The notes below the pieces were generated by a model, which did no database searches, had not been told where the DNA came from, and saw nothing but the letters and a program-made list of their open reading frames with translations. The translations under genes were made by a program, and so were the position numbers. Positions 1-64,000 of a stretch of 64,000 nucleotides of DNA are shown piece after piece; the first letter of the stretch is position 1; every line of letters begins with the position of its first letter. Where the stretch lies: assembly GCA_012514745.1 (NCBI GenBank), contig JAAYZR010000010.1, forward strand, positions 1,401 to 65,400. The letters are read 5' to 3'. The stretch comes from Candidatus Undivivens industriae. Lineage in GTDB: Bacteria > Omnitrophota > Gorgyraeia > Gygaellales > Profunditerraquicolaceae.

Positions 1-589
1 CCACGAACAAATAGGCGCCCACCGAATCGCAGATCTTGCGAAAACGCGCGAAGTCCATCTTGCGCGGATAGGCGGAAGCACCGGCCAGGATCATCTTAGG
101 CTTATGTTCCGCCGCCAGCTCTGCGATCCTGTCGTAATCGAGCATCTCGGTGTCTTTATCTACGCCGTAGGTGACTATTTTATAGAACCTGCCGGAGAAA
201 TTGTGCGGATGACCGTGGCTCAAATGCCCGCCGCAAGCCAGGTCCATCGCCAGCACGGTGTCTCCCGGGGCAAGCGCCGCCATATACACGGCCATATTGG
301 CGCTGGTGCCGGAATGCGCCTGGACGTTGGCGTGCTCGGCTCCGAAAAGCTCTTTCACCCTGCTGATTGCGATATCCTCCACGATATCTACGTTATGACA
401 CCCGCCGTACCAGCGCGCCGCCGGGTATCCCTCGGCGTACTTATTGGTCAACACCGATCCCTGCGCCTCCAGCACCGCCAGGGAAGTAAAATTCTCCGAG
501 GCTATCAACTCCAGGTTGTTCTCCTGTCTCTCGATCTCGTTCTTGACCGCGGCGTATATCTCCGGGTCGGCCGTTTTCAGATGTCTCAT
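1..589 (-). CDS. glyA: serine hydroxymethyltransferase (N-terminal ~196 aa; C-terminus lies beyond the window start)
   Basis: The minus-strand translation starts [15 protein letters not shown]. It contains [34 protein letters not shown], a hallmark serine hydroxymethyltransferase stretch. The ORF runs off the window edge, so it is absent from the ORF track. Its ATG overlaps the rpiB TGA (ATGA). Confidence 0.9.
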
Positions 590-1050
590 CTTCTACCCCC
601 GCATATCTTTTTTTCTATTTCGCCTATTATTTTCAGCCGGCGTTCGTGCCTGCCTCCGGCAAAAGCAGTATTCATCCAGATCTCCGTTATCTTTCGCGCC
701 TCGGCGGCGCCGGAGAAAGAAGCGCCCAACACCAGCACGTTGCTGTCGTTATGCTCCCTGGAAAGCCGCGCCGCCGTCCTGTTACAGCAGAGCGCCGCGC
801 GTACGCCAGGGAAACGGTTCGCCACGATGGAATTTCCTATTCCGCTTTTGCAGATAAGTATCCCCCTGCGGTAGCGGCGGCGGGAAATAAGGCCGGCCAG
901 GGCCGCGGCGGTAACCGGATAATCACAGCTTTCTTCGGAATACGCGCCGAGGTCCTTGATGCGTATGCCGCGTTTCTTCAAGAAAATCTTCAGCTTCTCC
1001 TTCAGCGCGAAACCGCCGTGGTCGGAAGCTATCAAGAGCGCAGAATTCAT
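586..1050 (-). CDS. rpiB: ribose-5-phosphate isomerase B (RpiB/LacAB family)
   Basis: 154 aa; the sequence matches the RpiB family. It sits in the conserved ywlC-ywlE-rpiB-glyA neighbourhood. Confidence 0.85.
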
Positions 1051-2105
1051 ATCAATACCTCCACTTTAGCAACCGCTTCCTTTATCTGGGAAAATGTCTT
1101 TTTGTACAGATCAAGAGTCCCGCCGATCGGGTCCGGGATGTCGGCCTCTACCCCGCCGGTCCCGGCAAATTCCTTGAGCAGGAAGACCCTGTTCTTCGCC
1201 TCCGGAGCCATCTCCAGTATCCTTTCCTCGTGGAGCTTCTCCATTGGCAGGATTATATCCGCAGCCTTTATCATCACCGGAGTAAGCCTGCGAGCTTTGT
1301 GCCCCGAGACATCCATACCCTCTTCCGCCAGCACGCCGCGCGTGGCCTGCGTAGCTCCGCCGGAGACTGCCGATATCCCGGCGGAAAAAACATCGATTCC
1401 TTCATGCTTCTTTTCCGCGAGGAGCTTTTTCAGGAACGCCTCCGCCATCACTGAACGGCAGGAGTTACCGGTGCAGACAAAAAGCACAGTCTTGTTCTTC
1501 AGGGCGGTCATTATCTCTGCCGCGCTCAACGCCCCCTCTCTCAAGACGCGCGCCTCGCCGCCGGCAAGGTCCACCACGCTGGACTCTCTGCCTATCCGGC
1601 AGGGACCGGAATCCACCGCCATCTCAACCAGTCCGCCGAAATCCGATAAAGCGCCGGCGCATTCAAAAGGGGGCTCTTTACCGGACAAGTTGGCCGAAGG
1701 ACAGACGACCGGAACGCCGGCATATTCCAACAATGCGAGCGCCACGCGATGATCCGGCATCCTCACCCCGACGGTCCCGCCTTCCCTGCCTTTCAAAACC
1801 AGTGTCAACGGGCCCGGCCAGAAACGCGAAATAAGCTTGTATGCCCGCAAAGGTACTCCGGAAGCGAGATCTTCCGCCTGTGTGATGCCGCTTACCAGGA
1901 TAGAAAAAGGTTTGTCCGCCGGGCGCTTCTTTATTTCATACAGTTTTCTGACCGCCGCCGGGTCGAAAAAGTTCGCCGCTATACCATAAACCGTCTCAGT
2001 GGGAATGATCACCAGCCCGCCGGAGGCTATCAAAGAAGCGGCTTCCTCGAGGGCCCCGGGATGCGGATCGATTGCGTCTATGAACACCGTCTTGGTACGG
2101 CTCAT
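1047..2105 (-). CDS. fusion of a Sua5/YrdC/YwlC-type L-threonylcarbamoyladenylate synthase domain with a low-molecular-weight protein (Tyr/Arg) phosphatase domain
   Basis: The N-terminal part (VIIPTETVYGIAANFFDPAAVRKLYEIKKRPADKPFSIL) is YrdC/TsaC-like. The C-terminal part has the CX5R P-loop (VCTGNSCRS) and the DP loop (DIPDP) of LMW-PTP / YwlE. Confidence 0.8.
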   Translation of the reverse strand: MSRTKTVFIDAIDPHPGALEEAASLIASGGLVIIPTETVYGIAANFFDPAAVRKLYEIKKRPADKPFSILVSGITQAEDLASGVPLRAYKLISRFWPGPLTLVLKGREGGTVGVRMPDHRVALALLEYAGVPVVCPSANLSGKEPPFECAGALSDFGGLVEMAVDSGPCRIGRESSVVDLAGGEARVLREGALSAAEIMTALKNKTVLFVCTGNSCRSVMAEAFLKKLLAEKKHEGIDVFSAGISAVSGGATQATRGVLAEEGMDVSGHKARRLTPVMIKAADIILPMEKLHEERILEMAPEAKNRVFLLKEFAGTGGVEADIPDPIGGTLDLYKKTFSQIKEAVAKVEVLI

Positions 2106-2593
2106 AAGGAAATCTGTATTTTCCCTATCTCTTCGCGCATCTTGGCGCGGAAAGTTTCCATCTTGCCCCTGATGCCCGCGTCTGACAACGCGAGTATCTC
2201 CAGCGCGAACACCGCCGCGTTCTTCGCGCCCCCCGCGCCTACAGCCATACAGGCCACAGGTATGCCGGAAGGCATCTGCACAGTGGAAAGCAGGGAATCC
2301 ACTCCCCGCAGACTGCTTGTCTCCACCGGGATGCCGATCACAGGAAGCAGGGTATGGCCGGCGATTGCCCCGGCAAGGGCGGCCGAGCCTCCTGCCGCGG
2401 CGATGAATACCGATACCCCGCGCTCCGGCGCCGACTCCACGTAAGCCGCCAGTTCTTTGGGAGTGCGATGGGCCGACAGAACCTTAACCTCCGGCTCTAT
2501 GCCGAACTCTTTAAGCAGTTCTACGGCGGGCCGCACTGTTTCCAGATCGGACTTACTGCCCATAAGCACGCTGACCGTATTCTTCATCTTCAT
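2102..2593 (-). CDS. purE: N5-carboxyaminoimidazole ribonucleotide mutase
   Basis: 163 aa; carries the SAHRTP motif and the Gly-rich PurE core. Confidence 0.9.
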   Translation of the reverse strand: MKMKNTVSVLMGSKSDLETVRPAVELLKEFGIEPEVKVLSAHRTPKELAAYVESAPERGVSVFIAAAGGSAALAGAIAGHTLLPVIGIPVETSSLRGVDSLLSTVQMPSGIPVACMAVGAGGAKNAAVFALEILALSDAGIRGKMETFRAKMREEIGKIQISL

Positions 2594-2640
2594 CCCTTTC
2601 TTATAAAATATTTCTCATCTATTATACGCGCGGTTTCGGA

Positions 2641-3909
2641 TCAAGCGGACTTCGCCGCTATATCACGGCGGTAATGCATTCCTTCAAAATCTATCTCCCC
2701 GGCAGCGGAATAGGCGGAGGCGGCGGCTTCCTTGATATCGCGCCCCAGAGCGCTGACCCCCAGCACCCTTCCCCCGTCGCTCAAACACCTGCCTCCGGCG
2801 AGCCTGGTGCCGGAATGAAAAACTGCCACGTCTCCGCGCCCGGCGAGCCGCTGGAGCCCTTTTATCTCCATTCCCTTCGAATATTCCCCCGGGTAACCTC
2901 CGGAAACAAGCACCACACAGACGCATGCCCGCTCGTCCCATTCCAGCTCCGGTGCCTCCGGCAATTTACGGCGGCTGACAGCCAGCAGCGCTTCCGCCAG
3001 ATCACTCTTCATACGCGGCAGGATCGCCTGCGTCTCCGGGTCGCCGAAACGCACGTTGAATTCCAGCACCTTCGGTCCTTCGGCGGTAAGCATGATCCCG
3101 GCATAAAGCACCCCGCGGTAATCCAGACCTTCCTTACGCAATCCTTCCATGGCGGGCAGGAGTACCGTCCGGTTTATCTCCTCCTGCTGCGCGCAAGAAA
3201 GAAAAACCGCCGGAGAATAAGCGCCCATGCCCCCGGTATTAGGCCCTTTGTCGTTGTCGAAAACACGTTTGTGATCCTGGCTGGAAGCCAAAGACACTAT
3301 TTTTTGCGTATCCGTGAATGCGAGGATGGATACCTCCCTGCCTTCGAGGCATTCCTCGATGATTATCTTTTCCCCGGCAGGGCCGAATATCCTGCGCCTC
3401 ATTATATCGTCCACCGCCGCCAGCGCCTCGCCGAGTCCGGCAGGAATAATCACGCCTTTGCCGGCGGCCAGGCCGTCGGCCTTGATCACGCGCGGACCGC
3501 CGCATTCGCGCAAATACCCCGACGCCTTATCCGGATCGTCGAAAACCTGGAAAGAGGCGGTAGGTATGCCGTGCCTGGACATGAACCGTTTGGCGTAAAC
3601 CTTACTGGATTCCAACCGCGCTGCCTGTTCGTCCGGGCCGAAGATATCCAGCCCGCGGCCGCGGAACGTTCCGGCGATCCCGGCGGCAAGCGAAACTTCC
3701 GGGCCGACCACGGTTAATGCTATCTTTTCCTTCAGAGCGAAAGACAACAATCCGTCCACGTCGTCGGCTTTTACCGGGACGCATTCCGCTACGGAAGCGA
3801 TCCCTCCGTTGCCGGGAGCGCAGAATATCTTCTCGACCGAAGGCGACTGCGCCAGTTTCCAGCAGATTGCGTGCTCTCTACCCCCGGATCCGACCACGAG
3901 TACTTTCAT
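2641..3909 (-). CDS. purD: phosphoribosylamine--glycine ligase
   Basis: 422 aa; starts MKVLVVGSGGREHA and has an ATP-grasp fold typical of PurD. Confidence 0.9.
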   Translation of the reverse strand: MKVLVVGSGGREHAICWKLAQSPSVEKIFCAPGNGGIASVAECVPVKADDVDGLLSFALKEKIALTVVGPEVSLAAGIAGTFRGRGLDIFGPDEQAARLESSKVYAKRFMSRHGIPTASFQVFDDPDKASGYLRECGGPRVIKADGLAAGKGVIIPAGLGEALAAVDDIMRRRIFGPAGEKIIIEECLEGREVSILAFTDTQKIVSLASSQDHKRVFDNDKGPNTGGMGAYSPAVFLSCAQQEEINRTVLLPAMEGLRKEGLDYRGVLYAGIMLTAEGPKVLEFNVRFGDPETQAILPRMKSDLAEALLAVSRRKLPEAPELEWDERACVCVVLVSGGYPGEYSKGMEIKGLQRLAGRGDVAVFHSGTRLAGGRCLSDGGRVLGVSALGRDIKEAAASAYSAAGEIDFEGMHYRRDIAAKSA

Positions 3910-3910
3910 C

Positions 3911-4786
3911 TTAAGCGTCTTTGGCCTCTCTTTTCAAAGGCAGGATGCCGGCCATCTCGCCGATCACATTCACCAGTTCCGTGCCGCCCGGCACCACCAC
4001 TTTGGTATTGTTCTGCAGTGCTTTTTCCACCGCCTCCAGTTTACGCAGCACCTGGGCGTTGCCGACGAAATACTTCTCCGCGGCCTCGTTCACCACCATG
4101 ATCGCCTCAGCCTCGCCCTGCGCCTCCAGTATGCGGGACTGTTTGATCCCCTCCGCCTTCTTTATCTGCGCCCTCTTCTCGCCGTCTGCGACGGTCTCGG
4201 CGGCGGTGGCGTAGTCGACGGCGGCGATCTTCTCGTTCTCCGCCTTGACCACTTTGTTCATCGTCTCCTGCACGTCCTTAGGCGGGTCTATCTCTTTCAA
4301 TTCGGTCCTGACTATCTCTATCCCCCAATTGGAGGTCTCGGTCATCAAAGTGCTGTGCAGTTCGTCGTTTATCTTGCCGCGCTCGCTGTTGGCCGACTTC
4401 AAAGTAAGCGTGCCGATGATGTTGCGAAGGGTGGTCCTGGCCAGGTTGACTATCTGGTATTGGTAGTTGTTGACGTTGTAAAGCGAACTCTTGACGCTCT
4501 GCTCTTCAGACTTAACCTTGAAATACACCTGCGCGTCCACACGCGCGTTCAGATTATCGAAGGTGATGATCTCCTGGGGAGCTGCGTCAACCATCTGCTC
4601 GGTAACGTTCACCAGGTACATGTTCTCTATGACCGGTATGATCCAGTGGAAACCGGGCTCGGCGAAGCGGGAGTATTTACCCAGACGCTCTATCAGCCCG
4701 CGGTGCGTGGGACGGATGATCCGTATTCCGGAGATAAAAATAAACACTGCCGCGGCTATGGCCAGATAAACGTTATTCATTTTCAC
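3911..4786 (-). CDS. SPFH/band-7 (stomatin/prohibitin-like) membrane protein
   Basis: N-terminal TM helix, an SPFH core and a coiled-coil Ala/Glu-rich tail. A strong AAGGAGGAG RBS precedes the start. Confidence 0.75.
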   Translation of the reverse strand: MKMNNVYLAIAAAVFIFISGIRIIRPTHRGLIERLGKYSRFAEPGFHWIIPVIENMYLVNVTEQMVDAAPQEIITFDNLNARVDAQVYFKVKSEEQSVKSSLYNVNNYQYQIVNLARTTLRNIIGTLTLKSANSERGKINDELHSTLMTETSNWGIEIVRTELKEIDPPKDVQETMNKVVKAENEKIAAVDYATAAETVADGEKRAQIKKAEGIKQSRILEAQGEAEAIMVVNEAAEKYFVGNAQVLRKLEAVEKALQNNTKVVVPGGTELVNVIGEMAGILPLKREAKDA

Positions 4787-4802
4787 TCCTCCTTAATTGT
4801 GT

Positions 4803-4834
4803 CCGGTAACGGTTAAGACAACGAAGCCCGTATC
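4803..4834. repeat. 32-nt leader repeat copy A (CCGGTAACGGTTAAGACAACGAAGCCCGTATC), 17 nt upstream of the SPFH gene start
   Basis: 29/32 identical to 42016-42047; both copies sit immediately 5' of minus-strand start codons. Confidence 0.65.
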
Positions 4835-4919
4835 GGACAAGTGGTCTCTCTTTTGGCAATTCCCCTTCTCCTTGCGGGACGATATTCAAGGCCGAGAACG
4901 GGCAATACCTGCTCCGCAA

Positions 4920-5951
4920 TCAAATGACGGATACCTTCCTACAGCCCGTGACGATCTCTCCTATCTTCCAACTCCTGACCCCCCGCAAGGCGAGGAAGGA
5001 ACAGATGTCTCCGCAAGCCGCGGGCTCCGCAATAATTACCATGCCCACGCCCATATTGAGCGTGCGGAACATCTCGCCGTCTTCCACATTACCCTTGTTC
5101 TGAATGAGCTTGAATATCTTGGGCACCGCCCAGGAATTCCTGTTGATCCTGGCGTCAAGGCCGGCGGGAAGTATTCTGGCGATCTTGTCGTAAAAAGCTC
5201 CGCCGGTGATATTGGCGATGCCGTGGACCGGCCTGCCGGCGTTCTTGGCCCTGGGATTGAATGAAGCGTCGTTCAACAAAGCCAGCACCGGTTTGACATA
5301 GATACGCGTGGGTTTCAGAAGTTCCGCGTGCATTCTCTTCTGCTCCTGAAGAGAAAGCACCTTGCGCACCAGAGAATAACCGTTGGAATGGAGGCCGCTC
5401 GACTCCAGGCCGATGACCGCGTCCCCGGCCCTTATCGCGCTCCCGTCGATCAGCTTGTCTCTTTCAGCCACACCTACGCAGAAACCTGCCAGGTCGTACT
5501 CGCCGCAGCGGTATATACCGGGCATCTGCGCGGTCTCGCCTCCGATCAAAGAACAACCGGACTGCACGCACCCTTCATTGATACCCTTCACTATATCGTA
5601 AAGCGTCTCCGGCTCCAGGCTGCTGTAAGCGATGTAATCAAGGAAGAACAACGGTTCGGCGCCGGTGCAAAGGATATCGTTGACGTTCATCGCCACCAAG
5701 TCGATGCCCACGGTGGCGTGCCTGCCGGCAAACACGGCGATCTTCAATTTTGTGCCCACGCCGTCGGCTGAAGAAACCAGCACCGGCTCGCGGAATTTGT
5801 CCTTGCCGATGCGGAAAAGACTGCCGAAACCGCCGATGTCGGCGATAACCTCCGGCCGGAAAGAACGCCTCACCAGCGTTTTTATTTTTCCCTTGAAAAC
5901 CGACGCCTTGTCTATATCCACGCCCGCCTGCTTATAAGTTACTTTTTTCAT
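4920..5951 (-). CDS. purM: phosphoribosylformylglycinamidine cyclo-ligase (AIR synthetase)
   Basis: 343 aa; PurM N- and C-domain sequence. Confidence 0.9.
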   Translation of the reverse strand: MKKVTYKQAGVDIDKASVFKGKIKTLVRRSFRPEVIADIGGFGSLFRIGKDKFREPVLVSSADGVGTKLKIAVFAGRHATVGIDLVAMNVNDILCTGAEPLFFLDYIAYSSLEPETLYDIVKGINEGCVQSGCSLIGGETAQMPGIYRCGEYDLAGFCVGVAERDKLIDGSAIRAGDAVIGLESSGLHSNGYSLVRKVLSLQEQKRMHAELLKPTRIYVKPVLALLNDASFNPRAKNAGRPVHGIANITGGAFYDKIARILPAGLDARINRNSWAVPKIFKLIQNKGNVEDGEMFRTLNMGVGMVIIAEPAACGDICSFLALRGVRSWKIGEIVTGCRKVSVI

Positions 5952-6004
5952 AAACCGGTTCTCTCCTTAATCAATCTCTCCAGGCTTCAAGCCGGGGAAG
6001 GGGA

Positions 6005-7447
6005 TTAAACGCCGCCCTGCCCGCAGCAGTGCCTTTCGATGGCTAATTTACCGGCCATCTTTTCCACCGGTAAAGGATACTTACCGCTCCAGCAGGCGGT
6101 GCAGTAATAACCTGGAGGATTCCTCAAACACCCCAGCATGCCGGAGAGACTCAAATAACCGAGGGTATCCACTTCAAGGTATTTACGCACCTGGTCCAGC
6201 GACTGGTATTTATTGGCTATCAATTCGCTGGGGCGGTTGAAATCTATGCCGTAGAAACAGGGAAATTTGTGCGGAGGGCAGGATATCATCATATGCACCT
6301 CCTTGACTCCGGCCTGGCGCAGGTTGCGCACGCGGATCCGGGAAGTGGTCCCCCTGACGATGGAATCATCGACTATGACAACCTTCTTGCCGCGCAGGAC
6401 GGTCTTGAGCAGGTTGAATTTTACCTTTACTCCCATCTCCCTGGAGTCCTGCGCCGGCTGTATGAACGTCCTGCCGACGTAATGGTTCCTGATTATCCCC
6501 ATCTCAAGCGGTATGCCGGAAGCGGAGGCGTATCCCATGGCGGCCGAAAACCCGGAATCCGGAACCGGGATCACCAGGTCGGCCTTGATCGGGTATTCCA
6601 CAGCGAGGCGCTCGCCGAGCTTTCTCCTGACCAGATGCACGTTATCGGAAAAAACCGTGGAATCCGGCCTGGAGAAATAAACGTGCTCGAAAGTGCAAAA
6701 AGCGTATTTCTTGGTATGATGCAAATGCGAAGGCCGCACCGAACGGAAGCCGTTTTTATCGATGATGGCGATCTCCCCCGGTTCGAGTTCGCGCACGAAC
6801 CTCGCTCCGATAAGATCGAAAGCGCAGGTTTCAGAGGCCAGGCACCAGGCGCCGCCGGCTTTCCCGAGGGACAACGGCCTGAAACCGAGCGGATCACGCA
6901 CTCCGACCAAAGAATCATTGTTCATCAACAGCAACGAATACGCCCCTTTTATCCTGCGCAGGGCGTAAACCAGGCTCTCGATGAAATCGCCGCTCTGCGC
7001 CCTCGCCATAAGCTGAATGATGATCTCGGAATCCGTAGTGGTCTGAAATATGGAACCGCGCCTTTCCAGGTATCTGCGCAGTTCGAGCGAGTTCACCAGG
7101 TTGCCGTTATGGGCGATGCAGACCGTGCCTTTGGCGTAATCTATGAGCAGCGGCTGAGCGTTCTTCAATACGCTGGAACCGGTGGTGGAATAACGCACGT
7201 GCCCCACCGCGCAGTTGCCTTTCAACTTATGGAACACATCAGGAGTAAAGACGTCGCTCACCAGCCCCATTCCTTTGTGCACAGAGAGACGGCCGTCGGA
7301 CGCGGTCACTATGCCGCATGACTCCTGGCCCCGGTGCTGCAGGGCGTAGAGCCCCATATAAGTCAGCCAGGACGCCTGTTTATGCCCGAAAATACCGAAC
7401 AGACCGCAGAACTCTTTCGGTGAATCGTCAAAGCAATTTCCGCGCAT
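6005..7447 (-). CDS. purF: amidophosphoribosyltransferase (with a short propeptide before the catalytic Cys)
   Basis: Carries CGLFGIFGH after a ~13-aa leader, an Ntn glutamine amidotransferase domain plus a PRTase domain, and C-terminal Cys ligands. Confidence 0.9.
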   Translation of the reverse strand: MRGNCFDDSPKEFCGLFGIFGHKQASWLTYMGLYALQHRGQESCGIVTASDGRLSVHKGMGLVSDVFTPDVFHKLKGNCAVGHVRYSTTGSSVLKNAQPLLIDYAKGTVCIAHNGNLVNSLELRRYLERRGSIFQTTTDSEIIIQLMARAQSGDFIESLVYALRRIKGAYSLLLMNNDSLVGVRDPLGFRPLSLGKAGGAWCLASETCAFDLIGARFVRELEPGEIAIIDKNGFRSVRPSHLHHTKKYAFCTFEHVYFSRPDSTVFSDNVHLVRRKLGERLAVEYPIKADLVIPVPDSGFSAAMGYASASGIPLEMGIIRNHYVGRTFIQPAQDSREMGVKVKFNLLKTVLRGKKVVIVDDSIVRGTTSRIRVRNLRQAGVKEVHMMISCPPHKFPCFYGIDFNRPSELIANKYQSLDQVRKYLEVDTLGYLSLSGMLGCLRNPPGYYCTACWSGKYPLPVEKMAGKLAIERHCCGQGGV

Positions 7448-8210
7448 AGCGCACTCCGTTCTTGAAGATTAATATGCCGTCCGATTCCGCGGACTTACGC
7501 CCTCCCTCTCCCAGCGGATGCTGGGACGATTGCACGTGCCGTTCCGGATGGGGCATCAATCCGAATATCCTGCCGGTGGCGTCGCAGATACCGGCGATGT
7601 CCGCCTGCGAACCGTTGGGGTTAGCGGGATACACCGCCGCCGAACCGTCCTCATTGCAGTAAGTAACCGCCGCCTGTTTTTTGTCCAGTATGCAGCGCAA
7701 AGACGCCGTGTCGGCGGCCATGAACTTCCCCTCCCCGTGGGCCACCGGCAGATAAATCACCCTCCCTATGCCTTCGGTCCAGACACAAACCGACTCGGGG
7801 ATCCGCAGATGAACCCAGCGCGCCTCGAACTTGCTTGAATCATTGATCACCAGACTGGCTTCCTGCTTCCACTGCGCGTTCCCCGGCAGCAACCCGCTTT
7901 TCACCAGTATCTGAAAACCGTTGCAAATGCCGATCACCAGCTTCCCGGCGGAGATGAACCTCTCCACGCTATCACGAAGCTTACAGCGCAGTTCGTTGGC
8001 CAGGACTTTGCCGGCGGCGATGTCGTCGCCGTAAGAAAAACCCCCGGGCAGGGCCAAGATGTGATAATCATCCAGCTTGCGCCCGCCCGCCGCGAGGACA
8101 TTGACGTGCACAAGCTCCGCCTGCGCCCCGGAGAGCTCGAATGCGAAAGCTGTCTCCGCGTCGCAATTCGTGCCGGCGGTCCTCAATATACATACTCTCG
8201 GTTTCTTCAT
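7428..8210 (-). CDS. purQ: phosphoribosylformylglycinamidine synthase glutaminase subunit
   Basis: 260 aa class-I glutamine amidotransferase (GICNGFQ). Confidence 0.88.
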   Translation of the reverse strand: MKKPRVCILRTAGTNCDAETAFAFELSGAQAELVHVNVLAAGGRKLDDYHILALPGGFSYGDDIAAGKVLANELRCKLRDSVERFISAGKLVIGICNGFQILVKSGLLPGNAQWKQEASLVINDSSKFEARWVHLRIPESVCVWTEGIGRVIYLPVAHGEGKFMAADTASLRCILDKKQAAVTYCNEDGSAAVYPANPNGSQADIAGICDATGRIFGLMPHPERHVQSSQHPLGEGGRKSAESDGILIFKNGVRYARKLL

Positions 8211-8248
8211 ACAGGTTTCCCGTTCCTATATCCCTTATCCCTCTAACG

Positions 8249-8917
8249 TCAACGCCTCCGCGCTTTGCTTCCGCGGCGGTAGAACTCCCGGATGACGCGC
8301 ACCGCCTGGGCGGGCGTATCCGCGACCTTGAATATCTCCAGTTCGCTTTTGTCCACATTCCCTTTCGCCACCACCGTCTCCTTGAGCCAGTCCAGCATAC
8401 CCTGCCAGTAGGCGCGCCCGAAAAGCACCACCGGGAATCTGGAGATGCGCCCGGTCTGGATCAGGGTCACGGCTTCGAAGAATTCGTCCATTGTTCCGTA
8501 CCCGCCCGGCATGATCACGAAAGCGCTGGCGTATTTGACGAACATAACCTTGCGCACGAAGAAATAATGGAACTCCAGCAAGGTGTCGACGTAACGGTTT
8601 GCCTTCTGCTCGGAAGGTATCTGGATATTCAGACCGATCGATTTGCCTTTGGCCCTGCGCGCCCCTTTATTGGCGGCCTCCATTATGCCGCCGCCGCTGC
8701 CGGTGATCACCGCGAATCCCGACTTCGCCAGCAGATAAGCGGTCTCTTCCGCCAGTTTATAATACTTGTCCTGGGCGCCGGTCCGGCTGGAGCCGAAAAT
8801 GGACACGGCTTTCTTAAGAGAGCTCAATATCTCGAACCCCTCGACGAACTCCGACATTATACGGAACACGCGCCAGGGATCTTCCTTCACGAAATTGTCG
8901 TCGCTGTTTTTCGCCAT
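8249..8917 (-). CDS. LOG family protein (cytokinin riboside 5'-monophosphate phosphoribohydrolase-like, TIGR00730)
   Basis: Carries the GGGGIMEA and PGGYGTMDEF motifs of LOG/YvdD proteins. Confidence 0.8.
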   Translation of the reverse strand: MAKNSDDNFVKEDPWRVFRIMSEFVEGFEILSSLKKAVSIFGSSRTGAQDKYYKLAEETAYLLAKSGFAVITGSGGGIMEAANKGARRAKGKSIGLNIQIPSEQKANRYVDTLLEFHYFFVRKVMFVKYASAFVIMPGGYGTMDEFFEAVTLIQTGRISRFPVVLFGRAYWQGMLDWLKETVVAKGNVDKSELEIFKVADTPAQAVRVIREFYRRGSKARRR

Positions 8918-8918
8918 T

Positions 8919-11831
<2,913 letters not shown>

Positions 11832-11925
11832 TTTAAGGAGTTATTTTATCCGCGCGATATTACGGCGGGCAAGACTTCGCGGTTGTTCTCTCTATCTAAA
11901 ATGAACCCGGCCTCTCCGGACAGGG

Positions 11926-13230
11926 TCACTGCCTCTTTTTTTCTACCGTGCGTTTGAATATTCTGCCGACGTTGCGTAAATAATAATCCAAGTCGAAAAT
12001 ACGCTTGAGTTCCTTGCCGGAAAGATACGAAGCCACTTCCCGGTCGGCCAGAAGGTTATCCAGAAAAGCGCCTCTCCCCTTCCAGGTGAGCATTGCGCAC
12101 CTCTGCACCATATCGTAAGCCCTCGGCCGGGGCAGCCCCTTCTCCATCAGCTCCAGCAATACCCTTTGCGAGAAAATGAGCCCTCCGGTCATCTCCAGGT
12201 TCTCCCTCATCCTGTCCGGAGAAACTTTCATCCCGTCGACCACCGAAATGAATTTGTGAAACATATAATCCAGGACGATCGTCGAATCCGGTATGATCAC
12301 CCTTTCATTGGAAGAATGGCTGATATCGCGTTCATGCCATAAAGCGGTATTCTCCATGGCGACCTGGGCGTTCCCGCGCAGAAGCCGGCTCAGCCCGCAG
12401 ATACGCTCGCAGATGACCGGGTTGCGTTTATGCGGCATCGCGGAAGATCCCTTTTGCCCTTTGCCGAAAGGCTCTTCAACCTCCAGCACTTCCGTCCTCT
12501 GCAGATGCCTGAGCTCCATGGCGAACTTTTCCAGGCTGCCGCCGATCAAAGCCAAAACGCAAAGGTAAGCGGCGTAAACGTCCCTCTGGATTATCTGCGT
12601 GGAGATGGAAGCCGGCTTTAGCCCCAGCCTGCGGCAGACGAATAGTTCTACTGCCGGGTCTATGTTGGAGTAAGTCCCCACGGCGCCGGACAATTTGCCC
12701 TGCGCCGCCTCTGCGGCGGACGTTTTCAGGCGTTCGATATTGCGCAATGTCTCTTCATACCAGACCGCCAGCTTCAACCCGAAAGTCAAAGGTTCGGCGT
12801 GCACGCCGTGCGTGCGGCCTATACAAACCGTGCGCTTGTGACGCAGCGCCTGGCGCTTTATGGAAAACAAGAGTCTCTCCAGGTCGCGCAACAATATCGC
12901 GGAAGCCGATTTCAACTGCACCCCGAGAGTAGTGTCCAGCAGGTCGGAAGAAGTCAGGCCGGCATGAAAATACTGCGCGTCCTTACCTATGGAAGCGGAA
13001 ACGTTGGCCACGAAAGCCACGATGTCGTGGTTCGTGCTTTCTTCTATTCTCTTTATCTCATCCACGTCGAACCGCGCTTTTTTGCGCATCCTGGACGCGG
13101 CGGCCGCCGGTATCCTGCCCCGTCCGGCAAGCGCTTCGGCGGCAAGCAACTCTATTTCAAGCATGGTGCGGAACTTAAAGTCGTCCTTCCAGACGGCGGA
13201 CATTTCAGGCAAACTGTATCGCTCTATCAT
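11926..13230 (-). CDS. purB: adenylosuccinate lyase
   Basis: PurB sequence from MIERYSLPEMSAVW. The start is reassigned from the ORF-track 13392 to the ATG at 13230, which is preceded by GGAGGAG. Confidence 0.88.
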   Translation of the reverse strand: MIERYSLPEMSAVWKDDFKFRTMLEIELLAAEALAGRGRIPAAAASRMRKKARFDVDEIKRIEESTNHDIVAFVANVSASIGKDAQYFHAGLTSSDLLDTTLGVQLKSASAILLRDLERLLFSIKRQALRHKRTVCIGRTHGVHAEPLTFGLKLAVWYEETLRNIERLKTSAAEAAQGKLSGAVGTYSNIDPAVELFVCRRLGLKPASISTQIIQRDVYAAYLCVLALIGGSLEKFAMELRHLQRTEVLEVEEPFGKGQKGSSAMPHKRNPVICERICGLSRLLRGNAQVAMENTALWHERDISHSSNERVIIPDSTIVLDYMFHKFISVVDGMKVSPDRMRENLEMTGGLIFSQRVLLELMEKGLPRPRAYDMVQRCAMLTWKGRGAFLDNLLADREVASYLSGKELKRIFDLDYYLRNVGRIFKRTVEKKRQ

Positions 13231-13297
13231 ATCTCCTCCAGAGAGTGTTATTATATCAGAAATACACCGCTTCGCAATAAAAAGTCCCATAAAACTA

Positions 13298-13325
13298 TTG
13301 ACAAAAATTTCTATGATGTTATAGT
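13298..13325 (+). promoter_or_regulatory. sigma70-like promoter for csp (TTGACA-16-TATAGT)
   Basis: Near-consensus -35 and -10 hexamers lie ~120 nt upstream of the csp start. Confidence 0.5.
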
Positions 13326-13381
13326 TATTTTGTAATTTATAAAAGTGAAGGAGAATTTTATTGCGTGATAATCGGAAAAAC

Positions 13382-13422
13382 CCGTAAAGCAAGTAATGAG
13401 CTGAGCTTTACGGATTTTTTTT
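13382..13422 (+). promoter_or_regulatory. terminator-like hairpin plus T8 inside the csp 5'UTR (possible attenuator or cold-box structure)
   Basis: CCGTAAAGC..GCTTTACGG stem followed by TTTTTTTT. It lies between the promoter and the RBS AAAAGGAGGGG. Confidence 0.45.
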
Positions 13423-13443
13423 AAAAGGAGGGGAAAAGCGGCA

Positions 13444-13656
13444 ATGGCAAAAGGCAAAGTAAAGTGGTTCAGCAATCAGAAGGGTTATGGATTCATAACC
13501 GGGGAAAACGGGAAAGACGTATTTGTCCACTACAGCGCTATCAAGGGCGACGGTTACAAGAGCCTTGAAGAGGGACAGGACGTTGAATTCGAAGTCACGC
13601 AAGGCCCCAAGGGTGAGCAGGCTTCCAACGTCAGCAAAGCATCTCCTTCAGTATAA
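13444..13656 (+). CDS. cold-shock protein (CspA family)
   Basis: [33 protein letters not shown] carries the RNP1/RNP2 motifs. Confidence 0.92.
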
Positions 13657-13684
13657 TTTCTCTACATCCTATCGCTGTACAGAG

Positions 13685-13716
13685 CCCCCTGCCGCGCAAG
13701 CGGCGGGGGTTTTTGT
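13685..13716 (+). terminator. rho-independent terminator of csp
   Basis: CCCCCTGCCGC-GCAA-GCGGCGGGGG hairpin followed by TTTTTGTTT. Confidence 0.75.
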
Positions 13717-13985
13717 TTGCCCAAAACAATCCGGGTCTGCTTACCCTTTTGCTGCAGCGGGAGTTTCTGTCAAAACTATCCCGGTCATCGGGAGGCGAAA
13801 CAAAACAAGAAGGAATTTCCTGAAGATGCTTCGATGGGCTTCAATCGGGAGTAACCGAATTGCTCTTCGCTCTATTTTCTAATCTCTATCGCTCAATTGC
13901 TCTGCCATTCCGTATCGAGGAATGACTTGGGGTCCTTTACTCCCAAATAAAAAAAGAGCCTCTTTAGACTCTCTATTCTTCGAAA

Positions 13986-14060
13986 TGGTGCCGAGGGAGG
14001 GAATCGGACCCCCCACGCCGGCCTTTTCAGGGCCGCGCTCTACCACTGAGCTACCTCGGC
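13986..14060 (-). tRNA. tRNA-Phe (GAA)
   Basis: The reverse complement folds as a cloverleaf: GCCGAGG acceptor, anticodon loop CTGAAAA, TTCGATTCC T-loop, and an encoded CCA. Confidence 0.9.
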
Positions 14061-14185
14061 ATCAACGTTTCAGTATATTTTGGGATTATAACATATTTCC
14101 CGCCCCGGACAAGGAAAAACTTATCCGGTGCCATTATCAAAATAGAAATGTTTTAACATATCCTCAAACTGCCCGATAGGGAAAC

Positions 14186-14608
14186 CTATTTCTCGGACAG
14201 ACGCGCCCCCTCGGCGATGGCCTTGCTGAAGACTTCCTTGGCCATATCTATCCTGGGTTCACCTTCGTTCTTGACGGTTATGCGCAACCGGTTAATCTTT
14301 TTGGTCATACGGATTATGCGAATATCCATAATAGTCGAGAGGACGTCAAGCTGTATATATCCCCTTGCCCTGCTTTCCTGCCTGATCACCCCCTTGATAC
14401 GGCTAACCATATAAACGGCATCCCAAAGATCCCGGTAGAAAATATCCGTATCTCCCTGTATGGTATTCCTGCCGACCATCTTACCGGAAGTCAGTAAGGT
14501 TTGAGACTTTGACGTCCAGAAGAAGGGAGTGCAGCCTTGCAGCGACTGCATTATCAAAACCGCCGCCAACATTAATACTACCGCCATTCCCGCTGTTTTT
14601 CTCATCAT
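14186..14608 (-). CDS. small lipoprotein, unknown function (paralogue of the 16273-16752 product)
   Basis: Signal peptide ending SLQGC. The start is taken at the MMRKTAG methionines (ATG ATG at 14603-14608), preceded by an AGGAAAGAG RBS-like stretch. The core is similar to the second lipoprotein (shared DAVY...R..R..G.I segment). Confidence 0.55.
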   Translation of the reverse strand: MMRKTAGMAVVLMLAAVLIMQSLQGCTPFFWTSKSQTLLTSGKMVGRNTIQGDTDIFYRDLWDAVYMVSRIKGVIRQESRARGYIQLDVLSTIMDIRIIRMTKKINRLRITVKNEGEPRIDMAKEVFSKAIAEGARLSEK

Positions 14609-14705
14609 TTCAGCTCTTTCCTGGAGAATATCTTGACGAAACAAAAGATATTCAACGCTATTATACCAAACCAGAATATAATGAAAAACACCCACCCGCC
14701 GGCCG

Positions 14706-16295
14706 TCATTTACCCTCTCTCCCCAACTCTCTTCTTTTCCAGGCCGTCCTGACAAGCGAAACCAGCAGAATGAATATGCCCAGTAGAACGCATCGGGTGG
14801 CTAAAACAAAAGGCTTGTCCTGCGGCGGCACCTCTTTCATCATGATCACCGGCAGCCATTGTTGAAAGAACCACATCCCCAGTATAGCAAACAAGAACAA
14901 GGGAGTCACATATTTAATGATGAATTTATACACTGAAGGGACGGCGAGATCCGCCCCCTTATGTATCTCTTCCCAGGCGTTTTGCATGCCGAGGACCCAG
15001 CTGAAGAGTATAGTCTCTATAGTGGCGAATACCACCAGAAAAACCGTCCCGCCCCAGAAATCCAGTTCGTCCACCACCCCGTTCTTGAGAAAAAATATCA
15101 CGGGCTGGCAAAGAAGAAAAGCCGTGACGGCGAATATTATCACCGCTTTCTTCCTCTCCAGGCCGAATTCATCCTCCATAAAGGCTATCACCGGCTGCGC
15201 GAGAGATACGGAAGAAGTGATACCCGCGAGGAAAAACAGGAAAAACCAGCAGAAACCGGTGATCTGGCTCCAGGGCATACTGTTTATGATCAAGGGCATG
15301 GTAACGAATCCCAGGTTAAACACGCCCGAGACGGCGATCTCTCCCGTCGCCTGCGGCCCGAAGAAAACGAAAGCGGCGGGGATTATGATACCGCCGCCAA
15401 GTATTACCTCGGCAAACTCGTTGGTGCCTGCCGCGGTAAGACCGGAAAGCACGACATCGTCCCCTTTGGAAAGATAACTGGCGTAGGTGAGTATCACGCC
15501 TATCCCGACGCTTAACGTGAAGAACACCTGGCCCGCGGCTTCCAGCCAGACCTTTGCCGACTTCAAAGCCGTGAAATCAGGATTCCAAAGGAAACCGAAG
15601 CCGTTGGCTATGTTCCACTCAGGATGCAGGACATTCGGGGCGCCCAGACTGACCACCCGCAGCAAAAGTATCAATCCCAGAGAAAGAAGAAGCGGCAGCG
15701 CCACCTTGCAAAGCCGCTCAATACCGCCCTTGATACCGTAATACAAAACGGCGACGTTCAGGATAAACGTACAGACAAAGAAGAAGTAAGCGGTGCCTAT
15801 ACCGGAGAAGTATCCGTTTTTCTCCACCCCCTGGAACCCGTGGAGAAAGGCACGCATCATTTCCTGCCCGGTTATGCCGCGGTAACTCCCGGCGAGGGAA
15901 AAAAAGCTGTAGGCCAGCGTCCATGATTCGATGTAGGAATAATATATGAATATGACCAGCGGACCGAACAGTCCGATAACGCCGAAGTATTTTATAAACC
16001 TGTTCTTGCGCCAGATGGAATGGAATATGCCCGGCGCCGTTCCGTGCCCGAAACCGCCTCCGTAGCGGCCAAGCGTCCACTCAATCCACATCAACGGGAT
16101 CCCGAGCAAAAGGAAAGCTATAAGATAAGGGATCATGAAAGCGCCGCCGCCGTTTGCCGCTGCCTTGGCCGGGAACCTCAAGAAGTTCCCCAGCCCGATG
16201 GCGGATCCCGCCACAGCCATGACCACGCCCAGGCGGCTTCCCCAATTCTCTCTTTGCCGCTCAGGCGAATGCTTAGCCGGAAGTTTCTTGCTCAT
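14706..16295 (-). CDS. sodium-dependent transporter, neurotransmitter:sodium symporter (NSS/SNF) family
   Basis: RENWGSRLGVVMAVAGSAIGLGNFLRFP is the hallmark N-terminal NSS motif; the protein is multi-TM. The start is chosen at MSKK (16295); the ORF-track start 16322 is also possible. Confidence 0.85.
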   Translation of the reverse strand: MSKKLPAKHSPERQRENWGSRLGVVMAVAGSAIGLGNFLRFPAKAAANGGGAFMIPYLIAFLLLGIPLMWIEWTLGRYGGGFGHGTAPGIFHSIWRKNRFIKYFGVIGLFGPLVIFIYYSYIESWTLAYSFFSLAGSYRGITGQEMMRAFLHGFQGVEKNGYFSGIGTAYFFFVCTFILNVAVLYYGIKGGIERLCKVALPLLLSLGLILLLRVVSLGAPNVLHPEWNIANGFGFLWNPDFTALKSAKVWLEAAGQVFFTLSVGIGVILTYASYLSKGDDVVLSGLTAAGTNEFAEVILGGGIIIPAAFVFFGPQATGEIAVSGVFNLGFVTMPLIINSMPWSQITGFCWFFLFFLAGITSSVSLAQPVIAFMEDEFGLERKKAVIIFAVTAFLLCQPVIFFLKNGVVDELDFWGGTVFLVVFATIETILFSWVLGMQNAWEEIHKGADLAVPSVYKFIIKYVTPLFLFAILGMWFFQQWLPVIMMKEVPPQDKPFVLATRCVLLGIFILLVSLVRTAWKRRELGREGK

Positions 16296-16752
16296 CTGCA
16301 CCGACGGTCGGTTTCGTATCATTCTCCTCCGGGACGGCGGAAGGTTTCCTCTCCGGCTCCGGAGGAGGAAGCAGCGCCGACAGTTCCTCCCTCACCGTAT
16401 CCCTGGCGTAACTGCTGGGAGAGGCTATCTCGATCTCGGTTTTCCCTCCCTCAAGCCCGCGCAGAAAGACACCGGCGACGGTAGTATTCTCGGCGGACAT
16501 ATAAAACGCTATCACCCCTTCGTTACGCTCCCGGCGATAAATATACCTGCCTGCCTTCTTCAACTCGGCCAAAACCGCGGTATAAACCGCATCGCGATCC
16601 CCGGGAACAACCATTTGAACCGATTTTACCCGGGATACTTCTATCTCTCTTATTGAAGTCCCCAGCACGCCGTGCATCCTCTCTCCCACAGAAGCGCATC
16701 CGGAAAACAGAACGCTGCCCGCCACCGCCAAAACTATCAGAATCTCTCTCAT
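16273..16752 (-). CDS. small lipoprotein, unknown function
   Basis: LFSGC lipobox and a Pro/Glu-rich C-terminal tail. Confidence 0.6.
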   Translation of the reverse strand: MREILIVLAVAGSVLFSGCASVGERMHGVLGTSIREIEVSRVKSVQMVVPGDRDAVYTAVLAELKKAGRYIYRRERNEGVIAFYMSAENTTVAGVFLRGLEGGKTEIEIASPSSYARDTVREELSALLPPPEPERKPSAVPEENDTKPTVGADEQETSG

Positions 16753-16781
16753 CTTTTTCCCGCCTCCTTATAGTACGGGGA

Positions 16782-18776
16782 CTATACCAATTCCCTGATC
16801 TGCTGTAAATGCAGTCTGGTCTCTTTTTCTCCTCTTAACGAGAATTCAGCGGCCCGGTGCAGGTCAAGCCAGAACAGGCCGGAAGTATCCGGATTGATCA
16901 CAACGTCCGCCAGGGCTGCTTCCTTGCGCGCCAGTTCCGACTGCATATATTCCACGCTGCTGAAAATAAGGTCAAGAATATTCAGGCTCAGCCTGCTCTT
17001 CAGGAATCTCGCCAGCGCAGGGTGTCTCGACTGCTCCTGCGATATCTCTTCTTGCGCGCGTTCCAGTCCTTTGGACAATCTTTCCTTAGAAGGGGTAACG
17101 TTGACGGCTATTATCCTGCGCGCCCCGGACTGCACCAGCACTTCCACCGGCAGCGGATGAGCGATCCCCCCGTCGAGCAGAATATCCCCCCCGGAAATAA
17201 AAGGCCTGAATATTCCCGGCATAGAACAGCTGGTCATTATCGCGTCCACCAGCGAGCCGCTTTCCAGCACGCGCGCCTCTTTCCTTCGTATATCGCTGGC
17301 GACGATCTTCAACGGCAGTTTCACGTCCCTGAAAGTCTTGTTACCGAGGTGCCTTTTCAGGAACCGGTAAAGCTTATTACCTTTTATAAACCCTGTCCAG
17401 GGAAATGTCAAGTCAATGAGTTTCCAGGCGCAGGTATAGTCCTTGAATTCACCGGCAATCTCCAGGATCTCCCCGCTGGATTTACCGGTGACCCAGAGGC
17501 TGGCAATCACGCCCCCCATGCTGGAGCCGGAAATGACGTCTATCGGGACCTTCTCCTCTTCCAACACTTTAAGAACGCCCAAATGGCAGAGCCCGTAGGC
17601 AAAACCGACGCCCAGGGCAAGGCCGGTAGTGCAGCCGCCGCTCTCTCTGGCGATGCGCCGCACGGCCAGGGAATACCCGGTTGCCGGGTTCTTCTCCGTC
17701 TCCAATCCTTCGGCCGGAGGGCCTATCACGGGCAGCGTGGCAAAAACGCTCCTGTTGAGCACGCCGGCTCTCTCCTCCGGACGCAGACGCGCATATCCGT
17801 AATCGTTGACGATCAACTTTATATTCTCTCCGGAGAAAGATTTTTCTTTCTCCAGCTTGTCCGAGAAATTACCGGTCTTGCGCAATTCGGCGGAAGACGG
17901 CCCGCTTATCAAGTGAAGCGTTTGCGCCTGCCGCAAGAGCCCGGATACGAATTCGTCTCCGAAAGGCGGCAGATCTATTATTATGTAATGGTATTTCGAA
18001 AACAGCGAACTAAGGATATCGACCACGGTAGCCGCCGATTCGTCTCCGGTACCGGAATAATTCAAACACAAGAAATCCAGCCCTTCCCTGCCTTTCATTA
18101 TCATAGGAGAGACATCGAAACCGCGGTATTGCCTGTAATCAGACAGGTCGAGATCGGGATAACAACTCCCTGTCCCGAAAATGGCCGGCATAGCATGCAG
18201 TTTATTCTTCTGCCTGACTTCCACCACAAGGATGTTCTTTAAAGTCTCCCTGCGCAGACTGAAGGCCAGGTTGGCGGTGTAAAAAGTCTTGCCGCTGTTG
18301 GGGGACAGCCCCATCACCGCGATTATCTCCGTCTCGAAGACTTTTTTTCTCGCCGTCTCCCTGCTTCTCAGACGGCGCGAAAGCGTCCGGCTGAGATCAA
18401 GACCCATACGCGGAATTCTCTCAAGAAGGACATCGAAATTCTCTCTTTTTATTATCACCAGTCTGCTGTCGTTGAAAGCCTCGGCCGTCACTGAATGCGA
18501 TTCTCCGGTCAAGAGGGAAATAATGCCGAAATACTGCCCGCGGTGCAGGTAATCTATGAAAAGGTTCCTGCCGTGATCATCCCGGAGGTAAGCCGCCACC
18601 CTTCCGGAAAGAACACAATAGAAAGCTCCCGGAGGGTCCCCGTAATTATATATGATCGCCCCTTTGGGATAAGCGACGATATCGTATTTCCCCTCGAGCA
18701 TCCGGTATTCTTCGGGGCTGAATCCGGCGAAAAAGGGAAGGCTTCTTAATATCTCAATACCGAATTCAGGCGTCAT
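16782..18776 (-). CDS. three-domain protein: cyclic-nucleotide-binding (CAP-effector) domain, degenerate ParA/MinD-like P-loop domain, and patatin-like phospholipase domain
   Basis: N-terminal cNMP-binding fold (FFAGFSPEEYRML..GAIIYNYGDPPGAFYCVLSGRV). Middle region with a deviant Walker A (AVMGLSPNSGKT) and a Walker-B-like stretch (YIIIDLPP). C-terminal patatin motifs: GLALGVGFAYG, GSSMG (GxSxG) and DGG. The ATG overlaps the GH1 stop (ATGA). Confidence 0.8.
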   Translation of the reverse strand: MTPEFGIEILRSLPFFAGFSPEEYRMLEGKYDIVAYPKGAIIYNYGDPPGAFYCVLSGRVAAYLRDDHGRNLFIDYLHRGQYFGIISLLTGESHSVTAEAFNDSRLVIIKRENFDVLLERIPRMGLDLSRTLSRRLRSRETARKKVFETEIIAVMGLSPNSGKTFYTANLAFSLRRETLKNILVVEVRQKNKLHAMPAIFGTGSCYPDLDLSDYRQYRGFDVSPMIMKGREGLDFLCLNYSGTGDESAATVVDILSSLFSKYHYIIIDLPPFGDEFVSGLLRQAQTLHLISGPSSAELRKTGNFSDKLEKEKSFSGENIKLIVNDYGYARLRPEERAGVLNRSVFATLPVIGPPAEGLETEKNPATGYSLAVRRIARESGGCTTGLALGVGFAYGLCHLGVLKVLEEEKVPIDVISGSSMGGVIASLWVTGKSSGEILEIAGEFKDYTCAWKLIDLTFPWTGFIKGNKLYRFLKRHLGNKTFRDVKLPLKIVASDIRRKEARVLESGSLVDAIMTSCSMPGIFRPFISGGDILLDGGIAHPLPVEVLVQSGARRIIAVNVTPSKERLSKGLERAQEEISQEQSRHPALARFLKSRLSLNILDLIFSSVEYMQSELARKEAALADVVINPDTSGLFWLDLHRAAEFSLRGEKETRLHLQQIRELV

Positions 18777-19990
18777 TCAGGCAATTCTCCCGTCCTGCAG
18801 ACACGCGAGAACCACGATGCGCTTTCCCTCGCTCTGCGCTCCTGAGTGGCATAATCCACTTCCACCAGCCCGAAACGAGGAGCGAATCCCTTATCCCACT
18901 CGAAATTATCCAGCAGCGACCAATAGAAATAACCTTTAAGATCAACCCCGGCTTTTATCGCGCCCGCGGCGGCTTCGAGATGACTTTTTATGAAACCGGC
19001 CCTTTCCCGGTCGTCGGCTGTGGCTATCCCGTTCTCCAGTATGAGCACCGGCAACGCGTATTTCCTGAGGCTAAGCAGTATCTCCGACAGCCCGCGCGGA
19101 TAAATATCCCATCCCAATGAACTCTTGTCCCAGGCATTATCGGAACGCGTCCCCGACAGAAGAGACCGTAGGCCGGGAATTTCCACGCTCACAAGTTGCC
19201 GGGTGTAATAATTCAATCCGATATAATCAAGCGTCCCGGCATGAAAAGCGGCGTCCAGGAACATGCGGTTGAACATCATATCACGCAAGAAGACTCCCAG
19301 TTGATTCCATATCCCGGGCCTCCAGGGCATGAAATACTGCATATGGTGAGCCACGCTTACCGAAGGCGCCGTATTCTTATAAACCCCGCACCTGTCATGT
19401 ATTATGCGGTAAGCCAGTTCATGCGCCGAGAGCAGATTACGAGAGACCCGCACAGCTTTAATGAACGAACGCTGCCGGGGAGGCCAGACGCCGGTAAGAT
19501 AAGAATGGTAGGCGTAAACAAGCGGTTCATTTACGGTCACCCAGTAACGGGCTTTGCCCGAAAGGACGCCGGTTATTTTTTCTATATAACGGCAAAAACA
19601 GGCCGTATTGGCGCGCTTCAGCCATCCGCCCTTGCGGCTGAACCAGGCCGGGCTGGTAAAATGACACAGAGTTACCACCGGTTCCAGATCGTTGGCGGCA
19701 AGAGCGTCCAGGACGGAAGAATAATGGTCCAGGGCGGATTGCGAAAAACGTCCTTCTTCCGGTTCTACACGGCTCCACTCGATCGAGAAACGGTGGGCGT
19801 TATGCCCCAGGGAACGGGCGAGGGCGAAATCTTCCTTATAAAGGGAGAAATGCCGGCAGGCGGCGGAAGACCTATCAAGCCCGCCGCCCGACTGCTCCCA
19901 TTGCCACCAATCGTTGAAGAAATTGTCTCCTTCCACCTGATGAGAGGAAGTCGCAGCGCCCCAGAGGAACCCTTCAGGAAAAGTAAACAT
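18773..19990 (-). CDS. glycoside hydrolase family 1 beta-glucosidase
   Basis: Starts FPEGFLWGAATSSHQVEG; acid/base motif TVNEP and nucleophile motif ILENG. Confidence 0.88.
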   Translation of the reverse strand: MFTFPEGFLWGAATSSHQVEGDNFFNDWWQWEQSGGGLDRSSAACRHFSLYKEDFALARSLGHNAHRFSIEWSRVEPEEGRFSQSALDHYSSVLDALAANDLEPVVTLCHFTSPAWFSRKGGWLKRANTACFCRYIEKITGVLSGKARYWVTVNEPLVYAYHSYLTGVWPPRQRSFIKAVRVSRNLLSAHELAYRIIHDRCGVYKNTAPSVSVAHHMQYFMPWRPGIWNQLGVFLRDMMFNRMFLDAAFHAGTLDYIGLNYYTRQLVSVEIPGLRSLLSGTRSDNAWDKSSLGWDIYPRGLSEILLSLRKYALPVLILENGIATADDRERAGFIKSHLEAAAGAIKAGVDLKGYFYWSLLDNFEWDKGFAPRFGLVEVDYATQERRARESASWFSRVCRTGELPE

Positions 19991-20057
19991 TTGTCGTTAT
20001 TATATTTAGCAGCCGGTTTAAAACGGAAGAGAAGTATTCTTATATTATAATATAAAC

Positions 20058-20266
20058 AAAAAAAATCCCAACGTAAAAGTTGGGATTTTTCGCAAGTATA
20101 AGCCGATAAAGGTGACAACACAACTTGCTGCCGCACCTTTAACCGGTAGCCCAGCCACCATATTACCCACCTCTTTTGACCGTCTTAGCGGCCTCAACTG
20201 AACGTGATGTAACGTAGGTCTGTGGCTTTGCGCCCCCCGGTTTTCCCGAGGTTTACCTTTATCGGC
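20058..20266 (-). ncRNA. structured RNA of ~209 nt with its own promoter and terminator. It is either a c-di-GMP-I (GEMM)-like riboswitch leader of the GH1 operon or, alternatively, a 6S-like sRNA.
   Basis: A 12-bp stem (GCCGAUAAAGGU / ACCUUUAUCGGC) closes 165 nt. The 5' junction reads GGUAAACC-UCGG-GAAA-ACCGGG-GGGCGCAAAGCCACAGACC, which matches the Vc2-type GEMM core GGCAAACC..GAAA..GGACGCAAAGCC. An intrinsic terminator lies at 20057-20090. The GH1 ATG is ~67 nt further on, in the same orientation. Confidence 0.45.
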
Positions 20267-20273
20267 TACAAAA

Positions 20274-20302
20274 AGTATACCTCATCTCCCCGGTTTTTTC
20301 AA
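20274..20302 (-). promoter_or_regulatory. sigma70-like promoter (TTGAAA-17-TATACT) driving the structured RNA
   Basis: The minus strand reads TTGAAAAAACCGGGGAGATGAGGTATACT. The predicted TSS is the G of GCCGAUAAAGG, 7 nt downstream. Confidence 0.5.
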
Positions 20303-20329
20303 GGCAGAGCTTTTTCAATCAAACCGCTT

Positions 20330-20830
20330 TTATTGCAGCGGGATAGTTTGTTCCGTTTCAACGGTCCCGGTTGAGGAAGTTAAATGCTTCTCCATGACGG
20401 CCCAGGTCTTGGGGCCGACTTTGCCGTCTACCGCCAACCCGTTGGATTTCTGGAATTCCTCTATAGCCGCTTTCGTCTTTGGTCCCACTTTACCGTCTAT
20501 ATTTCCGGAATAATATCCCGCGTTCTTAAGCGCGGTCTGGATGTCCTGGGCGGACGGTTTATACGGCCCTGAAGGAGGTAAAGGTTCCAGTACCGGAACG
20601 GCCGCCGCGGAAACCGCTTCAGCCGCCTTCTCTCCGGCGACCGGTGTCACGGCGGGAAGCCTGTTTTCCTGTATCGCAATCTTATTATCCAGGGTCTGCC
20701 CCCCCAGAGAATCAGCCGACATAGGAGCCTGCATCTCCTCAAGACTCTGCTGTTTTTTATTGCACCCGTTTACGGCCAGGAAAGATACGGCCACCGCTAC
20801 CACCGCTGTGAAGATCTTAGTTCTGCCCAT
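20330..20830 (-). CDS. lipoprotein with two peptidoglycan-binding (PG_binding_1) repeats
   Basis: Lipobox AVNGC. Two DGKVGPKT..A..EFQ repeats. The start is chosen at MGRTKIF, preceded by AAAGGAG. Confidence 0.7.
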   Translation of the reverse strand: MGRTKIFTAVVAVAVSFLAVNGCNKKQQSLEEMQAPMSADSLGGQTLDNKIAIQENRLPAVTPVAGEKAAEAVSAAAVPVLEPLPPSGPYKPSAQDIQTALKNAGYYSGNIDGKVGPKTKAAIEEFQKSNGLAVDGKVGPKTWAVMEKHLTSSTGTVETEQTIPLQ

Positions 20831-21094
20831 TGTTCCATCTGCTCCTTTCATGAATAATACTGGAGCCCCCTCACGCAAAATCCGGAGACTCATGTTTCCG
20901 GCAAAGCCAAGGCTTCACCGGTACTCGCCGCATATCCGATTCTATACTTACTCCGACGCACTCCCCCGACACCCGCGGGCAGGGAATGAATTTATTTTAA
21001 CCCTTATTACCGGAAAATCAAATCATATTTAGGGTCCCGCTTCCCGGCGCCCATCTCTGCACAGTCCTTCCTGATCCGCCCGCGCACTCTAAAA

Positions 21095-22733
<1,639 letters not shown>

Positions 22734-22741
<8 letters not shown>

Positions 22742-23843
22742 TTTTCTTCCCGCGGCATTTGTGTTTCGCTGCCGAATCTACGAAAGAAGCGAAGAGATAG
22801 GCGGCGTCGTGCGGCCCAGGAGACGCCTCCGGATGGAACTGGACTGAAAAAACAGGCAGTTTCCTGTGTTTCATCCCCTCATGCGTATCATCGTTGAGAT
22901 TTATATGAGTGACCTGCAACTCTTTTTCGTTCAACGATTTCATATCCAAACAAAATCCGTGATTCTGCACGGTAATAGCCACTCTACCGCTGTTCAAATC
23001 CTTTACCGGATGATTAGCTCCGTGATGCCCGAATTTTAATTTATAAGTCCTGCCGCCGAAAGCCAGACCGAGCATCTGGTTGCCGAGACAGATGCCGAAC
23101 ATTGGAATACCGGAAGAGGCCAGTTCCTTGACCGTGTCTATAACGTAAGTCACAGCCGCGGGATCGCCCGGACCGTTGGAAAGCATAATGCCGTCCGGTT
23201 TCCAGGACAGTATATCCGAGGCGGAGGTAACGGCGGGAAAAACCCTGACCCGGCAGCCGAGCCCGGCAAGGATACGCATGATGTTGTATTTCACTCCGCA
23301 GTCCAGGACAGCCACTTTATATTTACCATTGTCGTTCCAATCATAGGCTTGCCGGCAGGAGACATCCTTTACAAGATCGATGCCCACAAGGCCGCTCCAG
23401 GAACGCGCCTTTTCCAGCAGCGCCGTCACGTCGTCGCATACTGCCCCGGCGGCGATAACGGCTTTAAGCGCTCCGGCTTCCCGTATGCGCAGCGTAAGCG
23501 CGCGGGTATCCACTCCCTCTACCGCGGGTATGCCGTGCGCGCAAAGATAATCCGGCAACGAACTCTTAGACCTCCAGTTGCTGGCAATCCGGCTGCATTC
23601 TTTAACCACGAACCCTTCCACGAAAGGCCGGCCGGATTCCGCGTCTTCTTCATTGATGCCGTAATTGCCTATCAAAGGGTAGGTCATGGCCACTATCTGC
23701 CCCTTATAGGAAGGGTCGGTGATTATCTCCTGATACCCGGACATGCTGGTATTGAAGACGATCTCCCCGCAGCGGACCCCCTGCGCCCCGAATGATCTCC
23801 CCCGGAATACGCTGCCGTCTTCCAGGACCAAAGCAGCCTGCAT
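22734..23843 (-). CDS. carA: carbamoyl-phosphate synthase small (glutaminase) subunit
   Basis: Starts [15 protein letters not shown]. The start is set at the ATG at 23843 (preceded by AAAGAGGT) rather than the ORF-track 23870, which overlaps pyrG. Confidence 0.88.
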
Positions 23844-23845
23844 GT

Positions 23846-25450
23846 TTACCTCTTTATTTTTAGAGCGCACCTGATAAAATCGCGGAATATCGGATGGGCC
23901 TTGTCGGGCTTGGACTTGAATTCAGGATGGAACTGCACCGCCATGAAGAACGGATGGCCGGGCAACTCCACGATCTCGACAAGATTCTTTTTCGGGTAAA
24001 TACCGGAGAAGACCATACCTTTCTTCTCCATCAAACGGCGGTATTTATTGTTGAATTCGTATCGATGCCGGTGCCGCTCTTCTATCAGCCTTTTTCTGTA
24101 ACAGCACTGCGCCCGGGTATTAGGCGATATCTGGCAGGGATAAGCGCCCAGGCGCATGGTACCGCCCATATCCTCCACATCTTCCTGTTCCTTTAAAAGG
24201 CTGATTACCGGATCCCGGGTATCGGGGGCGAACTCGCTGGAATCAGCGCCCTTGAGACCGCAGATATTCCTGGCGAATTCGATGACCGCGCATTGCATCC
24301 CAAGGCAGATGCCGAAGAACGGGACGCGCTTGGTCCTGGCATATTCGACGCTCTTTATCTTCCCTTCAATGCCGCGGGATCCGAACCCGCCCGGCACCAG
24401 GATACCGCAGACATTACGCAGATAATGTTCCGCCCCTTCTTTATCAATATCCTCGGAATCTATCTTTTCCACTTCCACTCTGCAGTCGTTCGCGATACCG
24501 GCGTGCGCCAAAGCCTCGTAAATAGACTTATAGGCGTCCTGCAGGCCGATATATTTGCCGACTACGGCGATCCTGGTCTTGTGGCGCGGGGAAACAGCCT
24601 TCTCCACCACGCTTTTCTCCCAATTCTTCAGGGTGGAAGGCCTGGCTCTAATGCCGAAATGTTTCAGTATGAGCCTGTCAAGAGACTGGTCCTTGAATAT
24701 CAAAGGAAGCTGATAGATCGAATCCACATCCTTGGCTTCGATAACCGCCTCCTGCGGCACGCTGCAGAAAAGCGATATCTTCTCTTTCAATTCCATCGAG
24801 AGGCTTTTTTCGCTGCGGCAGATGAGGATGTCCGGCTGTATTCCTATCTCGCGCAGGGTGCCGACACTGTGCTGAGTAGGCTTTGTCTTCATCTCTCCGG
24901 CGACCTTTATATAAGGGACCAGGGTGAGATGGGCGTAAAGAACGTTATTCTGTCCGGCGTCCAGCCTGAACTGGCGCACAGCTTCCAGGAAAGGAAGGCT
25001 CTCGATGTCTCCGACCGTGCCGCCGATCTCCACCAGCACCACCTGCGCCCTGGAGACGGCCGCCACTTTCTTGATGCGGTCTTTTATCTCGTTGGTAATG
25101 TGAGGAATGACCTGGATGGTCCTGCCGAGGTAATCTCCCTTGCGTTCGCGCGAGATCACGGCGTGATATACCTGGCCGGTGGTAACGTTGTTGAATTTGC
25201 CGGTCCTGGCGGAAGTGAAGCGTTCGTAATGCCCGAGATCGAGGTCGGTCTCGGCGCCGTCGTCGGTCACGTACACTTCACCGTGCTGGTAAGGGTTCAT
25301 CGTGCCGGGGTCGACGTTGAGATAGGGGTCGAACTTCATCAAGGCGACACGCAGACCCTGAGATTCCAGTATCTTGCCTATGGAAGCGGCAGCAATCCCC
25401 TTGCCGAGGCTGGAAATAACGCCGCCGGTGATGAATATGTATTTACACAT
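23846..25450 (-). CDS. pyrG: CTP synthase
   Basis: Starts [18 protein letters not shown]; carries the GIC(L)GMQ glutaminase motif. Confidence 0.92.
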
Positions 25451-25624
25451 GGTTGTTTAAAAAAAAGCGTTTCTGAACCGATAGTCCTCCGGTCCACAAA
25501 CGCCATTGTTTCAGATATAGTCAATTCCCGTTGAACCATTGGCTTTAATATAGCACATACCGGAAGTATGTCAAACAGATTATTTCCCCTATTATTTTTC
25601 CAGTTTTCCTCCGTTGGGTGAATG

Positions 25625-25665
25625 AATAAAAAACAGGCGCCCGGCTGATATCAGCGGGGCGCCTG
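25625..25665 (-). terminator. rho-independent terminator after the GltS-like gene
   Basis: CAGGCGCCC..GGGCGCCUG hairpin followed by UUUUUUAUU on the minus strand. Confidence 0.7.
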
Positions 25666-25688
25666 CCTCATCCCAACGCCAAACGGTA

Positions 25689-27281
25689 CTATTTACCGAA
25701 CAACACTTTTTCCGCCTCTTTACGGCAGGCGTCCATTACATACGGGATACCGCAGACATTCTCTGCTTCCTCGCTCAAAGACATGAGGTCCCTGCGGGAT
25801 ATGCTGCTCAAGCTGAAATTGCGCGAACCTGCCATCAGCTGCTGCAGCCCCACCTTGATGCGCTGGCTAAAAGTATATATCCCGACCGCGCCAAGAGGGA
25901 TGTCCTTCATATCCTTGCCGTATTTCTCTGCGAGCTCCTCATAACAAACGAATATCTCCTCCGGCTTGCTGCCGAACTCGGATACCGTGGGAGGCAAATT
26001 GCCGCCTTTAATCCACTCCTGGATATTTTTTCCCACGAAACCGGGGATCATCAAAGCACGGCCCATGCAGACCGCCTTGACGTACGGCGCGCCCATGGCA
26101 AGCACTTTGAAAACATGATCCTCCATAGCGAACCCTCCGGCGATGGCGATATCGGGAACGCGCATCTTTTTTTTGCTCATCTTCTCGCAGAACTCATAGG
26201 CGAGCGACTGCAGGTAAAAAGTCGGGATACCCCACTCCTGCATCATTTTCCAGGGGCTCATACCGGTGCCGCCGGAAGCTCCGTCTATAGTCAACAAGTC
26301 GATCTTTGCCGCGGAACTGAATTTCAAGGCCTGGGCCAGCTCCACCATCGAGTAAGCCCCGGTCTTCACGGTTATTCTTTTGTAACCCAGGTCGCGCAGG
26401 CGTTTAATCTCCTTCATAAAACCTTCCTCCGAAACGAACCCAAGCCTGGAATGCCGCTCGAATTCCTTGATCGCCCCGGCCTTAAAAGCCTGCTGTATGG
26501 CCGGAACTTCCGGATCGGGAGTCACAATATAGCCTTTTTTCTTAAGTTGTATCGCGCGCTCCGGGGTTTTTATCTTGATCTCTCCGCCGATACACTTGGC
26601 CCCCTGTCCCCATTTAAGCTCGAGCGTCTCCAGCTTGTGCTTTTTTCGCATATACTCGGCGACGCCTAAGCGTGTGTCCTCGACGTTCATCTGCACAAGT
26701 ATCTCTCCGTAACCGTCGTGGAAACGCTTATACAACTCTATACGCCTGTCCATATCCGGGGCGTTCACTATCTTGCCTTTGGCGTCCAACTCCAGCTTGG
26801 GATCTATACCACAGACGTTCTCCCCGCAGACAATGGTGATGCCGGAGATCGCCGCCCCCACCGCGAAATGCTCCCAGTTCTTTCTGGCGATCTCGGTGGA
26901 ACCGAGGGCCCCGGTAAAAACCGGAACGCGCATCTTTACTTTCCGGGTCCATCCGTATTCAGTCGTCGTATCTACAGCCGGAAATATTGCGGTATCCGGG
27001 TTTCCGGAGACTCCTTTAGGAAGGCCGTTTGCTCCCTGAGCGTAACCCTGAATGTTCAGGTGCGAATAATCCACCGGATATTCTTTATCGCCTCCCGCGG
27101 TAATCTCTCCGAAAGGCCCGGGGTAAATTACCTCCCTGCCCCGAAAAGAAGATTTGAACACTTCACAGTTGCCCCGGCAGGAATCAATACAACGTGAACA
27201 GAGGCCGGAACAGCTGACCACGTTTTTGGAACGGTTAAAAGTACGTGTAGCGTCGTTCCCTCCCGCAGTGCTAAGGTTCAT
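25689..27281 (-). CDS. glutamate synthase-related FMN/Fe-S protein (archaeal-type GltB-like, COG0069 family)
   Basis: N-terminal Cys cluster CSGLCSRCIDSCRGNC. The central FMN-binding GltS domain has an ASGGTG-like stretch. Confidence 0.7.
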   Translation of the reverse strand: MNLSTAGGNDATRTFNRSKNVVSCSGLCSRCIDSCRGNCEVFKSSFRGREVIYPGPFGEITAGGDKEYPVDYSHLNIQGYAQGANGLPKGVSGNPDTAIFPAVDTTTEYGWTRKVKMRVPVFTGALGSTEIARKNWEHFAVGAAISGITIVCGENVCGIDPKLELDAKGKIVNAPDMDRRIELYKRFHDGYGEILVQMNVEDTRLGVAEYMRKKHKLETLELKWGQGAKCIGGEIKIKTPERAIQLKKKGYIVTPDPEVPAIQQAFKAGAIKEFERHSRLGFVSEEGFMKEIKRLRDLGYKRITVKTGAYSMVELAQALKFSSAAKIDLLTIDGASGGTGMSPWKMMQEWGIPTFYLQSLAYEFCEKMSKKKMRVPDIAIAGGFAMEDHVFKVLAMGAPYVKAVCMGRALMIPGFVGKNIQEWIKGGNLPPTVSEFGSKPEEIFVCYEELAEKYGKDMKDIPLGAVGIYTFSQRIKVGLQQLMAGSRNFSLSSISRRDLMSLSEEAENVCGIPYVMDACRKEAEKVLFGK

Positions 27282-27384
27282 ATTCTCTTTCCCTTTCTCC
27301 AGCCCGCTGGTTTTACGTATGCCGCGGCCGGCCAGCAGGGCTAAGAAATGTACACCGGCCGCTTATTCTGCAATCGTTTGGGCA

Positions 27385-27420
27385 TAAAAAAAAGACGCCC
27401 GCCTGTATAGCGGACGTCTT
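27385..27420 (-). terminator. rho-independent terminator after the MetE-like gene
   Basis: AAGACGUCCGC-UAUACAG-GCGGGCGUCUU hairpin followed by U8 on the minus strand. Confidence 0.7.
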
Positions 27421-27533
27421 TGTCCTTAACAATTAATATACACCCTTACGGACAATTGTCAATCAATTCGAAGCGCCACATCCCCGGCCCTGTCCGTGAG
27501 TTTCTTTAACTGTTCCGGAACGGGCTGAACCGG

Positions 27534-28574
27534 TTATCTCCTGGAGAGGATTCCGGCAACGGCGTCAAGCAGGCCGAAAATCCCTGCGGCTTTTTCTTCA
27601 TCCAGACTGCCGAGACCGCAGCTCGGGCTGACGATAAGCCTTTCCCTGACTTTCTCCGCATCCACTCCTTTGCGCCTGAACATCTCCACCCCGGAATCTA
27701 TCTTTTCCAGCAGGGACTCCGGAGTCTCGGCTCCGGTAAATTCCCTGGTAGGCGCGATACCCCAGCAAAGTATCCCCCCTTTATCGAGGAATGCCGAGAT
27801 TTCGGACGCGTAAAGCACAATCCTATCCAGAAAATTGAAGGCGTCGAAGCTGATTATATCCACTCCGGCCGCTTCGGTAAGTATGGACCAGTCGGTATTG
27901 CCGCAGCAATGAACGCCGGTCAACGCTCCATGCGCCTTTATGTCCGAACACAGTTCGCTCATTACTTCCACCGCCTTCTGCCTGGTAACCGGTGTATAGG
28001 CGGAGCCGAAACAACCGAGATACGGCTCATCCACGAAAATAATCGTCTGTTTGCCGAATTCCTTCAGGAAGTCGATCTGCCATTTAGCCTTGCCCGCCAG
28101 GCCTTTGACCACGGCCTGCATCATTATTTCGTTATGCAGAAGGGCGGTCCCTTTTTCATCTGCGACCGACGACGCGAAGGTGAAAGGACCGGTTATATGC
28201 CCCTTGAGGAAGTCCGCGCCTTTGGCGCCGTTCCCGCGCAGCCTGTCGCGGTAGGCATAGATCCCGGGGGCAAAATCAGGGGTAATGGCGAAATAAGCGT
28301 TGTCGCCTGATATCACCTTTTCGTAAAAAACCTCGAGTTCGCTTTCCGGAGCGGAGACGTCCAGATAAACGCTTCCGTCCTTGAGTTTAAGACAAGGGAA
28401 ATTCTGAAAGAACTGCGCCACCATCCCTTCGCATGCCCCTCTCTTGGGAAGCTGCGGCCAGAACGGCGCTCTCGGAGTGCGGCGAAAAACAAGCTCCAGC
28501 GCGGTCTCAGCGTCACGATAAGGCAGACTGCCTATACCGGTAGCCAAACCTTTAAGAACCGCCGCGTCTCTCAT
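27534..28574 (-). CDS. MetE-like / uroporphyrinogen-decarboxylase-superfamily methyltransferase (cobalamin-independent methionine synthase family, short form)
   Basis: ~346 aa with VHCCGN and SPSCGLG motifs typical of MetE C-domain-like proteins. The start is reassigned to MRDAAVL (28574); the ORF-track N-terminus is Arg-rich junk. Confidence 0.6.
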   Translation of the reverse strand: MRDAAVLKGLATGIGSLPYRDAETALELVFRRTPRAPFWPQLPKRGACEGMVAQFFQNFPCLKLKDGSVYLDVSAPESELEVFYEKVISGDNAYFAITPDFAPGIYAYRDRLRGNGAKGADFLKGHITGPFTFASSVADEKGTALLHNEIMMQAVVKGLAGKAKWQIDFLKEFGKQTIIFVDEPYLGCFGSAYTPVTRQKAVEVMSELCSDIKAHGALTGVHCCGNTDWSILTEAAGVDIISFDAFNFLDRIVLYASEISAFLDKGGILCWGIAPTREFTGAETPESLLEKIDSGVEMFRRKGVDAEKVRERLIVSPSCGLGSLDEEKAAGIFGLLDAVAGILSRR

Positions 28575-28807
28575 CTCACCATCCCCCCGCCGAACCCGCG
28601 GAACAAACCGCCGTTTCCTGCGCCTCTGGTCTTTTTGTCCCCGGTCACGCTGCCGCAGACAGCGCATCTGTATTCATAAAGGCAGCCGTCGGGCAATACC
28701 AACAACAGTCTTTCTCTTACGGGAGTGGAACGCCCGCAGGAAGAGCAGAAAAGCCTGCCGGCATTAAGTTCTCGGAATTGTCCTTCCGGTTCGCGGCCGT
28801 TCATCAC
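28571..28807 (-). CDS. small zinc-ribbon protein (CxxC...CxxC)
   Basis: 78 aa with FCSSCG...CAVCG. Its start and stop overlap ybaB and the MetE-like gene by 4 nt each. Confidence 0.45.
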   Translation of the reverse strand: MMNGREPEGQFRELNAGRLFCSSCGRSTPVRERLLLVLPDGCLYEYRCAVCGSVTGDKKTRGAGNGGLFRGFGGGMVR

Positions 28808-29103
28808 ATCAAACCCGGGATATTCAGGCCCGTGATTTCCTTCATTTTCTGCGCCGCCAGGTCATGGGAATGCTTTATCGCGCGGTTATAAACATCCTTT
28901 AACGCCTTTTCCAGCCTGGCCTTCTCCTCCGCAGGAAGCGTTTCACATCTGACGGTCACCGCCTCCACCTGCTGTGAACCGTTCATGGAAAGACGCACAC
29001 TGCCGTCCTGACTTTCGGTGTCGAACACCGTTTTATCAAGGCTCTCCTTAATTTCCCTGGCCTTCTTCTGCATTTCCATTATGGATTTAAGTTTATCGAA
29101 CAT
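28804..29103 (-). CDS. ybaB: nucleoid-associated protein YbaB/EbfC
   Basis: ~100 aa starting MFDKLKSIMEMQKKA; the start is at 29103, preceded by CAGGAGAAGAA. Confidence 0.8.
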   Translation of the reverse strand: MFDKLKSIMEMQKKAREIKESLDKTVFDTESQDGSVRLSMNGSQQVEAVTVRCETLPAEEKARLEKALKDVYNRAIKHSHDLAAQKMKEITGLNIPGLM

Positions 29104-29177
29104 TTCTTCTCCTGTGTGAGCGCCTCGGGATTTAACCGGAGAGGCTTGCCTGTTGTTTTCCCTGCGAAACAGCCGGA

Positions 29178-29663
29178 TCATTTACCCGGGGCGGCCGCAA
29201 GCAGCGACTTATACTCCTTGTAAGGGAACTCGTTGGTCTGAAGCAAAATCCTTCCCTCCCGGTCTATCAAAGTGTAGGTAGGCACCCCGATCAGCCGGTA
29301 GGTGTCCGCTACCGTCCCGTAGCCGTCCAGGAAGGAAGGGATGCTTATATGATTACGGCTGAGGAAACGCAAAACTTTCTCTTCGCTTTCCCCCACGTTG
29401 ATGGGAATGACCTCAATCCCTTCCGCCGACATCTTTTCGTACTTATCATTAAGCATCTTCATCTGCCTGACGCAATACGGGCACCAGGTGGTCCAGAAAA
29501 AAAGCAACACCGGCTTTACACCCCGAAAATAACTCATGGTGACCGTCTTGCCGGAAGTAGCAGTCAGGCTGAAATCTGACGCGCTGTCGAAAGCGAAAAG
29601 GCTGCCGGCGCAGAAAAACGATAACACCAGGACAGAGACGGCGAATATTCTTATTATCTTCAT
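29178..29663 (-). CDS. thiol-disulfide oxidoreductase (TlpA/ResA-like thioredoxin-fold lipoprotein/periplasmic protein)
   Basis: Signal peptide plus the WCPYC active site. Confidence 0.8.
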   Translation of the reverse strand: MKIIRIFAVSVLVLSFFCAGSLFAFDSASDFSLTATSGKTVTMSYFRGVKPVLLFFWTTWCPYCVRQMKMLNDKYEKMSAEGIEVIPINVGESEEKVLRFLSRNHISIPSFLDGYGTVADTYRLIGVPTYTLIDREGRILLQTNEFPYKEYKSLLAAAPGK

Positions 29664-29731
29664 ATTCTCCTCTTTTTATGCGCCGCTGTTTATCTCCGGG
29701 AGGATGACAACGGCGGTCATACTGCGACAGC

Positions 29732-30400
29732 TCAATTCAATCCTCTTATTATAAAATACACCCCGCCGGCGCACAACAATAAAGCGCAGGCTTTCTGTAC
29801 AAACTCCAGCCATTTGCCGGACTTGGGCAGCCGGGAAAGGAAATAACCGGATGTCCCGCCGACAATGAACAGCAGGCTCATCCCGTACGAAAAGGTAAGC
29901 AGCAACAGCGCGCCGTACAGCACATTCCTGCGCGAAGCGAGATAGACCAGGATGGAACCGAGCACCGGAGTCACGCACGGACTGATCAGCAGTGCCGATC
30001 CGCAGCCGAGAAAGAAAGCCCCCAAAACCCCGCCGCGTCCTTTGTCCGTTGGGCCCACTCCGATAAACCGCTTTACAGGCAGTTTCAGGAGACCGGACAT
30101 GAACACGCCGAAAATGAATATCAATAGTCCGGAGAGGACCGATATCCATGCGGAAGCGGCTAATCTTGCCACAGCTCTGCCGCCCAGCGAAGCCAGCACG
30201 CCCAGCAGGGAGTAAATGAAAGCGGTCCCGCCGGCGTAGGAGAAACTCAACAGAAAAGCCCTGCGGCGGGAAACACAGGAAGACGCCCCCACATAACCGA
30301 TTATGACCGGCAAAAGCGGATATACGCAAGGAGTAAAACTCCAGAGCACCCCGCCGGCAAAAGCTATGACGAAATCAAACGGCGTCCCCGACAGATTCAT
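29732..30400 (-). CDS. ccdA: cytochrome c biogenesis / disulfide-reductant transfer protein CcdA (DsbD TM-domain family)
   Basis: Multi-TM protein with two conserved Cys (FTPCVYP and ISPCVTP). Confidence 0.82.
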   Translation of the reverse strand: MNLSGTPFDFVIAFAGGVLWSFTPCVYPLLPVIIGYVGASSCVSRRRAFLLSFSYAGGTAFIYSLLGVLASLGGRAVARLAASAWISVLSGLLIFIFGVFMSGLLKLPVKRFIGVGPTDKGRGGVLGAFFLGCGSALLISPCVTPVLGSILVYLASRRNVLYGALLLLTFSYGMSLLFIVGGTSGYFLSRLPKSGKWLEFVQKACALLLCAGGVYFIIRGLN

Positions 30401-30695
30401 TTATCCAGGAAAGATATTCTTTCGTCCCGGCGACAACAGGCAAAGCGATGATCTCCGGCACGGAGTAACTGTGGCAGGCTCTGACCTCGCCGGCCAAGCG
30501 CGAAAACAAGGATTTCTTGGTTTTTATGACCAGCAGGCATTCCCGGCAGTTGTTTACGCGCCCCTTCCAGCGGAAGAACGAGGATATCCCGGGGATAACG
30601 TTCGCACAGGCGGCCAGTCTTTTCTGCACCAGGCGGCGGGCTATCTTATCCGACTCTTTCTTACTACAGGCGGTTACGAACACGGTGATATACAT
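30375..30695 (-). CDS. cutA: divalent-cation tolerance protein CutA
   Basis: 106 aa; CutA1 fold sequence (YITVFVT...VPEIIALPV). Confidence 0.75.
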   Translation of the reverse strand: MYITVFVTACSKKESDKIARRLVQKRLAACANVIPGISSFFRWKGRVNNCRECLLVIKTKKSLFSRLAGEVRACHSYSVPEIIALPVVAGTKEYLSWINESVGDAV

Positions 30696-30707
30696 GGTCC
30701 ATTCCCC

Positions 30708-31196
30708 TCAGGCTGACGGTTCGGCCGCGAGTTTCTTGACCAGTTCGGCGACCCTGCCCCCCAGCCTCAGGCATTCGTCCGCGGCGCGCTCGTCGCAGTT
30801 GCCCACGGCAACCGGGCCGTAATGGTCTCCTTTAGGATCGCCGTGTATGATCATACCATGCACGAGCAGAACATGCAAGATATCCAGGATGGTACTTTCA
30901 TTGCCTCCTGCGAGATTGCCGCTGGAGGCGAACGCGGCCCCGACCTTGCCGTCGAGCCTGCCGTGCAGCTTCACCGACTCGTCCACCAGCTTCTTTATTT
31001 CGGCGGCCATACTCCCGTAATAAACCGGCGACCCTATTATCACGCCGGAATAATCAATCAGTTGATCAACATCCACAAACCCGGCGTCCCGAACGTCCGT
31101 CTCCACGCCGTAGTTACGCGCCCCCTCGGCCACCAGTTCCGCCATACTCCTGGTGGTCCCGCCCCGCGAATGATAAATCACTATTATCTTCTGCAT
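30708..31196 (-). CDS. flavodoxin-like NAD(P)H-dependent FMN reductase / WrbA-family flavoprotein
   Basis: MQKIIVIYHSRGGTTRSMAE flavodoxin start. The start is reassigned to 31196, preceded by GGGAGGTGA. Confidence 0.7.
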   Translation of the reverse strand: MQKIIVIYHSRGGTTRSMAELVAEGARNYGVETDVRDAGFVDVDQLIDYSGVIIGSPVYYGSMAAEIKKLVDESVKLHGRLDGKVGAAFASSGNLAGGNESTILDILHVLLVHGMIIHGDPKGDHYGPVAVGNCDERAADECLRLGGRVAELVKKLAAEPSA

Positions 31197-31198
31197 AC

Positions 31199-31432
31199 TC
31201 ACCTCCCGGATACCGTGGTTTCCTCTATTTTGGCCGACCTTATCCTCCCGTATTGAGAACAAATGTCGAATACCAGTTCCGGATCATCGGTCCCCAGAGA
31301 AACATGCATGCTTGATTCTCCGGGAATACCCGCCTCCCCCTGAAGAGACAACTCTATATCTTCTCCTATACCATCCAGCGCCCGGCGCAGTATATCTTCC
31401 GAGACGCACCCTACCCCAAGTATGAATTTCAT
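31199..31432 (-). CDS. hypothetical protein (~77 aa)
   Basis: ORF preceded by a TAAGGAAG RBS; no recognisable family. Confidence 0.35.
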   Translation of the reverse strand: MKFILGVGCVSEDILRRALDGIGEDIELSLQGEAGIPGESSMHVSLGTDDPELVFDICSQYGRIRSAKIEETTVSGR

Positions 31433-31466
31433 CCTGAACTTCCTTAAAAGGAACATACGCCTCCTG

Positions 31467-32186
31467 CTACGACTGTTTAAGAATAATCACGGAAAGCATC
31501 CTGCCCGCGAGGCCTCCTTCCCTGCGGTAAGAAAAGAAGTCGCTCCCCAGGCACACGGTGCACAAACCATCGCTCCCATGTATATTTTCAGACCTCACGC
31601 CGCAGGCAAGCAACGCCTGTTTATTGAAACCGGAGAGATCGAAAAACGTATCCTCTCCGTCTATAGCAACCGACCCGGGAAAGATCTCCCGGAACTCTCC
31701 CGAGACCCGGTAACAACATTGTCCTATGCAGGGCCCCAGCCATGCCGAGACCGCTTTCGGCCTGGTGCCGAATCTTTCCCGCATCAAGCGCAGGGTATTG
31801 CCGATTATCCCGTCGCGGCTCCCGCGCCACCCGGCGTGGACGGCCGCCGCCGCCGGCGCCGCGGGATCGAAAAGCAATACCGGCAGACAGTCGGCGGTAA
31901 GTATGCCGAGCGGCAGTCCGGGAACGCGGGTAACCAGGGCGTCCGCCCGGGCCACGGAAGTCTCGAAAGACAAAGCCCCTTTGCCGGCGTCGGCGGCTGT
32001 GACCTCCACGGCTCTGCCGCCGTGCACCTGGTCGCAGCAAACCAGACGGCCGGGGACGGCGCCTATCGAAGCAAGAAAATTTCCGCGGTTAACCAGCACG
32101 TCCGCCTTATCTCCGTGCCGAAACGACATATTTATGCGCCCGCGGCCGAAAGCCAGGCCGATCCCGCACAGCTCCTCAGACGTCAT
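31467..32186 (-). CDS. pgeF: YfiH/PgeF family protein (purine nucleoside phosphorylase / peptidoglycan editing factor, laccase-domain)
   Basis: Carries the CCDQVHG and HAGWRG motifs. The start is set at MTSEEL (32186). Confidence 0.8.
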   Translation of the reverse strand: MTSEELCGIGLAFGRGRINMSFRHGDKADVLVNRGNFLASIGAVPGRLVCCDQVHGGRAVEVTAADAGKGALSFETSVARADALVTRVPGLPLGILTADCLPVLLFDPAAPAAAAVHAGWRGSRDGIIGNTLRLMRERFGTRPKAVSAWLGPCIGQCCYRVSGEFREIFPGSVAIDGEDTFFDLSGFNKQALLACGVRSENIHGSDGLCTVCLGSDFFSYRREGGLAGRMLSVIILKQS

Positions 32187-33102
32187 CTTCCTGCCTGTCC
32201 ACAGAGGCGATCTTTTCCGCCAGTTTCTCAAGTTTTCTGGAACTCTCTTCGTATTTACGGCCCGCGTCCTGCAGGTGCCTGCCCACGAGCTGATAATCAT
32301 CCCGGAATTTGTTTATCTCGCCCGATAAAGAAGCTATAGTCTTTAATATGCGTTCCGCGTTCTCTTCCACGCGCAGCCCCTTCAATCCCAGGCAGATTAT
32401 CTGCAGGTAGGCGTAGAAAGTCAGCGGCGACACCGGATATACCCTGCGCGAGATCAAATAAGACAAAAGGTCTTCAGTGGCTATTATCTCGTAATAGACG
32501 TTCTCCGCCGGGATATACATAAAAGCGAAATCGTAGGTGTTCTCGTCCGGGAGGATGTATTTGGAAGCTATCTCGTCGGTCCTGTCCTTGACGTCGGAAA
32601 CGAACTTCTTCTTCAGGGCCGCGCGCGCCTGTTCCTGCGGTTCAGCCGTCATCTTTTGAAAGTTCTCCAGGCTGAACTTGGCGTCCACCGGCAAAAGACG
32701 CTCCCCCAGCCGGATAACCGCGTCTACCGTGTCGGAGGTGCGGAAACGGTATTGCGCCTGGAAAAAATCGGGAGGCAAAACCTGGGAAAGCAGGTTTTCC
32801 AGGAAAGTCTCGGCGAACTTCCCCCTGAACTTGGGGGCCCGCAGCAGTTCCTGCAGACTGGAGATGTCCCTGCCTATCTCGTATATCCTGCGGTTGACCT
32901 CCTCGACGCGGGCTAGTTTATCCTGAACCCCGCCGAAAACTCCGAGAGTATCGCCTATATTCTTATTCAAAGAATCCCCGCTCTTGCGTACCGCCTCAGC
33001 CATCGCGTCCATGCGGGAACTAATCTGAAAATAAAGGCGCAACAGCATGAAGAACACCGCGAAAACCGCCAGTACCGACGCGATCACCAGAACTATGACC
33101 AT
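32176..33102 (-). CDS. rmuC: DNA recombination protein RmuC
   Basis: N-terminal TM helix, coiled coil, and the RmuC C-terminal domain. Confidence 0.8.
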   Translation of the reverse strand: MVIVLVIASVLAVFAVFFMLLRLYFQISSRMDAMAEAVRKSGDSLNKNIGDTLGVFGGVQDKLARVEEVNRRIYEIGRDISSLQELLRAPKFRGKFAETFLENLLSQVLPPDFFQAQYRFRTSDTVDAVIRLGERLLPVDAKFSLENFQKMTAEPQEQARAALKKKFVSDVKDRTDEIASKYILPDENTYDFAFMYIPAENVYYEIIATEDLLSYLISRRVYPVSPLTFYAYLQIICLGLKGLRVEENAERILKTIASLSGEINKFRDDYQLVGRHLQDAGRKYEESSRKLEKLAEKIASVDRQEDDV

Positions 33103-33135
33103 TTCTCGTTCTCCCCTTTACGGCACAGCCTCAGC

Positions 33136-33855
33136 CTACGGCAGATATTCCCGTTTTATTCTTTTAACACTGCGAAAGATATTGGTCTTAACGTCCGGGC
33201 ATACGCGCTCCGCCTGCGCTATGAAACGCCCCACAAGCGCCCGGTTCGTTTTTCCGCTGTGCGGGCACCGGCATTTCTGCGCCGGTATTTTGTAAGCGGC
33301 GGCAAAAGCTATTATCTCCTTCTCCTCAACGTATGCCAGCGGCCGTATCAACGTCAACTTTCCTCCGAAGAGTTCCTGTTTAGGGCACATCGCCGAGATT
33401 TCCCCGTGGAAGAAGAAATTAAGAAGTATGGTCTGGACTATATCATCCTTGTGATGGCCCAGGGCGACCTTGGCACACCCGAGCCTGTCCGCCGCCTCGA
33501 ACAACGCCTTGCGCCGGTTCCAGGAACACCAGAAACAGTTAATTTTCCCGCGGTCGCCGGAACGCAGGGCGTCAGATCTTTCTATATGGAACTCAACGCC
33601 GATGCCGCGCAGATAACGTTCCAGTCTCGCCGGATTTACTCCCCCGTAACCCAAATCGACGTGCACCGCGATTATCTCGTACTTTATCGGGACGAACTTC
33701 CTCCTCTCCTGCATTATGCGCAGAAGGGCAAGGCTGTCCTTTCCGCCGGAAACCGCCACCGCCACCCTGTCCCCGTCGTCAAGCATCCCGTAATCGCTGA
33801 TCGCCTTGCCGACCTTTTTGGAAAGGAAATATGCCCGGCCGGAAAGATACGCCAT
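33136..33855 (-). CDS. ttcA: tRNA 2-thiocytidine(32) synthetase TtcA-like PP-loop ATPase
   Basis: SGGKDS PP-loop and CxxC pairs. Confidence 0.8.
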   Translation of the reverse strand: MAYLSGRAYFLSKKVGKAISDYGMLDDGDRVAVAVSGGKDSLALLRIMQERRKFVPIKYEIIAVHVDLGYGGVNPARLERYLRGIGVEFHIERSDALRSGDRGKINCFWCSWNRRKALFEAADRLGCAKVALGHHKDDIVQTILLNFFFHGEISAMCPKQELFGGKLTLIRPLAYVEEKEIIAFAAAYKIPAQKCRCPHSGKTNRALVGRFIAQAERVCPDVKTNIFRSVKRIKREYLP

Positions 33856-35505
33856 TTATCTCCCGCCGACCCTTGTGCCGCGGGCCGCCGCCAGAGCCAG
33901 GTATGCCTCTTTCAGCATATCGCAGGAAAGCAAAAGCAGCGCCGCCGACACAGCAACCAGGATATAAGCCTTCTGCCTCCAGAAAACAACCATCCCCGAC
34001 CCGAGCGCGAAAACGGTGGTAACCGCCATAAATAACGCCGGCAATAACGTGTATAAAGACGGCCGGCCTTTTTGCAAAAGATAAACGGAAGCCGTCAACA
34101 ACACCAGGGCGGCGATCAACTGGTTCGCCGCGCCGAACACCGGCCAGATCACCTGCCAGGAGCCGAAAGCCAGACAGGCCGCGGCCGCCGTGGAGATCGC
34201 GCCGGATACATATTTATTGTTCATTTTCTTCATTTTAAAAGACTCGCCGAATATCTCTTCCGTAAGATAACGCGTGATCCTGGTGGCGCTGTCGAGCGTG
34301 GTCATCACGAAACTGTTCAAAAGAAAAACCGCTATGGTCATCCCGGCCGCGGCGCCCACCAGAGGGGCAGTGAGATTACCGTAGCCTTTGCCGAAGGTCA
34401 CTATCCAGCCGCTCTTTTGCGCCAGTTCAGGATAGGCCATACCCTCCGGCCCGCCGCTCCAGAAAAGACCGGCGCAGACGGAAATTATGGCAAGCAGGGA
34501 CATCGCCGCCTCCAGCAGCATTCCCCCGAAGGTTATACGCTTGGCGTCGCGTTTATGCGCCAACTGCTTGGAGGTCGTCCCGGACGAAACCAGCGCATGG
34601 AAACCGGAAATGGCTCCGCAGGCGATCAAAACGAACATAGCCGGCCACAAGCCGGCGCTTCCGGCTGGAGCCTTAATATAGAAAGGAGCCGACATCTTCG
34701 GGTGAGAAACGAATACTCCCGCGTAACCCAGGAGCAGCCCCAGAAACAGCACGACCATGGAAAGATAGTCCCGCGGCTGCAACAGCAGGTTCACCGGGAT
34801 CACAGAGGCGATATAGGCGTAAACGAGCAGCAGCGCCGTCCAGAACGCCATGGCCTGGGGAAACGCCAGCCGCACCGGAAATACCTCCCCCGCGTAAATG
34901 GAGCCGGCCATAAGCAAAAGAGCGACTACCGTCGCCGGCAATTGTTTTACGTTCCAGCGGTAAACCATAACCCCCAGCAAGACGGCTATGGGGATGAGAC
35001 CCAGGGTAGGTATGACGATCTCCGGTTGGACAACAAGAGTCTGAGCGGTAACGGCCGCGAAGACCGCCACGATAAGAACCAGGGCCAACCAGAGAAAAAT
35101 TGAAAAAACCAGGCGGCAGCGGCGGTTTATCACCGCCTCGGAAACTTGCCCCACCGATTTCCCTTTATGCCGCAGGGAAAGAATAAGCGCGGAATAATCG
35201 TGGATCCCTCCGATGAAGATCGAACCTAAAACCACCCACAGCGCGGCCGGCCCCCAGCCGAACATGGCGCAGGCCACCACCGGGCCGATTATCGGACCTG
35301 CCCCGGCTATCGAAGAAAAATGGTGGCCGAACAGAATGCTCCAGTGCTTTGCCGGCATATAATCCAGCCCGTCTCCGTATTTCACGGCGGGGGTCTTACG
35401 GCTGTGATCCACCCCCCATATTTTCTTCTCGCTGAAGGCGGCGTAATAACGGTAACCCACCGCCAGCGCGCAGGTCCCGGCCAACAGTAACCATAACGAA
35501 TTCAT
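33856..35505 (-). CDS. cstA: carbon starvation protein A (peptide/pyruvate transporter family)
   Basis: 549-aa multi-TM CstA sequence. Confidence 0.85.
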   Translation of the reverse strand: MNSLWLLLAGTCALAVGYRYYAAFSEKKIWGVDHSRKTPAVKYGDGLDYMPAKHWSILFGHHFSSIAGAGPIIGPVVACAMFGWGPAALWVVLGSIFIGGIHDYSALILSLRHKGKSVGQVSEAVINRRCRLVFSIFLWLALVLIVAVFAAVTAQTLVVQPEIVIPTLGLIPIAVLLGVMVYRWNVKQLPATVVALLLMAGSIYAGEVFPVRLAFPQAMAFWTALLLVYAYIASVIPVNLLLQPRDYLSMVVLFLGLLLGYAGVFVSHPKMSAPFYIKAPAGSAGLWPAMFVLIACGAISGFHALVSSGTTSKQLAHKRDAKRITFGGMLLEAAMSLLAIISVCAGLFWSGGPEGMAYPELAQKSGWIVTFGKGYGNLTAPLVGAAAGMTIAVFLLNSFVMTTLDSATRITRYLTEEIFGESFKMKKMNNKYVSGAISTAAAACLAFGSWQVIWPVFGAANQLIAALVLLTASVYLLQKGRPSLYTLLPALFMAVTTVFALGSGMVVFWRQKAYILVAVSAALLLLSCDMLKEAYLALAAARGTRVGGR

Positions 35506-35623
35506 TTTTGCTCCCTAATGCCGGTTCAATATCTCCTGTTTTCCACGGCTGTTGCTTCTATTATACTGCCGAGAAAGACAATTTTCACAAAAAATTTGAT
35601 GGAACGCGGATTTATTGCCGGCG

Positions 35624-36331
35624 CTAAAGCCGGCGGCGGCTCCTACTCTCTATTATGGGCAGCACCGCGGATATCCCGCCGACTATCATATCCGCCTTAC
35701 TCAGATATTCGGCGGGCAGGCTGGTGGAAACCGCCACGCAGAAGATTCCGGCTCCGGAAGCCGAGGCGATACCCAGAGGCGCGTTTTCCACCACCAGACA
35801 TTCCGCCGCCTTGAGACCGAGCAAGCGTAAAGCCGTTTTATAAGGTTCCGGATGCGGCTTGCCGCGCCTGACTTTATCCCCGGTGACCATAACGTCGAAA
35901 AGCCGGCCGATCCCCGCCGGCAGCATGCGTTTTATCTCAATACCCGGCGTGCCGCTGACCAAAGCCAGTTTGTAACCGCGCATCTTGAGCTCCCGCAATA
36001 TCCGGAAAGCCCCGGTAAAGAATCTCATCCCCCTGGAATATCTACCGAAGATACGGCGGCGGCGGCGGAATACGCGCTCCAGCAGTTGACGGGACGGCTT
36101 TATATTATTCTGTGCCAGGAAATCACGCGCGGATTTCTCCCAACGCTCCCCTTCTCTGCAATAGACGTCCAGACAACCGGCTCTCACTCCATAAGGGCGC
36201 AATGTTTCGAACCAGGCTATGAAATGATACGGCATCGAGTCCACGATCACCCCGTCGAAGTCGAAAATCACCGCTTTTAAAGGGGTGCCCGCGGAACAAG
36301 GCTTGTTCTTGGATACGCTCTTTTTACTCAT
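35624..36331 (-). CDS. HAD-superfamily hydrolase (beta-phosphoglucomutase-like subfamily IA)
   Basis: The DFDGVIVDS motif I and downstream HAD motifs. Confidence 0.75.
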   Translation of the reverse strand: MSKKSVSKNKPCSAGTPLKAVIFDFDGVIVDSMPYHFIAWFETLRPYGVRAGCLDVYCREGERWEKSARDFLAQNNIKPSRQLLERVFRRRRRIFGRYSRGMRFFTGAFRILRELKMRGYKLALVSGTPGIEIKRMLPAGIGRLFDVMVTGDKVRRGKPHPEPYKTALRLLGLKAAECLVVENAPLGIASASGAGIFCVAVSTSLPAEYLSKADMIVGGISAVLPIIESRSRRRL

Positions 36332-36397
36332 AGGAATATCCGGGGCGGGGACATAAACGCCGGGCTTTTCCGGCAGGCTGTCGAAGGTTGTTTCGGT

Positions 36398-38221
36398 TTA
36401 TGCGCGGCCGGAACCGGCTATCATCTCTTTTATTACAGTGTTGAATTCATGTTTAACCAGTTCTTCCAGCGGCAGGGGCATTTTTAAAGACCAGTTCTGC
36501 GGCCCGACCGTGCCGGGCGTGTTCAAGCGGTAGCCATACGGATCTTCCCGTAATATACCGGCCGGATAGAACCAGTCCAGAAGGGTCTGCACGCAGAAAA
36601 CCGCCCGGGAACGCAGATTCAACGCCAGAGCTTTTCTGCCGAGTCCGGGATCGGCTTTCTCGGCGGGAACGCCGTTCAAACCGAGCTGCGCCCAGAATTT
36701 ATCTTTTTCTCCGTAAGTATCGGCGTGCATTTTCAATATATCTCCGACTTCATTCATACTCCGTCCCAGTACCGAAGCAAGCGCGCCCGGATCTCTCATA
36801 CCCTGAAGCCAACGCAGCCTGCCGTGCCTCGAAAGAACCGGGTCGAAAAGCAGTCCTTTTATATAACCGTAATCGATTCCTTTCTCGTAACACTTGCGCA
36901 TAAAAAGACCTTCGTCCACCGTCCCCGCTTCATTCTCCCACCAGGCGGCGAAGTTGGTGGTATCGTGGGTGGATAACATTGTCACCGCCGGGAAACGCTG
37001 CTCTTCAGGCGGGAGAAAATCGTGGCGCGCGTCCCAGTCCTTAGACCAGCGCTGCACGTCGTTGCCCGGGATGCCGTAATCGCGCAGGGTCTCGGTACAT
37101 ACCCGGGGTATCACGCCCAGATCTTCCGCGCACAACAGCATATCCGTGTTCTCCAGCATTACGGATAGAATCTTCCTGCCGTGTTCTCCCCAGGAATTCT
37201 CGTCCGAAGGGTCGAAACTGCCGTGCAACCCCTGGTTTTCCGGAGGTTCGCCGTAAGGAATACTCCATATCCTGAACAACCCCACCACGTGATCTACGCG
37301 CAGAAGATCGTAAAAATTCCGCGCGTAACGCAGCTTTTCCTTAAGATACCTGTACCCGTCGGCTTCGATCCTGCCCCAATCATAAACCGGCATGCCCCAG
37401 CGCTGCCCCTTGGCACAATACATATCCGGAGGGGCCCCGGCGGCCGAATCCAGCTTAAAAAATTCCGGGTGGGCCCAAACATCGGCGCTGTCGCGCGAAA
37501 CCAGTATCGGCAGATCTCCTTTAAGCAACACACCCTTGTCAGCGGCATATTTCTTGACCGCGGTCATCTGCTCAAAAAGACGCCATTGCAGCCATTCCTG
37601 GAACAGCGTTTCTCCTCTATGTTCCCGTTCGAAACGCGCCAGCGCCTCTTTATCGCGGCGGCGGTAAACATCATCCCAATCATGCCAGGCTTTGCCTTGA
37701 GAATAATACTTGAGGACCTTGAAAAGCGCGAAATCCTTCAGCCAGTACAAGTTATTCTCGCGAAAGGAAGAAAAAGAAGCGCCGGCAGTGTCCGCCTTGC
37801 CTTTTTCCAGGAACATCTCCCAGAGAAAAGAAAGCTTGTCCCACTTCAAGTTATAATCCACGCGCGGCGCTTCCGCGGGGAATTTCTTCCGCAGGGCCCG
37901 GATATAGCCGGATGCTGAACGTCCGTCACCGGAAAAAGAATAATAGAACGGCTCAAGCGCGAAAGAACTTATGGAATCATACGGACAAAAAACTGCCCCC
38001 AGTTCATTCATCGGCAAAAGTTGCAGGATACTGTTGCCGGTAAAAGAACACCAGTCAACGAGCAAGCGCAGATCGTTTATATCGCCTGCCCCTGCGCTCT
38101 GTGAGGAATAAAGCGAAAAAAGCGGGGCGAGCACTCCCGCCCTGCGCTTCACGCCTATCGCGCCCCATTTGTCTCCTGATGCCGAAGCCGCCAATGCCTT
38201 TTCTTCCGATGAGAAATCCAT
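36398..38221 (-). CDS. malQ: 4-alpha-glucanotransferase (amylomaltase, GH77)
   Basis: 607 aa with GH77 motifs; ends ...GWRIPYG. Confidence 0.85.
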   Translation of the reverse strand: MDFSSEEKALAASASGDKWGAIGVKRRAGVLAPLFSLYSSQSAGAGDINDLRLLVDWCSFTGNSILQLLPMNELGAVFCPYDSISSFALEPFYYSFSGDGRSASGYIRALRKKFPAEAPRVDYNLKWDKLSFLWEMFLEKGKADTAGASFSSFRENNLYWLKDFALFKVLKYYSQGKAWHDWDDVYRRRDKEALARFEREHRGETLFQEWLQWRLFEQMTAVKKYAADKGVLLKGDLPILVSRDSADVWAHPEFFKLDSAAGAPPDMYCAKGQRWGMPVYDWGRIEADGYRYLKEKLRYARNFYDLLRVDHVVGLFRIWSIPYGEPPENQGLHGSFDPSDENSWGEHGRKILSVMLENTDMLLCAEDLGVIPRVCTETLRDYGIPGNDVQRWSKDWDARHDFLPPEEQRFPAVTMLSTHDTTNFAAWWENEAGTVDEGLFMRKCYEKGIDYGYIKGLLFDPVLSRHGRLRWLQGMRDPGALASVLGRSMNEVGDILKMHADTYGEKDKFWAQLGLNGVPAEKADPGLGRKALALNLRSRAVFCVQTLLDWFYPAGILREDPYGYRLNTPGTVGPQNWSLKMPLPLEELVKHEFNTVIKEMIAGSGRA

Positions 38222-38526
38222 TGCTATATATTATCCGAGGCGCAGATGAAGGTCAACATAAAATTCCCCTAAATTCCCTATCCCGAAAGATAAAAAACAA
38301 ATAACCGGCGATAAAACAAACAGGACCCGCGAGCCGACGTCCAGAAAACAATGTAATAGGCCGTTATCTTTTAAAACCGGTGTCTAAAACCGTGGATTGC
38401 GCTATTTTTTTTCGGCCGGGGGCTTGAAATCCGGAAAGGCATGTGGCATACTTGCCATAGAAGTGAAAAACCAGTCGACATAAGGAGGTCGGCAGATAGC
38501 GAAAGCTATTGAGGTCTATCACCTCC

Positions 38527-38564
38527 AAAGAAGGCCCTCGAGTCGAAGGGCCTTCTTTGTTTTA
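38527..38564 (+). terminator. strong orphan rho-independent terminator (plus-strand polarity)
   Basis: AAAGAAGGCCC-TCGAGTCG-GGGCCTTCTTT hairpin followed by GTTTT. No annotated plus-strand gene lies upstream. Confidence 0.55.
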
Positions 38565-38770
38565 TGCGCGGGACCCGTCCTGCCTTTAGATCTCCTCACC
38601 CGTTATGCCGAATTCCGCTTCAAAGTTGCAGTGCGCGTCCCGGATACAAAAGACCAGGCGCGGATTTACTCCGGAAACGTTGGCCGCATCGAAAGTGTTT
38701 TTGATTATCACGTGTTTGGAGGGAAGTTCGCATTCTTTTACCCCGGAAACCGCCGCTTCTTTAAATCATC

Positions 38771-39577
38771 TTAAGGGATAATAAAAGCCAGTATTCTGTG
38801 CCCAAACAGGAACGAAATTATAGCAGCCAGAGAAAGAAACGGCCCGTAAGGAATTACGTGGCTCTTTTTAAAGACCAGGTTAATGATGCCCACAATAGCT
38901 CCCGGGAACGGGGCGAGAAAAAAGGTCATCACCGCCTTGTCCGGACCGAGGAATGCCCCGATCATCGCCATCAATTTCACGTCTCCCATGCCCATAGAAG
39001 AAGTTTCTCCTTCCACCGGAGGTTTCTTCAGGATACGGAAATATACCAGGTCGAACAAAGCGCCGGAGGCGTAGATGATGACTGCCCCGGCCGCCGCGCC
39101 GTAAAGGCTGCGAAGAACAGGATGCCAATCGAAGATTACCGGCTGCGGCCTTATACCGGCTAAAACGTTCAGCAGCAGCGCGGCCGCGGTCCCTCCTATT
39201 GATATTTCGTCCGGGATGATCTGATACTGTATATCCACGAAAGTCGCCACGCAAAGCAGCGAAAAGAACAGGCAATAATATACCGCCTGGGCCTCTGCGC
39301 CGTAAATCGCCCCCATAAGCAGAAAAAAAGAACCGGTAATGAATTCCACCAGGGGGTAACGCGGGGATATCGGTTTGCCGCAATGCCGGCATCGGCCTTT
39401 CAGGATAAAAAAACTCAACAAAGGTATATTGTCGAACCAGGCAATGCCCCCGGAGCAGAACGGGCAATGCGAACGGGGAAAAATGATCGATTGGTTCAAC
39501 GGCATTCTGTGGATGCAGACGTTCAGAAAACTGCCGACGATGGCGCCGAAAACAAAAAAAATCAGGGGGATGATCAT
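38771..39577 (-). CDS. pilD: prepilin peptidase (A24 family, PilD/TadV-like)
   Basis: N-terminal CxxC..CxxC Zn motif plus a multi-TM A24 peptidase core. Confidence 0.82.
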   Translation of the reverse strand: MIIPLIFFVFGAIVGSFLNVCIHRMPLNQSIIFPRSHCPFCSGGIAWFDNIPLLSFFILKGRCRHCGKPISPRYPLVEFITGSFFLLMGAIYGAEAQAVYYCLFFSLLCVATFVDIQYQIIPDEISIGGTAAALLLNVLAGIRPQPVIFDWHPVLRSLYGAAAGAVIIYASGALFDLVYFRILKKPPVEGETSSMGMGDVKLMAMIGAFLGPDKAVMTFFLAPFPGAIVGIINLVFKKSHVIPYGPFLSLAAIISFLFGHRILAFIIP

Positions 39578-40503
39578 AGGCCCGCCGCCTCTTTCAATGC
39601 CCTGCGCATCACTCCCACAGGAGCCTTACCGCCGGTCCAGAACTCGAACGCCGCCGCGCCCTGGTGCAAAAGCATCCCCAGCCCGCCGGAAGCGGCGAGC
39701 CCGGACGCGCGGGCGTCATCCAGCAGACGCGTGGTACGGTTATAAACGATATCGTAAACCGCCGCGCCTTTTTTCAGCCATTCCTTTTTGACCGGGCTGG
39801 GATCGCCTTCTTTCATTCCCAAAGGAGAGGTATTCACCAGTATATCGCACTCTTCAAGCCTGGCTGGTATATCCTCTTCTCCGATAAAAGTAATTATTTC
39901 TTTTCCCTTCCCGTTCAGCATTCCGTCAATAGCGTTGAAAGCGAATTGCTTTTCGGCATTCCCGCGGGACTGCGGGCTTTTTTCATATATATATATTTTT
40001 TCCGCTCTATCAGCTTCCCAGGTAAGCCCGGCAATGATCGCCCTGCCCGCTCCGCCGCAGCCGATAAGCATCGCATTCTTGCCTTTCGGCGAGAAACCGA
40101 GATCTTCCTTCAAAGAAATGAGGAACCCAAGAACATCGGTATTGCGATAACTGATCATACCTCCCTCATTCTTGACGGTATTGATCGCGCCGGAGACACG
40201 CACATAATAAAGTTCGTTATCTGCTGCCGGCTGTCCGGGATATTTCTTCTCCAATATCTCTTTTACGGCTATTTTATGCGGGATGGTAACGTTGAAACCG
40301 GAAAGGTCGGCCGGTTTGTATCGCCTGCTCCCGGCGGTATCGCTGAAGGAATAAGCCGGATCATTCAGAAACGCCGGTATATCCTGCGGAGGGACCTCGA
40401 AAAGGCTGTAGGAAGCGTCTATTCCCAGTTCGCGGAAAGCGGCGTTGTGCATCGCCGGGGAAAAGCTGTGCTTGACCGGATAACCGACCAGACCGTAGGT
40501 CAT
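39574..40503 (-). CDS. aroE: shikimate dehydrogenase
   Basis: Starts MTYGLVGYPVKHSFSPAMHNAAF; carries an NAD(P)-binding GGAGRA-like motif. Confidence 0.85.
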   Translation of the reverse strand: MTYGLVGYPVKHSFSPAMHNAAFRELGIDASYSLFEVPPQDIPAFLNDPAYSFSDTAGSRRYKPADLSGFNVTIPHKIAVKEILEKKYPGQPAADNELYYVRVSGAINTVKNEGGMISYRNTDVLGFLISLKEDLGFSPKGKNAMLIGCGGAGRAIIAGLTWEADRAEKIYIYEKSPQSRGNAEKQFAFNAIDGMLNGKGKEIITFIGEEDIPARLEECDILVNTSPLGMKEGDPSPVKKEWLKKGAAVYDIVYNRTTRLLDDARASGLAASGGLGMLLHQGAAAFEFWTGGKAPVGVMRRALKEAAGL

Positions 40504-42005
40504 CGCCTGCTCAACCGGTTTATGGCGTCAAGATAAGCTTTGATGGCCGCTTCGATAATATCGGTGCTGGCCCCTCTGCCGCCGAAAACCCCGGCTTTCA
40601 GCTTAAGACTCAAGCTCGCCTGGCCAAGCGCATCCTTACCTGAAGTGACGGACTCCAGACGAAAATCCTGCAATCTGACTTTCAAACCGGTAATTTTATC
40701 TATTGCCTTGAAACAACTGTCCACCGGGCCGTCACCCGAAGCCTGCCCGCTCAACAGGCGGTCGTTCTTCTTCAAGCGCACTACGGCAACCGGAGTAGAG
40801 CCGCTGCCGCAGCAAACCTCGAATCCCCGCAGTTCCCACAGCGGCTTGACTTGCCTGAGCTGATCATCGACTATGATACGCAAATCATCGTCGTAAATCT
40901 CCTTCTTTTTATCGGTCAACTGTTTGAAACGCGCGAACGCGCTGTTGAGCTCTTCGGATGTGAGCTTGAAACCCAGGGCTTGCAGCCTTTCCCGTAACGC
41001 GTGTCTGCCGGAATGCTTCCCCAGCACGATCTCGCTGCCGGCCACCCCGACTTCGGCCGGGTCCATGATCTCATAGGTCGTCCGCTTTTTTAAAACCGCG
41101 TCCTGATGTATGCCGGACTCGTGGCTAAACGCGTTTTTCCCCACTATGGCTTTATTCAGCGGCACCACGAAATCGGTAAGTTTGCTCACCAGTTTGGAGG
41201 CATTCAATATCTCTTTCGTATTTATCGAAGTTTGTAAATTGCTGAAAGCGTCCTTTCTGGTTCTCAAAGCCATTACAACTTCTTCCAGAGATGCGTTGCC
41301 GGCCCGCTCGCCGATGCCGTTCACCGTGCAATGCACCTGGCGCGCTCCGGCCAGCACCGCCGATACGGAATTTGCGCTCGCCATGCCGAGATCATCATGG
41401 CAGTGAATGGAAATGACCGCTTTATTTATATTAGGAACGTTGTCTTTTATCTCGGAAATAAGAGAATATATCTCGGCGGGGTAACTATAGCCGACCGTGT
41501 CCGGGATGTTCACGGTGGAAGCTCCGTTTCTTATCACGTTCTCTATTACTCTAAAAAGAAAAGAGCGCTCACTGCGGGTGGCGTCTTCCGGGGAGAACTC
41601 CACGTCCGGGCAGAGTCTTCGTGCGGCCCTCACCGCCTGCACCGCCAACTGCAGTATCTCGTCTTCTCTTTTGTGGAATTTATACTGCAGGTGTATCTTG
41701 GAGGTGGCGAGGAAAACGTGTATACGCGGTCTCCGGGCTTTCTTCAAAGCCTTGGCCGCGGCATCTATATCCGGTTTCAGGCAGCGCGCGAGGGCGCACA
41801 CGGACTTCTTTTTGACCGAAGACGCGATGCGGGCCACGGCCTGAAAATCATCCGGACTGGATACAGGGAAACCGGCTTCGATAACATCCACCCCCAGCCT
41901 TTCCAGTTGAAAAGCGACCTCAAGCTTTTCCTGGGAAGTCAGCGAACCTCCAGGGGCCTGTTCACCGTCCCTTAACGTAGTGTCGAAGATTATGACCTTT
42001 TCCAT
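40500..42005 (-). CDS. leuA: 2-isopropylmalate synthase (LeuA/CimA family; citramalate synthase not excluded)
   Basis: FDTTLRDGEQ, an HxH metal site, and the LeuA-dimer C-domain. The start is ambiguous between 42029 and 42005; the 32-nt repeat overlaps the first candidate. Confidence 0.8.
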   Translation of the reverse strand: MEKVIIFDTTLRDGEQAPGGSLTSQEKLEVAFQLERLGVDVIEAGFPVSSPDDFQAVARIASSVKKKSVCALARCLKPDIDAAAKALKKARRPRIHVFLATSKIHLQYKFHKREDEILQLAVQAVRAARRLCPDVEFSPEDATRSERSFLFRVIENVIRNGASTVNIPDTVGYSYPAEIYSLISEIKDNVPNINKAVISIHCHDDLGMASANSVSAVLAGARQVHCTVNGIGERAGNASLEEVVMALRTRKDAFSNLQTSINTKEILNASKLVSKLTDFVVPLNKAIVGKNAFSHESGIHQDAVLKKRTTYEIMDPAEVGVAGSEIVLGKHSGRHALRERLQALGFKLTSEELNSAFARFKQLTDKKKEIYDDDLRIIVDDQLRQVKPLWELRGFEVCCGSGSTPVAVVRLKKNDRLLSGQASGDGPVDSCFKAIDKITGLKVRLQDFRLESVTSGKDALGQASLSLKLKAGVFGGRGASTDIIEAAIKAYLDAINRLSRR

Positions 42006-42015
42006 TAGTAAAACC

Positions 42016-42047
42016 CCGGCAACGGTCAAGATGACGAAGCCCGTATC
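42016..42047. repeat. 32-nt leader repeat copy B (CCGGCAACGGTCAAGATGACGAAGCCCGTATC) at the leuA start; a degenerate third half-copy lies at ~42100-42125
   Basis: Near-identical to 4803-4834. GACGAACCGGGTATCGTAACCGCCGTTACC at 42100-42130 is a diverged copy. Confidence 0.6.
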
Positions 42048-42132
42048 CGTTCCCGCCTGCGGTAACGTTCAAAAACCGTAGCCATGACAGATTGACGAAC
42101 CGGGTATCGTAACCGCCGTTACCCTTCCTTTT

Positions 42133-43128
42133 CTACGCTTTTTTCATCCAGGGCATCATCTCCCTGAGTTTGCGGCCGACTTTCTCTATCTTGTGATTGT
42201 CTCCTGCCTTGAGCAGTTTGTTGAATACCGGGCGGCCTTTTTCGTTCTCTTTTATCCATTCCTTGGCGAACTTCCCGGTCTGTATTTCCTTAAGGATCTT
42301 TTTCATTTCCTGCCTGGTTTTTGCGGTAATCACCCTTTTGCCCCTGGAAAGGTCGCCGTAGCAGGCGGTATTGGAAACTCCACGGCGCATGCCGGCTATA
42401 CCGCGCTCCTGGATCAGGTCGGTGATGAGCTTCAACTCGTGCAGAACCTCGAAATAGGCTATCTCAGGCTGGTACCCCGCTCCTATCAAGGTGTCGAAAC
42501 CGGCCATGATCAGCTCGGACACGCCGCCGCAAAGCACGGCCTGCTCGCCAAAAAGATCCGTCTCGGTCTCTTCCGCGAAAGTAGTCTTGATGACTCCGGC
42601 GGTTGTCGCCTTCAGGGCTTTGGCATAAGCCAGCGCCAGATCAAGCGCTTTTCCGCTGGCGTTCTGGAAAACCGCCACCAGAGAAGGAACGCCTTTGCCT
42701 TCTTCATACATCTTGCGCACCAGGGCGCCCGGGCCTTTGGGAGCGACCATGAACACGTCCACGTTCTTGGGCGGCACGATCTGCTTGAAATGGATGTTGA
42801 AGCCGTGCGAAAAACAAAGGGCTTTCCCTGCCTTCAGATTAGGTTCTATCGCCTTACGATAGACTATCGCCTGCACGTGATCCTGAGTAAGGATCTGTAT
42901 GATATCCCCTTTGCGGGCCGCATCCTCGGCGCTCATCGGCGTAAAACCGTCTTTCCTGGCCTGCTCGTAGTTAGGCGTACCGGGGAGCTCTGAAACCACC
43001 ACTTTACAACCCGAATCACGCAGGCAGAGAGACTGCCCGCGCCCTTGTATGCCGTAACCGAGGATAGCGATTGTCTTATTCTTTAAAAGGTTCAGATCCG
43101 CGTCCTTATCGTAATATACCTTGGCCAT
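42133..43128 (-). CDS. ilvC: ketol-acid reductoisomerase
   Basis: Starts [12 protein letters not shown] with the GYGIQG Rossmann motif. Confidence 0.92.
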
Positions 43129-43138
43129 CTTCCCTCCT

Positions 43139-43642
43139 CTATGCTGTTTTTGACTTTGGCGTGAGGTCGCCGGTCGCCATCGCGATCTTGCCCGCCCGCA
43201 CCAGTTCTTTTATTGTGAAACGCCTTGTATCTTCCAGCGCCTTCTTCAGTTTTTCCTGATCCCCGACTATCTCGACTATCGCCGTATTCCCCCGGCAATG
43301 AGTGACTCCAGCGCCCCATTTCTTCGCCAGCGACTCCAGCGCCGCCTTGTCACCGGCGGGACAAGACACCTTGATCATCATCAACTCCCGGTCTATGTAA
43401 TCCTTCTTTGTGAAATCGGTGACCGTGATGACGTCGATCAGTTTATTCAGTTGTTTTTTGACCTGTTCGAGTATCTTCTCGTCCCTGGTATCCACCACCA
43501 TCGTAAGATACGATATGCTGGGATCGAGAGTCTCGCTGACGGAAAGCGAAGTGATGTTGTATCCGCGGGCGCTGAACAATCCGGCAATCCTCGCCAGCAC
43601 TCCAAACTTATTTTCCACCAGTATAGATATCGTATGTCTCAT
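43139..43642 (-). CDS. ilvN: acetolactate synthase small (regulatory) subunit
   Basis: ACT domain beginning [26 protein letters not shown]. Confidence 0.88.
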
Positions 43643-43690
43643 AAAAACCTTCTTTCCTTAGGAACAGTTGAGAACTCGATAATCGAGATT

Positions 43691-43722
43691 TGACCGCAAT
43701 CGAAGTCTGTATTTCTCTATTC
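43691..43722 (-). promoter_or_regulatory. conserved leader motif (TGACCGCAATCG-N3-TCT-N-TATTT-CTATT) 49-80 nt upstream of ilvN
   Basis: Shared with the ilvD leader (47333-47364), at the same distance from the start codon. Confidence 0.45.
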
Positions 43723-43766
43723 TCTCTTTCGGCATTCTCTATACCGCCTCTATTTCTCAAAGTCTG

Positions 43767-43803
43767 TTCAAAAAGCCACAGGTGATAGGCGTGCGCCAAG
43801 TGG
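43767..43803 (-). terminator. putative terminator/attenuator hairpin in the 242-nt ilvB-ilvN spacer
   Basis: AGCCAC...GUGGCU stem with an internal GGCG..CGCC sub-hairpin, followed by UUUUUG on the minus strand. Confidence 0.3.
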
Positions 43804-43884
43804 CTGCGGAGGCGTATGTTGTCATATACGCCGCACAAAGACACGCGGCGCGCAACAACGCAGATGGGGCTTGTTCAACAGACT

Positions 43885-45555
43885 TCACGCCATTCCGCCG
43901 ATCATCCGGTTGATCGCCTCCCCAGCCGGCACCATGGGAAAAACATTCTCCTCCGGCTCTATGCGGAAATCTATCATTACCACTTTATCTAAGGCTATGG
44001 CTTTCTCTATCGCAGGACGCACTTCTTCCCTCTTGGTGACGCGTATTCCTTCGGCGCCGTAGCTTTGCGCCAGTTTCACGAAATCCGGGTTAAAAAGCGT
44101 GGTATGCGAATAACGGCGTTTATAAAAAAGCTCCTGCCATTGCCTGACCATACCAAGATAGCCGTTGTTCAATATCGCGATTTTCACGTTGATCTTGTTG
44201 CTGACGCAGGTGGCGAGCTCTTGAATGTTCATCTGTATGGAGCCGTCCCCGGCTATGTCGAAAACTATCCTCTCCGGATAGGCGACTTTCACCCCCATCG
44301 CGGCCGGGAAACCGAACCCCATCGTGCCCAGGCCGCCGCTGGAGATAAAAGTCCTCGGATAATCATATTTATACCACTGCGCCGCCCACATCTGGTTCTG
44401 CCCGACCTCCGTGGCGATAAGCGCCTTGCCCTTGCTGGCGGCGTCTATCTGCTCTATCACATACTGAGGCTTGATCCTGCCGCTTTCCTTATAGATCATT
44501 GGATACTTCTTCTTCCAGCCTTCCACGGTCTTCAGCCACTCCGCGGTATCGGGAACTGACCGTATCTCCTCCAAAAGCTGGCCGAGAACGTTCCTGGCGT
44601 CTCCCACCATCGGTATGTCCACCTTCACGTTCTTGCTTATGGAAGCCGGATCGATATCTATGTGAATTATCTTCGCAGAAGGCGCGAAAACGTCTATCCT
44701 GCCGGTAACCCTGTCGTCGAAACGCGCGCCCACGGCTATGATCAGATCGGACTCCATAATAGCGTGGTTTGCGTAAGCGGTGCCGTGCATCCCGAGCATA
44801 CCGAGGGAAAGTTTGTGCGTGGCCGGGAAACCTCCGATACCCATAAGGGTCCAGGTAACCGGTGCGTTTATCTTTTCCGCCAGTTCCCGCAATTCATTGT
44901 GCGCTCCGGAAGTGATTACCCCTCCTCCCGCGTAAATCAACGGCCTGCGCGCGAAAGAGATCATCCTCGCGGCTTTTTTAACCTGTCCGGGGTGGCCGAA
45001 AAGCGTGGGGCGGTAACTGCGGATGCAAACCTGTTCGGGCCAGACGAACTCGCACTCCTGCTGCTGCACGTCAACCGGAATATCCACAAGCACCGGCCCC
45101 GGTCTGCCTGTGGAAGCGATCCAGAACGCCTCCCGGATAATCGATGCCAGATCCAAAACATCCTTCACGAGATAATTATGCTTGGTGATGGAACGTGTTA
45201 TGCCGGTGACGTCCGCCTCCTGAAAAGCGTCGTTGCCGATCAACGAAGTCTTCACCTGGCCGGTAATGGCGACCACGGGTATGGAATCCATATAAGCCGT
45301 CGCCAGCCCGGTGGTCAGGTTGGTAGCCCCCGGCCCCGAAGTGGCCAGGCAGACGCCGGGCCTTCCTGTGGCGCGCGCGTAACCGTCGGCCGCGTGCGCC
45401 GCCGCTTGTTCATGCCTGGTAAGCACGAAGTTTAAACCGGCGTCGTAAAGGCTGTCGAATATCGGCAGAACGGACCCGCCCGGATAACCGAAAATAACCC
45501 CGGTATTCTCCCGTTTTAAACATTCGATCAGTATGTCCGCGCCCTTCATTTTCAT
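43885..45555 (-). CDS. ilvB: acetolactate synthase large (catalytic) subunit
   Basis: ThDP enzyme with the GDG..N motif; 556 aa. Confidence 0.9.
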
Positions 45556-45595
45556 TGTAAAGCGTCCTTCTTCCTTCGTGCTTGGCCTTTTAAGT

Positions 45596-47290
45596 CTATC
45601 GGCTATGGACTTTCTTCATTTTACCGCACACATTGCCGGCGGAAAGCACTGCGCCGCGATCGGCGGAAAGCACCATAGCGGAATACCTGGCAAGGTAACC
45701 TTTGGTTATTTTTGGAGGAACGGGTTTCCAGCCGCGGAACCTCCGAGCGATTTCCGCTTTCGTCAGTTTTACTTCCAGTTTCCTGGCCGGGATATCTATC
45801 CTTATTATATCATTCTCGCGGATAACGGCAATAGGCCCGCCGCTGGAAGCTTCCGGAGAAACATGCCCTATGCAGGGGCCTTTTGTCCCGCCGGAGAACC
45901 TTCCGTCGGTAATCAAAGCTACCGAGTCCGCCAGCCCCATCCCGACTATGGCGGCCGTGGGCGCCAGCATTTCGCGCATACCGGGTCCGCCCGCCGGCCC
46001 TTCGTATCTGATAACTATCACTTCTCCGCCCTTGATTTTCCCGCCGAGGATGGCCTTCATAGCTTCCTCTTCCCTCTCGAAAACCCTGGCTCTGCCCTCG
46101 AAACGCATCATTTTCGGGCCGACCGCGGCCTGTTTTACCACCGCTCCGTCCGGGGCGAGATTTCCGTAAAGGACCGCGATCCCGCCTTCCTTATGATACG
46201 CCTTGTCGAAAGGCCTGATGACTTCCTCATCGAGTATAGCGGCGCGGGAGGCTATGCTATGGACCTTCTCACCACTGACCGTGAGCGTATTGTGCAGCTT
46301 ATCCCGGAGACGGCGCATTACCGCCGGTATCCCCCCGGAGAACTCCAGGTCTTCCATATAATGCGTGCCGGCCGGCTCGATATTCGTGATATGCGAAGTA
46401 TTCCTGCTGATGCGGTCGAAAGACCGAAGATCGAGTTTTATCCCGGCTTCCTGCGCGATCGCCATCAGATGCAGCACGGTATTGGTGGAACCTCCGAGAG
46501 ACATATCCACCATTATGGCGTTCTCCAGAGATTCCCGGGTGATGATATCGCGGGGGCGGATGTTCTTGCGCACGAGCTCCACCACGCGCTCTCCGCTGGC
46601 CTGGGCGATACGGCGTTTCTTGGCGGAAACTGCCAGCGCCGTCGCGCAACCCGGCATGGATATACCCATCGTCTCCAGCAGACAGGCCATGGTATTGGCA
46701 GTGTATAACCCCTGACAGGAACCGGCGCCGGGACAAGCTTCCATTTCCAGGCACTCCAGCTCCGAAGAAGTAATCTCGCCCTTCTTCGCGCGGGCAAGCG
46801 CCTCGAAAGTATCGTGCACGAACGCCAGTTTGCGCCTTCCCAGCCTGCCGCTCAGCATCGGCCCGGCGGTCACTATCACCGTGGGAATATTCAGCCTGAC
46901 GGCTCCCATTACCATGCCGGGAGTGATCTTATCGCAATTGGTCAGGCAGATCAGGCCGTCCAGCTGGTGCGCGTTGCAAACCGTTTCCACGCTGTCGGCA
47001 ACGAGCTCCCTGGAAGCCAGAGGATAACACATCCCCAGATGCCCCATGGCGATCCCGTCGCAAATACCGGGTATGCCGAAGAAAAAGGGCACGCCGCCGG
47101 CATAACAAATACCTCTTTCGATATATCTCTCGAGGTCGCGCATTCCGGAATGACCGGGGATGAGATCGGTGAAAGCGGTAGCCACCCCAATGAAAGGCTT
47201 CTCGAAATCTTTTCTGCTCAATCCCGTGCCGTGCAGCAGAGCGCGGTGCGGAACCCTCTCCAAACCTTTCTTGATTGTATCCGAACGCAT
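45596..47290 (-). CDS. ilvD: dihydroxy-acid dehydratase
   Basis: 564 aa; the CPGAGSC Fe-S motif and the IlvD/EDD family signature. Confidence 0.92.
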
Positions 47291-47332
47291 ATCGATGCCT
47301 CCTTAAAAATAAGCGGACAACTTCAGGAATCT

Positions 47333-47364
47333 GACCGCAATCGCAACTCTCTATTTTCTATTGC
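47333..47364 (-). promoter_or_regulatory. conserved leader motif 43-74 nt upstream of ilvD
   Basis: 12-nt identical core TGACCGCAATCG plus a conserved TATTT/CTATT tail, as in the ilvN leader. Confidence 0.45.
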
Positions 47365-47402
47365 CGATTGCTCCGTACGTCGTCATTTTCGATAACAGCG
47401 TA

Positions 47403-48728
47403 CTAATCCGCGCCTTCCCCGTCGTGCACCACCGCCTCGCGCTCCGTTCTCTTGCGCGAGATGACCCTTTTCAAGGTAATATATTTGTTGACCAGTTCCC
47501 TGTTATCGACGTTGTTCAACTGCTTGAACAGGAATTCGAACTTGGCCTCTATCTCGGAGGAGATCGCATCCTTTATTTCTTTAGGCAGGGCCATTATCTC
47601 TTTCTTGAAAGGGCCCAGCGCCTTTTTGCGGGATTTATAGAAAAACTGTTCTTCGGTCTCGCCTTCCTTGCGCTCCGAGGCGGCGTTAACTTTCAGCCAT
47701 TCGTATATCTTCGCTTTCAATTCGGCGGGGAAATGCCTGCTGTCCAGTATCATATTCTGGAACTCGGTGGCAAGATGCACTTCCGCGGTCTCGGCGGCCG
47801 GGAAATTATGGAACGCCTCGGCCGGCAAAGTGGACGCGCCATGCTGAACCGCCCCCGCCAGTCCGAACTCTTCCCTGGCCAGTCTGGAAAGGGTCTTCAA
47901 TGTATCGAAATCCAGTTTGACCTGAGCTATACTGCCGTCGGGCAGGACAACGCCTCCGTGCGAAGTCCCGGTCTGGATGCTGATCTTGCTGATCCCCTTG
48001 CGCCCCTTGCGCAGCCTCTCGCGGAAACCCTGCATGAACGCGCGCAGGTCCTCGGGCGTGGAATTCTTGGCGCCGACTTCTCCGATCTCGCCGCCGACCG
48101 AAACCTCGATGCCGCGCGGCTGCACCTGCCTGATGTACTGTGTGAGGCGCGCGCAGACGTCGTAATTATTGAACTGCTGTTTACGCACTTCCGGCTTGGC
48201 AAGATCTACAAGCGTGGAAGAATCGATATCTATGTTATAGAACCCTGCCTCCACGGCTTCGGCTATAAGCGCCTTAAGGCTCCCCAACTCTTTCTCCGCG
48301 TCCTCTTTGAACTTCTTGGCGTTGACCTGAAAGTGGTCGCCCTGCACAAAAACCGGTCCTTTATACCCTTCTTTTATCGCCGCCGCCAGGATCACCGCCG
48401 AGTACTCGACCGGAGGCTGCGCCGTGTATCCCATCTCCGACTTGGCGATCTCGAAAATGAAAGCCCCGGAATTATTCCTTATTGCCACCTTGAACATCGC
48501 CCTGGCCAGGTCATAAGTCATACTGCGCAGGTTCACGGCCGGAACGGTAAACCCGGAGAACTCGCCTTTGCCGCGGGCTTCGTAAAGCCCCTGAATACTG
48601 GAAAGATAAATGCCTTTTTTATAAGCCAGAGCCCTGATCTTTGCCGCCAACGCCTTCTTCGCCGCCGCGTCGTCGCTGTTAACCAGCTCCATTACGATCT
48701 TGTCGATATCCTGCGGTTTTCTGCCCAT
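47403..48728 (-). CDS. fba: class II fructose-bisphosphate aldolase (long ~440-aa type)
   Basis: VQGDHF metal ligand and SHGG/GEIG motifs. The start is reassigned to 48728, preceded by GGAAGGAGAA. Confidence 0.65.
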   Translation of the reverse strand: MGRKPQDIDKIVMELVNSDDAAAKKALAAKIRALAYKKGIYLSSIQGLYEARGKGEFSGFTVPAVNLRSMTYDLARAMFKVAIRNNSGAFIFEIAKSEMGYTAQPPVEYSAVILAAAIKEGYKGPVFVQGDHFQVNAKKFKEDAEKELGSLKALIAEAVEAGFYNIDIDSSTLVDLAKPEVRKQQFNNYDVCARLTQYIRQVQPRGIEVSVGGEIGEVGAKNSTPEDLRAFMQGFRERLRKGRKGISKISIQTGTSHGGVVLPDGSIAQVKLDFDTLKTLSRLAREEFGLAGAVQHGASTLPAEAFHNFPAAETAEVHLATEFQNMILDSRHFPAELKAKIYEWLKVNAASERKEGETEEQFFYKSRKKALGPFKKEIMALPKEIKDAISSEIEAKFEFLFKQLNNVDNRELVNKYITLKRVISRKRTEREAVVHDGEGAD

Positions 48729-48862
48729 TTCCGATTCTCCTTCCCTTTCTATCACCCGCTGCTTTATAAAGACGCGGACACTGTTCAGTTTTTATCAAGT
48801 TTATACATAGTGCAATGTGTACATAAGTTTCTGATAATCGAAAACCGAAATTAGATCGTCCG

Positions 48863-49828
48863 TCAAGTCAAAAGTTTCAACAGGCCGTAAAGCCCGGCGG
48901 TCTTGAATTCCTTCTTGCTGACCGCCTTCTCCATATCCACCTCACTCAGGCTGTCCGAAACCACGCCCACGGCTTTGCCGGTATGCCCTTGCAAAAGAAG
49001 ATTTACCGCCTCTGCTCCCATTCTGGTGGCAAGTATGCGGTCCCTGGCAGAGGGGGATCCTCCTCTCTGCACGTGTCCGAGCACCACCACGCGCGTCTCA
49101 AGATCCGTCATCTCGGTTATGCGGCCGGCGATATCTTCGGCACTGCCGGCTCCTTCCGCGACAATGATTATCCAGCTGATCTTGCCGCGGATGTTTCCTT
49201 CCACGATCTCGTGGCACATAGCGTGGAAATCGAACTCCCTTTCCGGCACCAGGGCCTCTTCTGAGCCGCTGCCCAGCGCCACCTGGAGGCATATATACCC
49301 GGAATCCCGGCCCATCACCTCAACCACGAAGATACGCTCCATGCTGGTGGCCGTATCGCGGATCTTGTCGATCGCCTCCATGGCAGTGTTGACCGCGCTG
49401 TCGGCGCCGATAGTCTCATCTGTGCCGTTGATATCGTTATCTATGGTGCACGGCACGCCGATACAGGGGACTCCCCATTTACGCGCCAGCGCCAAACCTC
49501 CGTGATAAGTGCCGTTGCCTCCCAGAAGCACCAGACCGTCTATCTCATATTTCTTAAGCGTCTCTACGGCGCGTTTCTGCCCGTCTTCCGAAAAGAATTC
49601 CGGGCAGCGCGCGGTCTTCAGGATCGTTCCGCCCCTGTTTATGATGTTTGAGACCGAACGGTGGGTCAACGGTTTCACTTCTTCGTTGATCAAACCGCTG
49701 TAGCCGCGGAATATTCCGAACACTTCCAGATTATGCGCCGCGGCAGACCTGGCCACACTGCGGATGGCCGCGTTCATACCCGGCGCGTCGCCTCCGGACG
49801 TCAAGACGCCGATCCTCTTCAAATTCAA
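48863..49828 (-). CDS. pfkA: ATP-dependent 6-phosphofructokinase
   Basis: Carries [17 protein letters not shown] and MGR motifs. Confidence 0.9.
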
Positions 49829-51084
49829 GTCCCCATCTCCCAGCTCGCGAGATATTTCTTTTGCTCGGCGGTAAGCGTATCTATCTTTATCCCCATGCTC
49901 TTGAGCTTCAGCGCCGCGATGCCGCTGTCTATCTCATAGGGGACCCTGTAAACCTGGTGCTGCAGCCTGCCGTGGTTGACGGCGATGTATTCGAGCGAAA
50001 GCGCCTGGTTGGCGAAAGACATATCCATTACGTGCGCCGGGTGGCCTTCGGCGGCGGCGAGATTGATCAAACGCCCCTCCCCGAGGATATACACCCTTCT
50101 GCCGCTCTTCAACGTGTATTCTTCCACGGAATCCCTGATCACCCTCGGCTTTCCGGATATTTCACGCAGACCGGTTATATCTATCTCGACGTTGAAATGG
50201 CCTGAATTAGCCACGATGGCGCCGTCTTTCATCAGCTTGAAATGCTCTTTTCTGATCACGTTGATGTCGCCGGTCACCGTCACGAATACGTCTCCTTTGA
50301 CCGCGGCGTCTTTGATCGGCATTACCTCATAACCGTCCATCACCGCTTCCAGCGCCTTCAACGGGTCGACTTCGCAGACCACCACTTTTGCCGCCATCCC
50401 CTTGGCGCGCATGGCCACGCCTCTGCCGCACCAGCCGTATCCGCAGATCACGAGGGTCGCGCCTGCCAGCAGTTTGTTCGTGGCCCTGACTATACCGTCT
50501 AAAGTGGACTGCCCCGTTCCGTAACGATTGTCGAAAAGATGTTTGGTGTCGGCGTCGTTGACCGCGATTATCGGATAACGCAGTTTGTTCTGATTGGCAA
50601 GCGCCCTCAACCGAATGACGCCTGTGGTGGTCTCCTCGGTGCCGCCCACCACGGGCTTCTTCATATAGAGCCCCGGGTTCTGGTGGATGGTCGAGACCAG
50701 GTCCGCGCCGTCGTCCATAGTGACGTCCGGCTGCGCGGCAAGCACGGCTTCTATGTGCCTGTAATAAGTTTTCGTGTCCTCGCCCTTGACGGAAAAAACC
50801 GGTATCCCGAGATTCTTCACCAGGGAAGCGGCGACATCGTCCTGCGTGGAAAGCGGATTTGAGGCGCACAGGCAAACCTGCGCTCCGCCGGCCTTCACTA
50901 CCTCCATCAATACCGCGGTTTCGGTGGTTACATGCAGGCAACAGGCGACTTTCAGCCCCTTCAAAGGCCTCTCCCTGGAAAAACGCTCCGCGATCAACCC
51001 GAGAACAGGCATATTGTTGCGCGCCCATTCAATACGCAAAGCGCCCCTGGAAGACAATTTTATATCTTTGACGTCATAATTCAT
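49825..51084 (-). CDS. ahcY: adenosylhomocysteinase
   Basis: 419 aa; SAHH NAD-binding domain. Confidence 0.9.
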
Positions 51085-51121
51085 TCTGATCGGCTCCCTG
51101 ATGGTTGCGGTCCAAACGCGG

Positions 51122-52294
51122 TTAAATTTTCTTGCCGGCGGCTTTTTTTAGCACCGGAGCCTTGTCCGTGCTTTCCCAGCTGAACTCCGGTTCCGTTCTT
51201 CCGAAATGCCCGTAGCAGGCTGTCTTGATGTATATCGGCCTCAAAAGATCGAGACTCTTTATCATCCCTTTCGGCGTCAGTTCGAAGTTCTCCCGGATCA
51301 ATTTCACGAATTCCTGCTCCGAAAGCTTCCCGGTGCCGAAACAATCCACCATTACCGCCAGCGGTTCCGCCTTGCCGATAACGTAAGCCAGGTGCACCTG
51401 GCATTTGTCCGCCAGGCCTGCGGCAACTATGTTCTTTGCGATGTAACGGCACATATAAGCCGCCGAACGGTCGACCTTGGTCGGGTCCTTGCCGGAGAAA
51501 GCCCCGCCTCCGGGAGAAACCACTCCGCCGTAAGTGTCCACGACGATCTTCCTCCCGGTCATGCCTGTATCCGACTGCGGCCCTCCGACCACGAATTTCC
51601 CGGTCTCATTGACGTAGAACTTGGTGTCTTTATCCATGAAATCCTTGACCACCGGTCTGCCTATGGCCTCTATTATTTCCTCTTTAGCCTTCTTGGTAAT
51701 GAACTCTCCGCTTGTATCCAGGATATCCTCGGTATGCTGGCATGCCAGGACCACCGAATCCAGCCTTTTCGGATGCCCGTCGTGATACTCCACCGTGACC
51801 TGCGATTTGCCGTCCGGACCGAGATATTTCAGCGTCCCGTCCTTGCGCACCTTTGCCATGCGCGCCACCAGCTTATGCGAAAGCATAAGCGATAAAGGCA
51901 TCAATTCCTTCGTCTCGCGGCAGGCGTAACCTGTCATGAATCCCTGGTCGCCGGCGCCGCCCCTATCGACCCCCTGGGCTATGTCGGGCGACTGGGTATG
52001 TATGGTATTTATGACCGCGCAAGTGTGGTAGTCGAAGCCGTACTTCGGGTGCGTATAACCTATATTCTTGAGCACGGTTCGGGTAAGATTGTGGACATCC
52101 ACGTAGCTTGTCGTGGTGATCTCCCCGCCGACTATCAAAAGCCCCATGGTAACGTATGTCTCGCAGGCGACCCTTCCGTAAGGATCGTGCTTCAGCACAT
52201 CGTCAAGCACGGCGTCCGATATCTGGTCGCAGACTTTATCCGGGTGCCCTTCGGCTACCGATTCCGAGGTAAAATAATGCTTGCGCGAATTCAT
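51122..52294 (-). CDS. metK: S-adenosylmethionine synthetase
   Basis: [21 protein letters not shown]. The start is set at MNSRK (52294), preceded by AAGGGGAGAAGGG. Confidence 0.92.
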
Positions 52295-52348
52295 CCCTTC
52301 TCCCCTTTCCATTACTTGAACGTTGTGTGTATATTTACCCGGTCACGC

Positions 52349-53092
52349 TTACTTCCCGGCGGCGCGGAAATACGCATCAGCTTCCCTGTAAGAATCATGA
52401 TGCCCTATATCATACCAGCGGCCGCCGAAAACAAAACAAAAAACATCCTCTTTTCTTCTCAACCACTCTATGAAGAAACCTACGGCGTCTTTCTTGTTGC
52501 CCTCTTTAAGGTATTCACCCACCAGGCCCAGCTTGCATCCTGGAAGGTGATAAAGGCACATCCCTACCAGCGCCGAGGCAGGACGCGCCGGTTTCTCCTG
52601 AAAATCCGCCACCCTGCCTGAATCCAGACTGACAACTCCGTATTTCCCGGCTTTTTTCCTGTCTTTGATATCGTAGGCCCCGATGACGACGGCCGGCGAC
52701 TTAGCGGAAGAAAAAACGGCGAATTCTTCGAGCCCGGAATCGAAAAGATTATCCCCCCCGATCACAAGCAAATCTTCCGTGATCCCCTTTCTGCCGATCA
52801 CAAAATCCAGATCGCCTATGGCGCCCCTGCGCAGTTCCGGGGTGGAGGTCAGGTCGTCCACCACCGTTGCCCGAAGGCCTCTGCCGCGCCTTTTAGCCCA
52901 TCTCTCGAACAAAGAAGCGAATTTACTATTGGTGACCACGATGATCTCGTCCACGCCGCGCAGCGCCTCGATCTTGGCGGCGATGTGGTCTATGATCGGC
53001 TTGCCGGCAACGGGAAGCAAAGGTTTGGGATAATTCCTGGTCAACGGATACAGCCGCGTGGCGTAACCGGCGGCTAATATAAGCGCTTTCAT
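52349..53092 (-). CDS. sugar-phosphate nucleotidyltransferase (NTP_transferase family)
   Basis: Starts MKALILAAGYATRLYPLTRNYPKPLL, the G1P nucleotidyltransferase signature. Confidence 0.8.
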   Translation of the reverse strand: MKALILAAGYATRLYPLTRNYPKPLLPVAGKPIIDHIAAKIEALRGVDEIIVVTNSKFASLFERWAKRRGRGLRATVVDDLTSTPELRRGAIGDLDFVIGRKGITEDLLVIGGDNLFDSGLEEFAVFSSAKSPAVVIGAYDIKDRKKAGKYGVVSLDSGRVADFQEKPARPASALVGMCLYHLPGCKLGLVGEYLKEGNKKDAVGFFIEWLRRKEDVFCFVFGGRWYDIGHHDSYREADAYFRAAGK

Positions 53093-53102
53093 TTTCTCCC
53101 GG

Positions 53103-54833
53103 TTATCCGGTTATTTCCCGCAACTTTTTTTGGCCGAATTCCTCTACTTCCCTGCCGGTGGAAAGGCTGAGAACTCTCCCGGCGAATTCCTTCGCTTCAT
53201 CAAGGTTCAAAGAACGTATTATGTATTTTACCTCCGGTATGCCCAGAGAAGGCATGCTGAATTCATCCAGCCCTAATCCCAGCAATAAAGGGACGAACGC
53301 GGGATCGCCGGCCATTTCCCCGCACATGCCGACTTTTATGCCGCGCTCATGAGCGGCGCTGATGACGCCTTGTATCATACGCAGCACCGCCGGATGGCTG
53401 GGTTCATAAAGATAGGCGACCTTTTCGTTCGTGCGGTCCACCGCCAGCGAATACTGGATCAGATCGTTCGTTCCTATGCTGAAAAAGTCGGCTTCTCTGG
53501 AAAGCAGGTCGGCGGTGATCGCCGCGGAAGGCACCTCGATCATAACCCCCACTTCTATATTATCGCTGAACGGCGTGCCTTCGCGCTTCAGTTCGTCTTT
53601 CGCTTCCTGCAGTATCCTGTTAGCCTGCCTAAGTTCTTCTATGCCGGAGATCATCGGATACATCAACCGAAGACTGCCGTGCACCGAGGCCCGCAGTATG
53701 GCGCGCAGTTGGACCTTGAATATGTCCGTCCTGGCGAGACAGAAGCGTATAGCCCTCCAGCCCAGGAAGGGCTGCATTTCGCGCGGGATAGCGAACTGCG
53801 AAAGGAATTTGTCGCCCCCCAGGTCGATGGTGCGGATCGTCACCGGATAAGGCTTCATCTCCTCCGCCACATATTTATACGCCTGGTAATGCTCCTCCTC
53901 GGAAGGCAGGTCTTTCCTGTTCATATAAAAAAACTCGGTCCTGTAAAGCCCTATGCCCTTTGCCCCGTGGGCCTTTACCGCGGGGATCTCTTCCGGGAGC
54001 TCTATATTGGCGTGTATCTCGACGCACTTGCCGTCCTGCGTGACCGCGTCGAAATCCTTGACGGCCAGGAATTTCTCCCCGATCCCCTGCAGTTTACGAT
54101 ACTCTTCCTGATACTCGGCGAGAGTTTCCTGGTCCGGTTCGAGGATGACGATACCGGTGCTCCCGTCGACGATAAGCATATCGCCGTTCTTTATCTTGGA
54201 CGTCGCCGTTTCTGTCCCGACGACAGCCGGGATCTCCAGCGATTTTGCCATAATGGCGGTATGCGAGGTCTTGCCGCCGATGTCCGTCACGAACGCGCTG
54301 ACGTTTTGCTTGTGCATGGCGGCGGTGTCCGAAGGGGAAAGGTCGTGCGCCACCACTATGACCTTTTCCGTGAGCCCTTCCAGCCATTTGCCTTTCTTGC
54401 CGAGCAGATTGCGCATTACGCGTTTGCTGACGTCGTTTATATCGGAGATGCGCTCCTTTATGTATTCGTCCTCTATGCGGGAGAAGACCTCGACGTATTT
54501 CTTCATCACCTCGAAAAAGATAAAGGCGACGTTGAAACGTTCTTTTTTCAGGCGGGAGATCACCTCTTCAATGAGCATGCGGTCTTCGAGCACCAGCAGG
54601 TGCGCGTCGAATATCTGCGCCTGCTCCTGTCCCATGTCGGCGGCGATCCGCTTCTGCAGTTCTATGATCTCCTTGCGGGTCTTGATCAGGGCCTCTTCGA
54701 AGAGCTGTATCTCATAGGGAATATCCTGCTGGGATATCTCCTTTTTGGGGATATCGAACTCTTCCTTGCCTATCCTGTAGGCCTTACCCACCACGATCCC
54801 TGGAGCCGCGGCTATTCCTTGAAGCTTTATCAT
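53103..54833 (-). CDS. ptsI: phosphoenolpyruvate-protein phosphotransferase (PTS Enzyme I)
   Basis: 576 aa; phosphohistidine domain GGKTSHTAI and a PEP-utilising TIM barrel. Confidence 0.92.
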   Translation of the reverse strand: MIKLQGIAAAPGIVVGKAYRIGKEEFDIPKKEISQQDIPYEIQLFEEALIKTRKEIIELQKRIAADMGQEQAQIFDAHLLVLEDRMLIEEVISRLKKERFNVAFIFFEVMKKYVEVFSRIEDEYIKERISDINDVSKRVMRNLLGKKGKWLEGLTEKVIVVAHDLSPSDTAAMHKQNVSAFVTDIGGKTSHTAIMAKSLEIPAVVGTETATSKIKNGDMLIVDGSTGIVILEPDQETLAEYQEEYRKLQGIGEKFLAVKDFDAVTQDGKCVEIHANIELPEEIPAVKAHGAKGIGLYRTEFFYMNRKDLPSEEEHYQAYKYVAEEMKPYPVTIRTIDLGGDKFLSQFAIPREMQPFLGWRAIRFCLARTDIFKVQLRAILRASVHGSLRLMYPMISGIEELRQANRILQEAKDELKREGTPFSDNIEVGVMIEVPSAAITADLLSREADFFSIGTNDLIQYSLAVDRTNEKVAYLYEPSHPAVLRMIQGVISAAHERGIKVGMCGEMAGDPAFVPLLLGLGLDEFSMPSLGIPEVKYIIRSLNLDEAKEFAGRVLSLSTGREVEEFGQKKLREITG

Positions 54834-54837
54834 CTCT

Positions 54838-55101
54838 CTATTCCTCGGTATTTACTATCTTTTCCAGCTCGTTTAAAGCGTTCTCCGCGTCGTCGCCTTC
54901 AACCTCGATAACGATCTGCGTGCCGTTCTCAGCGCCCAGCATCAGGATGCCCATTATGGATTTACCGTTAACGGTCTCCTGGTCCCTGCGCACCGTCACG
55001 TGGGAATTGAACTTATTGGCTACCTGAACGAATAAAGCCGCGGGGCGGGCATGCAGCCCCTGTTTGTTCTTTACGGTAAGTTTTCTCTTTAAGTGTGCCA
55101 T
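54838..55101 (-). CDS. ptsH: phosphocarrier protein HPr
   Basis: The His15 region GLHARPAA and the Ser46 region GKSIMG. Confidence 0.9.
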   Translation of the reverse strand: MAHLKRKLTVKNKQGLHARPAALFVQVANKFNSHVTVRRDQETVNGKSIMGILMLGAENGTQIVIEVEGDDAENALNELEKIVNTEE

Positions 55102-55122
55102 ATCTATCGTCCCCGCAGCCGC

Positions 55123-56385
55123 TTATTCCTCAATCGTATCTATGATAAGCCTGGACAGCCTCGAAGTGTCGTGCCTGATCAAACTTTCCGCCAGCGCTAT
55201 TTCGTCTTCTATCACCCTGTATCCCATCTTGTGCACATTCTCCCTGTCGTTTATGACCGGGAAGGCGTTCATCTGGGTATATCTCCTCAATATCTGCGCC
55301 GGGATCTCTCCGGTATTGACCACGCAGTAATTAAGGATGCCCGGGTGGCTGTGCCTCACGAGGGTCTTGACGTGGTCCGAGAGCCTGTAATTATCGGTCT
55401 CTCCGGGTTGTGTCATCACGTTGCAAACGTATATCTTGACGGCTTCCGAAGCCACGATCGCAGAGGTGATCTCTTTTATCAGGAGATTCGGTATGATACT
55501 GGTATATAAAGAACCCGGCCCGAGTATTATCAACTGGGCTTCCTCTATTGCCCGCAGGGCTTCCGGCGTTGCCTGGGGATTGTCCGGCCTAAGCCTGACT
55601 TCCCTGATAGGCATACGGGCCTTGGGTATCTTGTCTTCCCCCACCGTGATGGAACCGTCCTGGTATTCGGCGGCCAGCACCACATTGGTCAAAGTCGAAG
55701 GAATGACCTGCCCGCGCAAAGCCAGAACCTTGCTGGTTTCCTTTATGGCCTTCTCGAAGTCCCCCGTGACCCTGGTCATCGCCGTGATGAACAGATTGCC
55801 GAAACTGTGCCCGGACAATTCCGAGGACTTGTCGAAACGGAACTGAAAAAGGTCCCGCATCAGCGCAGGCGCGTCCGCCAGCGCAACCAGACAATTCCGT
55901 ATATCGCCCGGAGGCAGGATGTCGAACTGCTGTCTTAATCTGCCGGAAGACCCGCCGTCGTCGGCCACGGTAACTATCGCAGTGATGTTGGAACTGTATT
56001 CCTTTAGCCCGCTCAAGAGCACGGAAAGTCCGGTCCCTCCGCCGACCGCCACGATCTTCGGCCCGCGGGAGAGCTGCTTACGCTGGTAGAGCAGATCGAC
56101 GAGTTCCGTATCCCTGGAAGACGGGACGAACACGCTCACCAAAGAACGGACCAGGCGTTTTACGCTGAGGATGAGGATTACGATGCCGCAGAACACGGTG
56201 ACCGCGTCGAACGCCCTTATCAGCCAGTATTCGGCGCTGCGGAAGCGCAGAGCGCCGGCCATAAGCAGGCAGACCGCAAAACTGGCCAGCCCTATCCACC
56301 GTTTTATCCCCATGCCCGGGTAGAACCATTTCAGAAAAGCCCCGGCCTTGGGATTGAGGTAGCTCACTTCAAATCTTTTTTTCAT
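55123..56385 (-). CDS. YvcK/CofD-like (UPF0052, gluconeogenesis-factor family) protein with an N-terminal two-helix membrane anchor
   Basis: Two TM segments, then a CofD-like core (IVAVGGGTGLSVLLSGLK...GPGSLYTSI). Confidence 0.75.
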   Translation of the reverse strand: MKKRFEVSYLNPKAGAFLKWFYPGMGIKRWIGLASFAVCLLMAGALRFRSAEYWLIRAFDAVTVFCGIVILILSVKRLVRSLVSVFVPSSRDTELVDLLYQRKQLSRGPKIVAVGGGTGLSVLLSGLKEYSSNITAIVTVADDGGSSGRLRQQFDILPPGDIRNCLVALADAPALMRDLFQFRFDKSSELSGHSFGNLFITAMTRVTGDFEKAIKETSKVLALRGQVIPSTLTNVVLAAEYQDGSITVGEDKIPKARMPIREVRLRPDNPQATPEALRAIEEAQLIILGPGSLYTSIIPNLLIKEITSAIVASEAVKIYVCNVMTQPGETDNYRLSDHVKTLVRHSHPGILNYCVVNTGEIPAQILRRYTQMNAFPVINDRENVHKMGYRVIEDEIALAESLIRHDTSRLSRLIIDTIEE

Positions 56386-56839
56386 CCTCTTGGCTGATTA
56401 TGCGGATAATCGCTTTATCGTCGGCGCAAGAACGCAGGCTGTCTCTAAAATATTTGTCTTTCAGCAGGCGGGAAATTCTTGCCAGGGCCTTCAGGTGCGG
56501 TCCGGCAGAATCCTGCGGGGCAAGCAGCAGGAAAAATATGTATGCAGGTTCCCCGTCGAGAGAATCAAAATCTATACCCTTGCGCGATAAGGCGAAAGCC
56601 GCGACCAGTTTCTCTACGCAGTCGCATTTCGCGTGAGGGATAGCCACTCCCTGTCCGATGGCGGTGGAGCCGAGCGCTTCCCTGGCCATGAGCGCTTCGC
56701 AAAGCTTGGCGCGATGGCGCTTGTCAACTTCTCCGGCTTCGACCAGGGCGTCCACCATCTCCTTTATCACATCTTCCTTCTTGACGGATTTTATGTCGGT
56801 AAGTATCGCTTTTTGAGACAGAAACTCGAGTATTTTCAT
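56369..56839 (-). CDS. ptsN: PTS EIIA-Ntr (fructose-type IIA, nitrogen-regulatory)
   Basis: Carries the active-site His motif GVAIPHAK. The start is reassigned to MKILEF (56839), preceded by AAAGGAGAAGG. Confidence 0.8.
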   Translation of the reverse strand: MKILEFLSQKAILTDIKSVKKEDVIKEMVDALVEAGEVDKRHRAKLCEALMAREALGSTAIGQGVAIPHAKCDCVEKLVAAFALSRKGIDFDSLDGEPAYIFFLLLAPQDSAGPHLKALARISRLLKDKYFRDSLRSCADDKAIIRIISQEDEKKI

Positions 56840-56950
56840 TCTTCCTTCTCCTTTAGGATTCAACCTTGGACCCCGGCGCAGTATGCCGCGATCAAGATTA
56901 TATACTGAAAACCAGAAAACAGCGCCGCTTATGCGCGCCGGCGGATGGAA

Positions 56951-57027
<77 letters not shown>

Positions 57028-57195
57028 AAATCATCCGCAGTGCCGCATCATACGGGCCGCTTTACTTTAAGATTGTCAATTTGAAACACCGCGAAGGGCG
57101 CGGTTTCAGCGCCGTCGAAGTATAATAAACCCGTCACCGAATAAAATCAATACCGTTTTTACGACGGCGCACTGTTCCACCCTTTAAAAAGAAAA

Positions 57196-57277
57196 TGGGC
57201 GGAAGAGGATTTGAACCTCCAAGGGTTGCCCCAGCAGCTCCTAAGGCTGCCGCGTCTGCCAATTTCGCCATCCGCCC
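57196..57277 (-). tRNA. tRNA-Leu (TAG), long variable arm, CCA not encoded
   Basis: The reverse complement gives GGGCGGA acceptor, anticodon loop CTTAGGA, and a long variable arm TGGGGCAACCCTTGG. Confidence 0.85.
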
Positions 57278-57308
57278 GTAGTGCGGTTCTTTAAACAGCG
57301 CGCAGAGC

Positions 57309-57328
57309 CCGCCAAAGTTTCAGTGGCG
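57309..57328. repeat. arm 1 of a 22-bp perfect inverted repeat (CGCCAAAGTTTCAGTGGCGGAC) bracketing tRNA-Lys
   Basis: Exact reverse-complement partner at 57690-57710; each arm is also a local hairpin (CGCCA/UGGCG). Confidence 0.7.
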
Positions 57329-57549
57329 GACGGCCTGATCCCGATTCTCGATTATCAGAAAGTTATGTAACAATTTAGTAGTTTCTGCGCGAACTCTGTT
57401 CGAAAGACACGCCCCCGGCACGCCGGCCGGCGGTCACGGTGTAACGAGCGTATTGTTTTACGTCTTGGGCATGAAGCAAGGCGTTAAAAGAACTTTCCGT
57501 GCCCGGCCGTTCTTAACTCCGCGCTCCCTGTTCAAGACTTGTACAATAA

Positions 57550-57625
57550 TGGTGAGCCACCCGCGACTCGAACGCGGCACACCCACCTTAAAAGGGTGGT
57601 GCTCTACCGGATGAGCTAGTGGCCC
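57550..57625 (-). tRNA. tRNA-Lys (TTT)
   Basis: The reverse complement gives GGGCCAC acceptor, anticodon loop CTTTTAA, GGTTCGAGTCC T-arm, and an encoded CCA. Confidence 0.88.
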
Positions 57626-57689
57626 GGAAAACCTGTCAAATTGGATATCCCCGGTCTAAAAACAAATAAAATACCGGCAGCGGCTTATG

Positions 57690-57710
57690 TCCGCCACTGA
57701 AACTTTGGCG
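57690..57710. repeat. arm 2 of the 22-bp inverted repeat bracketing tRNA-Lys
   Basis: Reverse complement of 57309-57328. Confidence 0.7.
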
Positions 57711-57787
57711 AGACTAAAATAAGGGTATCGTAACCGGGAAACGACAACCGGGGATTTCTACCGGCATTCGCTGATTCTGCGCTGCGC

Positions 57788-58348
57788 TCAAGATTCCAAT
57801 ACTTCTTTTTCCTTAGACTTAAGCAATTCGTCTATCTTGGCGATATACTTATCTACGGCTTTCTGCAATTCTTCCGCCGCCCTGAATTTGTCGTCCTCGC
57901 TGATCAACTTGTCCTTTTCGCTTTTTTCAAGGGCTTCTTTGGCGTCGCGCCTGACCGTGCGCAGCGAAACCCGCCCCTCCTCCGCCATCTTATGCACCAC
58001 CTTGGCGAGTTCCTGCCTTCGTTCCTTGGAAAGCTGCGGAATGGAAAGCCTGACCACCTTGCCGTCGTTGCAGGGCTGGATACCGAGACTGGATTTCGCG
58101 ATGGCTTTCTCTATCTCCGTTATCGCCGAAATGTCCCAGGGCTGGATCATTATCATGTGGGGATCGGGAACGGTTATGGACGCCAACTGCTTCATCAAAG
58201 TAGGCGTGCCGTAATAATCCACGTGCAGGCCTTCCACCATGCCCGGACTCGCCCTGCCGGTCCTGATTTCGGAAAATTCCCTTGTTACCGACTCCAGCGC
58301 CTTCTTTAACTTATCTTCAGCCCCGTGCAATATTTCTTTAGTGGTCAT
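57788..58348 (-). CDS. frr: ribosome recycling factor
   Basis: The protein starts MTTKEILHGAEDKLKKALES; start at 58348. Confidence 0.9.
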   Translation of the reverse strand: MTTKEILHGAEDKLKKALESVTREFSEIRTGRASPGMVEGLHVDYYGTPTLMKQLASITVPDPHMIMIQPWDISAITEIEKAIAKSSLGIQPCNDGKVVRLSIPQLSKERRQELAKVVHKMAEEGRVSLRTVRRDAKEALEKSEKDKLISEDDKFRAAEELQKAVDKYIAKIDELLKSKEKEVLES

Positions 58349-58400
58349 CGCATCCCCCGTTCGCTGCCCGGACAGGCACAAACGAATATTTTCCGCCTGT

Positions 58401-59129
58401 TCAGCTTACTATCGTGCCGATTCTTTCTCCCAAAACTACCTTCCTGATATTACCTTCTTTGTTCATATTAAAAACCACGATGGGAAGTTTATTATCCATA
58501 CAGAGGCTTACCGCGGTATTATCCATCACCTTAAGCCCTTTTTTCAGGACATCCAGATATTTAAGGCTTCCGAATTTCTTGGCTCCCCGGGTCTTCAGGG
58601 GATCGGCGGAATAGACGCCGTCAACCTTCGTCGCCTTCAATATCGCTTCGGCGTGTATTTCCATCGCCCTTAAAGCCGCGGCGGTATCCGTGGTAAAATA
58701 AGGATTGCCGGTCCCGGCCACGAAGATCACTATCCTGTTCTTTTCCAAATGCCTGATAGCGCGCCGCCTTATATAAGGCTCGGCCACCCTCTGCATCTCT
58801 ATCGCCGTCATCACCCTGGTCGGAACACCGGATATTTCAAGCGCGTTCTGAAGCGCCAGGCCGTTGATAACCGTGGCCAGCATTCCCATATAATCGGCAA
58901 CGGCGCGGTCCATATTAAGGCCGCGCGAATGGGAATTCTCCCGCCCGCGGAAAATATTGCCTCCCCCCAGAACCACGGCGACCTGGACACCCATAGCCCG
59001 TAATTCCGTGAGCTGGCCGGCCAAAGAAACCAGGACCCTGCTGTCTATTCCATGACTGCCGCCGCCCTGCAAAGCCTCTCCGCTGAGCTTCAGCACTATC
59101 CGTTTATAAACGGCCTGGGGTATTTTCAT
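58401..59129 (-). CDS. pyrH: UMP kinase
   Basis: [10 protein letters not shown]...[11 protein letters not shown]. The start is reassigned to MKIPQ (59129); its ATG overlaps the tsf TGA. Confidence 0.9.
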
Positions 59130-59650
59130 GCTCCGATCTTGTATCTGGCGAACCGGCGTATCATTATGTTCTCGCGGAACTTGGCCAGCAAAGCCGCCAT
59201 ATAGTCGTTTATCGTCATACCCGGATCCTTGATGAACGGCTGCTCGAGAAGGCAGTGGTTTTTGTAATAAGCCGCCTTGTCGTGCTCCTGGGAAATGATC
59301 TCCTCGGGAACATCTTCTCTCTTTATATAAGACGGATTGCAGGCCGCGATCTGCATTGCCAGGTCTTTGGTGAATTGGCAGAACTCGGCGTTGCGGGCCA
59401 CGAAATCGGTTTCGCACACCACTTCCAGCAGCACCCCGATCTTGTTGCCGTTATGGATATACGCTTCCACCCTGCCTTCCTTAGCCGCCCGATCCTGTTT
59501 ATTGGAAGCTATCTCCAGCCCCCTTTTACGCAATAGGGTCACCGCCTTATTCAGGTCGCCTTCCGCTTCCTCAAGGGCCTTCTTGCAGTCAGCCACGCTG
59601 GCAAAAGTCATATTTCTCAAATCTTTCAACTGTTCTAACGATATCTTCAT
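59126..59650 (-). CDS. tsf: elongation factor Ts (short form)
   Basis: MMDCKKAL-like UBA N-terminus and the [10 protein letters not shown] core; 174 aa. Confidence 0.85.
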
Positions 59651-59655
59651 CGGAA

Positions 59656-60546
59656 TTACGCCTTTCTTTTATTCTTATCTTCGACCGGCTTGATGCGGGA
59701 CTTCTTTGCCGCTTTAGCTTCCGCGCTCTCCGGTGTCGTGCTCTCGATCAGTTCCTCGATCTCCTTGATCTTGACTTCTTCTTCCGGTTTCACCGCCGGT
59801 TCATCAAGGGCCGCCTGCTGGGCAACGTTCTTCAAAGCCTCCTGATCGGAAAGATAAGAAAGGAATTTCTGCCTGCCTTCCACCACGGCTTCCGCCAGCA
59901 TACTCACGATCACCTTGATGGACTTGGTGGCGTCATCATTCCCGGGTACCGGATAATCGATGGGCGTCGGATCGGAATTGGTATCCACCAGGGCGATTAT
60001 CGGGATACCGAGCTTCAATGCCTCGAGTACTGCCGTATCTTCCTTGTTCGTGTCTATGACTACTACGGCGGCCGGCATCTTCTCCATATTCACGATCCCG
60101 GAGAAGTTCTTCCTGAGCTTCAAGCACTCTTTCTCCAGCCGGGAGACCTCTTTCTTGGTGAGCTTCTCGAACGTCCCGTCAGTGCGCATCTTATCGATTT
60201 CCTTGAGGCGCTTGATGCTCTTTTTAACCGTGGCAAAATTGGTAAGCATACCGCCCGGCCATCTTTCCGTAACGTAATACATCCCGCAGCGCGCCGCATC
60301 CTGGAACACGACTTCCTGGGCCTGTTTCTTTGTCCCGACGAACAGAATCATCTCCCCTTTAGCCGCGGACTCCATCAGGAATTCCCTGGCTCTGTCAAGG
60401 CACTCGCTGGTCTTTTCCAGGTCTATAATGTAGATCCCGCTGCGCTGTCCGAAGATGAACTTCTTCATCTTGGGGTTCCAGCGGGACGTCTTATGACCGA
60501 AATGCACCCCTGCTTCAAGTAACTGCTTTATGGTTTCCGTTGACAA
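59656..60546 (-). CDS. rpsB: 30S ribosomal protein S2 with a Lys/Glu-rich C-terminal extension
   Basis: The LEAGVHFGHKTSRWNPKM S2 signature. Confidence 0.92.
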   Translation of the reverse strand: MSTETIKQLLEAGVHFGHKTSRWNPKMKKFIFGQRSGIYIIDLEKTSECLDRAREFLMESAAKGEMILFVGTKKQAQEVVFQDAARCGMYYVTERWPGGMLTNFATVKKSIKRLKEIDKMRTDGTFEKLTKKEVSRLEKECLKLRKNFSGIVNMEKMPAAVVVIDTNKEDTAVLEALKLGIPIIALVDTNSDPTPIDYPVPGNDDATKSIKVIVSMLAEAVVEGRQKFLSYLSDQEALKNVAQQAALDEPAVKPEEEVKIKEIEELIESTTPESAEAKAAKKSRIKPVEDKNKRKA

Positions 60547-60825
60547 CTTTACTCCTCCTTGCTCGCCGCCTTCACCTGCCCGGGGGCAGCCCGCGTTTCA
60601 GCTTGCGGGATGTAGGAAAGGCTTTGTTAGGATTTTATCCCCACATTGTCTTTGCTTCAATCCGCCGCGCCGGCTTTCAGCCGCCGCGGATTTCTGTTTT
60701 TTGACGGGATAAGCGTGTTTTTCCGCCTGATTCCCAAATTAAACTGTTATTTTAACACAAAAACCCTTTTATGCAATAAAAAATTTTTTGTTCCGGGGAC
60801 ACAATACTTAACTCTTTCACACTGG

Positions 60826-61073
60826 TGAACACCTACCTCTCCTTTAAAGGCAGGGTGTTCCCCGTAAGGGAACACTTGCCCAATTCCCCACAAGGACAGG
60901 GTGTTATCCCGAGGGGAACACTTGCCCAATTCCCCGCAAGGGCAAGGTGTTATTCCCATAGGCTAAGGTATAACACACAAGTGTATACTTAGCCATCCTA
61001 TTGGCTAAAGTACAACCCGGGTTAAAACCCGGTGATTTCTGGGCGAAGGGAAAAGATCTGTAAAAACCGGAGA
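60826..61073. repeat. hairpin-rich structured repeat element, downstream copy (carries an extra 47-nt tandem unit)
   Basis: ~88% identical to 62968-63165. It contains tandem 47-nt units, each a 14-bp hairpin (GGCAAGGUGUUCCC / GGGAACACUUGCC) plus further hairpins including CCCGGGUU-UUAA-CCCGGG. Compensatory changes are visible between the two copies. Confidence 0.75.
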
Positions 61074-61128
61074 GCTCTGCGGTTTGAGGAAACCCCATAA
61101 CCCGATACCAAAGAACTGCCTTTTATTA

Positions 61129-62919
61129 TCACTCCGCTAATTCCTGCATCCGGCAAAGCCTGTTGTACAGGCCTTTGTTCTTTATCAATTCTTCGTGCGT
61201 GCCGATCTCAACGATCCTGCCGTTCTCAAGCGCGATTATCCGGTCTGCGTGGCGCACCGTGGAAAGCCTGTGCGCGATAAGCAAAACCGTACGCCCGCTT
61301 ATCAGACGGTCTATCGCCTGCTGAACCAGTCTCTCCGATTCTGCGTCCAGTTGGGAAGTAGCTTCATCCAGGATCAGTATAGGCGGATTCTTAAGCAGGG
61401 CCCTGGCGATCGCCAGCCTCTGCCTTTCTCCGCCGGAAATCATCATACCGCGGTCGCCTATCACAGTATCGTAGCCCTTGGGAAAACGCATGATGAAATC
61501 ATGCGCGCAGGCCTGTGTGGCCGCCGCGATGACCTGTTCAAAAGATGCTTGAGGCTGGCCGTAGGATATGTTGGCTTTAATGGTATCGTTGAAAAGTATG
61601 GTCTCCTGGCTCACTATACCTATATTGCTTCGCAAAGAAACGATGCTGAAGTCCCTGATGTCCCTGCCGTCTATCAATATAGAACCCTGCTGGGGGTCAT
61701 AAAAACGCGGCAGCAAATCCAGCAAAGTGGTTTTGCCTGCCCCGCTGGGGCCTACGACCGCCACGACCTCACCTTTAGAGACCTTGAAACTAACGTTGTC
61801 TATGACCTTTTTCTTGTCGTAGGCGAAATGCACGCCGTTAAATTCTATTCTTTGTGCCAGCCCCCGCATTTCAACAGCCCCCGGTTTTTCCGCGATGGAA
61901 GGGACGGCGTCCAGCACTTCGTATATACGGATGCCGGCGGCAACCGCCTGCTGGTTAAGGGAATTAACGGCGCTGAGCTTCTTGAACGGCCTGATCAAAG
62001 AGAGTAAAGAAGCCAAAAAAAGCCCCAGGATACCGAAAGAGAGCTTGCCGGCTATCACCTCCCTGCCTCCCCAGAAAAATACGAACACCCCGGCCAGGCA
62101 TCCCAAAAACTCCGTGGCCGGGCTCAAAATGAGCGTCCGTTTTATCGACTTCATGGAGATACGGAAATAATCCTGGTTGGCGGCGGCAAACCGTTTCTTC
62201 TCGTATTCTTCCATGTTGAACGCCTTGACTATCCGCGCGCCGATTATCGTTTCGTAAAGCAAGGAATTTATGTCGGCCATCTTCTCCTGCCCCCGCCGGG
62301 AAAGTTTACGGAGGACCCGCCCGACCTTTATTATAGGAAAACTGATAAGCGGGCAGATCACCAGTATTATCAAAGCGAGCTTCGCGTAGATGAAAAACGC
62401 CATTACCGCGAAAATCACTACCTGCAGGCTCTGATATACCAGGTCCGTGGAACCGTAAGAAACGGCGTTCTCCACCAGCCTGACGTCGTTGGTTATACGG
62501 GAGATCATCTCGCCGCCGCGTTTATGCGTGAAGTAATCCAGCGAAAGCGAGTGGAACTTGGAATAAAGAAGCGACCGGATATCCCTTATCACTCTTTGTC
62601 CGAGATCGGACATAAGATAACTCTGCAGAAAGGTAAAAACCTCTTTGAGAAAAAAAAGCACAATGATGAAAACAGCCAGATAATTGAGCAGGGTCTGCTG
62701 AGGCATCCCGTTCAGCATCACGACGAAATCGGCCAGAAAACCCGGGACTTTCCCGGGCAAAACGATCTGTTTGTTCGTCATCACCTTATCCGCCAGCGGC
62801 ACCATCATCGCCAGCGATACCCCGTCGAAAAGAGCGGAAATCGCCATGCAGAATACCGCCGCCGTAAAAAGCGCCCAGTAAGGTTTTACGAAACGAAACA
62901 GCCTTAAATAATCTCTCAT
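61129..62919 (-). CDS. ABC transporter, fused permease/ATP-binding (MsbA-like lipid A / lipid exporter family)
   Basis: Six-TM domain followed by an NBD with Walker A (GPSGAGKTT), the signature LSGGERQRLAIARAL, and Walker B (ILILDEATS). The start is set at MRDYLRL (62919); the ORF-track N-terminus at 63105 is a translation of the repeat element. Confidence 0.85.
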   Translation of the reverse strand: MRDYLRLFRFVKPYWALFTAAVFCMAISALFDGVSLAMMVPLADKVMTNKQIVLPGKVPGFLADFVVMLNGMPQQTLLNYLAVFIIVLFFLKEVFTFLQSYLMSDLGQRVIRDIRSLLYSKFHSLSLDYFTHKRGGEMISRITNDVRLVENAVSYGSTDLVYQSLQVVIFAVMAFFIYAKLALIILVICPLISFPIIKVGRVLRKLSRRGQEKMADINSLLYETIIGARIVKAFNMEEYEKKRFAAANQDYFRISMKSIKRTLILSPATEFLGCLAGVFVFFWGGREVIAGKLSFGILGLFLASLLSLIRPFKKLSAVNSLNQQAVAAGIRIYEVLDAVPSIAEKPGAVEMRGLAQRIEFNGVHFAYDKKKVIDNVSFKVSKGEVVAVVGPSGAGKTTLLDLLPRFYDPQQGSILIDGRDIRDFSIVSLRSNIGIVSQETILFNDTIKANISYGQPQASFEQVIAAATQACAHDFIMRFPKGYDTVIGDRGMMISGGERQRLAIARALLKNPPILILDEATSQLDAESERLVQQAIDRLISGRTVLLIAHRLSTVRHADRIIALENGRIVEIGTHEELIKNKGLYNRLCRMQELAE

Positions 62920-62967
62920 ATTGTTAAGAAAAATGTGGTTCCCCGGACTGATTCCTGACAAGCCTTG

Positions 62968-63165
62968 GTAACCAACCTGCCTCTCCTTCAAGGCAAGGTG
63001 TTCCCCGCAAGGGAACACTTGCCCAATTCCCCACAAGGGCAAGGTGTTATTCCTATTGGCCAAGGTATAACACAGCGGTGTATACTTGGCCTTCCGATAG
63101 GCCAAGGTACAACCCGGGTTTTAACCCGGGGATTTATGGGCAAGGGGATTAAAAAACCGGGAAAT
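62968..63165. repeat. hairpin-rich structured repeat element, upstream copy (between the msbA-like start and lpxB)
   Basis: Same element as 60826-61073, with one 47-nt unit instead of two. Confidence 0.75.
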
Positions 63166-63584
63166 GGTATCGTCCCCCGGCATCATCACGAACATATAGC
63201 TAAAATATACTAACACACTACCTTCCGGCTGTCGAGAAATAAAACCAAATAGAATTGGGGAGTAGAACATAGCCGATATGGGGTAAAAATAAGGCCTCAA
63301 GAACTAAAGAAAGTGAAGCCGAATATTTTTATCGAGTCCCCGCATATACTCCCGGCCTCGCGCACTGTTCTATCTTCCTGAACTCTATCTTATTCACTTA
63401 TCGCCCCAAGCTGTCCGTTCCGGACGGATGAAACTTTCCCCGCCGCGAAGGATAACGGCCGAAGCTCCTTTTTCCCCCGGCTTTTCCCCCGGCGGCAAAA
63501 TACATTTGCCAAGGGAACCCGTATTTGCTATGATAATGCTCGTCTTAACCGATAATGTCATAACACCGACCGCAGCGCCTTATA

Positions 63585-64000
63585 ATGAAAAACACCTCTC
63601 CCAGAATACTGGTCGTCTCCGGAGAAGCATCCGGAGATATGTACGCAGCCGAGCTTATCAAGGAGATCCGCAAACATCTCCCTTCCACCCATTTCTACGG
63701 ACTGGGAGGAGAGAAGTCCAGGCTTGCCGGCATGGAAATCATCGCGGAAATGACCGCTCTCTCCGTAGTGGGCTTTGCGGAAGTATTACAAAAACTGCAC
63801 AAAATCAAAGCCGTTTTTAATAAAATCCTCTCTGTCTCCTCCTCCCTGCGCCCTGATGCCGCCATACTTATAGACTACCCCGGGTTCAATCTAAGACTGG
63901 CGGCTAAACTGAAAAAAATCGGTATCCCGGTCATTTATTACGTCAGTCCGCAGATATGGGCGTGGGGAGCCGGCCGCATAAAAACCATCCGCCGCAACGT
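63585..64000 (+). CDS. lpxB: lipid-A-disaccharide synthase (N-terminal part; continues beyond the window end)
   Basis: The protein starts MKNTSPRILVVSGEASGDMYAAELIKEI, matching the LpxB N-terminus (GETSGD motif). No stop lies inside the window, so it is absent from the ORF track. Confidence 0.8.
   Translation, partial: MKNTSPRILVVSGEASGDMYAAELIKEIRKHLPSTHFYGLGGEKSRLAGMEIIAEMTALSVVGFAEVLQKLHKIKAVFNKILSVSSSLRPDAAILIDYPGFNLRLAAKLKKIGIPVIYYVSPQIWAWGAGRIKTIRRN

Follow-up and report, generated by a model that had tools for sequence, protein, structure and literature searches.

A conserved gene pair of Omnitrophota couples a GH1 β-glycosidase to a three-domain patatin lipase, with a possible role in lipid breakdown

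The window, i.e. the whole 64-kb stretch of DNA that was analysed, carries on its reverse strand a gene for a GH1 β-glycosidase followed by a gene for a 664-residue protein, hereafter the lipase (Table 1). The lipase is composed of a CRP-type sensor domain, a MinD/ParA-like middle domain and a C-terminal patatin domain. An earlier note on this DNA had proposed these three domains and a translational coupling of the two genes through an ATGA overlap. The coordinates confirm the overlap, and GH1 and the lipase are translationally coupled. The motifs quoted in the note were also recovered in the lipase, with GLSPNSGKT at residue 156, YIIIDLPP at 264, GSSMG at 417 and DGG at 535. Co-occurrence with GH1 was profiled in 80 loci, and gene tables of 9 further loci were inspected. 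GH1 is directly upstream of the lipase in 74 of the 80 loci and is absent from the 6 others, where the lipase stays. In 58 of the 74 loci, the spacing from the GH1 stop to the lipase start is -4 to +3 nt. Overlap or abutment is thus kept although the orthologous proteins are only ~50% identical. We could not find any published description of such a GH1/three-domain lipase system in the literature.

Table 1 Features of the GH1-lipase locus, in window positions
Feature	Position	Strand	Basis
Conserved downstream lipoprotein, 159 aa	16273..16752	-	Directly downstream of the lipase in 69/80 loci
Sensor + MinD-like + patatin lipase, 664 aa	16782..18776	-	ORF, Pfam, AlphaFold2/Foldseek
Patatin-like acyl hydrolase domain with C-terminal helical extension, residues ~384-664	16785..17627	-	Pfam 2e-28
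MinD/ParA-fold (SIMIBI, AAA_31-like) domain with degenerate P-loop, residues ~147-380	17637..18338	-	Foldseek, MinD profile
CRP/CAP-type effector domain with non-canonical phosphate-binding cassette FGIISLLTGESHSVTA, residues ~8-140	18357..18755	-	Pfam 2e-19
ATGA stop/start overlap	18773..18776	-	Lipase ATG 18776-18774, GH1 TGA 18775-18773
GH1 β-glycosidase, putative BGPh type, short form, 405 aa	18773..19990	-	Pfam Glyco_hydro_1 9e-82
Promoter P2, TTGGGA-16-TATAAT	20044..20071	-	Consensus scan
Inverted repeat/intrinsic terminator, 13-bp stem TCCCAAC...GTTGGGA + U8	20058..20091	-	Terminator scan, folds
Anti-aptamer CCUUUAUCGGC, perfect complement of aptamer 5' strand GCCGAUAAAGG (20256-20266)	20102..20112	-	Minimum-free-energy fold
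c-di-GMP-I (GEMM-I) aptamer, 41-nt insertion in P2 loop	20137..20273 (Rfam match 20142-20267)	-	RF01051
Promoter P1, TTGAAA-17-TATACT, start of riboswitch transcript	20274..20302	-	Consensus scan, 10/12 matches
Conserved upstream lipoprotein with PG_binding_1 domain	20330..20893	-	Pfam 3e-21; upstream in 64/80 loci

The patatin domain is well defined. Residues 386-547 match PF01734 with 100.3 bits (cut-off 27.7), and the AlphaFold2 model of the lipase (pLDDT 79, pTM 0.77) superposes in this region on PlpD (PDB 5FYA; Foldseek TM 0.83). The catalytic dyad, Ser419 of GSSMG and Asp535 of DGG, is intact and invariant among 121 sequences. PlpD and the RssA-type enzymes (NCBIfam NF007623) share with it the fold and both catalytic residues, at ~27% identity over the catalytic core. 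They differ in domain organization, PlpD being the secreted passenger domain of a type-V system and RssA a single-domain protein, both without sensor or MinD-like domain. They also have an arginine in the oxyanion block that the Omnitrophota lipase family does not have. Indeed, the basic residue of the G-G-x-[RK]-G block is absent (GVGFAYG here versus SGGAARG in PlpD); its position is held here by an invariant tyrosine, Tyr394, and in other parts of the family by Phe, Leu or His. Because the glycines are kept, the block, as judged from the alignment, is probably functional but atypical. The domain order, a cyclic-nucleotide-binding-type domain followed by a patatin, is also that of the NTE/PNPLA6 family, and many family members are annotated by JGI as "NTE family protein". 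NTE carries a membrane anchor at its N-terminus and several cyclic-nucleotide-binding domains, is not known to have a P-loop domain among them, and shows a GGGxRG oxyanion block. The Omnitrophota lipase, in contrast, has a single cyclic-nucleotide-binding-type domain and an interposed MinD/ParA fold, but neither a transmembrane segment nor a basic residue in the oxyanion block.

The middle domain has no Pfam call, and its NCBIfam matches are weak (BcsQ, 0.004). The modelled domain can nevertheless be superposed on 3EA0, a ParA-family ATPase (E 1e-12, TM 0.77), and on MinD (4V02 and 1HYQ, TM 0.77-0.78). A family profile of the domain matches E. coli MinD at 2e-9, and relatives of the lipase have precomputed PF01656 and PF13614 matches. 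The middle domain thus has the P-loop NTPase fold typical of MinD/ParA proteins, in line with what had been suggested from the sequence. As also anticipated there, the deviant Walker A motif is degenerate. Where MinD has GKGGVGKT, the lipase has LSPNSGKT and the consensus of its clade SYSQAGKT; of the xKGGxxGK[ST] signature, the signature lysine and both glycines are gone and GKT alone is left. Gly162, Lys163 and the Walker B Asp268 are invariant in the lipase's own clade. In other clades, many family members have lost the Walker A lysine, so that ATP binding cannot be universal to the mechanism. A search with the middle domain retrieved only 77 of 1.84 billion representatives, nearly all sharing the full architecture. 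Outside the family, its nearest relatives are CpaE/TadZ-type proteins, in which an N-terminal signal-receiver fold likewise precedes an AAA_31 MinD/ParA-like ATPase. CpaE/TadZ-type proteins have a role in the localization of pilus machineries. Unlike the lipase, they carry a receiver domain instead of a CRP-type one and have no enzymatic C-terminal domain.

The sensor domain matches PF00027 at residues 34-120 (69.6 bits, cut-off 27.5), and its fold corresponds to 4EV0, 3D0S and 2PQQ. Gating by a cyclic mononucleotide, as the earlier note had supposed, is not supported by the phosphate-binding cassette. Profile alignment to CRP reveals that the glutamate contacting the ribose 2'-OH and the arginine contacting the phosphate of cAMP/cGMP are absent, CRP Glu72 being replaced by Ile85 and Arg82 by His94. 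Ser83 is kept as Ser95. His94, Ser95 and Val96 are invariant among the 121 sequences. The cassette histidine is universal across the lipase family, and the cassette glutamate is retained only in the sister clade described below.

GH1 (275 bits with Glyco_hydro_1) has both catalytic residues, the acid/base Glu155 (NEP) and the nucleophile Glu319 (ENG), invariant in 66 orthologues. Its best solved relative is BGPh of Pyrococcus horikoshii (PDB 1VFF), with 3e-104 in one full-length stretch. The next solved relative is found at 5e-80, i.e. 24 orders of magnitude behind. BGPh is reported to be membrane-associated and to prefer long-chain alkyl glucosides, and steryl glucosides are cleaved by one of its close relatives (PMC4687101; PMC8790579). 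GH1 and BGPh are both of the short form (~405-423 aa). BGPh is archaeal, and no gene coupling to a lipase has been described for it. From its sequence proximity to BGPh (~50% similarity), we assign GH1 to a putative subtype acting on lipophilic aglycones.

The region upstream of GH1 contains two promoters, a riboswitch aptamer and a terminator. The putative second-messenger riboswitch of the earlier note is real. It is a c-di-GMP-I aptamer, with 59.7 bits against RF01051 (gathering score 35) and 103.9 bits with our own covariance model. In 28 orthologous copies, 97.7% of the cells are paired, and compensatory changes occur in 10 of 19 pairs; slid controls give just 21-45% pairing. Score and covarying helices are those of other c-di-GMP-I riboswitches, as are the conserved ligand-contact bases, which we take to be G/A/C as in standard c-di-GMP binders (Vc2 numbering). 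The P1 motif, CTTGAAAA ... TGTATACT, is found 6-8 nt ahead of the aptamer in ~25 orthologous loci. The platform that follows the aptamer is unusual: it comprises a conserved anti-aptamer, a terminator that does not compete with the aptamer and, still ahead of the ORF, a second promoter. In the minimum-free-energy fold, the anti-aptamer and the aptamer form a long-range helix of 13 bp. The anti-aptamer motif is present in 28 riboswitch-bearing loci, about half of which have a U-rich run behind it. Downstream of the aptamer and ahead of GH1, the strong terminator folds in silico regardless of the aptamer state. This repeat is specific to its site and is conserved in 49 of 80 loci, among them some that have no riboswitch. 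Its 3' arm is the -35 box of P2. In 40 of the 49 repeat-bearing loci, P2 has the layout TTGGGA, 17-18 nt, TGnTATAAT, and in most of them the ATG is 6-11 nt further on. The P2 leader, ~40 nt in the window, is almost null in most relatives. GH1 and the lipase share P2, and the terminator separates both from the upstream gene. The riboswitch itself is present in 30 of ~68 evaluable loci of the GH1 clade (~44%). In four loci without GH1 (L029, L043, L046 and L059), it is located directly before the lipase gene. Because the terminator is independent of the aptamer, and because the same terminator and P2 occur in species without riboswitch, we consider c-di-GMP control of GH1 and the lipase as putative.

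At least 210 GTDB species representatives and several hundred metagenomic clusters have the three-domain architecture. Almost all of them, and all clusters that carry a name, belong to Omnitrophota, and the gene always lies within core chromosomal synteny. The "unusual arrangement" of the earlier note is thus a regular feature of this phylum. Many Omnitrophota are thought to depend on host cells. The locus is flanked by genes of purine, pyrimidine and amino-acid biosynthesis, and its base composition is normal. tRNA-Phe (13986-14060), previously said to be next to the pair, is located 2.7 kb further downstream, three genes beyond the lipase. No family match was obtained for the downstream lipoprotein, and a promoter scan gives it a separate promoter-like site at 16781-16809. 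Conserved gene order extends far past the pair and includes an MFS protein, Mrp/Mbh-like subunits, an SNF transporter and tRNA-Phe, so that adjacency by itself counts for less in these genomes than it usually would. In two deeper members of the family, L082 and L084, the neighbours differ.

A sister clade within Omnitrophota gives a second view of the lipase. In 6 of 6 loci (L081, L083 and L086-L089), genes for 3-hydroxyacyl-CoA dehydrogenase and enoyl-CoA hydratase directly follow the lipase, with an acyl-CoA synthetase further downstream. In 4 of the 6, a thiolase is inserted between the lipase and these genes. A glycerol kinase precedes the lipase in 4, accompanied by GDPD in 2 of those 4. 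PilZ-YajQ-PilZ genes are located upstream of the lipase in this β-oxidation clade. No β-oxidation genes were found near the GH1-clade loci or within the 64-kb window. A link to c-di-GMP is seen in two independent forms, as the riboswitch in the GH1 clade and as PilZ/YajQ genes in the β-oxidation clade. Together, the sister-clade neighbours and PilZ/YajQ point to a regulated breakdown of glycerolipids or glycolipids linked to c-di-GMP.

We favour, with about even confidence, the view that GH1 and the lipase are a lipid-breakdown pair conserved on the chromosomes of Omnitrophota, most likely for glycolipids. Domain folds, catalytic residues, coupling, synteny, riboswitch and the catabolic sister-clade neighbours are shown by the data above, whereas we infer which substrate the pair uses, how the lipase is gated and in which direction c-di-GMP acts. 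The lipase would be a cytoplasmic acyl hydrolase working at the membrane surface, with its activity gated by its N-terminus. The CRP-fold sensor would bind a ligand other than canonical cAMP/cGMP and act through the MinD/ParA-like module as a dimerization or membrane-association switch. This switch may be nucleotide-dependent, or nucleotide-independent in some lineages. Coupling would ensure that the lipase and the BGPh-type GH1 are made in fixed proportion. GH1 would take the β-glycosyl head group off a lipophilic aglycone such as glycosyl-diacylglycerol, and together the two enzymes would release sugar, glycerol and free fatty acids from a glycolipid. Transcription would start from the conserved P2 and, in about half of the species including that of the window, also from P1 through the c-di-GMP riboswitch.

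Omnitrophota are largely uncultured, and two main genomic surveys of the group (PMC10066038; bioRxiv 10.64898/2026.06.07.730766) do not deal with its lipid metabolism. If the model is right, a role would be assigned to one of the few proteins that are both phylum-wide and restricted to this phylum. A sensor and a MinD-like switch in cis would then represent a third mode of patatin-lipase regulation, beside CBASS filaments and eukaryotic NTE, and c-di-GMP signalling would be tied to lipid breakdown by two routes, riboswitch and PilZ/YajQ neighbours. The enzyme pair is also a concrete test case for bacterial glycolipid turnover.

A less probable alternative is that the pair acts not in catabolism but on the membrane of the cell itself, which it would remodel. 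It would trim head groups and acyl chains of the cell's glycolipids or phospholipids when c-di-GMP or the sensor ligand signals a change in lifestyle, for instance attachment to a host or a surface. The two conserved lipoproteins that flank the pair, one of them peptidoglycan-binding, the link to c-di-GMP and the lack of β-oxidation genes near the GH1-clade loci are in favour of this proposal. NTE-type patatins are, in addition, enzymes of phospholipid homeostasis. However, the sister-clade context (thiolase, 3HCDH, ECH, acyl-CoA synthetase, glycerol kinase) is plainly catabolic, and the lipoproteins may be neighbours by mere conserved synteny.

It is rather unlikely that GH1 and the lipase are functionally unrelated and stay together only through frozen gene order in small genomes. 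GH1 would then be an ordinary cytoplasmic β-glucosidase for soluble oligosaccharides and the lipase a general RssA/NTE-like housekeeping esterase. The long-range synteny does take in clearly unrelated genes, 6 of 80 loci keep the lipase without GH1, and L082 and L084 have other neighbours. Against this, overlap or abutment has been conserved at ~50% protein identity, P2 is common to both genes with a terminator cutting off the upstream gene, and GH1 appears to be of the lipophilic-aglycone subtype.

Equally doubtful is a more specific proposal, in which the phylum-specific lipase, switched on by a small molecule, together with a membrane-surface GH1 under c-di-GMP control would harvest membrane glycolipids of a host or prey. 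The re-tooled CRP domain, with histidine for arginine, would sense the molecule, and the MinD-like pseudo-ATPase would relay the signal. If true, the pair would be a nutritional module central to an episymbiotic lifestyle, with a new way to gate a patatin enzyme.

A second-messenger-activated toxic phospholipase like CapV/CapE of CBASS, killing the cell or a competitor, is very improbable: the patatin domain superposes on the CapE and CapV filament structures (Foldseek), the sensor fold is of nucleotide type and PADLOC gives domain-level matches to phospholipase effectors, but these matches are weak (E 2e-6) and confined to the patatin domain, the cNMP-contact residues are missing, neighbours are catabolic, the gene seems to be inherited vertically throughout the phylum, in a housekeeping region whose composition is normal, and no cyclase, CD-NTase or other defence gene was found among the large ORFs flanking the locus in the window, in the gene clusters conserved across the 80 loci or in the 9 further gene tables. 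CapV and CapE share the patatin fold and are activated by a nucleotide signal. They are encoded beside a CD-NTase in mobile defence islands, and the titles of the deposited complexes describe direct binding of the cyclic oligonucleotide. The Omnitrophota lipase, in contrast, belongs to the core chromosome, carries its sensor and its MinD-like module as separate domains and stands beside catabolic genes. Genomic context thus largely refutes a role as toxin or phage-defence effector, and with it the CapV analogy of the earlier note. That note had offered ligand-activated lipid remodelling or a toxic effector, to be abandoned for a housekeeping lipase if the P-loop fold were missing and the contexts unrelated. 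The lipase is indeed common across the phylum, but the P-loop fold is present and the contexts are not unrelated. Since these contexts are consistently those of lipid or glycolipid catabolism, the lipid-remodelling half of the idea survives.

The 664-aa lipase was read in the earlier note as a fusion of cNMP-binding, ParA-like and patatin domains, and that reading is right. Pfam identifies both ends of the protein (see the table). Residues ~147-380 received no Pfam call and only weak NCBIfam matches (BcsQ, 0.004; tyrosine-autokinase P-loop, 1e-4). In an AlphaFold2 model computed with 121 homologues as input (mean pLDDT 79, pTM 0.77, middle domain mostly >85), strands and helices alternate in this region as in a P-loop NTPase. 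Foldseek placed it with the ParA-family ATPase 3EA0 (E 1e-12, TM 0.77) and with the MinD structures 4V02, 1HYQ and 1G3Q (TM 0.73-0.78), and a profile made for this region across the family matched E. coli MinD at 2e-9. Together, these three results settle the middle fold. The other domains of the model were matched to PlpD (TM 0.83) and to CRP-family sensor domains. For the sensor domain with E. coli CRP, and likewise for the middle domain with E. coli MinD, pairwise BLASTP gave nothing usable; profiles built from the family alignment yielded both alignments.

Features of the GH1-lipase region in the window and of the PilZ-YajQ groups in sister-clade loci
Feature	Position	Strand	Evidence or remark
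P1, sigma-70 promoter, TTGAAA-17-TATACT	20302-20274	minus	promoter scan; conserved, immediately before the aptamer
c-di-GMP-I aptamer	20137-20273 (Rfam coordinates 20142-20267)	minus	59.7 bits
11-nt element CCUUUAUCGGC	20102-20112	minus	perfect complement of the aptamer 5' strand
13-bp hairpin with U8, stem TCCCAAC...GTTGGGA	20058-20091	minus	folds, conservation
GH1, 405-aa ORF	18773-19990	minus	Pfam glycoside hydrolase family 1, 9e-82
Lipase, 664-aa ORF	16782-18776	minus	Pfam cNMP_binding (residues 34-120, 2e-19) and Patatin (386-547, 2e-28)
PilZ-YajQ-(YjbQ)-PilZ group	L081 1890-3543; L086 1390-3573; L087 2973-4414; L088 2221-4283; L089 4211-5844		shortly before the glycerol kinase/lipase operon

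The Walker A motif is GKGGVGKT in MinD versus LSPNSGKT in the window protein and SYSQAGKT in the clade consensus. Both lack the "signature" lysine and the two glycines of the deviant motif, which had rightly been called degenerate. Gly162, Lys163 and Thr164 are kept together with Walker B Asp268, and all show no or almost no variation across 121 sequences. In the sensor domain, profile alignment with CRP shows Glu72 replaced by Ile85 and Arg82 by His94, with Ser83 kept as Ser95. In CRP, Glu72 touches the ribose 2'-OH and Arg82 the phosphate. His94, Ser95 and Val96 are invariant; conservation this strong speaks for a functional pocket, which would not be a canonical cAMP/cGMP site. The patatin domain, proposed to be complete, has invariant catalytic Ser419 (GSSMG) and Asp535 (DGG). 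Its oxyanion block reads GVGFAYG versus SGGAARG in PlpD, the basic residue being replaced by invariant Tyr394. In deeper family branches, the Arg-to-His change of the sensor is universal, one large clade keeps Glu (FGE), many members lack the Walker A lysine, and the oxyanion position is never basic (Phe, Leu, Tyr or His). PNPLA enzymes of neutral lipids, ATGL among them, are likewise not known to carry a basic oxyanion residue. By analogy, a non-phospholipid substrate would fit.

The arrangement had been described as unusual; it is in fact widespread in Omnitrophota. Among 5.8 billion proteins searched, hundreds of relatives of ~670 aa were found with 47-50% identity, all named ones from this phylum. 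When a distant member was used as the query instead, the names were once more those of Omnitrophota only. The middle domain alone, searched against 1.84 billion cluster representatives, retrieved 77 proteins, nearly all carrying it at the same position in 620-713-aa chains. Outside the family, its closest relatives are CpaE/TadZ-type proteins, in which a receiver is joined to AAA_31. At least 210 GTDB species encode a relative according to a scan with one genome per species, from which 80 loci were taken. As the search patterns were narrow and the MAGs incomplete, 210 is a minimum, and a substantial one. GTDB R232 contains ~700 Omnitrophota species (bioRxiv 10.64898/2026.06.07.730766). The sensor-MinD-patatin architecture thus appears phylum-wide and, as far as could be seen, phylum-restricted. 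Its members would belong to the regulated patatin lipases, a known kind. Neither this protein family nor the operon was found described in literature on Omnitrophota patatin or c-di-GMP, on patatin with CNB/ParA/MinD, or on c-di-GMP-I-GGC.

The lipase start codon overlaps the GH1 stop codon (ATGA), as noted earlier together with the resulting co-translation. GH1 is the gene immediately before the lipase in 74 of the 80 loci of the window's clade, and because GH1 stop and lipase start are kept at -4 to +3 nt in 58 of these 74, translational coupling is a conserved trait. The catalytic residues of GH1, Glu155 (NEP) and Glu319 (ENG), are invariant among 66 orthologues. Its best solved relative is 1VFF, matched at 3e-104 in a single full-length stretch; the next one follows at 5e-80 in two stretches. 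1VFF is the P. horikoshii enzyme BGPh, reported to associate with membranes and to favour alkyl glucosides of long chain length; a close relative of BGPh hydrolyses steryl glucosides (PMC4687101; PMC8790579). Two loci depart from the common layout: in L052 (7624-7977) the GH1 frame is broken ~350 nt ahead of its normal end, which could reflect a pseudogene or an assembly error, and L080 (6984-7977) has an additional ~300-aa gene between GH1 and lipase.

Gene order in the 80 loci is PG_binding_1 lipoprotein, GH1, lipase, 159-aa lipoprotein, (small genes), SNF transporter, 189-aa ORF and tRNA-Phe, and it is kept at ~50% protein identity. The 159-aa lipoprotein follows the lipase in 69/80 loci and the PG-binding gene is found upstream in 64/80. 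Synteny reaches plainly unrelated genes (MFS, Mrp/Mbh-like subunits, a MazG-like protein, HycI), so that adjacency by itself counts for less than it usually would; more weight for the GH1-lipase link comes from the conserved stop/start junction and from the promoter that the two genes share. A promoter-like TTTACA-17-TATAGT with TG lies in the last lipase codons, just before the 159-aa lipoprotein gene (window 16781-16809), so the co-transcribed core may be GH1 and lipase only. The small genes present in most relatives between this lipoprotein and SNF encode a MazG-like 104-aa protein, a 77-aa protein and a HycI-like protease (L006-L078). The window's own clade lacks all three, and in the window (14186-16752) the lipoprotein, SNF and 189-aa ORFs overlap one another by ~50 nt.

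The putative second-messenger riboswitch of the earlier note is a c-di-GMP-I aptamer whose helices covary. Our own model found it in the window and in 30 of the 80 loci, a frequency of ~44% when counted over the ~68 loci with enough upstream sequence. The 'CTTGAAAA ... TGTATACT' of promoter P1 recurs in ~25 loci. Where GH1 is present, the aptamer always lies between the PG-binding gene and GH1. In four species that lost GH1 (L029 7095-7244, L043 5205-5317, L046 491-636, L059 1843-1996), it is found directly upstream of the lipase gene, which suggests that the riboswitch goes with the lipase. Note that in L029 a further ~730 nt, seemingly encoding a small receiver-like protein, separate the two. 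Two aptamer copies (L006, L012) score better as RF03167 (c-di-GMP-I-GGC). Large lineage-specific insertions also occur, such as 41 nt in the aptamer P2 loop of the window (20142-20267), and additional P1-helix hairpins are seen in L028 (6462-6608) and L047 (6439-6619).

Downstream of the aptamer, the 11-nt anti-aptamer element is conserved across all riboswitch loci and is followed by a U-rich run in about half of them. Such a layout would be that of a ligand-ON terminator. The window itself has a poor U run (CUUAUACUU). The TCCCAAC...GTTGGGA hairpin is site-specific and conserved in 49/80 loci, riboswitch-less ones included. A second promoter, P2, has the hairpin's 3' arm TTGGGA as its -35 box and a perfect extended -10 (TGnTATAAT) 17-18 nt on; this overlap of terminator and promoter accounts for the sequence conservation of the hairpin. 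The whole forms a compact module (window 20044-20091 and the equivalents in the 80 loci). In most species only 6-11 nt separate the P2 -10 box from the GH1 ATG, which implies that GH1 mRNA from P2 would have no leader or hardly any. Close relatives of the window have a -10 without TG, and their ATG is ~50 nt downstream. We also considered the inverted repeat as an operator of a CRP-like regulator, centred near -41, and dropped it, its 3' arm being the P2 -35 box and a U-tract being present. Over the two strands together, the inverted-repeat pattern has four matches in the window versus 0.1 expected by chance, one of them (TCCCAGCGGATGCTGGGA, 7509-7526) being in the purQ ORF near its 3' end. 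As for an antiterminator that would pair with the main terminator's 5' arm, complementarity to aptamer CUGGGUU was weak by eye and folding gave no support. Since the main hairpin folds in silico whatever the aptamer state, c-di-GMP may either raise operon expression via read-through or lower it via P2 occlusion.

More distant family members (25-30% identity to the window protein in the middle domain) were also sampled. In all six loci sampled from a large sister clade (L081, L083, L086-L089), 3-hydroxyacyl-CoA dehydrogenase and enoyl-CoA hydratase genes follow the lipase directly, with thiolase in four. Acyl-CoA synthetase, an alpha/beta-hydrolase (four loci) and an ETF pair (one locus) also lie on this side. 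Glycerol kinase (four loci) and glycerophosphodiester phosphodiesterase (GDPD, two loci) precede the lipase. Together these genes make up an entire route that leads from acyl-glycerolipid to acetyl-CoA and glycerol phosphate. A conserved PilZ-YajQ-PilZ group stands before the lipase in 5/6 loci, and L083 has two PilZ and no YajQ. Both families are annotated as c-di-GMP receptors; this group is a probable second link of the lipase to c-di-GMP, at the protein level. The neighbours of the deep members L082 and L084 are unrelated.

The best-supported reading is that of a regulated lipid acyl hydrolase starting glycerolipid or glycolipid breakdown, co-translated with a BGPh-type GH1 and tied to c-di-GMP. 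GH1 likely strips the glycosyl head group at the membrane surface, and in the window's clade it would take the head-group-removing position held by GDPD in the sister clade. From the domain architecture, the sensor would act on the patatin domain via the MinD-like switch. The main rival is remodelling of the cell's own membrane instead of catabolism. Of the earlier proposal of a lipid-remodelling or toxic effector, we keep the ligand-activated lipid-remodelling half. Nothing in the 64-kb window corresponds to the sister clade's genes for beta-oxidation, glycerol kinase, GDPD, PilZ or YajQ, and the same queries found only an acyl-CoA synthetase, at one locus (L067), among the 80 loci. For breakdown, the sister-clade catabolic context is the strongest single argument. 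The toxic, CapV-like part of the proposal is very unlikely: PADLOC phospholipase-effector matches are weak and domain-level (best 2e-6), with nothing on the lipase's neighbours, GC content across the region is unremarkable, no cyclase or mobile-element genes were seen in the window, whose remainder is housekeeping (purD/M/F/Q/L/B, carA, carB, pyrG, leuA, ilvB, ilvD, metK, ahcY, PTS enzyme I etc.), and the lipase distribution looks vertical.

Two of these housekeeping loci have unusual gene structures. The carB ORF (21095-22741) overlaps carA (22734-23870) and has just 548 aa, the N-terminal half of the carbamoyl-phosphate synthase large subunit; the C-terminal half is not adjacent and carB appears to be a split gene. 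A 970-aa ORF (8919-11831) combines PurS, the FGAR-AT linker and AIRS/AIRS_C, with purQ separate at 7428-8210, and looks like a PurS-PurL fusion.

Follow-up and report, generated by a model that had tools for sequence, protein, structure and literature searches.

The minus strand of the window, by which we mean the whole 64,000-nucleotide stretch of DNA that was analyzed, carries between positions 20302 and 20053 four elements: a promoter close to the consensus, an aptamer of the c-di-GMP-I class, a long-range stem with 12 perfectly matched base pairs, and a strong intrinsic terminator. Judged by its sequence, the region contains a genuine aptamer of the class I c-di-GMP riboswitch family, and this call is secure. 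The RNA adds a member to a known riboswitch class and has a conserved and somewhat unusual expression platform. Our best full explanation of the unit, in which we have moderate confidence, is an ON riboswitch in which a switching strand (segment b) acts at a first terminator, T1, and is followed by a constitutive terminator, T2, that is fused to the promoter of the downstream GH1 gene. An earlier note on this DNA had described a minus-strand promoter (TTGAAA-17-TATACT), a perfect 12-bp stem tying the RNA 5'-end to a downstream site, a clean intrinsic terminator 10 nt after that stem, and a GH1 start codon about 67 nt farther on in the same orientation. All of the sequence features listed there were found on the minus strand where they had been placed.

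The aptamer (20142–20267, minus strand) was assigned by its match to the Rfam model RF01051 and by covariation among homologues. The model aligns with positions 20267 to 20142 over its full length (model positions 1–87) with a score of 59.7 bits, above the gathering score of 35, and with an E-value of 3.8e-9 for the whole 64-kb window. The resemblance to the Vc2 GEMM core, from which a riboswitch had been proposed, is therefore real. The sole irregularity of the match is a 41-nt insertion at the tip of helix P3 (20227–20148), whose receptor reads CCUACG/UAUGG. Helix P2 (20251–20235) is closed by the loop GAAAA; the GNRA tetraloop proposed as its cap is in the window a pentaloop. Among the relatives the P2 loop is mostly GAAA and the P3 receptor is the 11-nt CCUAAG/UAUGG. 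The window shares the pentaloop GAAAA and the CCUACG/UAUGG receptor with two other loci (L001 and L002), and such a pentaloop may still fold in a GNRA-like manner. Helix P1 is short, with two universal pairs and four in the window, and its 3'-strand extends from C20145 to U20142. This placement of P1 is consistent with the P1 annotation in the related model RF03167.

The specificity of the aptamer was assessed from the nucleotides that contact the ligand. In Vc2 these contacts are made by G20, A47, and C92, and the C44–G83 interhelical pair is universally conserved (PMC4744006). The role of G20 has been described in two reports (PMC6140456, PMC4744006); it recognizes the ligand through its imino and amino groups, that is, through the Watson–Crick edge (PMC6140456). 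The equivalents in the window are G20257 for G20, A20229 for A47, and C20146 for C92, together with C20232 for C44 and G20155 for G83, all on the minus strand. The three contact positions are invariant columns in an alignment of 11 sequences (A1). The columns equivalent to C44 and G83 are invariant as well, and their pairing is presumed from the sequence. The cGAMP-sensing GEMM-Ib relatives carry A at position 20 (PMC6140456), and cGAMP specificity was rejected because G is invariant there. The consensus of RF03167 (c-di-GMP-I-GGC), GACGCGAA, has G at position 47. The corresponding region in the window and in every row of A1 reads CGCAAAG or CACAAAG, and the GGC variant was rejected because position 47 is A and not G; this holds also for locus L022, which scores 65.1 bits on RF03167. 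With G at position 20 and A at position 47, the RNA is of the c-di-GMP type, and the contact nucleotides make c-di-GMP the probable ligand of the aptamer.

Searches of positions 19950–20400 with the models for c-di-GMP-II (RF01786) and 6S RNA (RF00013) returned no match at E ≤ 10. The likeness to 6S RNA that the earlier note had raised is thus lost, since there is no RF00013 match even at this permissive threshold and the RNA has a three-way junction in its interior where a 6S RNA would have a central, open-promoter-like bubble.

The GH1 protein was used as a query to collect 80 loci, nearly all of them from metagenome-assembled genomes of Candidatus Omnitrophota. The closest locus, WOZK01000030.1, is 96% identical. 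The cNMP/patatin gene follows GH1 in 43 of the 80 loci, and a peptidoglycan-binding gene lies upstream of GH1 in most of those 43 that have enough upstream sequence. The RNA unit was found in the intergenic space of approximately 20–22 of these GH1–patatin loci, and a metagenome scan added 7 further loci with the unit. Altogether, at least 30 related Omnitrophota loci carry the RNA unit between the peptidoglycan-binding gene and the GH1/cNMP-patatin operon, and the recurrence of this layout in so many independent loci cannot be attributed to chance. Of 33 collected members, 30 have the unit in front of GH1–patatin; the exceptions are L088, L155, and a tandem aptamer pair in L159. The association with a co-oriented GH1/cNMP-patatin operon, first noticed in the window, is therefore conserved across the relatives.

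In 8 of 11 riboswitch-bearing relatives, RF01051 gave scores of 37.8–82.4 bits. The other three exceed a threshold only under the same-clan model RF03167 (approximately 65 bits, with a gathering score of 59). The better score with RF03167 appears to reflect overall sequence similarity and not variant specificity, because A47 is present in these three relatives also. RF01051 gave no hit in the riboswitch-free control locus L033. When the proposed aptamer structure was applied to the 11 homologues of A1, 92.6% of the cells were paired, compared with at most 45% when the partners were slid. Eight pairs in this alignment have changes on both sides, and the covariation score was 0.366 versus 0.149, with none of 500 shuffles reaching 0.366. 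The covarying positions lie in P2, in distal P3, at the P3 pair 51–143, and at the second P1a pair, which occurs as U·G, C–G, and U–A. The covariation among homologues that the earlier note had proposed to look for was thus found in P2 and P3.

A rough neighbor-joining tree of GH1 places the riboswitch-bearing loci on deep branches and the riboswitch-free loci mostly within one derived clade, together with a few scattered losses. From this distribution the RNA unit seems to be ancestral and to have been kept here for a long time, an argument that it is linked in some way to the operon. A motif search of the window for c-di-GMP enzymes revealed no GGDEF and only two EALxR matches, which are at chance level.

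Transcription of the RNA unit is probably directed by promoter P1 (20274–20302, minus strand). Its −35 box TTGAAA occupies 20302–20297 and is separated by a 17-nt spacer from the −10 box TATACT at 20279–20274, with 10 of 12 positions matching the consensus. Promoter-like sites are frequent in this region (5, compared with 0.8 ± 1.1 in shuffled sequences), and the pattern cTTGAAAa-16/17-TATACT is kept in all class members. The probable transcription start is A20267 or G20266. The segment that forms the 5'-end of the RNA, segment a (GCCGAUAAAGGU, 20255–20266, minus strand), begins 7–8 nt past the −10 box of promoter P1 in the window and always 6–8 nt past it in class members. It contains the 5'-strand of helix P1 (G20266–G20263), the G20 equivalent G20257, and the first nucleotides of P1a, G20256 and U20255.

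Two further segments complete the switching region. Segment b (ACCUUUAUCGGC, 20102–20113, minus strand) serves as the switching strand: it is exactly complementary to segment a and also pairs with segment a' (CCGGUUAAAGGUG, 20134–20146, minus strand). The latter resembles a and comprises the 3'-tail of the aptamer, with the C92 equivalent and the 3'-strand of helix P1, plus the adjacent flank. In the long stem, GCCGATAAAGGT at 20266–20255 is exactly complementary to ACCTTTATCGGC at 20113–20102 over 12 bp. This stem had been taken for the closing stem of the aptamer, and here our analysis departs from the earlier note: it pairs the G20 equivalent and the first P1a nucleotides instead. Because the a:b helix places the G20 equivalent and the following G of P1a opposite C, the clamp and the binding pocket are mutually exclusive. 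On the sequence evidence, the 12-bp stem is best described as the ligand-free alternative structure.

The predicted folding energies bear on the same point. The minimum free energy fold of positions 20050–20268 (219 nt) is −86.8 kcal/mol, with z = −5.66 relative to dinucleotide shuffles, and none of 200 shuffles was as stable. The long a:b stem is part of this fold, where it is lengthened to 13 bp by A20267–U20101. The clamp state was calculated at −86.4 kcal/mol and the aptamer-enforced state at −73.6 kcal/mol, a gap of 12.8 kcal/mol in the window. When segment b has not yet been transcribed, the aptamer state lies just 3–4 kcal/mol above the minimum. In these models, the energy pattern is the one expected of a kinetically controlled switch.

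Segment a' is the 5'-arm of a local a':b hairpin, which is the stem of T1. The hairpin CCGGUUAAAGGUG...CACCUUUAUCGG has a ΔG of −19.7 kcal/mol in the window, and for most members the predicted a':b hairpins have energies between −10 and −23 kcal/mol. The base of the hairpin is CCG:CGG and draws on the C92 equivalent and the 3'-strand of helix P1.

The pairing of a with b is conserved. The two segments are complementary at 11 of 11 positions in 28 of the 33 members, and the differences in L003, L022, L052, and L073 are compatible with wobble pairing or are compensatory. A search of metagenomes for segment a returned 121 matches, 93 of which have the GEMM core, and segment b follows in only 9 of these 93; 7 of the 9 are situated upstream of GH1. 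Segment a is thus ordinary for GEMM-I RNAs whereas b is rare, which makes the clamp a trait of this subclass. The possibility that a:b complementarity is a trivial by-product of the aptamer was rejected on the same count, as b is present in so few of the GEMM-I RNAs with an identical a.

The candidate terminator T1 has the U-rich tail UUAUACUU (20094–20101, minus strand), which is weak in the window with 5 U in 8 positions. Among the 33 members, the run directly after b has at least 6 U in 8 in 17, 5 U in 8 in 5 (the window included), and 4 or fewer in 11. A generic terminator scan called both T1 and T2 in L144 and L056. For the stem to abut the U-run, the CGGC end of b must be paired, and the nucleotides with which it pairs are those used by the bound aptamer. 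The CGGC end was paired with a probability of 0.96–1.00 in unconstrained ensembles and 0.17–0.95 when a and CCG were withheld from pairing, this withholding being our model of the bound state, which ignores tertiary and ligand energies. T1 is accordingly predicted by the model to be a ligand-sensitive candidate terminator in about half of the relatives, and the step under regulation is likely the passage of T1. Segment b is just as conserved in the members without a U-run, and the formation of T1 is therefore not its sole role.

Ten nucleotides past the long stem is T2 (20053–20091, minus strand), which reads GAAAAAUCCCAAC, the loop UUUUAC, and GUUGGGAUUUUUU, followed by more U. Its stem (20091–20060) has 13 bp and a 6-nt loop and is followed by U8, which ends at 20053. 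The order of promoter, aptamer, terminator, and gene is the textbook layout of a riboswitch with a single terminator, in which c-di-GMP would decide the formation of the 20091–20060 stem and so gate the transcription of GH1 from promoter P1. A gated terminator of this kind had been suggested by the earlier note, and the evidence on T2 now makes it highly improbable. A conserved competitor of either arm of T2 was sought in the aptamer, the linker, and segment b, and none was found; the best candidate was UGGG/CCCA with 4 bp. By inspection, the best pairing of the aptamer segment GCUGGGUU with the 5'-arm of T2 likewise amounts to only 4 contiguous bp. The probability of the T2 stem is 0.99 in both modeled states of the window, and it reaches at least 0.97 in all 14 members modeled, whether the ensemble is free or mimics the bound state. 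The hairpin AAUCCCRRC-loop-GYUGGGAUU also stands, with the same sequence, ahead of GH1 in syntenic loci lacking the riboswitch, and T2 was therefore not shaped by the aptamer. We rejected T2 as a ligand-gated terminator on these grounds. T2 is predicted by the model to be constitutive and not under the control of the ligand, and it either predates the riboswitch or is independent of it.

Thirty-five loci, some with the riboswitch and some without it, have kept the T2 hairpin, and its two arms evolve differently. The 3'-arm is nearly invariant and is identical in 30 of the 35 copies, whereas the 5'-arm drifts by A-to-G changes that keep G·U pairs. Thirteen of the 35 hairpins have such a pair, and the G is always on the 5'-arm. 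Full compensation is seen at positions 2, 3, 8, and 9. The loop is between 5 and 20 nt long, and L014, L036, L116, and L153 carry long insertions in it. A DNA operator palindrome was rejected as an explanation for T2 since the loop is variable and the G·U pairs fit only RNA of this strand. A genome-wide repeat or common terminator was rejected also, since the hairpin occurs once in the 64-kb window and only upstream of GH1 in approximately 800 kb of loci. The T2 stems are entirely Watson–Crick in nearly all of the riboswitch-bearing loci, a pattern that is confounded by phylogeny and that suggests, at the level of sequence, tight termination.

The near-invariance of the 3'-arm has a plausible source in a second promoter-like site, P2 (20044–20071, minus strand), which overlaps T2. 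Its −35 box TTGGGA (20071–20066) sits within the 3'-arm of T2 and is separated by 16 nt from the −10 box TATAAT (20049–20044), with 10 of 12 consensus matches. The same T2/P2 arrangement is found in the relatives with a spacing of 16–18 nt and usually with a TG extension. An RNA hairpin whose 3'-arm doubles as a −35 box, and is constrained there as DNA, would look like T2. A second −10 box TATAAT lies at 19999–20004 on the minus strand, 8 nt before the GH1 ATG.

The GH1 glycoside hydrolase (18773–19990, minus strand) has 405 amino acids and matches Pfam PF00232 with E = 9e-82. Its ATG at 19990 lies 68 nt after position 20058. The gene that follows (16782–18776, minus strand) encodes a cNMP-binding domain fused to a patatin-like phospholipase (664 amino acids, Pfam PF00027 and PF01734). 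The beginning of this gene and the stop of GH1 share 4 nt (ATGA), and the Shine–Dalgarno (SD) site GGGAG precedes it. An SD site is absent before the GH1 gene of the window, in contrast to the clear sites of other window genes (e.g., AAGGAGG), and an SD-like site precedes only 7 of the 80 GH1 genes. A TATAAT-like box, mostly TGnTATAAT, is located 4–15 nt ahead of the start in 70 of the 80. The GH1 mRNA is thus probably leaderless or near-leaderless, and the aptamer transcript and the GH1 mRNA are likely separate transcription units that abut at a terminator/promoter composite. An open reading frame of 123 amino acids with a GTG start (20136–19765) in the leader enters GH1 out of frame and was taken as spurious. 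Because GH1 is preceded by an extended −10 promoter of its own and lacks an SD site, a simple scheme of promoter, riboswitch-gated terminator, and GH1 is unlikely. Of what had been proposed for this locus, the aptamer with its own promoter upstream of a co-oriented operon is retained, and the simple gating of GH1 by the terminator is not.

Another reading is that c-di-GMP, acting at T1, sets the flux of polymerases from promoter P1, and that this flux directly regulates promoter P2, which overlaps T2, by occlusion or by recycling. Polymerases would be halted within the spacer of promoter P2, and c-di-GMP would be coupled to a leaderless GH1 mRNA with no read-through. The U-tract of T2 does lie between the −35 and −10 boxes of promoter P2 at a conserved spacing of 16–18 nt, the 3'-arm of T2 is nearly invariant while the 5'-arm drifts, and T1 is located approximately 40–50 nt upstream of the −35 box. 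We regard this as very unlikely, however, as the argument is drawn from geometry alone. The riboswitch-free loci show the same T2/P2 overlap, fed there by the upstream gene, and in the window the −10 box nearest to the ATG is 45 nt farther downstream, which makes the overlap looser. A related and speculative proposal, also unlikely, is that the riboswitch meters the P1 polymerases that reach the promoter-fused T2, and that c-di-GMP controls the GH1–patatin promoter by occlusion or handover and not by read-through. If this were true, a riboswitch would act on the initiation of transcription of the next unit and not on the elongation or translation of its own transcript.

For the explanation that we favor, the b-switched ON riboswitch at T1 followed by a constitutive T2, the analysis shows the identity of the aptamer, its covariation, the conserved alternative pairings, a T2 that is predicted to be constitutive, and promoter signals that are separate. 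Where transcription starts, how well T1 and T2 terminate, whether the logic is of the ON type, and whether GH1 is affected at all are what we infer. The riboswitch would start at the first nucleotide of its own transcript. Before segment b emerges from the polymerase, the aptamer would be nearly as stable as its alternatives and could capture c-di-GMP. When the ligand is absent, b would zip onto a', which holds the C92 equivalent and the 3'-strand of helix P1, or onto a, which holds the G20 equivalent. Either pairing would ruin the binding pocket, and either would set a stem ending in CGGC against the U-rich tract, which is T1. When the ligand is present, a and the CCG of a' would stay in the aptamer, the CGGC of b would be left without a partner, T1 would be crippled, and the polymerase would proceed. 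This would be an ON-type design, similar to the pbuE adenine riboswitch. Approximately 10 nt farther on, the polymerase would reach the ligand-independent T2, which would also be the −35 region of the GH1 promoter.

Since T2 would not depend on the ligand, the regulated quantity would be the flux of P1 transcripts that arrive at T2 and promoter P2. An effect on GH1–patatin would come only through leakage at T2 or through polymerase traffic at the overlapping promoter. T2 may leak, and a constitutive second terminator would then lower the level of output while the fold-regulation survives. No alternative pairing reaches T2, and read-through into GH1 may therefore be very small. A read-through transcript may also translate GH1 poorly because the gene has no ribosome-binding site; the patatin gene, which has one, may benefit more from read-through than GH1.

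In an alternative that we think possible, though not probable, the unit is a stand-alone c-di-GMP-binding small RNA of approximately 170–215 nt. Such an RNA would resemble the merRNA of Bdellovibrio or small RNAs derived from riboswitches and would serve as a buffer or store of c-di-GMP or act in trans, with no direct control in cis. Transcripts from the strong promoter P1 would always end at T1 or T2, and the RNA would be stable, with its 5'-end sealed by the a:b clamp and its 3'-end by T2. Several features fit this reading: the unit has a near-consensus promoter to itself and its 5'-end sits in the clamp, the modeled T2 forms constitutively, and GH1 lacks an SD site and has a promoter separate from P1. 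The T2/P2 module is found also in loci without the riboswitch, the T2 stems are fully Watson–Crick in the riboswitch-bearing loci, and a riboswitch RNA without a regulated gene has precedent in the literature (PMC3627812). However, it would be odd for a sponge to carry a clamp that destroys its binding pocket. Half of the members have good U-runs at their pbuE-like T1, which implies that regulated elongation matters, and the apparently ancestral position next to GH1–patatin in 30 of 33 members hints at a functional link. A discrete small RNA had been offered by the earlier note as its alternative; with the merRNA precedent it stands as a reading, and its likeness to 6S RNA, for which there is no RF00013 match, does not.

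Our search of the literature on Omnitrophota together with riboswitches found nothing relevant. The sequences reported here document putative RNA-based sensing of c-di-GMP in Candidatus Omnitrophota, an uncultivated phylum. They bring together a c-di-GMP aptamer and a conserved operon for a glycosidase and a cyclic-nucleotide-regulated phospholipase, and thus two second-messenger inputs at one locus. The locus is well suited to asking whether riboswitches of this kind have any regulatory effect in cis. Annotators can rely on the aptamer call but should not take it for granted that the downstream gene is controlled by termination.

The aptamer shares with Vc2 (RF01051) the three-helix junction, the equivalents of G20, A47, and C92, and the C44–G83 pair; in most relatives a GAAA loop in P2 would dock, as in the type 1 architecture, on the 11-nt P3 receptor CCUAAG/UAUGG. 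It differs in the window by the GAAAA pentaloop, the CCUACG receptor, the 41-nt insertion in P3, and a helix P1 of 2–4 bp. The Omnitrophota RNA, furthermore, starts exactly at the 5'-strand of helix P1, and an exact complement of 11–12 nt is conserved downstream. RF03167 and the cGAMP-sensing GEMM-Ib RNAs have the overall fold in common with it, but their defining nucleotides are absent.

The pbuE (ydhL) adenine riboswitch is an ON switch in which the 5'-arm of the terminator is the 3'-part of the aptamer, including the 3'-strand of P1. Binding of the ligand blocks formation of the terminator, and control is kinetic. The Omnitrophota RNA has a different ligand and fold, the 3'-arm of its terminator also complements the 5'-strand of the aptamer, and a second terminator follows.

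The closest precedents for the platform are the Bc1 dual-terminator riboswitch and the Bdellovibrio merRNA. In Bc1, from the Bacillus cereus group, the first terminator opens with ligand, the second stays folded, and the genes are unresponsive (PMC11218506). Both systems have two terminators a few tens of nucleotides apart, of which the upstream one responds to the ligand, in the Omnitrophota by prediction, and the downstream one remains folded and can mask the response. Bc1 has a normal 5'-UTR with a ribosome-binding site, and a translational effect has been proposed for it, whereas the Omnitrophota gene has no ribosome-binding site; the two phyla are unrelated. In the Omnitrophota the second terminator is also the −35 region of a second promoter and occurs without the riboswitch. 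The locus offers a phylogenetically deep natural case of the responsive-then-constitutive platform that is puzzling in Bc1, and it goes further in that the promoter of an mRNA, itself probably leaderless, overlaps the second terminator. The merRNA of Bdellovibrio bacteriovorus, a 445-nt RNA known from expression data, is not followed by a conserved gene (PMC3627812). It shares with our unit a c-di-GMP-I aptamer on a discrete, noncoding promoter-to-terminator transcript that perhaps regulates no downstream reading frame. The Omnitrophota unit, known from sequence, differs in its conserved position at GH1–patatin and in the candidate ligand-sensitive terminator that many of its members carry.

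The terminator hairpin T2 that lies ahead of GH1 (window 20053-20091) was found to be unusually conserved in sequence, and it is present both with and without the riboswitch. The same hairpin was identified in loci L006, L017, L019, L020, L033, L042, L044, L053, L063, and L080, among others. The 3' arm of this hairpin, GUUGGGAUU, is near-invariant and contains TTGGGA, the -35 box of the GH1 promoter, and therefore the same bases are used by the terminator and the promoter. The 5' arm is variable, and its substitutions preserve G.U pairs.

In the window, approximately 45 extra nucleotides (20005-20043) separate the TATAAT adjacent to T2 from a second TATAAT (19999-20004), which is located 8 nt before the GH1 start codon (19988-19990). 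The same arrangement is found in L001, and L002 has only the TATAAT proximal to the ATG. The GH1 promoter seems to have been shifted away from T2 in this clade.

Across the Omnitrophota GH1 genes (L001-L080), a TATAAT box, usually in the form TGnTATAAT, is positioned 4-15 nt ahead of the ATG in 70 of 80 cases. A Shine-Dalgarno site is almost always absent at these starts, and such sites are present in the neighbouring genes. Judged by the position of the box and the missing Shine-Dalgarno site, the GH1 mRNA of Omnitrophota appears to be leaderless or nearly so, and conserved as such. Elsewhere in the window, a 608-aa open reading frame at 38221 (minus strand) has GATAAT 8 nt ahead of its ATG and is without a Shine-Dalgarno site; this may be another leaderless gene.

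Three further features of the window were recorded. The peptidoglycan-binding gene has its stop codon within a small hairpin, CCGCTGCAATAAAAGCGG (20324-20341), after which comes TTTGATTG; this weak terminator-like site is positioned a short way upstream of P1, the promoter of the riboswitch unit. The segment at 21095-23870 (minus strand) encodes carA and a 548-aa carB-like open reading frame. Because the latter covers only the first ATP-grasp half and the oligomerisation domain, its extent suggests that the large chain of carbamoyl-phosphate synthase is split or shortened. Four tRNA genes are found on the minus strand: one (13989-14060) is located downstream of the operon's SNF-symporter end, and the other three are clustered at 56.9-57.6 kb (56954-57625).

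In the aptamer, a conserved extension of distal P3, CAAAGCCGURUCC ... GGAYAGYUAGGCA, is common to L003, L004, L015, L018, L022, L036, L116, and L153; at the same P3 site the window carries a 41-nt insertion (20209-20169) that is unrelated to this extension. Branched insertions of 50-130 nt are found in helix P2 of L009, L014, L036, L046, L052, L056, L073, L078, L144, L153, and L158. In these loci the GAAA hairpin is retained as the last branch and the core is intact, and the Rfam scores are lower (37.8 bits for L046). At L009 (2885-3110), the 5'-terminal segment a, together with GGUAAACC and a pair of hairpins, comes ahead of a second GGGGUAAACC, where Rfam places the start of the aptamer (match 2982-3070). 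The complement between a and the downstream segment b, which together form the clamp, is still perfect at this locus. The 5' arrangement may be a partial 5' duplication.

Other GEMM-I copies were found with and without the clamp. On one short metagenome contig, L081, the GEMM-I 5' motif occurs twice (1498 and 2066, 568 nt apart), each time with a GEMM core, and segment b is absent from both copies. L088, a Hainich groundwater contig on which GH1 was not found, carries the same a:b clamp (minus strand, from ~1457) with a different terminator, ACACCCGAAAAAUCCGGGUGU8; TGTTATAAT follows ~140 nt past that terminator, close to where the stretch read ends. A tandem pair of GEMM-I aptamers is present at L159 (~4491-4090, minus strand), in a GC-rich organism and outside the GH1 context, with the same a:b complement (ACCGAUAAAGG / CCUUUAUCGGC) closing the first of the two.

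Follow-up and report, generated by a model that had tools for sequence, protein, structure and literature searches.

Pneumococcal BOX elements are modular, and the number of their boxB modules varies between strains (PMC3049150). Known from Streptococcus pneumoniae and S. suis with the arrangement boxA-(boxB)n-boxC, they are small, non-coding, intergenic and dispersed, combine end modules of more than one kind with a variable count of internal modules of ~45 nt placed head to tail, are predicted to form stem-loops, and have defined terminal inverted repeats and target-site duplications (PMC3049150). The REP sequences of Proteobacteria, with the REPIN and BIME arrangements, are imperfect palindromes of 20-40 nt with a bulged stem; extragenic, multi-copy and lineage-specific, they occur singly or in tandem mosaic clusters with linkers, and their subfamilies differ by compensated stem changes (PMC3116915, PMC3733652, PMC3479197). 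REPs carry a GTAG or CGTC tag and favour unidirectional or convergent gene pairs, REPINs are inverted doublets forming a long hairpin, and BIME units alternate in orientation. MITEs (Correia/NEMIS, RUP, Nezha) are short, non-autonomous-looking, base-paired and intergenic, can carry promoter-like or terminator-like sequences, and are fixed in length, with both terminal inverted repeats and target-site duplications. For Omnitrophota, there are hardly any descriptions of small interspersed repeats, and we found no paper on them by title or abstract. The family of hairpin arrays described here, from uncultured Candidatus Omnitrophota, is new, while its kind (small mosaic interspersed repeats) is known.

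In the window, by which we mean the whole 64-kb stretch analysed, an msbA-like exporter gene that is itself outside the repeat family is flanked by two arrays, copy A (60791-61055) and copy B (62973-63152). These are direct repeats built of hairpin modules and are 85-91% identical (blastn: 85% over 161 nt and 91% over 77 nt), in agreement with the ~88% given in a preliminary description. Both regions identified there are real, and the copies reach slightly beyond them, A starting at 60791. A repeat search returned a 155-nt pair (60897-61051 and 62994-63148, 84% ungapped identity) and an additional 67-nt family with 46-nt spacing; copy A has one 46-nt unit more than copy B. The hairpin at the core of the previously proposed 47-nt unit was found, with the period corrected to 46 nt and the 14-bp stem to 13 bp plus one bulged G. 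This 32-nt hairpin, GGCAAGGTGTTCCC-CGCAA-GGGAACACTTGCC, is exact at 62992-63023 and has two mismatches at 60849-60880, where chance would be expected to yield none. The CCCGGG hairpin already noted in both copies was located at 61016-61032 (A) and 63113-63130 (B). On both strands A and B fold more stably than shuffles (z = -3.5 to -4.5). The RE1 module of copy A scores as terminator-like on both strands. The first module of copy B begins at 62973. The other end of the copy, which faces the msbA promoter, is overlapped by a minus-strand terminator-like hairpin that extends to 63181 and follows closely on this promoter. The H2 module of B contains a sigma-70-like promoter (63057-63086, plus strand) with the RE1 hairpin downstream, from which a transcript of ~55 nt could arise.

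Table 1. Features of the msbA locus and of the two flanking arrays, in window coordinates.
Feature	Position	Strand	Remarks
rpsB, 296 aa, TTG start after AAGGAGGAG	59656..60546	-	Pfam Ribosomal_S2 2e-94
rpsB promoter-like site TTGCAT-16-TAAAAT, TG extension	60749..60776	-	between copy A and rpsB
21-nt motif TTAAGTATTGTGTCCCCGGAA (minus-strand reading)	60791..60811	-	left edge of A, 15 nt upstream of rpsB -35 box
Copy A array, head-to-tail hairpin modules	60815..61012	+	
Copy A tip hairpin	60815-60829	+	
Copy A big-loop module L3	60830-60857	+	
Copy A long hairpin (first)	60849-60880	+	
Copy A L1 module, imperfect	60873-60903	+	
Copy A long hairpin (second)	60894-60926	+	
Copy A L1 module (second)	60919-60949	+	
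Copy A H2 long hairpin	60961-60994	+	
Copy A L2 module	60986-61012	+	
Copy A right-end module RE1	61016..61055	+	CCCGGGTTAAAACCCGG hairpin, then GATTTCTGGGCGAAGGGA
msbA-like ABC exporter gene, 596 aa	61129..62919	-	Pfam ABC_membrane 8e-48, ABC_tran 4e-35
Copy B array, head-to-tail modules	62973..63109	+	
Copy B L3-like module	62973-63000	+	
Copy B long hairpin	62992-63023	+	
Copy B L1 module	63016-63046	+	
Copy B H2 long hairpin	63058-63091	+	
Copy B L2 module	63083-63109	+	
Copy B right-end module RE1	63113..63152	+	CCCGGGTTTTAACCCGGG hairpin, then GATTTATGGGCAAGGGGATTAA
Terminator-like hairpin and T-run GCCGGGGGACGATACCATTTCCCGGT-TTTTTT	63151..63181	- (msbA-sense)	pattern match only
msbA promoter-like site TCGACA-17-TAGTAT, TG extension	63207..63235	-	conserved in relatives
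lpxB promoter-like site TTGCCA-17-TATGAT, TG extension	63506..63534	+	lpxB start 63585

The building block of the arrays is a hairpin module of ~30 nt (27-33 nt, stems of 9-10 bp) that reads, in order, YAC, a 5-7 bp stem, an 8-12 nt loop with TCC, the complementary stem, a bulged G and GTR. Three loop types occur (AATTCCCCACAA, TTCCGATT and TCTCCTTTAA), and modules are linked by tip hairpins of four types (TTCCC..GGGAA, TCGC..GCGA, TCAC..GTGA and ACAC..GTGT). As the modules are joined head to tail through these short tips, each arm is able to pair leftward or rightward. Polarity is uniform within an array, with the bulged G on the 3' arm and the TCC loops on one strand. Arrays are optionally capped by a left-end module, GGAGCCCCTCGGGCTAAAGCCCGCGGCTCC, or by the right-end modules RE1 and RE2, giving at least three end modules, and every site shows a different combination of loop types, tips and end modules. 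Picking modules across whole loci by loop patterns of 8-10 nt was too noisy, with coding DNA matching everywhere. A loop-blind scan, YAC-stem-loop-stem'-RGTR with stem and loop sequence left unspecified, matched known arrays only (4 matches in the window and 26 in other loci, against an average of at most 0.3 in shuffles) and gave zero matches in the relatives. TCC is present in 30 of the 30 loops so obtained; the 30 perfect module instances are distributed over 11 arrays, all intergenic. The arrays have periods of 40, 46, 91 and 127 nt, none a multiple of three, and the ORFs overlapping the copies are without Pfam match, by which we judge the arrays to be non-coding.

Stem covariation was assessed on 23 distinct stems, with the arms delimited by anchors and connected through a constant TTTT linker (whole-module MAFFT misaligned the L1-type left arms) and with one module, L005_33, excluded on account of a perfect 8-bp stem in shifted register and without bulge. 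It was found that 93% of cells pair, that six of ten pairs have changed on both sides, and that double-change cells number 30 as opposed to 10.4 in shuffles, none of 500 shuffles reaching as high; slid-register controls gave 20-52% pairing. Between the two copies, the GGCCAAG/GGCUAAG-type difference (GGCCAAGG...CTTGGCC in B, GGCTAAGG...CTTAGCC in A) reads as compensatory, as originally described. The CCTATTGG / CCGATAGG swap is only partly so, with 7-8 of 8 pairs formed with the swap and 6 of 8 without it by hand count. To take such changes as proof of selection on structure, as the preliminary description had argued, is nevertheless too strong: the same pattern would be obtained via template switching in a palindrome, or by descent from a few subfamilies that were symmetric from the outset.

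An exact 20-mer from the unit identifies 14 true metagenome loci, and blastn reveals multi-module arrays at no fewer than nine distinct sites besides A and B, all of them intergenic; the window itself contains two sites only. The array neighbours include UbiA, an Opp-type ABC permease and binding protein, PGK/TatD, a pilin-like gene, chorismate synthase/SNase, radical SAM/tRNA and ABC-F/FIST, with modules adjoining these many unrelated housekeeping genes in both orientations. In GC and tetranucleotide usage the array contigs resemble the window (r = 0.80-0.97), as opposed to r < 0.32 for three chance-match loci. Two loci from the metagenome scan, L004 and L020, were rejected as chance matches on the basis of differing composition and absence of modules, and the sole match of the 20-mer among GTDB representative genomes is also a chance one, in a Sphingobacterium coding region. 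Over its left 94 nt, A has 96.8% identity to locus L009 and 90.9% identity to B; for B, the left 114 nt match L009 at 93.9%. In their left halves both copies are thus closer to L009 (94-97%) than to each other, and the two do not constitute a private pair. The 21-nt motif at the edge of A is one of the modules of the family and is identical at six independent loci; it closes the arrays at L017 (155 and 4847) and is solitary at L013 (742), L012 (926) and L016 (9647). RE1 likewise forms the end of the L009 array, and solitary RE1 modules are present at L016 (2173-2212) and L010 (6340-6375). At L017, two arrays lie 4.4 kb apart, a bracketing arrangement as at msbA.

Orthologous sites differ in array content between strains. 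In the 97.5%-identical strain L005, the orthologous array has one 46-nt unit more than copy B, L013 contains three additional 91-nt units compared with L012, and the module content of L007 and L010 differs. At least two contigs are broken inside arrays, L017 beginning and L008 ending in one. These comparisons demonstrate gain and loss of modules between strains in arrays that stay at one locus.

With BOX elements the arrays share their small, non-coding, intergenic and dispersed nature, end modules of more than one kind, predicted stem-loops, internal modules placed head to tail and a strain-variable module number per locus (here +1 x 46 nt and +3 x 91 nt). End modules enclosing strain-variable tandem internal modules would thus place the arrays with BOX-type elements by analogy, not homology; the phylum differs, and no sequence similarity to boxA, boxB and boxC is expected across phyla. 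Unlike BOX, the arrays have three internal loop types, covarying stems and interlocked arms that pair either way. Their ends are heterogeneous, and neither terminal inverted repeats nor target-site duplications could be defined consistently from one array to the next. The 21-mer at the left end of A is opposite in orientation to those at the right ends of the L017 arrays, and no array has it at both ends. REP/REPIN clusters and BIMEs behave like the arrays (PMC3116915, PMC3733652): array modules are palindromic units of 20-40 bp, multi-copy (the copy number being a lower bound) and extragenic, as in the definition of REPs (PMC3733652), and form mosaics of palindromic units and linker motifs as BIMEs do. 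Also shared with this group are the bulge in the stem, restriction to a lineage, occurrence both as single units and in clusters, and subfamilies set apart by compensated changes in the stem. In contrast to REPs, the hairpin feet are YAC (5') and G-GTR (3'), no module has a GTAG/CTAC or CGTC/GACG tag next to its stem, and three of nine array sites are between divergent genes. The head-to-tail joining with one polarity sets the arrays apart from both the inverted doublets of REPINs and the alternating units of BIMEs. Like MITEs, the arrays are short, non-autonomous-looking, strongly base-paired and intergenic and can contain promoter-like or terminator-like sequences. Their length of ~90 to 540 nt and heterogeneous ends distinguish them from MITEs, and they are not AT-rich (GC 0.47-0.53, genome 0.54). 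CRISPR arrays consist of direct repeats with unique spacers, whereas the units here abut without them, as the preliminary description had recognised. Searches of phage, plasmid and viral collections gave zero matches to the element. Rfam gave zero matches at the gathering threshold over 60400-63700 and none with E < 1; the best E-value overlapping the elements was 1.5 (20 bits against a gathering score of 61), and CRISPR-DR matched with E > 6 only, outside the element. A RAYT gene was sought in the ~64 kb window and at the other loci, by tblastn with an E. coli YafM sequence and by scanning for an HUH/Y motif; none was found in what is a weak test covering a small genome fraction, and none appeared in Pfam scans of 20 flanking genes.

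The promoter context of the two copies, given by conserved sites of sigma-70 type, differs. The -35 and extended -10 boxes of the msbA site are conserved in the related loci L021 and L025, with similarity stopping right past the -10 box. As this conserved promoter lies upstream of B, the copy falls inside the msbA 5' UTR, and on sequence grounds is very probably transcribed as such; the lpxB promoter-like site, matched by TTGCCA-17-TATTAT in L021, is located downstream of copy B and hence leaves B outside the lpxB transcript. For rpsB, we rejected the JGI-called start (270 aa), as alignment of the relatives supports a conserved TTG at 60546 behind AAGGAGGAG. The rpsB promoter-like block is conserved in the window, L021, L023 and L025, although its -35 box matches at only 3 of 6 positions and was missed by a consensus scanner. 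Its position between A and rpsB means that A is upstream of the promoter and not part of a leader, so that of the earlier proposal that both copies lie in 5' leaders, only the part concerning B stands.

These observations bear directly on a role as cis-regulatory leader RNAs dedicated to msbA and the rpsB-tsf-pyrH-frr operon, which we consider very unlikely. While B is indeed preceded by a conserved promoter-like site and followed by the msbA start codon, folds strongly (z about -3.5) and has an msbA-sense terminator-like hairpin, the position of A largely refutes a leader role for rpsB, the same modules occur beside many unrelated genes in both orientations, and Rfam offers no match. Furthermore, reading of the DNA of relatives with 89% identical MsbA shows no element copies: both of their spacers are occupied by wholly different and unrelated sequence, among it another hairpin repeat, whereas conservation extends over the rpsB leader proper. 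The same relatives argue against direct repeats that act as recombination sites mobilising msbA as a cassette, another of the initial proposals. The msbA-like gene is found there in the same order, lpxB<>msbA-rpsB-tsf-pyrH-frr, which is kept in relatives at both 89% and 68% MsbA identity; with synteny kept in relatives that lack the element, msbA is not a cassette. A and B do have the same orientation, 85-91% identity and a single gene between them, and homologous recombination A x B might in theory lead to deletion or amplification of msbA. Against this, the Pfam table lists no transposase or integrase within about 17 kb of the locus, as initially observed, a reading of the repeats finds no attC-like R'/R'' boxes, the family has many members that are not arranged around a gene, and the constant neighbours of msbA differ from the variable context of an integron cassette with its attC and mobile gene. 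We regard this reading as barely credible, and as the origin of the msbA gene it is refuted.

It is highly improbable that A and B represent a simple local duplication of a spacer, belonging to no family and having no function. Their proximity (2.1 kb, same orientation) and the right-hand architecture of H2 long hairpin, L2 and RE1, complete in A and B alone, would fit such an event, but the same modules at nine or more other sites, the greater similarity of both left halves to L009 and the occurrence of RE1 elsewhere, also alone, are against it and refute it as a full account. An unlikely possibility is that the arrays have, or have acquired, a function in presenting a conserved loop motif: they would capture a loop-binding factor as decoys or sponges, or act as small RNAs. 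On one strand the motif reads YUCC, similar to an anti-Shine-Dalgarno sequence, and on the other GGAR, similar to a Shine-Dalgarno or CsrA-binding site. The loop TCC is invariant while the stems covary, the H2 promoter and RE1 could delimit a small RNA, and the TCC strand is the locally C-rich strand at seven of nine sites, such that read-through would produce mostly GGA loops. However, this orientation bias relative to local GC skew or gene direction is not significant (7/9 sites, 5/7 regions). G.T and A.C stem mismatches, counted in modules with 12-nt L1 loops only, are about equal in frequency and favour neither RNA strand, and the lack of arrays in close relatives, together with their variation between strains, speaks against a conserved function. 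A strand test by folding energy, in which the complement of the window plus strand was the stabler in 10 of 11 arrays, was discarded, as this strand is G-richer and the effect probably compositional. No CsrA gene was accepted by tblastn of the window and loci sequence, a weak test; the one match (29 aa, E = 0.009) lies inside a long ORF and was rejected. A conserved loop could equally be a recognition element of a mobilising enzyme, or reflect shared ancestry. We accordingly assign low probability to the arrays being a scaffold for the conserved loop, whether as decoys or sRNAs (Shine-Dalgarno or anti-Shine-Dalgarno mimics, CsrA-type sponges) or as substrates of a hairpin enzyme independent of GTAG/CGTC tags.

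We conclude that A and B are, in all likelihood, independent members of a lineage-specific, non-coding, mosaic interspersed repeat family of uncultured Candidatus Omnitrophota, in line with the REP/MITE-like family listed among the first candidates. The family is not specific to msbA: copies at many unrelated intergenic sites, set out in advance as the finding that would speak against an msbA-specific element, are what we observe. Members of such a family would have spread to new intergenic sites by insertion, although no clean empty site was recovered, and our best guess is that a trans-acting, hairpin-recognising enzyme is responsible, as in REP/RAYT or MITE/IS systems. End modules and orientation are often common to nearby sites, a hint of local copying, which may account for the end modules that neighbouring sites share. 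Gain and loss of modules would proceed through slipped-strand events or through unequal recombination of one module with another. Any effects on the adjoining genes are probably by-products. Copy B would add ~200 nt of strongly folding RNA and a terminator-like hairpin to the msbA 5' UTR, while copy A, past the msbA stop and directly upstream of the rpsB promoter, could serve as terminator, insulator or 3' stabiliser. The invariant loop TCC and the presence of two copies in the same orientation around one gene could be pointers to a selected function.

The arrays place long structured segments in the 5' UTRs or promoter-proximal DNA of the essential genes msbA and rpsB. They break metagenome assemblies, and in the annotation of MAGs an array should not be taken for a riboswitch, a CRISPR remnant or a cassette boundary. 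As array length varies between strains, it could serve as a typing marker. The module grammar, with its covarying stems, invariant TCC and bulged G, provides a handle to the enzyme or factor that recognises these hairpins, if one exists.

The two structured direct repeats that the preliminary description placed on either side of the msbA-like gene were recovered by sequence reading, a repeat search and blastn. Within the window, the repeat search returned a direct pair (60897-61051 and 62994-63148, 155 nt, 84% ungapped identity) and a 67-nt repeat family with a spacing of 46 nt. Gapped alignment and blastn matched copy A, on the rpsB side, to copy B, on the lpxB side, in stretches of 161 nt (85% identical) and 77 nt (91% identical). 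Copy A has one additional 46-nt unit, and the CCCGGG hairpin is common to both (61016-61032 and 63113-63130). A 32-nt hairpin, and a 21-mer taken from it, are confined to A and B within the 64-kb window, with none expected by chance. Folding of A and B on either strand was more stable than that of shuffles (z = -3.5 to -4.5). The unit had been described as 47 nt long with a 14-bp hairpin; the hairpin is present, with a period of 46 nt and a stem of 13 bp plus a bulged G. The left 94 nt of A are 96.8% identical to metagenome locus L009 as opposed to 90.9% to B, and the left 114 nt of B are 93.9% identical to L009. A is thus closer to L009 than to B in its left part, making A and B ordinary family members and ruling out a private duplication.

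Positions of genes, promoter-like sites, repeat modules and other features (L-numbers, metagenome loci; RE1 and RE2, right-end modules)
Feature	Location	Strand	Remark
Copy A	60791-61055		between msbA stop and rpsB
Copy B	62973-63152		between msbA start and lpxB
msbA-like exporter	61129-62919	-	ABC_membrane and ABC_tran domains
rpsB	59656-60546	-	followed by tsf, pyrH, frr
lpxB	start 63585	+	divergent from msbA
rpsB promoter-like site TTGCAT-16-TAAAAT	60776-60749	-	between copy A and rpsB
msbA promoter-like site TCGACA-17-TAGTAT	63235-63207	-	conserved in relatives
lpxB promoter-like site	63506-63534	+	beyond B
Site	L009
Two sites	L017/L011/L015/L019		4.4 kb apart
Site	L012/L013
Site	L007/L010
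Site	L008/L016
Site	L014/L018
Solitary modules	L016 and L010
Left-end hairpin GGAGCCCCTCGGGCTAAAGCCCGCGGCTCC	L009, L017
RE1, CCCGGG hairpin + GATTTCTGGGCGAGGGGATTAA	A, B, L009		alone in L016 and L010
RE2	both L017 sites		terminates in 21-mer TTAAGTATTGTGTCCCCGGAA
21-mer TTAAGTATTGTGTCCCCGGAA	60791-60811	-	window
21-mer TTAAGTATTGTGTCCCCGGAA	L017 155 and 4847; L013 742; L012 926; L016 9647
Hairpin repeat GTGCGCTGTTAAATAAGTCCTTTAAACAGCGCAC	L021 9796-9838, 15401-15442, 17565-17596; L025 17368-17410, 15186-15227; L014 10741-10785		~43 nt
rpsB 5' leader	60547-60748	-	downstream of TTGCAT-16-TAAAAT
Second promoter-like site in rpsB leader	60660-60632
Tandem repeat CATTAAGGG(G/C)	L025 9660-9720		lpxB-msbA spacer
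46-nt inverted pair with CGATTCTCGATTATCAGAAA(C/G)TTATGTA	48820-48865 / 57324-57369		80% complementary
c-di-GMP-I riboswitch aptamer	20142-20267	-	Rfam RF01051, 59.7 bits, gathering score 35
tRNA-Phe(GAA)	13986-14060	-
tRNA-Gly(GCC), tRNA-Leu(TAG), tRNA-Lys(TTT)	56951-57625	-	cluster downstream of frr

Database scans used a 20-mer from the repeat unit. It had no genuine match in GTDB representative genomes and none in viral contigs; metagenomes yielded 17 loci, 14 of them genuine. After overlapping and orthologous contigs were merged, these represent at least nine sites other than A and B, all intergenic. The contigs that bear them are like the window in composition (GC 0.52-0.58, tetranucleotide r 0.80-0.97), compared with r < 0.32 for the chance-match loci. 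Neighbouring genes are ordinary ones (UbiA, Opp-type permease and binding protein, PGK, TatD, a pilin-like gene, chorismate synthase, SNase, radical SAM, YebC, RNase H, ABC-F, FIST and DprA), and no transposase was found among them. The same modules thus recur as a dispersed family, one of the candidates proposed earlier. Phage and plasmid collections held nothing similar, and a literature search on Omnitrophota palindromic, repeat or intergenic elements found no paper treating such elements in its title or abstract.

A kit of parts could be read once all arrays were written in one orientation. Each big-loop module consists of YAC, a 5-7 bp stem, a loop, the complementary stem, a bulged G and GTR, with three types of loop: AATTCCCCACAA, (C/T)TCCGATT and TCTCCTTTAA. 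Between modules lie tip hairpins (TTCCC-N5-GGGAA, TCGC-ACGA-GCGA, TCAC-ACNG-GTGA and ACAC-N4-GTGT), which outer GTG...CAC bases lengthen into the long hairpin of the preliminary description, so that each arm is able to pair leftward or rightward. Polarity is identical for all modules within an array, and composite periods are 40 nt (L007), 46 nt (copy A), 91 nt (L013) and 127 nt (L017). Apart from the end modules, array ends are heterogeneous, and neither a consistent terminal inverted repeat nor a target duplication could be defined. At A's left edge the 21-mer TTAAGTATTGTGTCCCCGGAA is found in inverse orientation, ending 15 nt upstream of the rpsB -35 box; at three loci it stands alone. It is 100% identical across six loci, is usually bracketed by TTAA...GGAA-TTA(A) and in two cases adjoins a convergent gene at its stop codon. 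It may represent a mobile-element end standing on its own, or else a motif in its own right.

Stem covariation was assessed on 23 distinct aligned arm pairs, with arms set by the outer anchors rather than by complementarity. Standard pairing was seen in 93% of cells, as against 20-52% in slid controls, with both-side changes in 6 of 10 pairs. Double-change cells numbered 30 versus 10.4 in column shuffles, and 0 of 500 shuffles reached 30. The stem types are TTGCCC/GGGCAA, CTGCCC/GGGCAG, TTGGCC/GGCCAA, TTAGCC/GGCTAA, CTGCC/GGCAG, CGAAC/GTTCG and TTGGCT/AGCCAA, and the compensatory example singled out previously (GGCCAAG/CTTGGCC to GGCTAAG/CTTAGCC) is a genuine double change. A grammar scan that left stem and loop sequence unspecified found 30 perfect modules, all within known arrays (shuffle average ≤0.3); 78 kb of DNA from relatives had none. 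Regularity is lower in the tips, 19 of 30 of which have an exact 4-nt core complement. Because the modules fall into few subfamilies, independent compensatory events are few; template switching within palindromes (quasipalindrome mutagenesis) can also symmetrise arms without selection. Mismatches in stems of the L1 module type are about equally G.T (3) and A.C (4), favouring neither RNA strand, and the hairpins are stable as single-stranded DNA too (-7 to -12 kcal/mol). TCC, read as GGA on the opposite strand, is present in the loop of every one of the 30 modules; it may serve in recognition by a mobilising enzyme or in binding of a cellular factor, or may reflect shared ancestry only.

Near-identical strains retain the flanks and differ in module content. 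L013 exceeds L012 by three 91-nt units, several modules differ between L007 and L010, and L005, from a 97.5%-identical strain, has one 46-nt unit more than the orthologous copy B. At least two contigs are broken within arrays (L017 start, L008 end), as is usual for multi-copy repeats.

The MsbA homologues are labelled Candidatus Omnitrophota/Omnitrophica, and JGI metagenome contig Ga0123335_1000776 matches the window. We compared the locus with orthologous loci L021-L026 (MsbA 88-89% identical) and, by gene table alone, with a 68% relative. The order lpxB<>msbA-rpsB-tsf-pyrH-frr is kept in all, and no module occurs in the loci of the 88-89% relatives, which were read as DNA; the exporter is therefore not a cassette mobilised by recombination sites, and conserved synteny likewise rules out an integron cassette. 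In the msbA-rpsB spacer, similarity to relatives starts at ...CCGGAA-T-run-TTGCAT-16-TAAAAT and runs on through the well-conserved rpsB leader. Copy A had been assigned to that leader; the conserved promoter separates the two, and A instead fills variable sequence that follows the stop codon of msbA. The assignment of copy B to the msbA leader holds: B lies between the conserved msbA promoter-like site and the ATG, thus in the 5' UTR, and as the lpxB promoter-like site is beyond it, outside the lpxB transcript. Similarity in the lpxB-msbA spacer is lost directly after the -10 box and regained only ~30 nt before the ATG, the intervening stretch being copy B in the window and hairpin repeat GTGCGCTGTTAAATAAGTCCTTTAAACAGCGCAC in relatives. 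The repeats that have colonised the msbA 5' UTR apparently differ between lineages. In the 89% relatives, repeat GTGCGCTGTTAAATAAGTCCTTTAAACAGCGCAC takes up this UTR and recurs at further intergenic sites. The window's own lineage has it in L014; the window has no copy. In L025 the msbA -35 box is immediately preceded by about four tandem copies of CATTAAGGG(G/C), which the other relatives lack. The rpsB leader, strongly conserved with L021 and L025 where the spacer upstream of its promoter is not, contains several conserved GC-rich hairpins; it had no Rfam match and no covariation among three sequences, and is a candidate S2 autoregulatory leader.

Among known systems, the closest in architecture is BOX of streptococci, in which end modules enclose a strain-variable tandem run of ~45-nt internal modules (PMC3049150). 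REP/BIME/REPIN elements are closest in unit type (PMC3116915, PMC3733652); however, the GTAG or CGTC tag of REP is absent, and units are head to tail rather than inverted or alternating as in REPIN/BIME. No RAYT gene was found by tblastn and an HUH/Y motif scan of the window and the other loci, a weak test. MITEs have a terminal inverted repeat and target duplication, whereas none was found here. CRISPR is ruled out, as stated earlier, since the arrays have no spacers, and all Rfam families are excluded.

Several further features were noted. One arm of the 46-nt inverted pair lies between tRNA-Leu and tRNA-Lys, and its motif also directly adjoins the L014 array (L014 10790-10840); the pair looks like a second dispersed repeat of this genome. 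A PilZ-domain gene lies just past the right end of the window (seen in L001). Upstream of PilZ-L27-lpxB, relatives have a giant called gene running over the locus end (L021 1-7346, L023 1-7316; products of 35,407 and 35,893 aa), the equivalent region being past the right end of the window. Plus-strand GC skew is uniformly about -0.10 throughout the window, and the minus strand holds most genes. By pattern match, a sigma-70-like promoter (TGGCCA-18-TATACT with TG extension, 63057-63086, plus strand) lies inside the long-hairpin module H2 of copy B. It is followed by an L2 big-loop hairpin and the RE1 hairpin (63113-63152) with a U-rich tail, a layout that could give a two-hairpin transcript of ~55 nt.

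The elements are a dispersed, intergenic, modular hairpin repeat, restricted to one lineage and variable in module number at fixed loci. Modules would be gained or lost by slippage or unequal recombination between the 40-127-nt units, and spread to new sites may involve recombination or a trans-acting activity recognising the hairpins. Local copying between nearby sites is also likely, as sites near each other have the same end module and orientation (RE1 in A and B, RE2 at the two L017 sites). Effects on neighbouring genes would be by-products: B may make the msbA leader more structured and give it a terminator-like hairpin (63151-63181, minus strand, by pattern match), and A may serve as a terminator or insulator of msbA transcription before the rpsB promoter, as RE1 is terminator-like on both strands by score. 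An msbA-specific regulatory or mobilising device is rejected. The repeats are real and form a new family of small mosaic interspersed repeats, an ordinary kind of element.
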